This document shows, piece after piece, positions 1 to 29,186 of a DNA stretch of 29,186 nt; positions within the stretch are counted from its first letter, which is position 1; the number at the start of each line of letters is the position of its first letter. Under the pieces are notes generated by a model, which had not been told where the DNA came from, did not search any database, and saw only the letters and a program-made list of their open reading frames with translations. Both the position numbers and the translations under genes were made by a program. Source of the stretch: Fimbriimonadales bacterium (GTDB lineage: Bacteria; Armatimonadota; Fimbriimonadia; Fimbriimonadales; GBS-DC); the NCBI GenBank assembly GCA_046718995.1, contig JBDNDR010000001.1:1-29186 (forward strand). Direction: 5' to 3'.

Positions 1-546
1 TGCTAATACAGGCACTCTAAGCGGCGTTTCGGCGGAGGGGTTTGCCAGCAAACTCAGTTCCTCAACCAGCGAATCTATAGTGCGCCCCTCAGTCTCCAGC
101 ACCCAGTCAGACTCTTGGTAGAGCGGCTCGCGGGTCTGGGTAATCTGCTGGAGGGCTTCATGGGGTGTGGGTGCATCGCTCAGTAGGGGGCGCGTGCTGG
201 GGTCTTGAATACGGCTGAGAAGCACCTCTGGACTAGCTTTGAGGTAGATGACCCACCCGTGTCGGCGCATCAATCGGCGGTGCTCGGGGTTCAGCACCAT
301 CCCCCCACCCGTCGCCACCACGCTGGGGACAGACTGCTGAGCTATCTCGCGGAGTGCCTCGGTCTCTGCTTGCCGAAAAACTGCTTCCCCGTGCTGAGCG
401 AAAATCTCGGCGATGGGCTTTCCGAACTGGCGCTCAATGTGGGCATCGGTGTCGTAGAACGGGCGGTTCAACCGCTGGGCAAGAACCTGACCCAGCGTGC
501 TCTTACCCGACGCCATATTCCCAACGAGAAAGAGATGTCGTGTCAT
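1..546 (-). CDS. aroK: Shikimate kinase, 3' end outside the window (possible AroK-AroB fusion)
   Basis: Hand translation from ATG at 546: MTRHLFLVGNMASGKSTLG (Walker A), FYDTD, GEAVFRQAE, VVATGGG, TRPLL, REPLY. No stop before base 1, so the ORF track missed it. Confidence 0.92.
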   Translation of the reverse strand, partial: MTRHLFLVGNMASGKSTLGQVLAQRLNRPFYDTDAHIERQFGKPIAEIFAQHGEAVFRQAETEALREIAQQSVPSVVATGGGMVLNPEHRRLMRRHGWVIYLKASPEVLLSRIQDPSTRPLLSDAPTPHEALQQITQTREPLYQESDWVLETEGRTIDSLVEELSLLANPSAETPLRVPVLA

Positions 547-554
547 AGTCAAAA

Positions 555-583
555 CCTGCAGGGGCAAATGTTGCCCCTGCAGG
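555..583 (-). terminator. Perfect 13-bp stem hairpin followed by TTTT on the minus strand, between the secretin gene and aroK
   Basis: CCTGCAGGGGCAA-atg-TTGCCCCTGCAGG; AAAA at 551-554. Confidence 0.7.
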
Positions 584-608
584 AAAGGTATCACGGAGCG
601 CCTCAGCC

Positions 609-2252
609 TTAGGGAGCCGTGCCCGTGCCTAAGCCCTCATCCTCGTCCAATACAGTCGCCGTGACGAAGATGAGCAGTTCGTTCTCCACAACCGAGCGGT
701 CCTTGGTGCGGAAGAACTGACCAATCACAGGCAGGTCACCCAACAGGGGCACCTTCGAGACAAGGTTATTATCGCTGCGCGTGACCAAGCCACCGATGAC
801 GATGGTCTCACCGTTCTTAATGCGTCGCACAGTGAAGACGAACTGGGTGTCAAATCGGGGTAGGTCTCGGGTACCCACACGCACGCGCCCAACCGTAGAG
901 ACCTGCGGGAAGAGCGAGAGTGTGATGGTGCCGTCGGCGTTGATACGCGGTGTGACGGTCAACTGGGTCGGCACAGGAATCGGAACAGGCTGGGTGAAGG
1001 TCGTGGGCTGACCGTTCGCGTTGAACACGACAAACTGCTGCTCGATATAGTCGGTCGTAGAGAACACGACGGTCGCCGGGCTGTTGTTCTGGGTGGTGAC
1101 AATCGGAGCGTTCACCACGCGCCCACGCCCTTGGCTCAAGAGCGTGCGCAGGTTCGCCACAAGGTTGCCCGTCGCATAGTTGACGAACACCGGCGCCGTG
1201 TTGTCAGCGAACCCAGAAGCACCCGTCTGTAGATTCACACGCGCCAGGTTCCAGTCAATACCGAACTTCTCGGCATCGTTTCGGCTCACCGTAACGAACT
1301 CAGCGCGAATGAGCACCTGCTTCGGAGCGACATCCAGGAAGCGCAGGATTCGGCGAATGTACTCAATCGCTTCGGGCGTGCCGCGCACAATCAGCGAGTT
1401 GTCAATATCGTTGGCTACAATCCCATCCAACCCATCGGGCTGGAAGATACCAACCGCTTGACCACCTTGACCAAGTCCGCCCCCGATGCCTCCACCAGGC
1501 TGACCACCACCGAAACCACCGCCGGGCTGACCACCACCGAAACCACCGCCGGGCTGACCGAAGCCACCGAGTCCGCCGCCCCCGCGTCCAGCGCGACCTC
1601 CAATCTGACCTTCACTACCATCTTGTGGAGCGGTATAGGGCGTCATATCGGGTGCAGGCGAGGGTGCGCTGTTGAAGGGCACATTACTCCCCGAACCAAG
1701 ATTGTACGGCACGCTCGGGGGCACGGGCACCTGCATACCGGGTGCGCTTTGATAGAGAGTGCGGTTCAGAAAGTCGCGCATCTCCGCGAACGGGTCATCC
1801 GACATCATCTCCGTCTTGATAATCCGCACGATGTCGGAGGGACGACTGTAGCGCAGAGGGATTCGCTCAGTGACCACCACAGGCTTCACCGGTTCGGGTG
1901 CAGGAGTCACCTGAGGCGCAGGGGCGGGTTCAGGCGTTGAGCGCGCTGGACCGATGACATAAACCCCGTTCGCTTCCTTTCGGAAAGTTGCCCCTGCCGA
2001 TTGACAGATGTAGCGAAGCACCTGCTCAAACGGTTTTTGCTCTACCTTGATAAAACTGATGCGCGCATAAGGCTGGTCAGTAGGCTCAAACACAACCTCG
2101 GCTTTGACCTGCTGAGCGATGGCTTTGACCGCCGTAACGAGGTCTGCATCCATCAGATAGATGGAAACAAGATAGTCGTCCGCATAAGCCGTGAGCGCTA
2201 CTACCAGGGTCGCCAAAGTGAGACCGAGTTTTCGTATCATTCCTTTTCTCAT
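609..2252 (-). CDS. pilQ: Outer-membrane secretin (PilQ/GspD family) with a Pro/Gly-rich insert in the N3 domain
   Basis: Signal peptide; N0/STN-like domain; split N3 (ERIPLRYSRPSDI...DNSLIVRGTPEAI); secretin C-domain (PKQVLIRAEFV, LTVTPRIN, GETIVIGGL, KVPLLGDLPVIGQFFR, ELLIFVT); RBS GGAGGAGG. Confidence 0.93.
   Translation of the reverse strand: MRKGMIRKLGLTLATLVVALTAYADDYLVSIYLMDADLVTAVKAIAQQVKAEVVFEPTDQPYARISFIKVEQKPFEQVLRYICQSAGATFRKEANGVYVIGPARSTPEPAPAPQVTPAPEPVKPVVVTERIPLRYSRPSDIVRIIKTEMMSDDPFAEMRDFLNRTLYQSAPGMQVPVPPSVPYNLGSGSNVPFNSAPSPAPDMTPYTAPQDGSEGQIGGRAGRGGGGLGGFGQPGGGFGGGQPGGGFGGGQPGGGIGGGLGQGGQAVGIFQPDGLDGIVANDIDNSLIVRGTPEAIEYIRRILRFLDVAPKQVLIRAEFVTVSRNDAEKFGIDWNLARVNLQTGASGFADNTAPVFVNYATGNLVANLRTLLSQGRGRVVNAPIVTTQNNSPATVVFSTTDYIEQQFVVFNANGQPTTFTQPVPIPVPTQLTVTPRINADGTITLSLFPQVSTVGRVRVGTRDLPRFDTQFVFTVRRIKNGETIVIGGLVTRSDNNLVSKVPLLGDLPVIGQFFRTKDRSVVENELLIFVTATVLDEDEGLGTGTAP
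1498..1559. repeat. Exact 27-bp tandem repeat (about 2.3 copies) encoding GQPGGGFGG in the secretin loop
   Basis: ggctgaccaccaccgaaaccaccgccg at 1498-1524 and 1525-1551, partial third copy from 1552. Confidence 0.9.
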
Positions 2253-2287
2253 TAGACGAGTTCCTCCTCCGTGATACCTGGATATGA

Positions 2288-2309
2288 GGGGCGGTTAGGT
2301 GACCGCCCC
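2288..2309. other. Intergenic 8-bp GC hairpin between the two secretin-family genes (possible mRNA stabiliser or partial terminator)
   Basis: GGGGCGGT-taggtg-ACCGCCCC, no clear U-tract. Confidence 0.45.
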
Positions 2310-2337
2310 GAATTGACAGGTGGTCGTGGAGCGTGGG

Positions 2338-3108
2338 TCAGCGTCCGAAGCCTCCACCGAAGCCGCCTCCGCCAAAACCGCCGCCACCGAAGCCGCCTCC
2401 GCCGAAGCCACCACCGCCTCGGAAGCCACCGCCACCGAAGCCGCCGAAGCCACCACCGCCGAGACCGCCGCCGCCAAAACCGCCGAAACCGCCAAAGCCA
2501 CCGCCGAGACCGCCGCCAAAGCCACCGAAACCACCGCCGAGACCACCAAAGCCACCGCCGAGACCGCCAAAGCCACCGAAGCCACCACCAAGACCGCCAA
2601 AGCCACCGAAGCCACCGCCACCACCGGAACTCAGTTCATACTGAGAGTAGCCCACGATGGAGGCACCCAGCAGATTGGCTATCAGATAGGGGTTCGCATA
2701 GCTGAGCTGGATTTTCTCAGGCAGATTGAGGCGAGGACCCTCCTCCTCAGGAGCGGTCGGTGTCGTGGTCTGCGGAATCTCCTCTGGACGACGGATTGTC
2801 ACATAGTAGACCCCGCTCTCGATGCGATAGGTCAAGTCCAGCTGGCGCAGGATGGCATCCAGCGCAACGGTAAACGGTACATCGGTCAGGGAGACCGTGA
2901 CATTCCCCTGCACATTGGGGTCAAGCGAGTAGTTTGCACCGACGCTGTCAAACAGTTGCTTCAACACAAAGCGAATATCCGCTTGGTCGTACTTGACCGT
3001 GACGCGTCGCTGGGACAAGTCCTGTCCCCCGCCCTGTGCGCTGGCGAGTGCGAGTGTTCCGCACATCAGCACTCCAGCAATCAACAGCCCTACCATTTTC
3101 TTCAACAT
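2338..3108 (-). CDS. Stand-alone secretin N-terminal (STN/N0) protein with a ~95-aa GGFG/GGLG tail and no secretin C-domain
   Basis: Likely ATG at 3108 with RBS GAGGA; signal peptide; VTVKYDQADIRFVLKQL...NVTVSLTDVPFTVALDAIL; EKIQLSYANP parallels the secretin's ERIPLRYSRP; ends in Gly/Phe repeats and TGA. Confidence 0.85.
   Translation of the reverse strand: MLKKMVGLLIAGVLMCGTLALASAQGGGQDLSQRRVTVKYDQADIRFVLKQLFDSVGANYSLDPNVQGNVTVSLTDVPFTVALDAILRQLDLTYRIESGVYYVTIRRPEEIPQTTTPTAPEEEGPRLNLPEKIQLSYANPYLIANLLGASIVGYSQYELSSGGGGGFGGFGGLGGGFGGFGGLGGGFGGLGGGFGGFGGGLGGGFGGFGGFGGGGLGGGGFGGFGGGGFRGGGGFGGGGFGGGGFGGGGFGGGFGR
2341..2627. repeat. Degenerate 9-12-bp tandem repeats (ccgaagccgcc-like) encoding GGF/GGGF/GGL
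   Basis: Visible periodic ccg/cca-aag/aaa-ccg units across about 290 bp. Confidence 0.9.
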
Positions 3109-3155
3109 AGTTGTTTCCTCCACACTGATTGACGATGCAACGCTTGAGGGGTTTC

Positions 3156-3929
3156 CTACAAGCCGGGCGCGGCACCTCTGCCACCGCGTCCACCACCAAC
3201 GCCTCCTGCTCCCGCCGCACCGGGCGCGCTCGGTGCGCCACCGGGGGCACCGGGAGCAAATCCACCAGCCCGTCCACCACCGCCTACCCCACCGGCACTG
3301 GGCGGCTCATAGCGCACGAAGACCTCGCGAGGGTTCCCACGACTGCGTCTCAGAATAGCCCCTTCAGGTGTAATCGCCGCCACACGGAACTCTCCAACGG
3401 TGTCGCCCGGTTGGATTATCTGGGGAATTTCGCCCTCCTGCTCCAGAATGGCTGACACGGTCGTCCCAATCACAATACCCGAGATGCGTCGCCGCGGTTG
3501 AGGTTCAAAAGGCTCTGGGAGCTCCACACGCGGGGGTCTCGGCGGGCTTGCTAACACGAAATAGCGGTTAGGATCGAACGCATCAGCCTGGAGCGCTTCG
3601 TTCTCCTCCGGCAGATAAGCAAACGGGTCTCTGCGCGGTTTGAATGGAACCTGTGCCGTTTGCTGTTGCGCAGGCGGGGGGGTTGCCGAGGACGGCTGTC
3701 CCATCATCGCCGGACCACCCATGGGGCTGGGACCGCCCATCGGAGGTCCACCCATCGGCGCAGGCGGCATACCTCCATCCCGATCCATATCCACATTAGA
3801 CATCGGGGGCGATGTCGTTGCCGTGTCCTGACCACCGCCTCCTCCCATAAACAGGAAGAAGACCGCCAGCACGACTATCACCAGCACAACGACTGCTACA
3901 GCGAGTATCGTCTGCTTCTGTTTATCCAT
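3156..3929 (-). CDS. pilP: PilP/GspC-like inner-membrane accessory protein
   Basis: N-terminal TM; Met/Pro/Gly linker; RISGIVIGTTVSAILE...IIQPGDTVGEFRVAAITPEGAIL resembles the PilP/GspC-HR beta domain; lies between pilO and the secretins. Confidence 0.65.
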   Translation of the reverse strand: MDKQKQTILAVAVVVLVIVVLAVFFLFMGGGGGQDTATTSPPMSNVDMDRDGGMPPAPMGGPPMGGPSPMGGPAMMGQPSSATPPPAQQQTAQVPFKPRRDPFAYLPEENEALQADAFDPNRYFVLASPPRPPRVELPEPFEPQPRRRISGIVIGTTVSAILEQEGEIPQIIQPGDTVGEFRVAAITPEGAILRRSRGNPREVFVRYEPPSAGGVGGGGRAGGFAPGAPGGAPSAPGAAGAGGVGGGRGGRGAAPGL

Positions 3930-3975
3930 CGTTGTTCACTTCCCTTATTCTCGGCACAGGCAGTGATTCCTGCAA

Positions 3976-4719
3976 TTAAATCCCCGGTCCGCCTCTGGGT
4001 GCGCCACCAAATCCCATCGGCGCAGCGGGCATCGGTCCGCCGCCGAACCCACCAGGCGCTCCACCCGCTGCCTGGGGCGAAGAGGGCACTCGTGGGCCGG
4101 GCTGACCACCCGTAATGCGCGGGTAGACAAACACGACCATAGAATAGCTCCCAATCAGGTTCGGACTGGTTCCTTGAATCGATAGCCCATCCACCAACAC
4201 GACCAGATTGGGTATCTCGTTCCACCGACGCACATGGTTCAGCAAGCCTTCAAACGAGGAGGCGCGCACCTGCACCGTGCCTATCGGATAGACCAGCACG
4301 AGCTCAGGAATGGCGTTCGGGTCGCTCGGCGGTCCGGGTAGCGCCACGCTGTAGAGGCGCTCTACCCCTGTCTTGATGGGCCAAGCCTCCAACTTCTTAC
4401 CAATCTCGCGTACCATATCGGGGTACTGCATCCACGCCTTGAGCCGGTCGCTGAGGTCAATCGTGTTCACGGGCATCTTGGTGCGGTCGATCTGCGCCAG
4501 CGCCAGCTCCGCCTCTGCGACCTTCTGCTGTGCCATCTGCACCAGTTGGCGCGCTCGGGGAATGAGTGCCACCTTATTCTCCAGTTGGCTCACATTCTCC
4601 TCGTGATACGCGATGTTCTGGAGGGTGGGGCGAATACCCAGTAGGAAGATCGCCGCCGCAACGACAATCGTCGCCACTAATCCGATAGAGACCTTTGCAA
4701 ACATTGACAAGCTTTTCAT
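3976..4719 (-). CDS. pilO: PilO-like type IV pilus alignment protein
   Basis: N-terminal TM, coiled coil, ferredoxin-like C-domain, operon position. Confidence 0.7.
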   Translation of the reverse strand: MKSLSMFAKVSIGLVATIVVAAAIFLLGIRPTLQNIAYHEENVSQLENKVALIPRARQLVQMAQQKVAEAELALAQIDRTKMPVNTIDLSDRLKAWMQYPDMVREIGKKLEAWPIKTGVERLYSVALPGPPSDPNAIPELVLVYPIGTVQVRASSFEGLLNHVRRWNEIPNLVVLVDGLSIQGTSPNLIGSYSMVVFVYPRITGGQPGPRVPSSPQAAGGAPGGFGGGPMPAAPMGFGGAPRGGPGI

Positions 4720-4731
4720 CGCGCTCCTCCG

Positions 4732-5586
4732 TTAGATGCCCATACCACGACCGCCCATCACGGGTCCGCCACCGCCGCCACCAAAACCACCCAACGACGG
4801 CGCACCGAATCCACCCGCTCCAGCACCGCCCAAGTTCAGCCCAGGAATCGATGCGGGCGGGGATGGCGGACTCACTGGCTCACGCAAGGTGGCAACGACT
4901 TGGAACTGCATCAGCCCTGCAGGCGAACCTTGCGACTGACCCGAACCCCCTCCGGCAAACCCACCCAAACCGGGTGCCGCAGAGGCACCGCCGAAAGAAG
5001 ATAATCCTGCTGCGCTGGGTCCCGAAAGCGCTGCAGGAGGACCACCTCCGAAACCACCTAATCCCGGCAGACCAGCCATTTGGGCGCTACCGCCTCCCGT
5101 CGCATAGCCGGGCATCTGGGTGGTCAGGCTCACCGAACTGAAAAGTGGGCACTGGTACATCGTCTGCAGGTACAACCCAATCTCACGGATGCCTTTCGTA
5201 TAGCCCGAAATCTGCATCTGGTTGCCCTGAGCAATCTGAAGCTGCTCATAGCGCACGCGGGGCGAAGTGTATCGGCTCAGCTGACTGTAGATTTCGGGAT
5301 AACGCAGGTTGTGCTTTTGAACCATCTTTACCCATTCGGTCTTCGCCAAAGTGATTGCCGCAGACTGGATGAGACTGTTGGCTTGGTTGACCAAGCTATC
5401 CACCTGCTGGGCTTGAGCCTCCAACTCGCTCTTGCGTGCCTGGAGTTCACCCAGCCGGCTCTGGGCACTAATCATCCAAAACACCATTCCTGCGTTCACT
5501 ACCAGAAACAGCACCACCAGCAGAGCCAGAATCTGCTTGTTAACCTTACGCTGGCGTACATAATCGGGAACCAGATTCAGTTTCAT
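4732..5586 (-). CDS. pilN: PilN type IV pilus alignment protein
   Basis: N-terminal MKLNLVP matches the INLLP-type PilM-binding motif; TM; coiled coil; ISGY...IGLYLQTM PilN-like core. Confidence 0.82.
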   Translation of the reverse strand: MKLNLVPDYVRQRKVNKQILALLVVLFLVVNAGMVFWMISAQSRLGELQARKSELEAQAQQVDSLVNQANSLIQSAAITLAKTEWVKMVQKHNLRYPEIYSQLSRYTSPRVRYEQLQIAQGNQMQISGYTKGIREIGLYLQTMYQCPLFSSVSLTTQMPGYATGGGSAQMAGLPGLGGFGGGPPAALSGPSAAGLSSFGGASAAPGLGGFAGGGSGQSQGSPAGLMQFQVVATLREPVSPPSPPASIPGLNLGGAGAGGFGAPSLGGFGGGGGGPVMGGRGMGI

Positions 5587-5601
5587 CGCTCAATATCTCC
5601 C

Positions 5602-6969
5602 TCAGAAGCTGGCATGCAAGCCCATCCCAATCGCTACAGGGAACAGGTGAACATTCGCCGCAACCCACTCTGGACCATGGCGTTTCACACTGACCTGAAG
5701 ACCCTTGACTGGGTTCGCCACCATCGCTGGAACACCCAGCGAGTTCGCCATAAACTGGTCTAAACTGGGAATAATCGCTCCGCCCCCTGTCAACAGGATG
5801 AGCGAGACATCCGCATCGGTGTTTCGGCTACGGAAGTACTCAATAGAGCGTCGCACCTCGGCAACCAACTCTTCCAGAATCGGGTAGATGGCTAAAAACA
5901 CCTCCACTTTGCGCGGGTCGCCCACAGGTTGCGTGGCAGGAACCGCAGGCTCCGTCGCAGGGGTTGGCTCTGGCTCGCCCGGCGTTGCGAATGGCGAGGG
6001 TGGAACTTCTTCTTCCTGCGCACCAAAGCTCGTCGGTTCGGCGCTTGGAGTATAAAACGGTGAAGGCTCCTCGCCGGGCACGGAGAAGGGCGAGGGTGCC
6101 CCCGGCATATAGGGCGTGCCCGGTGCCTGCGGAGGCTCTGGGGCTGCAAAGCCCGGCGTATAGAAACCGCCCGTGGGTGCCCCCGGCGTGCTGAACGGGC
6201 TGGGAGTTGCAGTAGGAATCTGGTCCATCAACACCTCAGCCAGCTGAACCTTGAGCTGTTCCGCCTCCGCCTCCGAAACCATCAAGCGCTCGGCAACCGC
6301 GCGCGTGAGCATATCGCCTCCAGTTGGCAAGATTCGCGGGAAGCTGAGAATGCCGTTGTTGTAGATATCAATAGAAGTCGCACTGGCACCCAGATTGATG
6401 ACCGCTACTGCCTTATTCTGCTGGTCGGGCTGAGTGAGCAGGAGGCTTCGCGCCAGCGCCAGCGGTTCCACATCAATCGCATAAGGCTCCAAACCCACCT
6501 TGTCGGCTATATCCACCAGTCCGTCTACAGCGTCTTGCTGAGCGACGGCTAAAATCACTTCCATATTGGGGTCGGTGGGACTGGTGCCGGGGCGATGAAT
6601 GACCTCATAGGCGGACTGAACCCGCGTATCGGCGAACGGGATATTGCGCTGGATTTCCCAATCCATGTGTTGGCGCAGTTCCACCGCGTTCATTCGGGGC
6701 ACTTCCAAAATGCGTACCACCACCGCGTTCTGCCCCGCGAGCGAGAACGCCGCCTGTTTGGTGCTAATCCCCGTTTCAGCGAGCAGTCGCTTAACGGCGG
6801 CAGAAACCGCCTGCTTATCAATAATCCCAGCCGAGTCGACCGCACCTTCTGGCGTCGGGGCGATGCCCAGATTCTGCAAGACGGGTGGGCGCCCCGATCG
6901 CACCTCCGCGACCTTAATGAACCGTGTCCCTATATCAATGCCGACAACTACACCAGGTTGCTTCGCCAT
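5602..6969 (-). CDS. pilM: PilM actin-like type IV pilus assembly protein with a ~100-aa Pro-rich insert
   Basis: VVGIDIGTRFIKVAE, VVVRILEVP, IDVEPLALAR, VINLGASATSI, LPTGGDMLT, ILLTGGGA, FPVAIGMGL. Confidence 0.93.
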   Translation of the reverse strand: MAKQPGVVVGIDIGTRFIKVAEVRSGRPPVLQNLGIAPTPEGAVDSAGIIDKQAVSAAVKRLLAETGISTKQAAFSLAGQNAVVVRILEVPRMNAVELRQHMDWEIQRNIPFADTRVQSAYEVIHRPGTSPTDPNMEVILAVAQQDAVDGLVDIADKVGLEPYAIDVEPLALARSLLLTQPDQQNKAVAVINLGASATSIDIYNNGILSFPRILPTGGDMLTRAVAERLMVSEAEAEQLKVQLAEVLMDQIPTATPSPFSTPGAPTGGFYTPGFAAPEPPQAPGTPYMPGAPSPFSVPGEEPSPFYTPSAEPTSFGAQEEEVPPSPFATPGEPEPTPATEPAVPATQPVGDPRKVEVFLAIYPILEELVAEVRRSIEYFRSRNTDADVSLILLTGGGAIIPSLDQFMANSLGVPAMVANPVKGLQVSVKRHGPEWVAANVHLFPVAIGMGLHASF

Positions 6970-7022
6970 TCTATTCTCCCATCAGGGCAGTTCGGCAGAA
7001 CCGAGCCAACTCCTGCCACTTG

Positions 7023-7032
7023 ATTCTACCCC
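7023..7032 (-). promoter_or_regulatory. Putative -10 element (GGGG-TAGAAT) of the pilM operon
   Basis: Reverse complement of ATTCTACCCC, about 54 nt upstream of the pilM ATG. Confidence 0.55.
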
Positions 7033-7040
7033 ATAGACAA

Positions 7041-7093
7041 TTCGGCGACGATTCCTCGTCTCCTGCAGGTTTCTGACGGGAATCGCCGCCGAA
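7041..7093. repeat. Long imperfect inverted repeat (about 19-20-bp arms) between the monooxygenase gene and the pilM promoter
   Basis: ttcggcgacgattcctcgtc ... gacgggaatcgccgccgaa. Confidence 0.75.
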
Positions 7094-7110
7094 TGTATCG
7101 GGAAGCGAAG

Positions 7111-7482
7111 CTAGCGCGTGATAATCTCGTAGGTACGGAAGTCGGAGGTCATCGGTGGCTCCTCACCGCGCGCCTTTGCCTCACGGACATCCTCAAACCC
7201 ACGCTTGTGCCCCTCTAAGAACTCCGGCGATTTGAGCCACGCTTGGAAGTCTGCCTCGCTATCCCAGTGGCTCACCACCAGATAAGCGTCGCCCTCGCGC
7301 TGGGGGCGCAACACATACATGCCCCGAAAGCCGGGCAAACGGTCAATCGCCCGCGCACGCGTGCGGAACAGATATTCAAACCGCTCACGGTATTCGGGCT
7401 TACAAGTGATATAATTGATAGCCACGAACCCCTCGCTCTCGGCGGGTTCCTCCGTTATGACTGCATGCTCCATATCCACCAT
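7111..7482 (-). CDS. ABM-family monooxygenase, IsdG/HmoA-like putative heme-degrading enzyme
   Basis: FVAINY...LPGFRGMYVLR...LVVSHWDSEADFQAWLKSPEFLEGH; Asn, Trp and His (Trp+10) match the IsdG catalytic triad spacing; likely ATG 7482 with GGAG RBS. Confidence 0.8.
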   Translation of the reverse strand: MVDMEHAVITEEPAESEGFVAINYITCKPEYRERFEYLFRTRARAIDRLPGFRGMYVLRPQREGDAYLVVSHWDSEADFQAWLKSPEFLEGHKRGFEDVREAKARGEEPPMTSDFRTYEIITR

Positions 7483-7887
7483 CGTTGTCTCCATTTCTCT
7501 ATAGAGAATACCCTTAACCACGCTAAGAAATCAAGGGGGCTGGCTCAGCAGAATAGACATGGACAGGGATCCTAAAGAAGGGAAATACTTCCACCCACCC
7601 ACGCCCACTCTCCGCAAACAGAAAGGGGAGTCCGCACTCGGTTTCCCCTGCCGTTTGGTTAGGAGCAGACCTTGTGTTGCCTACATCACGGTTCTTAGTG
7701 CTTTGCGCAACACTTTCCCTGTCGTTTGGATTTGTGGGTAAAAATTCAGTCCTAAGATAGTGCAGAGCAACGGAATACCCCCCGCTCCCTGCCCACGCAA
7801 GGTCGAGGTAAAAAGCTCAAGAAAGGAGACAGGTTCGGAAATCTGCCCGAATTTGGGGAATTTGCTCCGAATTTGCCTTGCCTTCCT

Positions 7888-7916
7888 TTGACAAATGGTG
7901 CGACTCGTGCTATAAT
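7888..7916 (+). promoter_or_regulatory. Perfect sigma70 consensus promoter TTGACA-N17-TATAAT
   Basis: TTGACA 7888-7893, TATAAT 7911-7916; RBS GGAGGG 7941-7946, ATG 7951. Confidence 0.9.
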
Positions 7917-7950
7917 AGACATATACTCTACAGCGAGATTGGAGGGAACG

Positions 7951-10216
7951 ATGCGAAAAGAGATGCAGATACGGTTGTCGCAAACCTTTCTAACCTGCTT
8001 CAACTTAGCGGGGGGGGGGGGGTAGAAGGAAGCTCTTAATCCCAGCACTGCTACTGCCAGCCTTACTGTCAGCTCAATTAGAAACACCCGAAGACCCTCC
8101 TCAAAACACTGACCCCAACTCTGCAACAAACATAGTGACCGAGAAGGACTACGGGCGTATTGTGGATGGTTTTCCTCGAACCGACCTTACCGCGTGTGCA
8201 TTCTCGCGTTTTGTGCTTGGTGAGGCTGTTCGTCTGTACACAAACCGTTTTCCCCGCTTCAACGAAAGCCATCCCCTTCGCCCATCACAGCCGCTCACAC
8301 TACAGGATATTCGTAGCTCCTACCTATCAATTGCAGGAATGGGATTTGCTCAACCCCCGACTCGTTTTTACTTGGTATCACAAACACTTTTCGAGCTAGA
8401 GTATCGCAGTACCTTGCCTAATGTCCTACGTGAGATTTACTATCCCAATAATCCGAACCCGTATACTATGCAGCTTCCTTATCTGTCGTTTCTACAACAG
8501 ATTTCATGGGGGCGGTTGCTGCCCTATCCTGATGCTCAGGCAACCATCGACGTGCGCACGCGGATGTGTCACAGCGCTGTGAACGCCTTGATTACTCAAG
8601 ATTGCGCTGGTGTTACAGGCGCAGACAACTGCACGAATATAGTGGGGCATTTGCTCGTGAATCATCGTCCTGGTGACCGCTGTCATTCTGGCGGAGGCAA
8701 CGGTTGCCGCTGGTACGACCCTCCTTCACGCTTCGGGGATAGTTACCACCGATCGTGGACGACAGGCACGCTGACCCTGACCTTCAACTGGAGCGATACT
8801 CCTGCCACAAGCAGGATTCAGACGCCCCGTAGCAGTGCGATAGTAGAAGGCAACCAAATAAAATTGATTCCTGATAATAGTAATAATTTGTGGCTTGGAG
8901 CTGGTAGCGAGACCTATCAGGGACTGATTCTGATGCGGAAGCGCACCTTCTTAGACGGCATGAAAAGCCTTGACCCGTTAGGTTTTCCAGAGATAGGCGA
9001 GAACGAGCTGGTTTTTGAGGAAAGCAATAACAGGGTCTCGCTACGCACAGCATGCAGTGCTTGGTTCTTAGCCACGCCCCCAGAGTCATTTTTGCTAAGA
9101 ATTCCTATACCAGGCGGCGGAGAGAGTGTGCTTTCCGATTTGGTCGAATGGTATGCTTGGCGTATAAGATGGCTTAGTAGGATTCCTTTTTACTATCAGA
9201 ACGACTCTATTTTGGGTTATGGGTATGATCATCTTAGCTCATACAACCAAGAAGACCCTGACAACTATCGACCGAGGGGCAACATTTTTATCTCGCAACG
9301 GGCGACCTATTCGGCTGGCACGCTTCCTGATTATAACCCGAACCTCACAACCAACTGGCTGGGCTCTCAACAGATGGAGATGCGGTTTCGCCCGAATCCG
9401 AACTCCACTCAAGGCGAAACGGTGATAGGGCGAGCGCGTTTTGAAGTGTTCTTCCCTGCCACGGGCACACGTCATCCTGGCACTCTCTCGGATCCCTACA
9501 CGGGTCAGCGAGCTCCTAACTGGTTCTACTACTACTGGCGCGTTGTAGGAAGCCCTAACGATGTGCATTTTACCACTCATTCTCCTTATCCTGATAATGA
9601 CACAATTGGGGGATGGTATGACTCAGCCAACAGACAAATTTATATTCGTAATAAGGAAGGAAACTATGTTGAAGGGACGCTTCACTTGTTCCGAATAGGA
9701 ACAGCGCGATGTAATAATCAGCCGAGAGTGTTGATAGTGAGTGCGGATACTCTTCAAGTGCGAGGCATCCACGCATTCTTGAGAACGCTCTATCACGAGC
9801 GCGGGCATCAGTGGACATACCTCAACCATTTTCGGTCGCGCTCGGGCGCATTCTTCCCTATCGTAACCCAAAGTGGAGGATTTCGAGATCAAGATGGAGA
9901 TAGCCTCGACGACGAGTGGGAAGCAATGAACGGTCTTTGCCCGCACAGTAAAGATACGACAGGGCTTTTTGATGATCCCCCCTACGATGAGTTAGGCGGT
10001 GATCCGGAAGTAGTGGTAGAAATATATGCCTATCGCCACTTATTGCAAAACCAATCCCTCTGGCGGCACGACTGGTCGGACAAGGGACTGCAAAAGGGCA
10101 ACCCCCTTGAACGCTTCCCTTCCTTCCCCTGGACTTACACCAGTACACGGCGGAACAATTCTGCCTACAACGACCTACTAACTGATATGCCGTGCCCGTT
10201 CGGCAACTGTCCGTAG
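7951..10216 (+). CDS. Large secreted HExxH metallopeptidase-like protein, frame broken at the G13 tract (phase-OFF allele or homopolymer error)
   Basis: ATG 7951 reads MRKEMQIRLSQTFLTCFNLAGGGG-TAG. The frame starting at 8024 reads RRKLLIPALLLPALLSAQLETPEDPP and continues without a stop into ORF 8135-10216. The C-terminus has LYHERGHQW, DQDGDSLDDEWE and GGDPEVVVE. Confidence 0.8.
8010..8022 (+). repeat. G13 homopolymer inside the 5' coding region of the large secreted-protein gene
   Basis: caacttagc-G13-tagaagg; by far the longest homopolymer seen in the window. Confidence 0.95.
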
Positions 10217-10240
10217 TCTAACAAAAACAACAGGAGGCGA

Positions 10241-11422
10241 ATGCAGATGCAGACCATCCAAAGACTGAAACTCACGCTCAGCAGTATCACCCTGCTGAGC
10301 AGTTGGCTCTTGTTGAACGCTCAGCCTGAGAGCACCCTGCCCACACCCCCACAACCCCAATCCCTGCCCTACCCTTCCCAAGCCCTGCTGTTTGCCCAAC
10401 AGGTGGAACAGTACGACCCTAACGATGTGTATGACCGATACAAACTCTATGTTGTCCTGCGTAGTCAGGATGTGCCGCTGGAACAACGCAAGACGCTGGC
10501 GTTGCGTATCCTGACAGGCAACTATCCCAGCCGACCTGACTTTACTGGGTACAGTGAGGGCATATACGGCTTGTGGGTGGGTGCGTTGGTGGCGTTGTCG
10601 CACATCCATATGGACGACCCGTCGCTCATTCCGTTTTTGGAGGAGTACTTGCCCAAGTGGGAGCAGGCGGTCTCTGCCAGCGATCCCGACCAGTTGCCGT
10701 CTGAGATTCGGCGTTTGGCGAGGCGCACTTCGCCTAATGTTCAGTTGGCGCGTGCGTTGTTGTATCGGTTGAAGGCGGTGGAGGCGGTGCCGCAGGTCAA
10801 GTCGGGTGCTGATTTGGAGAAGCGGTTGGAGGTGATGCTGAAGGAGGCAGGGTTGACCCGTCAGCAGATGTTCCAGTACTACGAGGAGTATTTGGAACGG
10901 TTGCTCAACAGGCGTTTCACGGCGCCGGATTCGCGCCCTGTTAGTTTAGCCTACTGGTTAGCGGAGGAGTATGGGCGGATGCTGTTTCATTACGCCAAGC
11001 GCGGGATAGATGTCAGCGGGATAGTGAAAGCGGACAGTACGGACAAGGTGATGACAAAGTGGTCTGAACAAGTTAGGTTCGCCAAGTTAGCCGTTCAACC
11101 AGAACAGTTGATACGGGAGCTGCTCAAGCAGAGAATCACGGACGAGAGGTACGGGCAGATACTGGTGGATGAAGGCGTTCGGGTGGTGCCGTTGATTATT
11201 CAGCAACTGGAAGCCCTCAAGCACGACCGCAGTCAGGTCTCGGACACGGGGATGGGGCTGGTGACGCTGTTGGAGGCGTTGGTGACGCTGGTCGGCAAGT
11301 CGGCTGTGCCGTTGTTGGAGCCGTTCACGCAGGATGAGCGGGAGTGGCTCTGCGCCTATGCCCAGATGGCTATCCAGAAGGCACAGGAGGGCAAGGTGTT
11401 TGGGTTCCATCCCAGCCTGTAG
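10241..11422 (+). CDS. Secreted alpha-helical (HEAT/PBS-like C-terminus) protein, partner of the upstream gene
   Basis: RBS AGGAGG; signal peptide ending LLNAQ; LLEALVTLVGKSAVPLLEPFTQDEREWLCAYAQMAI resembles a HEAT-like repeat; starts 24 nt after the upstream stop. Confidence 0.75.
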   Translation: MQMQTIQRLKLTLSSITLLSSWLLLNAQPESTLPTPPQPQSLPYPSQALLFAQQVEQYDPNDVYDRYKLYVVLRSQDVPLEQRKTLALRILTGNYPSRPDFTGYSEGIYGLWVGALVALSHIHMDDPSLIPFLEEYLPKWEQAVSASDPDQLPSEIRRLARRTSPNVQLARALLYRLKAVEAVPQVKSGADLEKRLEVMLKEAGLTRQQMFQYYEEYLERLLNRRFTAPDSRPVSLAYWLAEEYGRMLFHYAKRGIDVSGIVKADSTDKVMTKWSEQVRFAKLAVQPEQLIRELLKQRITDERYGQILVDEGVRVVPLIIQQLEALKHDRSQVSDTGMGLVTLLEALVTLVGKSAVPLLEPFTQDEREWLCAYAQMAIQKAQEGKVFGFHPSL

Positions 11423-11470
11423 CGCGCCAGAGGACTAAGCGTTCGGAAAGGGATCACCAGCCTCAAAATG

Positions 11471-11499
11471 AACAGGGGAGGCACACAGCCTCCCCCGTT
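11471..11499. terminator. Probable bidirectional intrinsic terminator between convergent units
   Basis: AACAGGGGAGGC-acaca-GCCTCCCCCGTT; T-rich on both sides. Confidence 0.75.
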
Positions 11500-11508
11500 G
11501 TTGAAGTA

Positions 11509-11757
11509 TTAGAAGAAGTTGAAGATAACTTCCAAGAGTTTCACAATCCAATCGGGACGCGCCACGATACGCCGCATGAACTGGAGAACTCGTTGTCGCA
11601 AGATCTGACGCTTACTCCGCCGGAGCCGACGCTTCTTACTGGGCACAGGGTAGAACTTCTGAGGTTTCGTTTTGGGAACTCGGTTCACAGGACGCTTAGT
11701 GCTTCGGCTTTTGCTCCGAATGTAAGTGCGATTCGTTAACCGATTCTTATCGATCAC
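11509..11757 (-). CDS. Putative ~82-aa highly basic small protein with a hydrophobic C-terminal helix; start codon uncertain
   Basis: Upstream TTGACA-N19-TACAAT and AAAGGAGGTGATC; 26 K+R versus 3 D+E; stop is 9 nt before the terminator. Confidence 0.5.
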   Translation of the reverse strand: MIDKNRLTNRTYIRSKSRSTKRPVNRVPKTKPQKFYPVPSKKRRLRRSKRQILRQRVLQFMRRIVARPDWIVKLLEVIFNFF

Positions 11758-11777
11758 CTCCTTTGCAAAAGCTAACA

Positions 11778-11808
11778 ATTGTACCCGACTATCCTCCCTG
11801 CTTGTCAA
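11778..11808 (-). promoter_or_regulatory. Sigma70-like promoter with a 19-bp spacer (TTGACA-N19-TACAAT)
   Basis: Reverse complements of TGTCAA 11803-11808 and ATTGTA 11778-11783; GGG precedes the -10 as at other promoters here. Confidence 0.55.
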
Positions 11809-11968
11809 GTGTTTCAGGGGTTTTTGAAAGCCAAATGGGCGAAATTGGCGCAATTTTTGGGTCATGCCGTGTAAATCCGTTCGCACAACCCCTGACAAAG
11901 CTAAGCATAGGTTGCCCTTTCCCTATGTCCTGAGGCAGGCACGAATCAGACAGAGGTACACTTTTGCT

Positions 11969-13051
11969 ATGGGCTACAAAGTTGGAGCGCTCGGACTATT
12001 GGTCGGCTGGTTGGTCATAGCCAATAGCTATGCCCTCGCCGACCCAGAAGACACTGTGATTCGCCCCACTGCCTCTACTCAAGCGATGCCGACCCGACCG
12101 ACCGAACTGCTGGATCCAGGCAAACTGGTGGTGCGGGTGCTGGTGCTGAACTTTGACCCCATCGTGCCGCAGGAAGGTGGGAAGCGCCTGCATGCGGTGG
12201 GCAAGTGGAACGACCCACGCCACCTCGCCAAAGAGTATGCGCGCGAGGTGTCCGAAGCCAGCCAAGGGTTCATCGAGTTCCAAATCGTGGGATGGCGCGA
12301 CTTGGACGAGTTCCCTCTCAAGGTGGACGGTTTCACCTACACGATGGAGCAGTACTTGGAGTGCCTGCGCACTTGGAAAGGCTGGCACGAACCGGACGGG
12401 ACGGACTACGAGAAGGTGCTCCTCAAACATGGTGTTCACGAGCTCATCGACAACGACAAGATTGACGAGGTCTGGATGTTCGGGGCGCCGTATATGGGGT
12501 TCTGGGAGTCAGCGATGGCAGGTCCGGGCGCGTTCTTCATCAACGGGGGCGTGTACGATAAGTTCCCCACCCAGCGTCCGTTTGCGATTATGGGCTTCAA
12601 CTATGAGCGCGGGGTCGCCGAGATGCTCCATAACCTCTGCCACCGAACTGAAGCGACGATGACACGCATCTACGACGGCTGGAAGTCCGACCAGCTGGTA
12701 CATAACTGGGCACGCTTCGCGGCGAACGCGCATCAGTCCAACGGCGTCTCGGCGGTCGGCACTTGCCACTATCCCCCCAACGGCGAGAAGGACTACGACT
12801 ATGCCAACCCGCGCACGGTGGTCAGCGCCGCGCCCGACTGGCTTCACTACCCCAACCTTACAGGCAGGACGATGCCCGTCAATCGCGAGACTTGGGGCGG
12901 CCCCGACTACCATCTTAATTACATGCGCTGGTGGTTCCGCCATCTGCCCCGCGCTAAGGGCGTCAACGAGGACGGTCGCCTGAATAACTGGTGGCGTTAT
13001 GTGTACGAGTTCACCCGGTACGACGCAAGAGGCAAGCCCATCGCACGCTGA
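11969..13051 (+). CDS. Secreted conserved hypothetical protein with a zincin-like HxxxH motif
   Basis: ATG 11969 with GAGGT RBS; signal peptide MGYKVGALGLLVGWLVIANSYALA; IDEVWMFG...GFNYERGVAEMLHNLCHRTE. Confidence 0.75.
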   Translation: MGYKVGALGLLVGWLVIANSYALADPEDTVIRPTASTQAMPTRPTELLDPGKLVVRVLVLNFDPIVPQEGGKRLHAVGKWNDPRHLAKEYAREVSEASQGFIEFQIVGWRDLDEFPLKVDGFTYTMEQYLECLRTWKGWHEPDGTDYEKVLLKHGVHELIDNDKIDEVWMFGAPYMGFWESAMAGPGAFFINGGVYDKFPTQRPFAIMGFNYERGVAEMLHNLCHRTEATMTRIYDGWKSDQLVHNWARFAANAHQSNGVSAVGTCHYPPNGEKDYDYANPRTVVSAAPDWLHYPNLTGRTMPVNRETWGGPDYHLNYMRWWFRHLPRAKGVNEDGRLNNWWRYVYEFTRYDARGKPIAR

Positions 13052-13052
13052 G

Positions 13053-13805
13053 ATGCGTAAGGATGGCTACTGTGCCCACGGCGCAGGGCTGGTGCTGGCG
13101 AGGTTGGAACGCCTCCACTCCGGCGACCGCGAGGAGCTGTTCCGCCTACAGGTGTGCCTGAACCTGTTTCAGACCTGCTACCCACCGACGCGCATCGCAT
13201 ACTGGAAGCGGCGTATTCGGCGCGGACTGCGAGCGTTGAACGCCCTCCACGACCATCAGCAACTCCTCCACTGGGTCGCCAGACAAAGTCCCAGCCCAGC
13301 CGAGCGATCGGGGGTTCGGCGTGTTCAACTGCGCCTGAGCCAGCAACTGGAGCGTCTCCAACTGCAAGCCGAATCGGCATGGCAGAGTCTCCTCGATTCG
13401 CACACGCTGAACGAGATTCGTGGGCTGAGCCAGCGGTGGGTGGAACTGCACTCTGCGGAAGCCCCCTGCCCTGCCTACACCGAGCGAGAGTGGACACGCT
13501 TCGTGCGCGAGCATCTGCCTGCGCTCCACTCCGAGACGATGGCGTTAGAATCGCGCTGGGGACGGCTCCATGCCCTCGTGGTCGGCGCCGAACTGATGGG
13601 CATCGCAGTACCGTGTGAGTGGCTCGCGGCGTACCAAACGGTCGCCCACAAGCGGTTCATCCAGAGCGCGCAGAGGATTCTTCAAAGCCTCTGGGAGGCG
13701 GAGCAAACCTATGCCCAACAGTACTATGGTCATACACGTGCCCTCTCGCGATTGCAAGCCGGCTGGGAATTTTTACAGAAACATGTGGAGGAAACGCATC
13801 CTTAA
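13053..13805 (+). CDS. Degenerate CHAD-like helical protein
   Basis: ELFRLQVCLNLFQTCYP...WKRRIRRGLRALNALHDHQQL resembles the CHAD N-terminal pattern; ATG 1 nt after the upstream stop. Confidence 0.45.
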   Translation: MRKDGYCAHGAGLVLARLERLHSGDREELFRLQVCLNLFQTCYPPTRIAYWKRRIRRGLRALNALHDHQQLLHWVARQSPSPAERSGVRRVQLRLSQQLERLQLQAESAWQSLLDSHTLNEIRGLSQRWVELHSAEAPCPAYTEREWTRFVREHLPALHSETMALESRWGRLHALVVGAELMGIAVPCEWLAAYQTVAHKRFIQSAQRILQSLWEAEQTYAQQYYGHTRALSRLQAGWEFLQKHVEETHP

Positions 13806-13825
13806 CCTGCCTCTAATATCTAATC

Positions 13826-13835
13826 GGGGTAGAAT
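13826..13835 (+). promoter_or_regulatory. Putative -10 element GGGG-TAGAAT
   Basis: Intergenic, 56 nt upstream of ATG 13892. Confidence 0.5.
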
Positions 13836-13891
13836 TGGCGAGGCGTGAGACTGACACCCTCTGTCGAGGCAGAGCAGTTTGAAGGTGAGTT

Positions 13892-14989
13892 ATGAGATTG
13901 AAAACGACGAAAGGTTGGACGAGTTTTCTGCTGAGTTTAACGCTGGTTCTTGGCTGGGCACAGCAGGAGGTACGCATTCTAAACTGGAACATCGCACGCT
14001 CGGTGGGCGCGAATAACCCCGAAAGCACACGCCAACCCTATACCGCCAAAATCATGAACCACCTCCGCCCCGACATCATGATCCTGCAAGAGGTCGGAGG
14101 CAACACCAGCGGCTGGAACGCCCTGAACCAAGAGCAGGCGCTGGACACCTTCATCCGCACGAACCTCACCTTCTTCGGCTCGAACCCCCAACGCAACCGC
14201 GACTACTACCTCTATGTGAATCGCCTCTCTGATGGTTGGATTAGCAACGCCATCGTGAGCCGGTTCCCCATGATTTCGGCGACCGATGTCTCCATCGGTT
14301 CGCCCAACCGCGGGCTGACCATCGGGCTAATCAATGTGCCCGGCACGAACGGACTGGGAGTGATGGGGGCGCACTTCAAGGCGGGCGGGACGACCAACGA
14401 TGCGGTGACTCGCCAAACCAACGCCGAAAACACACGCAACCGAGTGCTGGAGTGGCGCCGTCAGAACCGACGCTCTGCCCTGGTACTCGGAGGCGACCTG
14501 AACGAGAACGAAGACCCCGACCTATCCTCCACCTTCCAGATTGGGGGCACTCTGCCCGATGGACGTACCTATGCGCCGATTAGTACCGTCGAATCGGCAC
14601 GCCTGCGCGACCCAGTGCCCTTAGATGGCTTGGGCACAAAGCGCACCTACCAAATCACCGCCAGCAACACCACCCCACGCCGACGGCTGGACCATCTGTT
14701 CGTCTCGGCAACCGAGCTGGGACGCGACCGTATTAATGTGATCGAGGCGATCCTATTCAACACGCGCCGAATGCCGAACCTGCCCAGCGGGTTCCAGATA
14801 GACGACAGCCCCAACGCCTCCGACCACGCAGCCCTGTTCTACCGCCTTCGGATTGACCGCTGGCAGAGCCTTGGCAATTCCGATGCGGGCTACTGGGTTC
14901 CCGAACCGAACTCTTTGCTTCAGCTGGTGGTGCTGGTCTCAGGGAGCGGGGTCTGGCTGGGCATCCGCCGGCGACGGCTCACGAGCTAA
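13892..14989 (+). CDS. Exported endonuclease/exonuclease/phosphatase (EEP) family protein with PEP-CTERM sorting signal
   Basis: Signal peptide; ILNWNIA, IMILQEV, VLGGDLNE, RRLDHLFVS, ASDHAAL catalytic motifs; C-terminal VPEP-TM-RRRR. Confidence 0.9.
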   Translation: MRLKTTKGWTSFLLSLTLVLGWAQQEVRILNWNIARSVGANNPESTRQPYTAKIMNHLRPDIMILQEVGGNTSGWNALNQEQALDTFIRTNLTFFGSNPQRNRDYYLYVNRLSDGWISNAIVSRFPMISATDVSIGSPNRGLTIGLINVPGTNGLGVMGAHFKAGGTTNDAVTRQTNAENTRNRVLEWRRQNRRSALVLGGDLNENEDPDLSSTFQIGGTLPDGRTYAPISTVESARLRDPVPLDGLGTKRTYQITASNTTPRRRLDHLFVSATELGRDRINVIEAILFNTRRMPNLPSGFQIDDSPNASDHAALFYRLRIDRWQSLGNSDAGYWVPEPNSLLQLVVLVSGSGVWLGIRRRRLTS

Positions 14990-15223
14990 CCTCTGACCGC
15001 TCGCAAGTTTACGGGATTCCGCCGAATTCACAGAACATCGGCGACCCCGTGCCGTCTATGAGTACAGAACATCACATAACGCATCCAGCGGGTAATCCTG
15101 CCTGCTCCTCAGATGCTATTTTATTGGCGACCCTCTCAAAAGTAGAGTTATCCATACAGCATGATGACGACCTCTCGCGTCTATCGTGTATGGCTGGACT
15201 CTATATAAACTTAGGAGGATGTT

Positions 15224-16090
15224 ATGAATAAACGGCATGGGTTTACTTTGATTGAGCTGTTAGTGGTGATTGCCATCATAGCGATTTTGGCGGCAATCCT
15301 GTTCCCTGTGTTTGCGCAGGCACGTGATGCAGCACGCAAGACAAGCTGTCTGAGCAACTTCAACCAGGTCTCTAAGTCGCTGCTGATGTATGTACAGGAC
15401 TACGATGAGACCCTGCCACCGCTCATGCACTCCACCGCGGCTTTCTTTGTCAACTATGACCCGAACACCGACAAGGTCTGGCCCCAACTGGTGGCACCGT
15501 ATGTGAAGAACTGGCAGGTCTTCCGCTGTCCGTCCGACCCATTTGCGAACGAGAGCACGCTGGTAGAACCTTGGTGCGTCGATGCGCAGGGCGACAACAC
15601 CTACTGCTTGGGCATCAAAACCAACTTGGGCTACAACTATGTATATCTTAGCCCGATGGACACGAACGCCAAGAACATCGGTCGTCCGTTAGCCGCTATT
15701 TCACGCCCAGCGCAGACGGTGATGCTCGTCGATAGCGTGTGGGACACTTCTCCGGCAGGGGAAGGTACTGGCGGTGGCAACTGGTTTGTGGAGGCACCTT
15801 CCTTCGTCAACTCGAACACCATCTACTGGTTCGGTGGTTGGGCAATAGACGCTCAACCGGGCACGACCGACTACTGGCGCAAGTACGGTGGGACTTGGCC
15901 CTGGCACACCCGCCAGCGAATCGTGCAGAGCGGTCCGGAGTTCCCCCATCACAGCGGAATCTCTAATGTGGCTTGGGTCGACGGACACACCAAAGCTGTG
16001 CGTCATCCTTACGACCTGATTGCTGGGGTGAACCCGCGCACCTACCAAGTGACCGACCCGACGGTCTATGTCTGGGGTGGTCAGGAGTAA
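15224..16090 (+). CDS. Prepilin-type N-methylation, DUF1559-like protein with C-terminal H-X9-DG motif
   Basis: [29 protein letters not shown]; CLSNFNQV; FRCPSD; [13 protein letters not shown]; RBS AGGAGG. Confidence 0.92.
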
Positions 16091-16095
16091 GCGCG

Positions 16096-16326
16096 ATGAA
16101 CAAGCAACTGTTGACCGCGTTGGCGATTGTTGTGCTCTTAGCCCTGGGCTACTTTGTGGTGCGTGCGATGACCGCACCGAAAGCAGAAACGCTAACTTTC
16201 CCCGACGGTCCCCGACCGGAGGGCATGCCCGGACAGTTATCGCCTCACGGGGGTGGGTTTACGACACCTCCTCAACAGCAACAGCCTGCCGCAGGGCTAC
16301 CAGCACCCCCTGGCAAGGGGCGATAG
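16096..16326 (+). CDS. Small single-TM Pro/Gly/Gln-rich partner protein
   Basis: MNKQLLTALAIVVLLALGYFVVRAM...; ATG 5 nt after the prepilin stop, followed by a terminator. Confidence 0.75.
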   Translation: MNKQLLTALAIVVLLALGYFVVRAMTAPKAETLTFPDGPRPEGMPGQLSPHGGGFTTPPQQQQPAAGLPAPPGKGR

Positions 16327-16329
16327 GAT

Positions 16330-16360
16330 GAAGGGGGGCATATGCCCCCCTTCCTTTATT
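16330..16360 (+). terminator. Intrinsic terminator (perfect 24-bp palindrome plus T-rich tail)
   Basis: GAAGGGGGGCAT|ATGCCCCCCTTC then CTTTATT. Confidence 0.8.
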
Positions 16361-16361
16361 C

Positions 16362-16371
16362 GGGGTATACT
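16362..16371 (+). promoter_or_regulatory. Putative -10 GGGG-TATACT in leaderless position for hisC
   Basis: Ends 6 nt before ATG 16378; no SD. Confidence 0.6.
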
Positions 16372-16377
16372 TGGGCT

Positions 16378-17475
16378 ATGGTTCGCCCGCGTCCCCATGT
16401 GTTGCAGATGGAACCGTACCGCCCCGGCAAGACTCCCGAACAGATTCAACAGGAGCTGGGGCTGGACGAGCTGATTAAGCTCTCTGCGAACGAGAACCCA
16501 CTCGGCGCTTCCCCGCAGGTGCTGGAGGCGGTGCAAAACGCCCTGAGCCAGATACACCGCTATCCCGACGGGGCATGCCAAATCCTGCGCGATGCCCTCA
16601 GCGATTTTTATCACCTGCCCCCTGACCATTTCGTGTTCGGCAACGGCTCGGACGAACTCATCCATCTCATCGGGCTGGCGTACTTAGAGCCGGGCGACGA
16701 GGTAGTGATGGGGCATCCGTCTTTCGTGCGCTACGAAGCCTCGGTACAACTCAATCAGGCGGTGCTCAAGCGCGTGCCCCTGACCTCCGACCATCGTCAC
16801 GACCTGCCCGCAATGCTCGACCAAATCACGCCACGCACCAAACTGATGTACATCGCCAACCCGAACAACCCAACGGGCACAATTGTCTATCGCCATGAGT
16901 TGGAGCACCTACTCAACGCCCTGCCCGACCATGTGCTGTTGATTTTGGACGAGGCGTATTTTGAGTATGTAGACCATCCTGACTACCCGAACGGGCTGGA
17001 TGCGGTGCGCGCGGGGAAACAGGTCGTGGTGTTGCGTACCTTCTCCAAAGCCTACGGGCTGGCAGGGTTGCGCTTGGGCTACGCGGTGGGACGTCCCGAC
17101 CTGTTAGACCCGGTGGAACGCGTGCGTGAGCCGTACAATGTCAATGTGCTGGCGCAGGTGGCGGGGGCGGCGGCTCTGCGCGATCAAACCCATGTGGCGC
17201 GCACGTGCGAGCTCAACCGCCAGTCGCTCAGTACCATTCAGGCGGTGTGCGAACAGATGGGGCTACGAGTCGTCCCCTCCTACGCCAACTTCCTGCTGAT
17301 TGAGGTGGGCGAGCCGTGTCGTGCCGTACGTCAGCGTCTGCTGGAGCTGGGCGTGATGGTGCGCTCTGGGGAGGGGTTCGGCTTGCCCCAGTTCCTGAGA
17401 GTCAACACAGGAACGCCTGAGCAAAACGAGAAGTTCCTGCGGGCGTTCCAACAAGCGCTCCAATCGCTAAAATGA
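16378..17475 (+). CDS. hisC: Histidinol-phosphate aminotransferase
   Basis: IKLSANENPLG, RYPD, GNGSDELI, ANPNNPTG, DEAYFEY, RTFSKAYGLAGLRLGY (PLP Lys). Confidence 0.95.
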   Translation: MVRPRPHVLQMEPYRPGKTPEQIQQELGLDELIKLSANENPLGASPQVLEAVQNALSQIHRYPDGACQILRDALSDFYHLPPDHFVFGNGSDELIHLIGLAYLEPGDEVVMGHPSFVRYEASVQLNQAVLKRVPLTSDHRHDLPAMLDQITPRTKLMYIANPNNPTGTIVYRHELEHLLNALPDHVLLILDEAYFEYVDHPDYPNGLDAVRAGKQVVVLRTFSKAYGLAGLRLGYAVGRPDLLDPVERVREPYNVNVLAQVAGAAALRDQTHVARTCELNRQSLSTIQAVCEQMGLRVVPSYANFLLIEVGEPCRAVRQRLLELGVMVRSGEGFGLPQFLRVNTGTPEQNEKFLRAFQQALQSLK

Positions 17476-18128
17476 ACCACTCTACACGGCGTGAGCACTG
17501 GCAGAAGCTGCTGGTCTTTGCGTTCTTCTTGGTGCCGATTATAGGCACGGTCGTGGTGTTGACCTCGCCGTGGTTCTTGCGCATTCGTGCCGAGCAGATC
17601 GAGCGCAACGAGCAGCTCCTCCAAGCTGTTGAGTCGGGCGACTTAGAACAGGTCAAGCGGGTGATTACGGGGGGCGCGATAGTGAATGCACGCACGCGGT
17701 CCGGACTGACCGCGCTGAGTCTGGCGATTGTGCGTGGGCATGAAGACATCGCCCTCTACCTAATAGAACGCGGCGCCAGTTTAGATGCGCGCGACCGTTC
17801 GGGTGACCGCCAGCAGATGTATCCGGGCAACTCGCCCGTGCATTACGCTGCCATCTACGGGCGTACACGGGTGCTTCAGGCGATGCTGGATCGGGGCGTG
17901 CCAGTTGACCTACGTGACCGGAACGGACGCACCCTGCTGATGATGGCGTCGGAGAACGGGCATCGCGCTACAGTAGCACTCTTGCTGGAGCGAGGCGCCG
18001 ACCCCAACGCACGGAGCGCACTGGGTGAAACGGTGCTGGATTGCGCCAAGCGAAGCAAAGACCCTGAAATTGGGGCGATGATAGAGCGTGCTAAAAACGC
18101 TCGAGCACGCGTGACAGCGGGCGGTTGA
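17472..18128 (+). CDS. Ankyrin-repeat protein with N-terminal TM anchor
   Basis: GLTALSLAIVRGH, GNSPVHYAAIYG, GRTLLMMASENGH, GETVLDCA; ATGA overlap with hisC. Confidence 0.9.
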   Translation: MNHSTRREHWQKLLVFAFFLVPIIGTVVVLTSPWFLRIRAEQIERNEQLLQAVESGDLEQVKRVITGGAIVNARTRSGLTALSLAIVRGHEDIALYLIERGASLDARDRSGDRQQMYPGNSPVHYAAIYGRTRVLQAMLDRGVPVDLRDRNGRTLLMMASENGHRATVALLLERGADPNARSALGETVLDCAKRSKDPEIGAMIERAKNARARVTAGG

Positions 18129-19455
18129 GCGCATCCAGCGTCGCGGAGACCACCGCACGCGGCGCATCGTCCCGCAATAGCGCACTCCCGACCAGTTCCT
18201 GACGCGTCTCACCCTGTTCCCACAGAAGGAGCACAATCACCACCGCCTGACCCGTCTCGCCGACCGACTCGCTCACCTCCAGCACCGAGAGGCGGATGGC
18301 GCTGGGCAGGAGGGGCGCAATCGCGTTCAACACCGCCTCAACCACTAAGGGCTGCATCTTCGCTTCGCCCTCCGCTTGACCCTCTAACTGGCGGTTCTCG
18401 TACTGGAGGTAGACCCGTGCCCGCGCACGCCTACCTTCCCGCTCGTAAGAGACCGACTGAATACGAATCCGCTTTTCAATCGGGCGAGGCTCTACAGCCG
18501 CTTGCATCGGCAGGGTGAGCTGCGCGCCCGTGCGTGCCGTGCCCATCCCCTTCATCAGCAGGCATTCCTGGCTGGCAAGATTGACCAGATTGTCGACCGT
18601 TGCGGCGAAGTGAACTTGCTCGCGCTCGCGGGTACGCTTACCCCCTTGATAGCCATAGGAGACCGAAATAGGTTGGTCTACCTCAGGGAGGCGGATGGCA
18701 CCAATCTGTCGGCTAATCTGGTGGGCAAGCAGTCCTGCCTCCTCACGCCGGCGCAGGGTGGACACAGCGAACTCATCACCGCCCCATCGGCACACGACAT
18801 CAGTTTCGGGGTTGAGCTCATCCCGAATGACCTGTGCCACGCGCCGTAGCACCTCGTCGCCCACCAGGTGCCCATAACGCTTATTGAACAGCCCGAAGTT
18901 GTCCAAGTCAAAAAACAGAATCGTAATCTCCTTGCCCTCCGCCAACTGTTCCACGCTCCATTCGCGCAGATAGTCAGACCAGGGTAGCCCCGTCATCGGG
19001 TCATAACTACGCCCAATCTCGCTCAGGAGGTCAAACACGCTAATAATCCCGACGAGTCGACCTTCGTCCACGATGGGCAGAACGGTGTGTTGATGCGTGG
19101 CGAGCCAGTTCGCGACGGTCATCAGCGGGGTTTTCGGCGTGAAAGCAGGGATTTCGCCTTGCATCACGCTATGGACGGGCGCGCTGAGTTCGGCACCCAA
19201 AATCTGATTGGCTTCCACTAACCCCAACACTTGTTGACCATCATAGACCGGGATTCCCGAGATGCGATGCCCCCGCATTAGAATCAAGGCGGTCTCGACG
19301 GTATGTTCGGGATTGACCCAAACCCGTATCGGCTTGACAAGATGTTCTATTGTGCGCACGAGGTCTTCCAGCCTCCTACGCGAATGCCCCGCCTCATTCG
19401 CGCCAGATTGTGCGAGCTCTTCCTGTACCAGCACCCGCAAAGGGTGAGGTCTCAC
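18091..19455 (-). CDS. CBS-pair + GGDEF diguanylate cyclase + LeuA-regulatory-like C-terminal domain
   Basis: Two CBS repeats; DPMTGL, FFDLDNFGLFNKRYGHLVGDEVL, RWGGDEF; C-terminal VVSATLDALNR; SD AAGGAGG 7 nt before GTG. Confidence 0.85.
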   Translation of the reverse strand: MRPHPLRVLVQEELAQSGANEAGHSRRRLEDLVRTIEHLVKPIRVWVNPEHTVETALILMRGHRISGIPVYDGQQVLGLVEANQILGAELSAPVHSVMQGEIPAFTPKTPLMTVANWLATHQHTVLPIVDEGRLVGIISVFDLLSEIGRSYDPMTGLPWSDYLREWSVEQLAEGKEITILFFDLDNFGLFNKRYGHLVGDEVLRRVAQVIRDELNPETDVVCRWGGDEFAVSTLRRREEAGLLAHQISRQIGAIRLPEVDQPISVSYGYQGGKRTREREQVHFAATVDNLVNLASQECLLMKGMGTARTGAQLTLPMQAAVEPRPIEKRIRIQSVSYEREGRRARARVYLQYENRQLEGQAEGEAKMQPLVVEAVLNAIAPLLPSAIRLSVLEVSESVGETGQAVVIVLLLWEQGETRQELVGSALLRDDAPRAVVSATLDALNRPLSRVLERF

Positions 19456-19537
19456 TGCAGCGCCTCCTTGCTTTCCTTTACATATACTACGACAGTCTCC
19501 ATAGTAATACTCTCAGTAAAATTGCCAGTTTTGGGGC

Positions 19538-20422
19538 TTATCGAGTATACCACTTGCACGGGACAAAAACGATGGTCAAGGTGCGCCCCCGTCCTTGGCT
19601 GAGATTGCGCAGGATGTTGCCCGTGCGTAGCCCGACCTCCTCGGGTTGCTCCACCACAAGCAGCTGACACTGCTTGGTCCGATACCAGTTCAATGCGTCG
19701 TTGTTCCAACTCAGCACCCCCTTGGTCGGTGAGCGAAAGGTCGAGAGTCCGACTTGGGCGACATCATGTCCCATAAAAAAGATACCCGCTGGCGAGGGGC
19801 GCTGGGCAAGTGTTTGGACGCGACTGGGGATTTCCGAGCGCCGATCGATACCAATCAGTTGGGGGCGTAGGCGTCGGTTGTTGAGCAAACCGTGTCGGAA
19901 GCCGTCCCAGAACTCACTGACCGCACGGGGCACAGGATGATTGGCTATCACCCACACTTCACCTCGTGGAACCTTACGCGCGAACCACGCCCCCACGCGC
20001 CGCCCAACATCATAGTAATAGGTGCCCACATAGCCCAGCCGAAGCGATTCGGGGATGTCTGCGCCCATCAACACGACGGGTGTACCTGCCTCTTGAACCA
20101 GCGTTTGGATCCAGTCTTGTGCCCACGAATCGGTGGGTACTGCCGTGAGCGCGACAGCACGGTACTCGGTCTGGCGGGTCTTATCAACGAGGGTTTGGCG
20201 GGTCTGGGCGTTGAAGAACTGCCACTCCACACTCATGCCCGGTTCACTAAGGCGGCTTTTGAGACCCCGCTCCACCGCCTCCCAATACGGATGGGGCGAC
20301 GATTCGACGAAGACCGCCATAGGGAACTGAAACTGCTCACGCGCGGGGGCAGGCGGACGGGAATCGCAGGCAAGGAACCCACTCAGCACCAGAAGCCAGC
20401 ACACACGAGCCACTCGGCGCAT
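19538..20422 (-). CDS. Periplasmic sugar-binding-protein-like lipoprotein (RbsB/LacI-type fold)
   Basis: Lipobox FLAC; HPYWEAVERG; GTPVVLMG; YVGTYYYDVGRRVG; QPEEVG. Confidence 0.75.
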   Translation of the reverse strand: MRRVARVCWLLVLSGFLACDSRPPAPAREQFQFPMAVFVESSPHPYWEAVERGLKSRLSEPGMSVEWQFFNAQTRQTLVDKTRQTEYRAVALTAVPTDSWAQDWIQTLVQEAGTPVVLMGADIPESLRLGYVGTYYYDVGRRVGAWFARKVPRGEVWVIANHPVPRAVSEFWDGFRHGLLNNRRLRPQLIGIDRRSEIPSRVQTLAQRPSPAGIFFMGHDVAQVGLSTFRSPTKGVLSWNNDALNWYRTKQCQLLVVEQPEEVGLRTGNILRNLSQGRGRTLTIVFVPCKWYTR

Positions 20423-20427
20423 CAGGC

Positions 20428-20892
20428 TCAGTCTTGCAGGAGCAGGTTCAACTCAGGGTAGAGCTGGTTATAATCTTCCACACAGCGTGGGGACTGACCT
20501 GTGAGCCAATCGCGCAGGTAGCCTGCCAGAATGGAACCCGATGTGATGGTGAAGATGCCATACCGTCGGTACGCTTCGGCACGCACAGGGTCGTTCACTT
20601 TCGCCGCCAGCCGTTGAACCCCGAACAGCTCGCGCGCCATCTGAACCACCATCAAGTTGGTGTTATCGCCGCTCGTGCAGGCGATGAAGGCGTCCATCTG
20701 GTCCAGCTCCGCCTCACGCAGGGTATCTTCGTCTAATCCGTCGCCCAGCACGATTCGGCAGGCATGTTGCTTCCCGAGCCGTTGGAGTGCATCGGGAGAG
20801 CGCTCAATCATCGTCACCGAATGCCCCGCTTGGCTCATCAGCAAGGCGAGGATAGAACCGGTACGCCCACAGCCCATAATTGCAATCCGCAT
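20428..20892 (-). CDS. Stand-alone TrkA-N (RCK_N, NAD-binding) domain protein
   Basis: MRIAIMGCGRTG (GxGxxG); GDGLDEDTLREA; ACTSGDNTNL; TAATG overlap with the USP gene. Confidence 0.88.
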   Translation of the reverse strand: MRIAIMGCGRTGSILALLMSQAGHSVTMIERSPDALQRLGKQHACRIVLGDGLDEDTLREAELDQMDAFIACTSGDNTNLMVVQMARELFGVQRLAAKVNDPVRAEAYRRYGIFTITSGSILAGYLRDWLTGQSPRCVEDYNQLYPELNLLLQD

Positions 20893-21380
20893 TAGTTTGC
20901 CTCCTCGGGAGTGCCATACAGCCACACTTGGCAGGGCACTTTGCGTAGCACGATACTGATAGTGTCGTCCATCGTGAATTCCGCGCGACGCTGGTGATAG
21001 TCCACCGCCATACAGAGCAGGTCTGCCCGGAGTTCTTGTACCAGTTGAACCAGTGCGTGCCCAAAGTGGTGCACAGGGCGCACCTCCACTGTGAGGTCTT
21101 TGTAGCCCATCTCTTCGGCGATTTCGCGCGCAGCGGCGGCAAAAGTCTCACCCTTCACCAGACGCTCTGGCGGGCAATCGTCCAGACACACCGAGCGCGA
21201 TACCTCGACCAGGCACAGAGCGGTCAGCTTACACCCGAAGACTCGTGCCCACTCACACGCTTGGCGCAGAACCTCACGGTCGTCAGAGGTGTTCGCAAAG
21301 GGTACCAGCAGGTGTTGAGGGAGCTGCTCCTCGCTCGCCTGCTTAGTGCGTCGTCGCCAACTAAACAGTTTTAGACCCAT
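20892..21380 (-). CDS. Universal stress protein (USP) domain protein
   Basis: HLLVPF, LTALCLVEV, ELRADLLCMA, VLRKVPCQVWL. Confidence 0.82.
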   Translation of the reverse strand: MGLKLFSWRRRTKQASEEQLPQHLLVPFANTSDDREVLRQACEWARVFGCKLTALCLVEVSRSVCLDDCPPERLVKGETFAAAAREIAEEMGYKDLTVEVRPVHHFGHALVQLVQELRADLLCMAVDYHQRRAEFTMDDTISIVLRKVPCQVWLYGTPEEAN

Positions 21381-21384
21381 GGCT

Positions 21385-21564
21385 TTATCGTTTCGGGGGA
21401 CTGAGGAAGCGCTTCGTCATCCACAAGCGCACGAAACCCCAGACAATCAGAAGCCCGCCCAAGAACCAGCCCTCCGATCTGCCCAGCACCATCGCTTCGT
21501 AGTAGATAATCCCCAACCCAAGCACCACCATCAGAGCGCTGATTCCATAACGAAGCGAGCTCAT
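21385..21564 (-). CDS. Small two-TM membrane protein (59 aa)
   Basis: MSSLRYGISALMVVLGLGIIYYE...GWFLGGLLIVWGFVRLW; TATAAT ends 6 nt before ATG 21564. Confidence 0.7.
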   Translation of the reverse strand: MSSLRYGISALMVVLGLGIIYYEAMVLGRSEGWFLGGLLIVWGFVRLWMTKRFLSPPKR

Positions 21565-21571
21565 AACGATA

Positions 21572-23020
21572 TTATACTCTCTCCAGCTCCTCGCGGAGCA
21601 GTTCCTGCACGCGCTGGGGGTTCGCACGCCCCTGAGTGGCGCGCATCACCTGCCCCACTAAGAAACCGATGACGGTGGTCTTCCCACTCCTATATTTCTC
21701 CACCGTGTCAGGGTTCTCGGCGATGACCTGACGGGCAGCGGCACGGAGCGCCTCCTCATCACTGATTTGCACCATCCCACGCTCTTGCACCAGTTTGGAC
21801 GGCATCTCACCGGACTGGAACACCTCGTCAAACAGTTCCTTAGCGATGCGCCCTGTGATAGTGCCGTTTTTGATTAGCCCCACCAGGTCGGCTAAGTGGG
21901 CGGGGGTGAGTCGGGCTTGGCTGATGGGCAGGTTCGTCTCGTTGAGGCGCGCTTGCAGTTCTACCGTAATCCAGTTGCAGGCGGTCTTAGGTTCCACACC
22001 CAGCGCCACGCACCGCTCAAAGTATTCGGCGGTATCGTACTCTGCGGTCAGCACTTTCGCATCGTAGTCGGACAGCCCATACTCCTTGCGATAGCGGTCT
22101 GCCTTCGCTAAGGGCAGTTCGGGCAAGGTCGCACGCAGAGACTCCAGCCACGCCTCCGTAATCTGGATGGGCACGATGTCGGGTTCAGGGAAGTAGCGGT
22201 AGTCCTGCTCGAACTCTTTGGTGCGCATCGGGAAGCTGTAGGCGCCCTCCTCGCTCCAGCCCCGCGTCTCCTGCACGACCTTTCCGCCGGACTCCAGAAC
22301 CTCGATTTGGCGCTGAACCTCAAACTCGATCCCACGCACGACCGAACGGAACGAGTTGAGGTTTTTGAGCTCCGTCTTGACGCCAAGCGTGTCCGAATCT
22401 TCAGGGGCAACGCTGATGTTCGGCTCACAGCGGAGCGAACCTTCCTCCATCTTGCCATCACACACCCTCAGGTAGGTCAAAATCGCGCGCAGTTGCACGA
22501 GATACTCGCGCGCCTCCTCCGCCGAGTGGATGTCGGGAGGGAATTCCGTCACGATTTCCATCAGGGGCACACCCGCACGGTTATAGTCCACCTCGCTTTC
22601 GCCGGGCAGGTAGTGGAACAGTTTGCCCGTGTCCTCCTCCAGATGCACCCGCCGAATGCCGATGCGCTTGCGTTCACCGTTTATCTCTATTTCCAGATAG
22701 CCGTGCGTGCCGATGGGGTGAATCTCGCCGTATTGGGAAATCTGGTAGCCCTTGGGCAGGTCGGGGTAGAAGTAGTTCTTTCGGTAGAACACGGCGAGCG
22801 GTGCAATTCGGCAGTTGAGGGCGAGCGCCGTGCGAATCACATGCTCCACCGCCTTGCGGTTCGGCACGGGGAGCGTGCCGGGCAGTCCGAGGCAGACAGG
22901 GCAGACATTCGTGTTGGGGCGGTCGCCGAACCGGGTCGCACACCCACAGAACATCTTGCTCTCAGTCAGGAGCTGGGCGTGCACCTCCATCCCGATGCTG
23001 GGTCGGTAGCGCGTGCTCAT
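21572..23020 (-). CDS. gatB: Asp-tRNA(Asn)/Glu-tRNA(Gln) amidotransferase subunit B
   Basis: [60 protein letters not shown]; real start ATG 23020. Confidence 0.97.
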
Positions 23021-23033
23021 TTCTGAGTGGGGA

Positions 23034-24377
23034 TTATACCCTGAGGTTCCAGGCGACCCCGTAGACATCATACACATCAGCGCGCTCGATCTGCACCGGC
23101 ACAAAACTGCCTGGGGGCGCGTCGCATCCGCGCACATAGACCAAGCCATCCACATCAGGCGCATCGCGGTGGGAACGCCCAATCGCCCACTGACCGTCCT
23201 CACTGTACGACTCGATGAGCACCTGCAGCGTTTTGCCCACCCACTCCTGATTTTTGCGATAGGAGATGGGCTGTTGGGCACGCATCAGCTGGTCGAACCG
23301 AGCGCGCTTGACCCGAAACGGCACTTGGTCGGGCATCAGTGCGGAGGGAGTGCCCTTCTCGCGCGAGTAGATGAACGCCCCCACACGGTCTAACTCTGCC
23401 TCGTAGAGAAAGTCCAGCAGATATTGGAACTGCTCGTCGGTTTCGCCGGGGAAGCCGACGATAAAGGTGGTGCGGATGGCGATGGTGGGCATCGCTTCGC
23501 GCAGTTTGCGAATCATCGTCAAGTACGAGGTTCCATCACCCGGTCGGCGCATCGCCCTCAGGATGGCGCGGTCGGCATGCTGGAGCGGGACATCCAAGTA
23601 GGGCACGACCTTAGGGAGCGATGCCATCGCTTCAATCAGCGCATCGGTCACGCGGGACGGATAGGCGTAGTGGATGCGGATCCACTCAATCCCCTGCACT
23701 GCGTTGAGCTCTTTGAGAAGGGTAGGAAGCATGAACTGCTTATAGAGGTCGTAACCGTACTGGGTGGTGTCTTGGGCGATGAGGTTAATCTCTTTGGCGC
23801 CGTTCTGAGCGAGCCAGCGTGCCTCCTCTAAGATGCGTTCTATCGGCTTGCTCACATGCTTGCCTCGAAACGAGGGAATCGTACAGAAGGTGCATTGGTG
23901 GTCGCACCCTTCCGAGACCTTGAGGTACGCCGTCCAAGGCGCTCGGCTACGCAGGCGCGTGCTGACCTCTGCCCAGCGATGGTGGGGCGGTTGAATGTCG
24001 GTGAGGGGCGTGTTGGACTGGCGGGTGGTGTTGACAATTTCTGCGAAGCGTGCCATCTGCCCCACCCCGACGAAGGCGTCCACTTCGGGGAACTGCTGGC
24101 GGAGCTGTTCGCCCAGCCTTTGCACCATACACCCCGCCACGATGACCCGCTCGGTCTTGCCCGCGCGTTTCATCTGGAGCGCTTGACGAATCACCTCCAT
24201 TCCCTCGCGCTTAGCGGACTCGAGGAACCCACAGGTGTTGACGACAATCACATTCGGCGTGTCGGACTGGGTATCCAGTTGGTAGCCCGCTTGTTGGAGC
24301 ACGCCGGCGATTTCTTCAGAATCGACCTCGTTTTTGGCGCATCCGAGCGTGACGATTCGTACGGTGGGGTGGCTCAT
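23034..24377 (-). CDS. rimO: Ribosomal protein S12 methylthiotransferase
   Basis: [40 protein letters not shown] (radical SAM CxxxCxxC), TRAM C-terminus with APDVDG. Confidence 0.92.
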
Positions 24378-24385
24378 CAGGGCGA

Positions 24386-24409
24386 AGTATACCCGCGTTG
24401 GGGTACAAT
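24386..24409. promoter_or_regulatory. Back-to-back divergent -10 elements (GGG-TATACT minus for rimO; GGGG-TACAAT plus for coaD)
   Basis: Each ends 7-8 nt before its start codon in a 39-bp intergenic gap. Confidence 0.6.
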
Positions 24410-24416
24410 CCTGTGC

Positions 24417-24953
24417 GTGGAGAACGGCAGGCAGAGGCTACGGCGGGCGGTCTACCCAGGCAGTTTCGACCCGCCGACTTTGGGGCACTTGGATGTGATT
24501 ACTCGGTCGGCGCAACTGTTTGATGAGGTGATTGTCGCCGTGGCGGTCAACTCCCAGAAGCGTCCTCTGTTTACCCTTCAGGAGCGGACCGCGATGCTTG
24601 AGCAATGCTGTCAGCACTTGCCGAATGTGCGGGTGCTGGCGTTGGAGGGGCTTCTGGTGGCGTTCGCTCAGCAGATTGGCGCCTGCGCCATCGTGCGGGG
24701 CTTGCGTGCCGTCTCCGACTTTGAGTACGAGTTCCAGATGGCGACGATGAACCGCCAACTCGCCCCCGAAGTGGACACCTGCTTCCTGATGACCCACCAA
24801 CAATATGCGTTTCTCTCCTCCTCTATGGTCAAGGAGGTCGCGCGTCTGGGCGGCGATGTGCGTGCCTTCGTGCCCGAAGTCGTCGCACTCCAATTACAGA
24901 CCAAATTCCATCCTCAAGGGGCAGGAGTGCTTAGCGGAACCGACGAATCTTAA
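24417..24953 (+). CDS. coaD: Phosphopantetheine adenylyltransferase
   Basis: AVYPGSFDPPTLGHLDVI, RGLRAVSDFEYE, LSSSMVKEVA; start GTG 24417. Confidence 0.95.
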   Translation: MENGRQRLRRAVYPGSFDPPTLGHLDVITRSAQLFDEVIVAVAVNSQKRPLFTLQERTAMLEQCCQHLPNVRVLALEGLLVAFAQQIGACAIVRGLRAVSDFEYEFQMATMNRQLAPEVDTCFLMTHQQYAFLSSSMVKEVARLGGDVRAFVPEVVALQLQTKFHPQGAGVLSGTDES

Positions 24954-24978
24954 ACCGCGCACAGGGGAGACACCAACA

Positions 24979-25530
24979 ATGATGAACACGGATGTAGGCA
25001 CGATTCGGAAATGGCTCAGAGAGCTGGACAACGCATTTGAAAAAGCGCGAAGTATCGGACCGTTTATTCTGGGATTGAACAAAGGCGAGTGTCATAATCT
25101 GGTTCAGCAGATTTTGGCGAACATCCCGTCGGAAATGGACCGGGCGGAACATATCCTACGCCATTCCGACCGTCTGGTCGGTAGCGCCCAGAGCCACGCC
25201 CAGATGACCCTGGAACAAGCCCAAGAGGAAGCCCGGCGCATGGTTGAAGAAGCTCGGCGTGAAGCGGAGCAGATTCTGGAGCGCGCCCGTGCCGAACAAC
25301 AGCGCATGCTCAGTCAGACCGAGGTCTATCAGCTTGCGGAGTCCCAAGCCCGCGAGATGATAGACACCGCCCGCGAGAAAGCGCACCAAATCCGGCAAGG
25401 CGCCGACGAATACGCCTACGAGGTGCTCACCCAAGTGGAGACCGTGCTGGCGAAAGTGATGGGCACGGTGCAAAACGGCAAGGTCATCTTGGAAGACTAC
25501 CTCAAACAGCGGGTCGGCACACGACGCTGA
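24979..25530 (+). CDS. Conserved coiled-coil protein (DivIVA/ATP synthase b-like), typically found after coaD
   Basis: Heptad E/A/Q/R repeats, GADEYAYEVL; RBS GGGGAG. Confidence 0.8.
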   Translation: MMNTDVGTIRKWLRELDNAFEKARSIGPFILGLNKGECHNLVQQILANIPSEMDRAEHILRHSDRLVGSAQSHAQMTLEQAQEEARRMVEEARREAEQILERARAEQQRMLSQTEVYQLAESQAREMIDTAREKAHQIRQGADEYAYEVLTQVETVLAKVMGTVQNGKVILEDYLKQRVGTRR

Positions 25531-25590
25531 AAAATACCCACACCCCCTTGCATTCGGTGCTGCTGAGTTGGGTATACTTGTAAGCCGTGT

Positions 25591-25667
25591 GGGGCCATGG
25601 TCTAGGGGACTAGGACGCCTGGTTTTCAGCCAGGAGGACGGGGGTTCGAATCCCCCTGGCCCTACCA
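25591..25667 (+). tRNA. tRNA-Glu (anticodon TTC)
   Basis: Acceptor GGGGCCA/TGGCCCT, anticodon arm CCTGG-TTTTCAG-CCAGG, T arm GGGGG-TTCGAAT-CCCCC, encoded CCA; upstream GGG-TATACT at 25570-25578. Confidence 0.96.
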
Positions 25668-25692
25668 CAGAAACCTCATCGGGAGGCAACAG

Positions 25693-25983
25693 ATGACCTT
25701 AGAAGCGTTCCGCCAAACGCTCAACGAACCCAAACCCCCTGCGGTCTCCGTACCCTTGCAAGCCCTCTGGTACGACGCACAGGGCAACTGGGAGCAAGCC
25801 CATCGTCTGGTGCAGGATGACCCCAGCCCCGAAAGCGCGTGGGTGCATGCCTATCTCCACCGCAAGGAGGGCGACATCAGCAACGCTCATTACTGGTACC
25901 GCCGAGCCAATAAGCCCCCACACAACGGCACCCTCGAGCAGGAGTGGAACGAGATTGCCCAAGCCCTGCTCAGTCAGTCCTGA
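25693..25983 (+). CDS. Conserved hypothetical small helical protein
   Basis: WEQAH...AWVHAYLHRKEGDISNAHYWY; RBS GGAGG. Confidence 0.85.
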   Translation: MTLEAFRQTLNEPKPPAVSVPLQALWYDAQGNWEQAHRLVQDDPSPESAWVHAYLHRKEGDISNAHYWYRRANKPPHNGTLEQEWNEIAQALLSQS

Positions 25984-25989
25984 CCCTCT

Positions 25990-26874
25990 ATGCAACTGCT
26001 TGGCATCGCCCCCGCCAAAATCAACCTGACCTTAGAAATCCTCAATCGCCGGGCGGACGGCTACCACAATTTGGCAAGCGTCTTCCATACCCTCAGCCTC
26101 AGCGATACCCTCTCGCTTGAACCCCTGCCCCATCAGTCTGGGACTATCCAGATCGAATCGGAGGGTTGGGCAGTGCCCAATAGCCCACAAAACAGCATCT
26201 GGCAAGCCCTACAGCGATTCGGCGAAGCGATTAATGCCGCGCAGTGGGTCGGGTGGCAGGTCAAACTACAGAAGCGTATCCCCACCCAGGCGGGGTTGGG
26301 GGGCGGCAGTAGCGACGCAGGCACCACCCTGAAACTGCTCGCCCAATGGGCGACCGCGCAAGGCATCCCCGTCCCAGACTTAGCGGAGCTCGCACTCCAG
26401 ATTGGCTCGGATGTGCCGTTCTTTGTTCTTGGCGTTCCCTGCGCGCGTGCCGAGGGACGGGGCGAGCGTTTGATGGTACTGCCATCCCTTCCCAGACTCG
26501 CTTGGGTCTTAGCGAAGCCCCCTGAACTGGGCGTGCCGACGGGCTGGGCGTATGCTCGGCTCCAGCGTACCGAATCGTCGCCTACCGAGAGCCACCATAC
26601 CGACCGTTTGATGAATGCCCTCCAATCAGGCGCCGTTCGCGACGCTGAAACGCTGGCACCCTACCTCCACAACGACTTTGAGGCGGTTCTGATTCCTGAG
26701 ATTCCTGCGCTTGGGGCTGTGCGTGCGACTATGGAGGAGTCGGGTGTCCTGCGTGTACTGCTCTGTGGGAGCGGGGCGGTGCAGGCAGGGCTATGCCGAA
26801 CCGAACACGATGCCCATCGCCTTGCCGAACGATTGCGTCAGCAGGGCTACTGGGCGGAGGTGTGCTTTTCCTAA
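25990..26874 (+). CDS. ispE: 4-diphosphocytidyl-2-C-methyl-D-erythritol kinase
   Basis: APAKINLTLEI, DGYHNLASVF, KRIPTQAGLGGGSSDA, IGSDVPFF, NDFE, CGSG. Confidence 0.95.
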   Translation: MQLLGIAPAKINLTLEILNRRADGYHNLASVFHTLSLSDTLSLEPLPHQSGTIQIESEGWAVPNSPQNSIWQALQRFGEAINAAQWVGWQVKLQKRIPTQAGLGGGSSDAGTTLKLLAQWATAQGIPVPDLAELALQIGSDVPFFVLGVPCARAEGRGERLMVLPSLPRLAWVLAKPPELGVPTGWAYARLQRTESSPTESHHTDRLMNALQSGAVRDAETLAPYLHNDFEAVLIPEIPALGAVRATMEESGVLRVLLCGSGAVQAGLCRTEHDAHRLAERLRQQGYWAEVCFS

Positions 26875-26913
26875 GCAGGATTCTTGCTCTCAGATACGAA
26901 CCCTACCCCCACG

Positions 26914-28293
26914 ATGAAGACTGCGGTCATTCTGTGCGCAGGTGGGGGAACGCGCTTTTTCCCCTATCAGGAGGTTCGGAACAAGTGCGCCACGCCCGTG
27001 ATGAACCGCCCGAATGTGCGTCGGTTAGCCGAATCGCTGATAGCGGCGGGCGTGGAGCGGCTGATTGTGGTGGTAGGGGTGCATGAACTGTCGGTGCGCG
27101 CGGCGCTCAGTGGGCTGAGCGTGCCGATTGCTTTCATTCGCCAGAACCCACCCACAGGGAGCGCGCTGGCGGTGTTGAGTGCGCTCCCACTCATCGGGAA
27201 CGAGCCGTTCCTGGTCGCCTACGGCGATATTGCTACCCCCCCAGAAACAGTCCGCCGCCTCGTGGGGACATTTCAGGAGACGGGTGCCCTCGCCTGTGTG
27301 GTGGCACAACGCTACCTGCCCGAACATGACCCGCGCGACTGGATTGGCGGCTACCTCCGTGAGGGCAAGCTGGCGCATGTGGAGGGGCACAGTAGCGATA
27401 CCAACTGCCGACTGGGCGGACTGTTCGCCTTCCATCCGAGCGTGGTGGACACGCTGAACGCCCATCCCGGACTGATGACCAGTGTGCCTGTTGGTGGGAT
27501 GCCCCCGATGGAGGCGGAGCTGGCGCAGACCCTCCAGATGCTCATAGAACACGGACACGAAATCCCCGCCGTAGAGCCAGAGGGCTTTCTGGTGGACATG
27601 GACAAGCCGTGGCACATCTGGGAAGCGAACGCACGCTGGCTGGACTACGAGGCAAGCCAACTGGAAACCGACCGAATCGGCAAGGAGGTTCAGATAGACG
27701 ACTCCGCCGAAATCCACGGACGCCTGGTGGTAGAGGACGGTGCAGTGATTGGCAAGCGGGTCGTGATTGGCGGCAACGCCTTCATCGGACGCGAGACACG
27801 CCTGCTGAACGGGGCGATCCTGCACGGCACGACCGCCATCGGCGCACGCTGTCGGGTCAGCGACTACTGCCTCGTGGGTGGCAGAACGGTCATCGGCAAC
27901 GGCTGTATCGTGGGGCACGATGCTGAGATGGACGGCGTGATGCTGGACGGCGCCTTCCTCTATCACTACTGCGAGATTATGGGCGTGGTGGGTCAGAAGG
28001 TGGACATCGGCGCGGCGACCGTCTGTGGCACGCTCCGCTTCGATGACGGCGACAGTACCCACACCGTGCGCGGACGCCGAGAGCGCCCCGAGTTCGGCTC
28101 CAACGGCACCTACTTCGGCGACTTCGCACGCACTGGGGTCAATGTAATCACGATGCCGGGAGTCAAGATTGGTGCCTACTCATGCGTCGGCGCGGGCATC
28201 GTGGTCTACGAGGACATTCCCTCGCGCAAGTTGGTGCTTCTGAAACAAGACCTGGTCTACCGCGATTGGGGACCCGAACGCTACGGCTGGTGA
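26914..28293 (+). CDS. Bifunctional sugar-1-phosphate nucleotidyltransferase / hexapeptide acetyltransferase (archaeal GlmU-like)
   Basis: AVILCAGGGTRF, YGD, DMDKPWHIWEAN; long LbH repeats; GTLRFDD...GDFARTGVNVITMPGVKIG; start ATG 26914. Confidence 0.8.
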   Translation: MKTAVILCAGGGTRFFPYQEVRNKCATPVMNRPNVRRLAESLIAAGVERLIVVVGVHELSVRAALSGLSVPIAFIRQNPPTGSALAVLSALPLIGNEPFLVAYGDIATPPETVRRLVGTFQETGALACVVAQRYLPEHDPRDWIGGYLREGKLAHVEGHSSDTNCRLGGLFAFHPSVVDTLNAHPGLMTSVPVGGMPPMEAELAQTLQMLIEHGHEIPAVEPEGFLVDMDKPWHIWEANARWLDYEASQLETDRIGKEVQIDDSAEIHGRLVVEDGAVIGKRVVIGGNAFIGRETRLLNGAILHGTTAIGARCRVSDYCLVGGRTVIGNGCIVGHDAEMDGVMLDGAFLYHYCEIMGVVGQKVDIGAATVCGTLRFDDGDSTHTVRGRRERPEFGSNGTYFGDFARTGVNVITMPGVKIGAYSCVGAGIVVYEDIPSRKLVLLKQDLVYRDWGPERYGW

Positions 28294-29186
28294 GCGCACG
28301 GATTGGAGCGGTTGTGTGTTGGCTATGTGGGCTGGGCGTGGTCTACCTCGCTCTGGTCAAGCCTGTGCATATGGACGACCCCGTAGTGCTCCATGTGGCA
28401 GAGAACATCCTAAGCAACCCACTGCGCCCGTTCGTAGGCGACTACTTCTGGCTGGCGGAACCCGGCGCCCTGAGACAGGTCACGACGAACCCGCCCCTGG
28501 TGAGTTATTGGCTCGCCCCGTGGATTGGGCTGTTCGGCTATCGGGAGTGGCTGTTGCACCTGAGCCTGATGCCGTTCGTGGCGCTCCTGGGCTGGGGTGT
28601 CTATCGCCTGGCGGAGCGCTGGCTCGGTGACGGATGGGGCTGGTGGGCGGTCGGTTGGGTGATGCTCTCGCCAGCGGTATTACCCGGTTTGAACCTGATG
28701 CGCGATGTGCCGATGTTGGGACTGTTTGTTGGGGGCATGGCGTGCTGGGTCGAGGGGCTTGCCCGCCACGAACGACGCTGGCTGATACTCGGGGCACTGC
28801 TCGGAGGGCTGAGCGCACTGGCGAAATATACGGCGCTGATTTGGCTTCCGATTGCTCTGGTCTACACGCTCTTGGGAGGTCCGCGCTCTCTGCGAGCGGT
28901 GGGATGGCTGATGGTGGCGTTGGTTCCCATGGGGCTATGGTCGCTCCAAAACTATCTGGTGGAGGGCGAGGTGCACCTGTTGTATTTGTGGCAGGAGCGT
29001 CGAGGGAGTGCGCCTTGGGAGACGCGCCTCCTGCCCGGCATTACAGGCATCGGTGCCATCACACTCCTGAGCGCGGGCGTGCTGTGGAGCGTCTTGCAGA
29101 GGCGTGGCGCCCACCTAACCGTCCCAAGCAGCGCAGGCAGGGTACGGTGGCTCTTGCCTATTTGGCTCGCACCCCTCCCTATCGCT
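28290..29186 (+). CDS. GT-C fold glycosyltransferase (ArnT/PMT_2-like), 3' end outside the window
   Basis: Hand translation from GTG 28290 (GTGA overlap): VHMDDPVVLHVAE, NPPLVSYW, many TM helices, LSALAKYTAL; open to the window end, missed by the ORF track. Confidence 0.85.
   Translation, partial: MSARIGAVVCWLCGLGVVYLALVKPVHMDDPVVLHVAENILSNPLRPFVGDYFWLAEPGALRQVTTNPPLVSYWLAPWIGLFGYREWLLHLSLMPFVALLGWGVYRLAERWLGDGWGWWAVGWVMLSPAVLPGLNLMRDVPMLGLFVGGMACWVEGLARHERRWLILGALLGGLSALAKYTALIWLPIALVYTLLGGPRSLRAVGWLMVALVPMGLWSLQNYLVEGEVHLLYLWQERRGSAPWETRLLPGITGIGAITLLSAGVLWSVLQRRGAHLTVPSSAGRVRWLLPIWLAPLPIA

What the first reader, a model, noticed from the sequence alone, without database searches (positions are those of the whole stretch)
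2338..3108. Barrel-less secretin paralogue ending in a ~95-aa GGFG tail, directly upstream of the true secretin
Seen: own RBS and signal peptide, an STN/N0 domain and the first half of an N3-like element (EKIQLSYANP vs ERIPLRYSRP). It stops at the point where the full secretin carries its Gly-rich loop. A clean stop, an 85-bp gap with a hairpin, and a new RBS and signal peptide for the next gene argue against a frameshifted single gene. Inference: a periplasmic co-assembling subunit, plug or gate of the secretin channel. The Gly/Phe repeats resemble FG-nucleoporin or prion-like low-complexity domains and could form a permeability mesh.
Basis: partly seen in the sequence, partly recalled or inferred. 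Interest (0 to 1): 0.72.

Follow-up and report, generated by a model that had tools for sequence, protein, structure and literature searches.

The report
Pore-less PilQ paralogue, glycine-phenylalanine tail
A small exported protein encoded just before the type IV pilus outer-membrane channel gene copies only the channel's front end and ends in a floppy ~95-residue glycine/phenylalanine tail; it is a strongly conserved, apparently undescribed part of the pilus machine across the phylum Armatimonadota, and what the tail does is still inferred.

Summary
On the minus strand, 2338-3108 encodes a 256-aa protein, here called X. It has its own RBS and signal peptide, a secretin-type N0 domain, the first strand and helix of an N1 domain, and a 95-aa Gly/Phe tail. 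It stops where the downstream secretin (609-2252) carries a disordered Gly-rich loop.

- dN/dS is 0.04 for both domain and tail.
- No fused form was seen.
- The order pilM-N-O-P-X-secretin holds in 66 of 101 Armatimonadota loci. Another 15 break at a contig end, and 20 are stand-alone paralogues.
- Families that the profile missed still carry a divergent X.

Across 167 relatives the tail keeps its properties, not its sequence: about 88 aa, 63% Gly, F/Y/W/M "stickers", almost no acidic residues, and an Arg near the C-terminus.

X is best read as an accessory periplasmic subunit of the pilus secretin/alignment complex. Docking on the PilP-like protein has only weak modelling support (0.40 against 0.00 for controls). 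The gate or FG-mesh idea is untested.

This scan has already noted the same family in at least six other genomes. I found no paper that describes it.

The parts
2338..3108 (-). Gene X: 256-aa pore-less secretin N-terminal paralogue (P0001), stop codon included
   Evidence: ORF and translation. 82 homologue clusters share the architecture. dN/dS is 0.041 against the orthologue in L036.
3117..3121 (-). Shine-Dalgarno GGAGG, 8 nt upstream of the ATG at 3108
   Evidence: Read directly from the sequence.
3034..3108 (-). Signal peptide (aa 1-25), SPase I site ASA|Q; not a lipobox
   Evidence: Hydrophobic helix 3-25 in the AF2 model. The AxA-Q site is conserved and the Cys is not.
2791..3012 (-). Secretin-type N0 (STN) domain, aa 33-106
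   Evidence: Pfam STN and GspD N0, TIGR02515 PilQ. AF2 pLDDT >90. Foldseek match to 4ar0 PilQ N0, E=4e-6. PDB profile hit to 4ar0, E=9e-11.
2719..2790 (-). Pro/Thr/Glu-rich linker, aa 107-130
   Evidence: Low pLDDT. Variable in the family alignment.
2626..2718 (-). First half of an N1 (Secretin_N) domain, beta1-alpha1, plus a short conserved Y-x-Q-Y-E segment; aa 131-161
   Evidence: BLASTP against the secretin. Profile alignment to the N0-N1 region of solved PilQ. Secretin AF2 model: beta1 127-132, alpha1 138-148. In the monomer model of X only helix 140-146 is predicted.
2341..2625 (-). Gly/Phe low-complexity tail, aa 162-256, (G2-5-F/L)n, ending GGGFGR
   Evidence: Composition. pLDDT <50. 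Tail dN/dS 0.036. DNA repeats are imperfect, 64-84% matches. Properties are conserved in 167 relatives.
2253..2337 (-). 85-nt intergenic spacer with an 8-bp GC hairpin (2288-2309, no U-tract) and the secretin's GGAGGAGG RBS (2263-2270)
   Evidence: MFE -34.7 kcal/mol, z=-2.35; no terminator-like site.
609..2252 (-). Type IV pilus secretin (P0002, 547 aa): own signal peptide, N0, N1 split by a disordered Gly-rich loop, Secretin domain
   Evidence: Pfam Secretin E=3.7e-35; Secretin_N spans residues 128-312. AF2 model.
3156..3929 (-). PilP/PilW-like protein (P0003): N-terminal membrane anchor, RDPF motif, HR-type beta domain, Gly-rich tail. Candidate docking partner of X.
   Evidence: No Pfam hit. 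Conserved RxDPF motif and HR-like block in alignments A4/A5. Its position matches pilP, and pilW in Thermus (PMC13039148). Complex model gives weak support.
3976..6969 (-). pilO-like (3976-4719), pilN-like (4732-5586) and pilM (5602-6969): the upstream part of the same operon
   Evidence: PilM_2 E=3e-47; PilN weak. The order is conserved across the phylum.

Best explanation
X is a periplasmic accessory subunit of the Armatimonadota type IVa pilus machine. It arose by an ancient partial duplication of the secretin's 5' end: N0, the first beta-alpha of N1, and the Gly-rich N1 loop.

Shown:
- It is exported (signal peptide) and has a secretin-type N0 fold.
- It is translated from its own RBS inside the pilMNOP-X-Q operon.
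- It is kept under strong purifying selection, tail included.

Inferred:
- The N0 domain docks X into the machine. It would bind the HR domain of the PilP-like protein, as secretin N0 domains bind PilP or GspC, and/or stack as an extra ring under the secretin's own N-domains.
- This places roughly a dozen uncharged Gly/aromatic tails beside the homologous Gly-rich loops of the secretin N1 ring.
- There the tails act as a disordered, self-associating (sticker-spacer) cushion in or around the periplasmic vestibule. That cushion could be a flexible seal or sleeve around the pilus, or an elastic filler.
- The conserved C-terminal Arg and the frequent terminal aromatic residue may be a short docking motif.
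For: Architecture:
- N0 domain shown.
- Homology to the secretin N-terminus up to the loop position shown.

Conservation and selection:
- 82 close clusters, all about 250 aa with a GGFG tail ending GGGFGR.
- dN/dS against a relative with dS about 1.4 is 0.044 for the N-terminal domain and 0.036 for the tail. The other pil genes give 0.04-0.09.
- Profile hits in 181 of 201 Armatimonadota genomes, nearly all the best ones in open frames of 200-340 aa.

Synteny:
- 66 of 101 loci have X directly upstream of a secretin, 60 of them with the PilP-like gene directly upstream of X. In 15 more the contig ends in or just after X.
- The order also holds at 29% identity (L037).
- Families without a profile hit still have a divergent X in that position.

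Tail:
- In 167 non-redundant proteins the median length is 88 aa (IQR 74-93), with 63% Gly and 25% F/Y/W/M/L/I/V.
- There are 0.14 acidic residues per tail, and an R or K within the last five residues in 150 of 167.
- The X tail is aromatic-rich (35-40% of non-Gly residues) and Pro-poor (2%). The PilN/O/P tails are Gly/Pro type, and the secretin loop is intermediate.

Docking: X 26-162 with PilP-like 95-212 scored ipSAE 0.40 (runs 0.48, 0.40, 0.40) against 0.00 for the best of three controls. The verdict was 'weak support'. The runs agreed in at least 91% of contacts and the partner pLDDT was at least 61. That mark was reached by 58 of 80 solved complexes and 2 of 110 mismatches, but scores of 0.60 or below are more often wrong than right unless the guess was likely beforehand.

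Precedent: stand-alone N0-fold subunits of outer-membrane complexes (DotD, Xanthomonas VirB7) appear among the fold matches.
Against: - There is no direct evidence of binding. The only complex test is weak, and N0-HR is a textbook pair that can pass from memory.
- 20 of 101 loci are stand-alone paralogues away from any pil gene. Armatimonadota also encode many multi-STN proteins without Gly tails. The domain is therefore not exclusive to the pilus machine.
- The half-N1 is not predicted to fold in the monomer, and the tail is unmodelled. Whether the tail faces the lumen, the outside of the ring, the peptidoglycan or the outer membrane is unknown.
- The tail-to-loop compositional correlation is modest (rho about 0.4) and not corrected for phylogeny.
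- In Thermus, Gly/Pro-rich segments of PilW are read as plain flexible linkers across a wide periplasm (PMC13039148). That simpler reading could apply here.
Confidence: 0.5

Rival explanations
1. X docks in the machine as in the best explanation, but the tail is only an entropic spacer or elastic tether with no sealing or gating role. It would let the machine span or adapt to a wide or variable periplasm, or tie the N0 ring to the peptidoglycan or outer membrane through its C-terminal Arg/aromatic end.
For: All periplasmic components (PilN, PilO, PilP-like and the secretin loop) carry Gly-rich segments across the phylum: 40-57 of 65 loci each. In Thermus, Gly/Pro-rich PilW is interpreted as a flexible connector across a ~70-nm periplasm (PMC13039148). 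The tail length is constrained (IQR 74-93 aa) and the C-terminus has a conserved basic/aromatic end.
Against: The X tail is compositionally unlike the Gly/Pro linkers: 2% Pro against 23-28%, and 35-40% aromatic among non-Gly residues against 6-11%. A pure spacer needs no conserved hydrophobic stickers. A free C-terminal tail on a soluble protein tethers nothing unless its end binds something, and that has not been shown.
Confidence: 0.25
2. X is a transient assembly factor (a pilotin- or chaperone-like scaffold). It would template or protect the secretin's N-domains, or escort protomers to the outer membrane, and would not be part of the finished machine.
For: It is adjacent to and co-oriented with the secretin. 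No recognisable pilotin lies in the operon. In Thermus the neighbouring PilW is needed for PilQ stability.
Against: Known pilotins are small lipoproteins that bind the secretin C-terminus. X has no conserved lipobox Cys and mimics the N-terminus instead. Nothing suggests a chaperone fold.
Confidence: 0.1
3. X is a regulatory decoy. Its N0 domain competes with the secretin's N0 for the PilP-like HR domain and so tunes the coupling between the inner-membrane platform and the outer-membrane channel.
For: X's N0 is closer to canonical PilQ N0 than the secretin's own N0 is: STN E=4.8e-6 against 0.1, and TIGR02515 N-terminal match E=8e-11. The X/PilP-like model gives weak support.
Against: Constitutive co-transcription in the same operon with a strong RBS and phylum-wide retention fit a structural part better than a competitor. 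A decoy would not need a conserved 90-aa tail.
Confidence: 0.07
4. X is a general periplasmic STN-domain adaptor with no specific pilus role, and its place in the operon is a historical accident.
For: There are stand-alone paralogues in 20 of 101 loci, abundant multi-STN proteins, and one tandem-STN protein next to an anti-sigma-like gene (L004).
Against: The pilP-X-secretin order is kept down to 29% identity and in every pil operon inspected, including the families the profile missed. Genomes with stand-alone copies also keep an operon copy.
Confidence: 0.05
5. X is a decaying partial duplicate or a frameshifted fragment of the secretin and has no function.
For: It is truncated in the middle of a domain, which at first sight looks like debris.
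Against: dN/dS is 0.04 in both domain and tail at dS about 1.4. It has its own RBS and signal peptide. The downstream secretin is complete with its own N0. No fused form was seen in 66 loci or among the 150 best representatives. Distribution is phylum-wide.
Confidence: 0.01

Closest known systems
N-terminal periplasmic module (N0 plus start of N1) of type IVa pilus secretins PilQ/HofQ (N. meningitidis 4ar0/4av2, P. aeruginosa 6ve2, V. cholerae 6w6m)
   Same: Same N0 fold and detectable sequence homology (profile E=9e-11 to 4e-9; Foldseek E=4e-6; 27% identity). The alignment continues into the first beta-alpha of N1. Same operon context, pilMNOP-Q.
   Different: There is no Secretin beta-barrel domain, no second half of N1 and no AMIN domains. 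It is a separate polypeptide with its own signal peptide and ends in a ~95-aa Gly/Phe tail.
Stand-alone N0-fold subunits of outer-membrane complexes: Legionella DotD (3ady; 7mud) and Xanthomonas VirB7 (2l4w, 6gyb)
   Same: Small exported proteins whose globular part is a secretin-N0-like domain flanked by disordered sequence, and which sit as accessory rings in an envelope-spanning machine. They appear among the fold matches.
   Different: They are lipoproteins of type IV secretion systems, not pilus machines. They have no half-N1 and no Gly/aromatic tail. Only the fold is alike: E=9e-5 to 2e-2 with high rmsd, and there was no sequence match.
Thermus thermophilus PilW / PilP-GspC HR proteins (secretin-N0 partners)
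   Same: An extra or atypical Gly-rich periplasmic component encoded between pilO and pilQ in a deep-branching thermophile. It is proposed to link PilQ to PilMNO flexibly (PMC13039148). The window's P0003 is the counterpart of this protein.
   Different: PilW and PilP carry an HR beta-domain and a membrane anchor. X carries the opposite partner domain (N0), is soluble, and its tail is Gly/aromatic, not Gly/Pro.
FG-nucleoporin repeat domains, and Gly/aromatic 'glycine-loop' low-complexity domains (keratin K1/K10 ends, loricrin, plant GGX glycine-rich wall proteins). This comparison is from general knowledge.
   Same: Uncharged, disordered, with regularly spaced aromatic stickers. X would be anchored by a folded domain to a ring-shaped channel scaffold, so many copies would be crowded together.
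   Different: FG-Nups have 10-20-residue hydrophilic spacers and FxFG/GLFG motifs. X has Phe every 3-6 residues with pure Gly spacers, which is closer to GGX or glycine-loop material. No cohesion, selectivity or lumen location has been shown.

Membership tests
Secretin (PF00263; GspD/PilQ/InvG outer-membrane channel) | C-terminal Secretin beta-barrel domain | tested here: not met
   No Secretin hit at E<=1, and the protein ends at residue 256 after the Gly tail. A phmmer search with the secretin domain finds nothing in X-type proteins.
Secretin (PF00263; GspD/PilQ/InvG outer-membrane channel) | N0 domain at the N-terminus of the mature protein | tested here: met
Secretin (PF00263; GspD/PilQ/InvG outer-membrane channel) | At least one complete N1/N3 (Secretin_N, beta-alpha-beta-beta-alpha) ring-building domain | tested here: not met
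   Only beta1-alpha1 is present (aa 131-147, aligned to secretin 128-148). There is no Secretin_N hit, and the Gly tail follows directly.
STN / secretin-N0 domain superfamily (PF07660, PF21305) | Two beta-alpha-beta units forming the N0 fold, recognisable by profile | tested here: met
   AF2 gives E35-44 H45-56 E59-62 E69-78 H79-89 E92-97 E100-105 at pLDDT >90. Foldseek probability is 1.00 to PilQ, XcpQ and GspD N0. The Pfam STN score of 26.7 bits is just under the 28.4 cut-off.
Pilotins (PilF/Tgl, GspS/PulS, MxiM) | Outer-membrane lipoprotein (lipobox Cys) with a TPR or small pilotin fold that binds the secretin C-terminus | tested here: not met
   The Cys in the signal peptide is not conserved, and the cleavage site is AxA|Q. 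The fold is N0.
DotD / VirB7-type N0 lipoproteins | Lipoprotein anchor plus an N0-like domain in a T4SS outer-membrane core complex | tested here: not met
   The N0-like fold is shared, but there is no lipobox, the context is a type IV pilus operon, and there is no sequence match.
FG-nucleoporin-like permeability barrier | FG motifs separated by hydrophilic spacers, anchored inside a channel, forming a cohesive selective phase | tested here: inconclusive
   Phe is regularly spaced (3-6 residues apart) with Gly-only spacers and no charge, so the repeat grammar differs. Location in the lumen, cohesion and selectivity cannot be tested with these tools.
Armatimonadota 'X' family (N0 + half-N1 + Gly/hydrophobic tail; unnamed) | Signal peptide, single N0, beta1-alpha1 of N1, Gly-rich acid-free tail of about 75-95 aa with a basic or aromatic C-terminus; encoded between the pilP-like gene and the secretin | tested here: met
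   P0001 is a typical member.

The most novel reading that the evidence does not exclude
The dozen or so X tails, together with the homologous Gly-rich loops of the secretin N1 ring, form a cohesive Gly/aromatic gel inside the periplasmic vestibule. This would be a bacterial analogue of the nuclear-pore FG barrier. It would seal the open conduit when no pilus is present, and part for the pilus fibre or for incoming DNA.
Probability: 0.12. Interest if true: 0.85.

Novelty: new variant of a known kind. Interest (0 to 1): 0.55.

Why it matters
Type IV pilus machines are among the best-studied envelope nanomachines, yet their parts list comes from a few Proteobacteria, Myxococcus and Thermus. Here a whole phylum carries an extra, strongly selected operon gene. 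It is a detached secretin N0 module with a ~90-residue uncharged Gly/aromatic tail. It sits next to a secretin whose own N1 ring has a matching Gly-rich loop.

If it is a structural subunit, it would be a previously undescribed pilus-machine component. It would also be a natural test case for what low-complexity, sticker-spacer sequences do in the bacterial periplasm: sealing, elasticity or tethering.

There is a practical point as well. Assemblies often break or frameshift in this gene, which is why it is poorly annotated.

Tried and rejected
- **Fused single gene:** none of 66 operon loci, and none of the 150 best representatives, fuses an X-type N-terminus and tail to a Secretin domain. Hits outside Armatimonadota (Acidobacteriota, Planctomycetota and others) are ordinary full-length secretins.
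- **Decaying duplicate:** rejected by dN/dS.
- **Recent slippage expansion of the tail:** the DNA repeats match only 64-84%, and Gly and Phe codons are mixed.
- **Intrinsic terminator between X and the secretin:** there is a hairpin but no U-tract, and none was called.
- **Lipoprotein:** the Cys is not conserved.
- **Collagen-like or continuous GXY register:** sticker spacing is 3,3,4,3,3,4..., then runs of 5. This shifts through all three registers, so no long triple-helix register exists.
Not pursued further.
- **Literature:** four searches found no description of this family.
- **Complex prediction:** it failed twice for machine reasons before it ran. Only one complex job was available, so X with the secretin N-domains and X homo-oligomers were not modelled.
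- **Absence in family f6/f31 genomes:** this was only apparent. They carry a divergent X that the profile missed.

Full report
**What is there**

The window's left 7 kb is one minus-strand operon:
- pilM (5602-6969)
- a pilN-like gene (4732-5586)
- a pilO-like gene (3976-4719)
- a PilP/PilW-like gene (3156-3929)
- the gene in question, here called X (2338-3108)
- a 547-aa secretin (609-2252)
- aroK

X is 256 aa. GGAGG lies 8 nt before its ATG. Its N-terminus is a signal peptide with an AxA|Q cleavage site that relatives conserve. The single Cys is not conserved, so X is a soluble periplasmic protein and not a lipoprotein.

**Domains**

Residues 33-106 are a secretin-type N0 domain. The evidence is:
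- Pfam STN E=4.8e-6, just under the curated cut-off, and GspD N0 E=1e-3.
- The PilQ model TIGR02515 matched over positions 2-109, E=8e-11.
- AF2 pLDDT >90.
- The best fold match is the N0 domain of N. meningitidis PilQ (4ar0, E=4e-6, 27% identity), followed by XcpQ and GspD N0.
- A family profile hits 4ar0 at E=9e-11. It aligns through position ~152 with the N0-N1 region of solved P. aeruginosa and V. cholerae PilQ.

After a Pro/Thr-rich linker, residues 131-147 align with the first strand and helix of the secretin's N1 domain (BLASTP E=7e-6 over 124 residues). An AF2 model of the secretin's first 340 residues shows N0 at 28-102. N1 beta1 is at 127-132 and alpha1 at 138-148. A disordered Gly-rich stretch follows at 182-267, then beta2, beta3 and alpha2 at 275-306.

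The tail (162-256) is (G2-5-F/L)n ending GGGFGR, and it is unmodelled (pLDDT <50).

The 85-nt gap to the secretin holds an 8-bp GC hairpin without a U-tract. It is not a terminator by the scan. The secretin's own GGAGGAGG RBS follows it.

**Is it a live gene?**

None holds.

- Selection. Against an orthologous operon from a related MAG (L036; dS about 1.4), dN/dS is 0.041 for X as a whole. It is 0.044 for the N-terminal part and 0.036 for the tail. The other pil genes give 0.04-0.09.
- Repeats. The tail's DNA repeats match only 64-84%, so the repeat is maintained at the protein level.
- Close relatives. A word-indexed search found 82 clusters, essentially all about 250 aa with the same tail.
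- Phylum range. A profile of the N-terminal 162 residues hit 181 of 201 Armatimonadota genomes, and the best hits lie in open frames of 200-340 aa.
- Missed families. Genomes of the two families without hits (f6, f31) still have pilM and secretins. Between the pilP-like gene and the secretin they carry a divergent protein with a signal peptide, an N0-like domain and a Gly/Phe or Gly/Tyr tail.
- Outside the phylum. In a scan of one genome per species, hits outside Armatimonadota were full-length secretins.

**Synteny**

I inspected 101 Armatimonadota loci. A few are duplicated between the two collections.

| Context | Loci |
|---|---|
| X directly upstream of a secretin (median gap 58 nt) | 66 |
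| ...of which a PilP-like gene is directly upstream of X | 60 |
| Contig ends in or right after X, PilP-like gene upstream | 15 |
| Stand-alone paralogue away from pil genes | 20 |

No fusion was seen. The order persists at 29% identity (L037).

**What is conserved in the tail**

I compared 167 non-redundant complete members.
- Length: median 88 aa, IQR 74-93.
- Composition: 63% Gly. The hydrophobic stickers F/Y/W/M/L/I/V make up about 25%. Phe dominates in 107 proteins, Met in 16, Tyr in 10 and Trp in 3.
- Charge: acidic residues are virtually absent (0.14 per tail), and there are about two Arg.
- C-terminus: an R or K lies within the last five residues in 150 of 167. Typical endings are ...FGR, ...RGF, ...RGY and ...RRW.

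So physicochemical character and length are selected, not sequence.

The same operons carry Gly-rich segments on the secretin loop (57 of 65 loci), PilP-like (47), PilN (45) and PilO (40). These are of a different kind. The PilN/O/P tails are Gly/Pro (23-28% Pro and 6-11% aromatic among non-Gly residues). The X tail is Pro-poor (2%) and aromatic-rich (35-40%). The secretin loop lies in between. X-tail and secretin-loop compositions correlate modestly (rho about 0.4 for aromatics, 0.5 for Asn). This is not corrected for phylogeny, so it is a lead only.

In the window's own genome only 13 ORFs have 30 or more residues in windows of at least 50% Gly. X tops the list, and four of them (X, the secretin, PilN and the X2 paralogue) belong to this cluster.

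**Mechanism**

Shown: X is an exported N0 module with a disordered, uncharged Gly/aromatic tail. It is co-transcribed with the T4aP envelope components and co-inherited with them.

Inferred: the N0 domain docks X into the machine. Secretin N0 domains are the established binding site for the HR domain of PilP and GspC (3oss and 6hcg appear among the fold hits). The upstream protein has the RDPF motif and an HR-like block of that family. It occupies the place of Thermus PilW (PMC13039148).

One complex job was available. X 26-162 with PilP-like 95-212 gave ipSAE 0.40 (runs 0.48, 0.40, 0.40) against 0.00 for the best of three controls. The tool's verdict was 'weak support'. The runs agreed in at least 91% of contacts and the partner pLDDT was at least 61. 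That mark was reached by 58 of 80 solved complexes and 2 of 110 mismatches. Passes at 0.60 or below are more often wrong than right unless likely beforehand, and this is a textbook pair that can pass from memory. I count it as a small push only.

I could not test whether X instead, or also, stacks on the secretin's N-domains. I also could not test whether its orphan beta1-alpha1 caps a neighbour.

For the tail, the composition argues for self-association and not for a mere linker. A seal or sleeve in the vestibule, an elastic filler and a tether all remain open.

**Comparison with what is known**

X is not a secretin: it has no barrel and no complete N1. It is not a pilotin or a DotD/VirB7-type lipoprotein: it has no lipobox. 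It shares with DotD and VirB7 the idea of a stand-alone N0 subunit.

Its tail resembles FG-nucleoporins only loosely, because X has Gly-only spacers and much denser Phe. It is closer to GGX or 'glycine-loop' material. That comparison is from general knowledge and was not tested.

Four literature searches found no description of this family.

Earlier agents of this scan have reported the same family in at least six other genomes, with concordant conclusions. My analysis was done before I read those notes and agrees with them.

**Verdict**

X is a real, phylum-wide, apparently undescribed accessory gene of the Armatimonadota type IV pilus machine, and the role of its tail is open.

Noticed in passing
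L002:1207-1995 (-) = G000 contig C191; also L036:9086-9850: There is a second paralogue, X2 (~255-262 aa, 69% identical to X in the N-terminal 165 aa). It lies downstream of the aroK-aroB gene that follows the secretin. It has N0, beta1-alpha1 and a Gly-rich loop. It then continues into N1 beta2-beta3 (...IIVNDIDNSVIVR) and stops before alpha2. It looks like an intermediate form between X and the secretin. Contig C191 overlaps the window's left end with two amino-acid differences in aroK.
   Followed up: partly
Representatives P0088-P0235; L004:1486-2061 in G000 contig C107: There is a large family of proteins made of 2-7 tandem STN/N0-like domains without Gly tails. In the window's genome one such protein directly follows a zf-HC2 anti-sigma-like membrane protein. 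This suggests STN modules are used as general periplasmic interaction domains in this phylum.
   Followed up: no
P0146, P0147, P0192: Further barrel-less proteins were seen: 3-4 N0 domains plus a complete N1 without a Gly loop, then a ~200-aa C-terminal beta-rich region with no Secretin match.
   Followed up: no
window 3156-5586 (-) and 65 related loci: The PilN-, PilO- and PilP-like proteins all end in Gly/Pro-rich tails across the phylum. In this lineage the PilP-like protein has an uncleaved membrane anchor. Most other Armatimonadota have a lipobox (L-x-G-C) instead.
   Followed up: partly
window 1498-1559: There is an exact 27-bp tandem repeat (2.3 copies, 100% match) inside the secretin's Gly-rich N1 loop (GGFGGGQPG units). 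It is a candidate for length variation by slippage.
   Followed up: no
L068, L069, L023-L025, L030, L031, L034, L035 (family f16): Stand-alone X paralogues with Gly/Trp tails (GGWGGGFNRGGWGGG...) sit next to a sugar-kinase-like gene, away from pil genes. The same genomes also keep an operon copy.
   Followed up: partly
L079, L081, L083, L086, L087, L092, L096, L102, L103, L109 and others; L104:2959-3732: Contigs very often end inside the X tail (15 of 101 loci), and some records carry a frameshifted tail read as RLWRRRLW.... The Gly-codon repeat is an assembly and annotation hazard, and it explains the many 'partial' database entries.
   Followed up: partly
L037:6735-7949: In a distant lineage (X only 29% identical) an additional N0-plus-N1-like protein without a Gly tail lies between the pilO-like genes and X. 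This suggests detached N-domain proteins can be multiplied.
   Followed up: no
window 1-594 (-) with L002 / L036:7242-8864: aroK is fused to aroB (shikimate kinase plus 3-dehydroquinate synthase, 540 aa) directly after the secretin. This is the usual pilQ-aroK-aroB neighbourhood, here as one gene.
   Followed up: no
G000 contigs C319:18330-19925, C24:3347-4315, C3:1833-4052, C246:624-1760: The few other Gly-rich ORFs of this genome include an HlyD-type membrane-fusion protein, a TPM-domain protein, a PKD-domain protein and two proteins with no Pfam match. Apart from ribosomal protein S3, those with a Pfam match look like envelope or exported proteins.
   Followed up: partly

What the first reader, a model, noticed from the sequence alone, without database searches (positions are those of the whole stretch)
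7888..8137. G13 tract in the signal-peptide coding region acts as an ON/OFF frame switch (candidate phase-variable contingency locus)
Seen: perfect TTGACA-N17-TATAAT promoter, GGAGGG RBS and ATG 7951. The frame reads MRKEMQIRLSQTFLTCFNLA, crosses 13 Gs (8010-8022) and hits TAG right after. The next frame is closed by TAG (8006-8008) just before the tract and has no ATG/GTG/TTG until 8135. From 8024 it reads RRKLLIPALLLPALLSAQ-LETPEDPP, a textbook Sec signal, and runs into the 693-aa ORF. G12 or G15 would give one ~754-aa secreted protein; G13 gives a 24-aa peptide. Known: slipped-strand mispairing at poly-G tracts switches surface genes in Neisseria, Campylobacter and Helicobacter. Inference: the same mechanism in an environmental Armatimonadota-like organism, which I do not know to be described.
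Basis: partly seen in the sequence, partly recalled or inferred. Interest (0 to 1): 0.9.

Follow-up and report, generated by a model that had tools for sequence, protein, structure and literature searches.

The report
Poly-G on/off switch, secreted-protein gene
A run of 13 G's between the start codon and the export signal of a secreted-protein gene in an uncultured hot-spring bacterium (Armatimonadota, Fimbriimonadales) keeps the gene switched off, and the run's length differs between otherwise identical DNA from other samples, so it is a slippage on/off switch of the kind known from pathogens such as Neisseria, here found in a free-living thermophile.

Summary
There is a perfect promoter, a Shine-Dalgarno site, ATG 7951, a 20-codon leader and G13 (8010-8022). 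A TAG follows directly. The 735-codon frame behind the tract opens with a signal peptide and has no start codon of its own.

- The genome avoids G/C runs of 8-11 nt (14 in 2.25 Mb, none of 10-11). It has five runs of 12-18 nt, all G on the sense strand within the first ~36 codons of a gene.
- An independent assembly of this locus has G10 instead of G13, with one other difference in 3.5 kb.
- A second tract of the same organism (ECF sigma gene) is G7 versus G12, with no other difference in 1.5 kb.
- Homologues in related genomes keep leader, pure G run and signal peptide, with G7-G13, some in frame and some not.
- Nine metagenome assemblies of one homologue are identical over 1.5 kb but carry G8, G9, G10 or G11.

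Still missing: raw reads, an ON allele of this very gene (G10 and G13 are both OFF), and any experiment.

The mechanism is classical (Neisseria pilC, opa; Bifidobacterium pilus G-tracts). This is a new member of a known kind in a phylum with no report in the literature searched. This scan has noted similar poly-G leaders in many other genomes.

The parts
7888..7916 (+). sigma-70-type promoter TTGACA-17-TATAAT with TG extension
   Evidence: 12 of 12 matches; 0.3 expected in shuffles; sequence
7942..7947 (+). Shine-Dalgarno GGAGGG, 3 nt before ATG 7951
   Evidence: sequence
7951..8025 (+). leader reading frame as it stands (OFF product, 24 aa: MRKEMQIRLSQTFLTCFNLAGGGG, then TAG 8023-8025)
   Evidence: A paralogous leader MFRKVLGKRLKTLTTCFNSA-G12 is in frame on contig C2.
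8006..8008 (+). TAG that closes the main frame just upstream of the tract, so the main ORF can only be entered from the leader frame
8010..8022 (+). G13 homopolymer, the proposed slippage tract (ON at 9/12/15; OFF at 10/13 and at 11/14)
   Evidence: The tract is G10 in the independent Logan contig.
8024..8074 (+). signal peptide core RRK-LLIPALLLPALL-SA, with the likely cleavage before Q 8075
   Evidence: The n-h-c pattern ending in A-Q is conserved in homologues. No signal-peptide predictor was available, so this is inference.
8075..10216 (+). mature part of the secreted protein (about 713 aa plus stop). It is beta-rich, with an invariant HExGH motif at 9794-9808 and a DxDxDxxxD loop.
   Evidence: invariant H596 E597 G599 H600 D629 D631 D635; AF2 pLDDT 77.8. 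There was no Pfam, NCBIfam or PDB match.
10241..11422 (+). downstream partner gene (393 aa), 24 nt after the stop. A 385-aa gene follows the homologues as well.
   Evidence: gene tables

Best explanation
The G13 run is a hypermutable homopolymer that acts as a translational ON/OFF switch for a secreted protein of unknown family carrying an HExGH motif. Transcription starts from the strong promoter at 7888-7916. Ribosomes start at ATG 7951 and read a 20-codon basic leader into the G run. With 9, 12 or 15 G the run encodes 3-5 glycines and leads in frame into RRK-LLIPALLLPALL-SA|Q. This gives a 754-aa preprotein that is exported and loses leader, glycines and signal peptide on cleavage, so length changes of 3 nt do not alter the mature protein. 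With 10 or 13 G (both assemblies) translation stops at TAG 8023. With 11 or 14 G it stops at TAA 8037. The main frame has no start codon and no ribosome site of its own. The length changes arise by slipped-strand mispairing at replication. The population is therefore a mixture of expressing and silent cells, and this gene currently rests in OFF. The tract is one of at least five such switches in this organism. The others sit on an RHS toxin gene, two small secreted proteins next to ECF sigma genes, and one ECF sigma gene. The same design runs through the family of Fimbriimonadales to which the organism belongs. Shown: the anatomy, the excess of long tracts, length polymorphism between near-identical DNA, and in-frame and out-of-frame homologues. 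Inferred: export and the cleavage site, replication slippage as the cause, reversibility, and the benefit.
For: Anatomy.

Genome-wide: five G/C runs of 12-18 nt against none of 10-11 and 14 of 8-9. All five are G on the sense strand within the first ~20-36 codons of an ORF. No other simple repeats were found.

The paralogous leader TCFNSA-G12 is in frame in front of the signal peptide of an 1823-aa RHS protein. This shows that leader, glycines and signal peptide are read as one protein.

This locus in an independent assembly (Logan contig of a hot-spring run) has 1 mismatch and a single 3-nt gap over 3493 nt, G10 versus G13.

The second tract of the same organism (ECF sigma) has 0 mismatches and a single 5-nt gap over 1474 nt, G7 versus G12. 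G7 fuses the Shine-Dalgarno-led ATG to the sigma frame.

Homologues in four related genomes have G7, G10, G10, G11 and G13. Two sister loci are 95.7% identical over 1685 nt with 71 mismatches and one gap, which lies in the tract: G11 OFF versus G10 ON.

One homologue appears in nine metagenome assemblies from nine samples with 0 mismatches in the 1500 nt after the tract. The tract is G8 x2, G9 x3, G10 x1, G11 x3. G10 is in frame with the Shine-Dalgarno-led ATG, G9 only with an ATG lacking one, and G8/G11 with none.

Within 90%-identity protein clusters the N-termini differ by glycine number (3, 4, 5, 6) or begin inside the signal peptide.

GGG makes up only 26% of Gly codons, so pure G runs are not explained by codon usage.

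The 735-codon frame is intact and 45-60% identical to homologues, with invariant motifs. It is therefore not decaying.
Against: No raw reads were available. The only run holding the locus is kept as contigs, which hide minor variants. Heterogeneity within one population at this tract is therefore not shown.

Both known alleles of this gene (G10, G13) are in the same OFF frame. No ON allele has been seen.

The assemblies compared may come from related samples. Homopolymers of 10 or more G are error-prone on Illumina and for assemblers.

The same-genus genome searched has no copy of the gene.

MutS is present, so slippage is not boosted by loss of mismatch repair, unlike in Campylobacter or Helicobacter.

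No expression or switching data exist.
Confidence: 0.8

Rival explanations
1. The frameshift is fixed, and cells bypass it during expression. RNA polymerase slips on the long G run, or the ribosome shifts frame. A constant fraction of product is then full length whatever the DNA length. This would be programmed recoding rather than a DNA switch.
For: Both assemblies of this gene are in the same OFF frame, G10 and G13. Many homologues are also out of frame, yet their long frames stay intact. That long homopolymers can make RNA polymerase slip is general knowledge, not tested here.
Against: Programmed recoding sites keep one fixed out-of-frame arrangement. Here the length and frame differ between identical sequences: G8, G9, G10 and G11. 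In-frame alleles are also common. There is no stimulatory RNA structure or Rfam match. Slippage in RNA could still add leaky expression on top of the DNA switch.
Confidence: 0.08
2. Assembly or sequencing artefact. The true gene has an in-frame run (for example G12), and G13 is a homopolymer miscall.
For: Homopolymers of 10 or more G are difficult for sequencers and assemblers. Two assemblies disagree on the length. One of the genome's tracts lies 11 nt from a contig end. Related MAGs carry poly-G at contig ends that look like two-colour-chemistry artefacts.
Against: The second assembly gives G10, not an in-frame length. The tract is 8 kb inside a 29-kb contig at about 45x word depth. All five long tracts sit at the same kind of place, sense-strand G early in an ORF, which random error would not produce. 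The rest of each compared sequence has 0-1 differences and no other indels. A one-contig genome of the same family has the same kind of tracts.
Confidence: 0.05
3. A gene inactivated for good. The G run expanded or contracted once and the gene is now a young pseudogene with no adaptive switching.
For: Only OFF alleles are known for this gene. The closest genus-level relative lacks it. One homologue (G007:C19) has an additional in-frame TGA.
Against: A 735-codon open frame with invariant motifs is retained. The G10 and G13 alleles show that the tract is still moving. The design of leader, pure G run and signal peptide is conserved across genera and paralogues, with many ON alleles.
Confidence: 0.07

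Closest known systems
Neisseria gonorrhoeae / N. meningitidis pilC1 and pilC2 (poly-G tract, frameshift phase variation)
   Same: A G run of about 9-20 nt within the reading frame gives ON/OFF translation (PMC5953494). From my own knowledge of Jonsson et al. 1991 (EMBO J 10:477; the paper was not held), the pilC tract lies in the signal-peptide coding part. Mismatch repair is present in both organisms.
   Different: The proteins show no sequence relationship (no Pfam match). Here the tract lies between a 20-residue N-terminal extension and the n-region of the signal peptide. The host is a free-living hot-spring Armatimonadota, not a host-adapted pathogen. Switching has not been measured.
Neisseria opa genes (CTCTT/CTTCT pentamer repeats in the leader-peptide coding region)
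   Same: The repeat lies in the cleaved leader of a family of paralogous exported proteins, so in-frame length changes leave the mature protein unchanged and each paralogue switches on its own (repeat listed in PMC5953494; the rest is from my own knowledge). Here too one leader type (TCFN[LS]A-Gn) is shared by different genes.
   Different: The repeat here is a homopolymer, not a pentamer. The passengers here are unrelated proteins: an HExGH protein, an RHS toxin and others.
Bifidobacterium breve UCC2003 sortase-dependent pilus genes (intragenic G-tract, replication slippage)
   Same: An intragenic G-tract in a non-pathogen controls a surface or secreted structure by replication slippage, with a range of tract lengths in the population (PMC9187656).
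   Different: That case was proven by maximum-depth sequencing and phenotypes. The present case rests on comparing assemblies. The phylum, habitat and gene family all differ.
Haemophilus influenzae lic1 (CAAT repeats with start codons in different frames)
   Same: From my own knowledge, not checked here: several start codons in different frames upstream of the repeat give strong, weak or no expression. The homologue in L082-L090 shows the same logic: G10 is in frame with a Shine-Dalgarno-led ATG, G9 with an ATG lacking one, and G8/G11 with none. The ECF sigma gene on C356 is built likewise.
   Different: In the window's own gene only one frame has a start, because the other two frames are closed before the tract. 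It is therefore a plain two-state switch.
Homopolymeric tracts at 5' ends of genes as a general prokaryotic device (Orsi et al. 2010)
   Same: Tracts placed near the 5' end allow efficient, reversible gene inactivation. This was measured for inlA of Listeria (PMC2831843).
   Different: That survey found enrichment of short poly(A)/poly(T) tracts (up to 7 nt). Here the tracts are long poly(G) in a genome that otherwise avoids them.

Membership tests
Slipped-strand (homopolymeric-tract) contingency locus with translational ON/OFF control | Long uninterrupted homopolymer inside the 5' part of the reading frame | tested here: met
   G13 at codons 20-24 of the leader frame
Slipped-strand (homopolymeric-tract) contingency locus with translational ON/OFF control | A change of tract length by 1 or 2 nt switches between a full-length and a truncated product, and no alternative start rescues the gene | tested here: met
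   G12 gives 754 aa. G13 or G10 gives 24 or 23 aa. G11 or G14 stops at 8037-8039. The main frame is closed at 8006-8008 and has no start until GTG 8135.
Slipped-strand (homopolymeric-tract) contingency locus with translational ON/OFF control | Tract far longer than the genome's composition and run-length distribution predict | tested here: met
   Five runs of 12 or more against 0.002 expected from the empirical decay, and none of length 10-11
Slipped-strand (homopolymeric-tract) contingency locus with translational ON/OFF control | Tract length differs between otherwise (near-)identical sequences | tested here: met
   This locus: G13 versus G10 with 1 mismatch in 3.5 kb. ECF sigma locus of the same organism: G12 versus G7 with 0 mismatches. 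Homologue: G8-G11 in nine identical assemblies.
Slipped-strand (homopolymeric-tract) contingency locus with translational ON/OFF control | Mixture of lengths within one population, above sequencing error | not testable with these tools
   Only contigs of the one run that holds the locus could be laid; no raw reads were available
Slipped-strand (homopolymeric-tract) contingency locus with translational ON/OFF control | Reversible, high-frequency switching of expression measured in cells | not testable with these tools
   The organism is uncultured and known only as a metagenome-assembled genome
PilC protein family (as a homologue, not as a mechanism) | Sequence similarity to PilC / PilY1-type proteins | tested here: not met
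   No Pfam or NCBIfam family matched the protein or 13 homologues. No PDB match was found by sequence, profile or fold.
Programmed recoding site (transcriptional slippage or ribosomal frameshift) | The same out-of-frame arrangement conserved in all homologues | tested here: not met
   In-frame and out-of-frame alleles coexist, and lengths vary from 7 to 13
Zinc metallopeptidase (HExxH) for the regulated protein | HExxH motif conserved across the family | tested here: met
   H596, E597, G599 and H600 are invariant in 14 sequences
Zinc metallopeptidase (HExxH) for the regulated protein | Match to a known peptidase family or fold | tested here: not met
   No Pfam, NCBIfam or PDB hit. Foldseek TM-scores were at most 0.11.

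The most novel reading that the evidence does not exclude
The hot-spring Fimbriimonadales family may carry a lineage-wide set of poly-G switches built from a portable module: a strong promoter, a short basic leader and a pure G run, placed ahead of the signal peptide. This module has been attached to unrelated exported proteins (the HExGH protein family, an RHS toxin, dockerin proteins) and to ECF sigma factor genes. In some copies two start codons in different frames give three expression levels. This would be bet-hedging of the secreted and regulatory repertoire in a free-living thermophile, driven by competition or phage rather than by host immunity.
Probability: 0.45. Interest if true: 0.65.

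Novelty: new member of a known kind. Interest (0 to 1): 0.5.

Why it matters
Mutational on/off switches are textbook features of host-adapted pathogens and commensals. Here they are documented, with natural length variation, in an uncultured thermophilic Armatimonadota lineage. This suggests that stochastic switching of secreted proteins, toxins and even sigma factors is also used in microbial mats, where the pressure would be phage, neighbours or fluctuating substrates.

There is also a practical consequence. Gene callers cut these genes short: the public call starts at GTG 8135 and lacks the export signal. Exported proteins in such MAGs are therefore mis-annotated as cytoplasmic or as pseudogenes.

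Tried and rejected
- Read-level tabulation was not possible. The single run that holds the locus is stored as contigs only, and the one read-laying run gave an assembly-level answer, G10.
- An exact look-up of the 693-aa product failed because GTG is translated as V. I reached the same records through the homology search instead.
- Naming the regulated protein failed. Pfam, NCBIfam, PDB by sequence and by profile, the ESM Atlas and Foldseek on a good AF2 model all gave nothing usable.
- Rfam found no RNA family in 7000-8600.
- A twin-arginine (Tat) signal was considered because of RRKLL. I rejected it as a family feature because homologues have a single R or K there.
- Loss of mismatch repair as the cause of instability was rejected. 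MutS is present in this genome and in four relatives.
- An alternative start inside the main frame was considered (ATC 8039 after AAGGAAG). It is not canonical, would remove the charged n-region, and is not conserved, so I did not adopt it.
- The literature search for phase variation in Armatimonadota/Armatimonadetes found nothing relevant.
- The paper on pilC (PMC452669) is not held.

Full report
**1.

- The window has 13 G at 8010-8022.
- Upstream lie TTGACA-17-TATAAT at 7888-7916 (12 of 12 matches, TG before the -10; 0.3 such sites expected in shuffles), GGAGGG at 7942-7947 and ATG 7951.
- The ATG frame reads MRKEMQIRLSQTFLTCFNLAGGGG and ends at TAG 8023-8025.
- The next frame is closed by TAG 8006-8008 and then stays open for 735 codons. 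It begins RGGGGRRKLLIPALLLPALLSAQLETPEDPP.
- Its first canonical start is GTG 8135. That start has no ribosome site and would remove the signal peptide.
- G12 would give a 754-aa preprotein. G10 or G13 stop at TAG 8023. G11 or G14 stop at TAA 8037-8039.
- No Rfam family matches the region.

**2. The tract is not a chance run**

The window is the whole of contig C1 of a 2.25-Mb, 384-contig MAG with 58.5% GC. G/C run lengths fall steeply:

| Run length | Count |
|---|---|
| 6 | 798 |
| 7 | 116 |
| 8 | 13 |
| 9 | 1 |
| 10-11 | 0 |
| 12 or more | 5 (12, 12, 13, 13, 18) |

- The empirical decay predicts 0.002 runs of 12 or more.
- An i.i.d. model predicts 1.25, but it also predicts about 120 runs of length 8 where 13 are seen. 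The genome therefore avoids such runs, except at five places.
- All five are G on the sense strand within the first ~20-36 codons of an ORF.
- No other simple repeats exist in the genome.

**3. The other four tracts**

- **C2.** This contig carries a paralogous leader, MFRKVLGKRLKTLTTCFNSA-G12. It is in frame with SYFRLTSLVLCCLIPLLGVAQ and an 1823-aa RHS-repeat protein that has a C-terminal hydrolase-like domain. So leader, glycines and signal peptide are translated as one protein when the length fits.
- **C352 (G18, in frame) and C290 (G13, at a contig end).** These tracts lie just after the signal peptide of small Cys-rich proteins that follow ECF-type sigma genes.
- **C356 (G12).** This tract lies between a Shine-Dalgarno-led ATGATG and an ECF sigma gene.

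**4. Length variation in this organism**

- Only one public run, a hot-spring metagenome, holds the locus, and only as contigs.
- Its 9557-nt contig has about 45x word depth and spans the tract with three G fewer.
- Fetched as DNA, it differs from the window by one mismatch and one 3-nt gap in 3493 nt, G10 versus G13. Both lengths are OFF.
- For the sigma locus, a contig from another run is identical over 1474 nt except for the tract, G7 versus G12. G7 fuses the leader MMAEPTRRPECEPLNEWH to the sigma factor.

**5. Relatives**

- The relatives are Armatimonadota of the order Fimbriimonadales (records JP3_11, KatS3mg016, HRbin15).
- Runs of 10 or more G occur in 37 of 41 related genomes. Some lie at contig ends and may be artefacts.
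- Homologues of the protein in three genomes keep promoter, leader, a pure G run and the signal peptide, with these states:

| Locus | Tract | State |
|---|---|---|
| G007:C19 | G7 | ON |
| G018:C76 | G10 | ON |
| G022:C5 | G10 | ON |
| G018:C224 | G11 | OFF |

- The last two loci are 95.7% identical over 1685 nt, with 71 mismatches. Their only gap is in the tract.
- A one-contig genome of the same family (G011) has several such tracts:
  - G13 (OFF) in the leader of a homologue;
  - G10 (ON);
  - G11 (OFF) beside a G9 (ON) paralogue;
  - G11 inside an ECF sigma gene.
- The leader end N-[SL]-A followed by at least 7 G was found at 11 places. It occurs in 5 of 28 family genomes plus this one, and in 1 of 122 other genomes of the order. 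The reversed-pattern control hit once in each of five genomes.
- GGG is only 26% of Gly codons.

**6. Population data for a homologue**

- The 5.8-billion-protein search gave 25 homologues.
- Within 90%-identity clusters, N-termini differ in glycine number (3-6). Some start inside the signal peptide, which is how gene callers treat OFF alleles.
- Nine JGI assemblies from nine samples have no mismatch in the 1500 nt after the tract, but carry G8 (2), G9 (3), G10 (1) or G11 (3).
- G10 is in frame with the Shine-Dalgarno-led ATG. G9 is in frame only with an ATG that lacks one. G8 and G11 are in frame with none.

**7. Mechanism and rivals**

- The best reading is a slipped-strand ON/OFF switch, now OFF (confidence 0.8).
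- Programmed RNA or ribosome slippage is not favoured, because frame and length are not conserved. It could still add leakiness.
- A plain assembly error is unlikely. The second assembly is also out of frame, the tracts share one kind of position, and the compared sequences have no other indels.
- A dead gene is unlikely, because the frame is intact, its motifs are conserved and the tract is still changing.
- MutS is present.
- What is missing: read-level heterogeneity, an ON allele of this gene, and any experiment.

**8. The regulated protein**

- It has no Pfam, NCBIfam or PDB match.
- Fourteen homologues share an invariant HExGH motif and a D-x-D-x-D-x3-D loop.
- An AF2 model (pLDDT 77.8, pTM 0.76) is beta-rich with a helical C-terminal part. 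It has no meaningful PDB neighbour (TM at most 0.11).
- The public gene call starts at GTG 8135.
- The gene and the start of its partner are lower in GC, about 0.50 against 0.56-0.63 in the flanks.

**9. Known and new**

- Poly-G frameshift switches are classical. pilC carries G(9-20) and opa carries a pentamer repeat (PMC5953494).
- Other precedents are the B. breve pilus G-tracts (PMC9187656) and 5' homopolymers in general (PMC2831843).
- No paper in the library links Armatimonadota with phase variation.
- This scan has noted similar poly-G leaders in many other genomes, one of them a hot-spring bacterium.
- Verdict: a new member of a known kind, of moderate interest.

Noticed in passing
L004 (G000:C356) 5346-5357: A G12 tract lies between a Shine-Dalgarno-led ATGATG leader and an ECF-type sigma factor gene. 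A contig from another public run is identical over 1474 nt except that the tract is G7, which fuses leader and sigma factor. This is a possible phase-variable regulator. The MAG's own gene call starts at the ATG just after the tract.
   Followed up: partly
L001 (G000:C2) 1128-6599, minus strand; tract at 6529-6540: An 1823-aa RHS-repeat protein has dockerin-like repeats and a C-terminal hydrolase or lipase-like domain (weak Hydrolase_4 and Tle3 hits). It carries the same kind of leader and a G12 tract, in frame. The same promoter, 5' UTR and leader with G8 (OFF) precede a different protein in G007:C45 (L071/L079).
   Followed up: partly
L003 (G000:C352) 13867-13884 and L002 (G000:C290) 11-23: G18 and G13 tracts lie just after the signal peptide of small Cys-rich secreted proteins that follow ECF sigma genes. 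In C352 the sigma ORF's open tail runs through the same tract in another frame. C290 ends 10 nt after its tract, perhaps an assembly break caused by length heterogeneity.
   Followed up: no
L082-L090 (JGI metagenome contigs), about 130 nt downstream of the promoter: Two start codons lie in different frames upstream of the tract. G10 uses the Shine-Dalgarno-led ATG (786 aa), G9 uses an ATG without one (778 aa), and G8/G11 use none. This may be a three-level expression control.
   Followed up: partly
G007 (HRbin15): L076-L081; G000:C2 6647-6676: A 30-nt promoter, TTGACAAAGGnGCATyGAATGGGGTATAAT, recurs six times in one related genome. It stands in front of secreted-protein genes with and without the poly-G leader, and next to RHS C-terminal fragments.
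   Followed up: partly
window 8135-10216: Public gene calls and the ESM Atlas start this protein at GTG 8135, so the signal peptide is lost. OFF alleles of homologues are likewise called from TTG or GTG codons inside the signal peptide.
   Followed up: yes
window 7400-10100: GC is about 0.50 here against 0.56-0.63 in the flanks. The switched gene and the start of its partner look compositionally foreign. Homologues sit in other neighbourhoods, next to a FlgD_ig-like gene rather than pilM.
   Followed up: no
G039:C1:567437-567476; contig ends in G037 and G040: One related genome has a G run of about 40 nt. Several MAGs have poly-G within 100 nt of contig ends, which are probably sequencing-chemistry artefacts. 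Raw counts of poly-G in MAGs therefore need filtering.
   Followed up: no
L060 (G011:C1:2711000-2713000): A CRISPR array (repeat GTAGCATTCACCCCCAAGGGTGGGTGCTAATTGAAAC) has a spacer that contains a G9 run.
   Followed up: no
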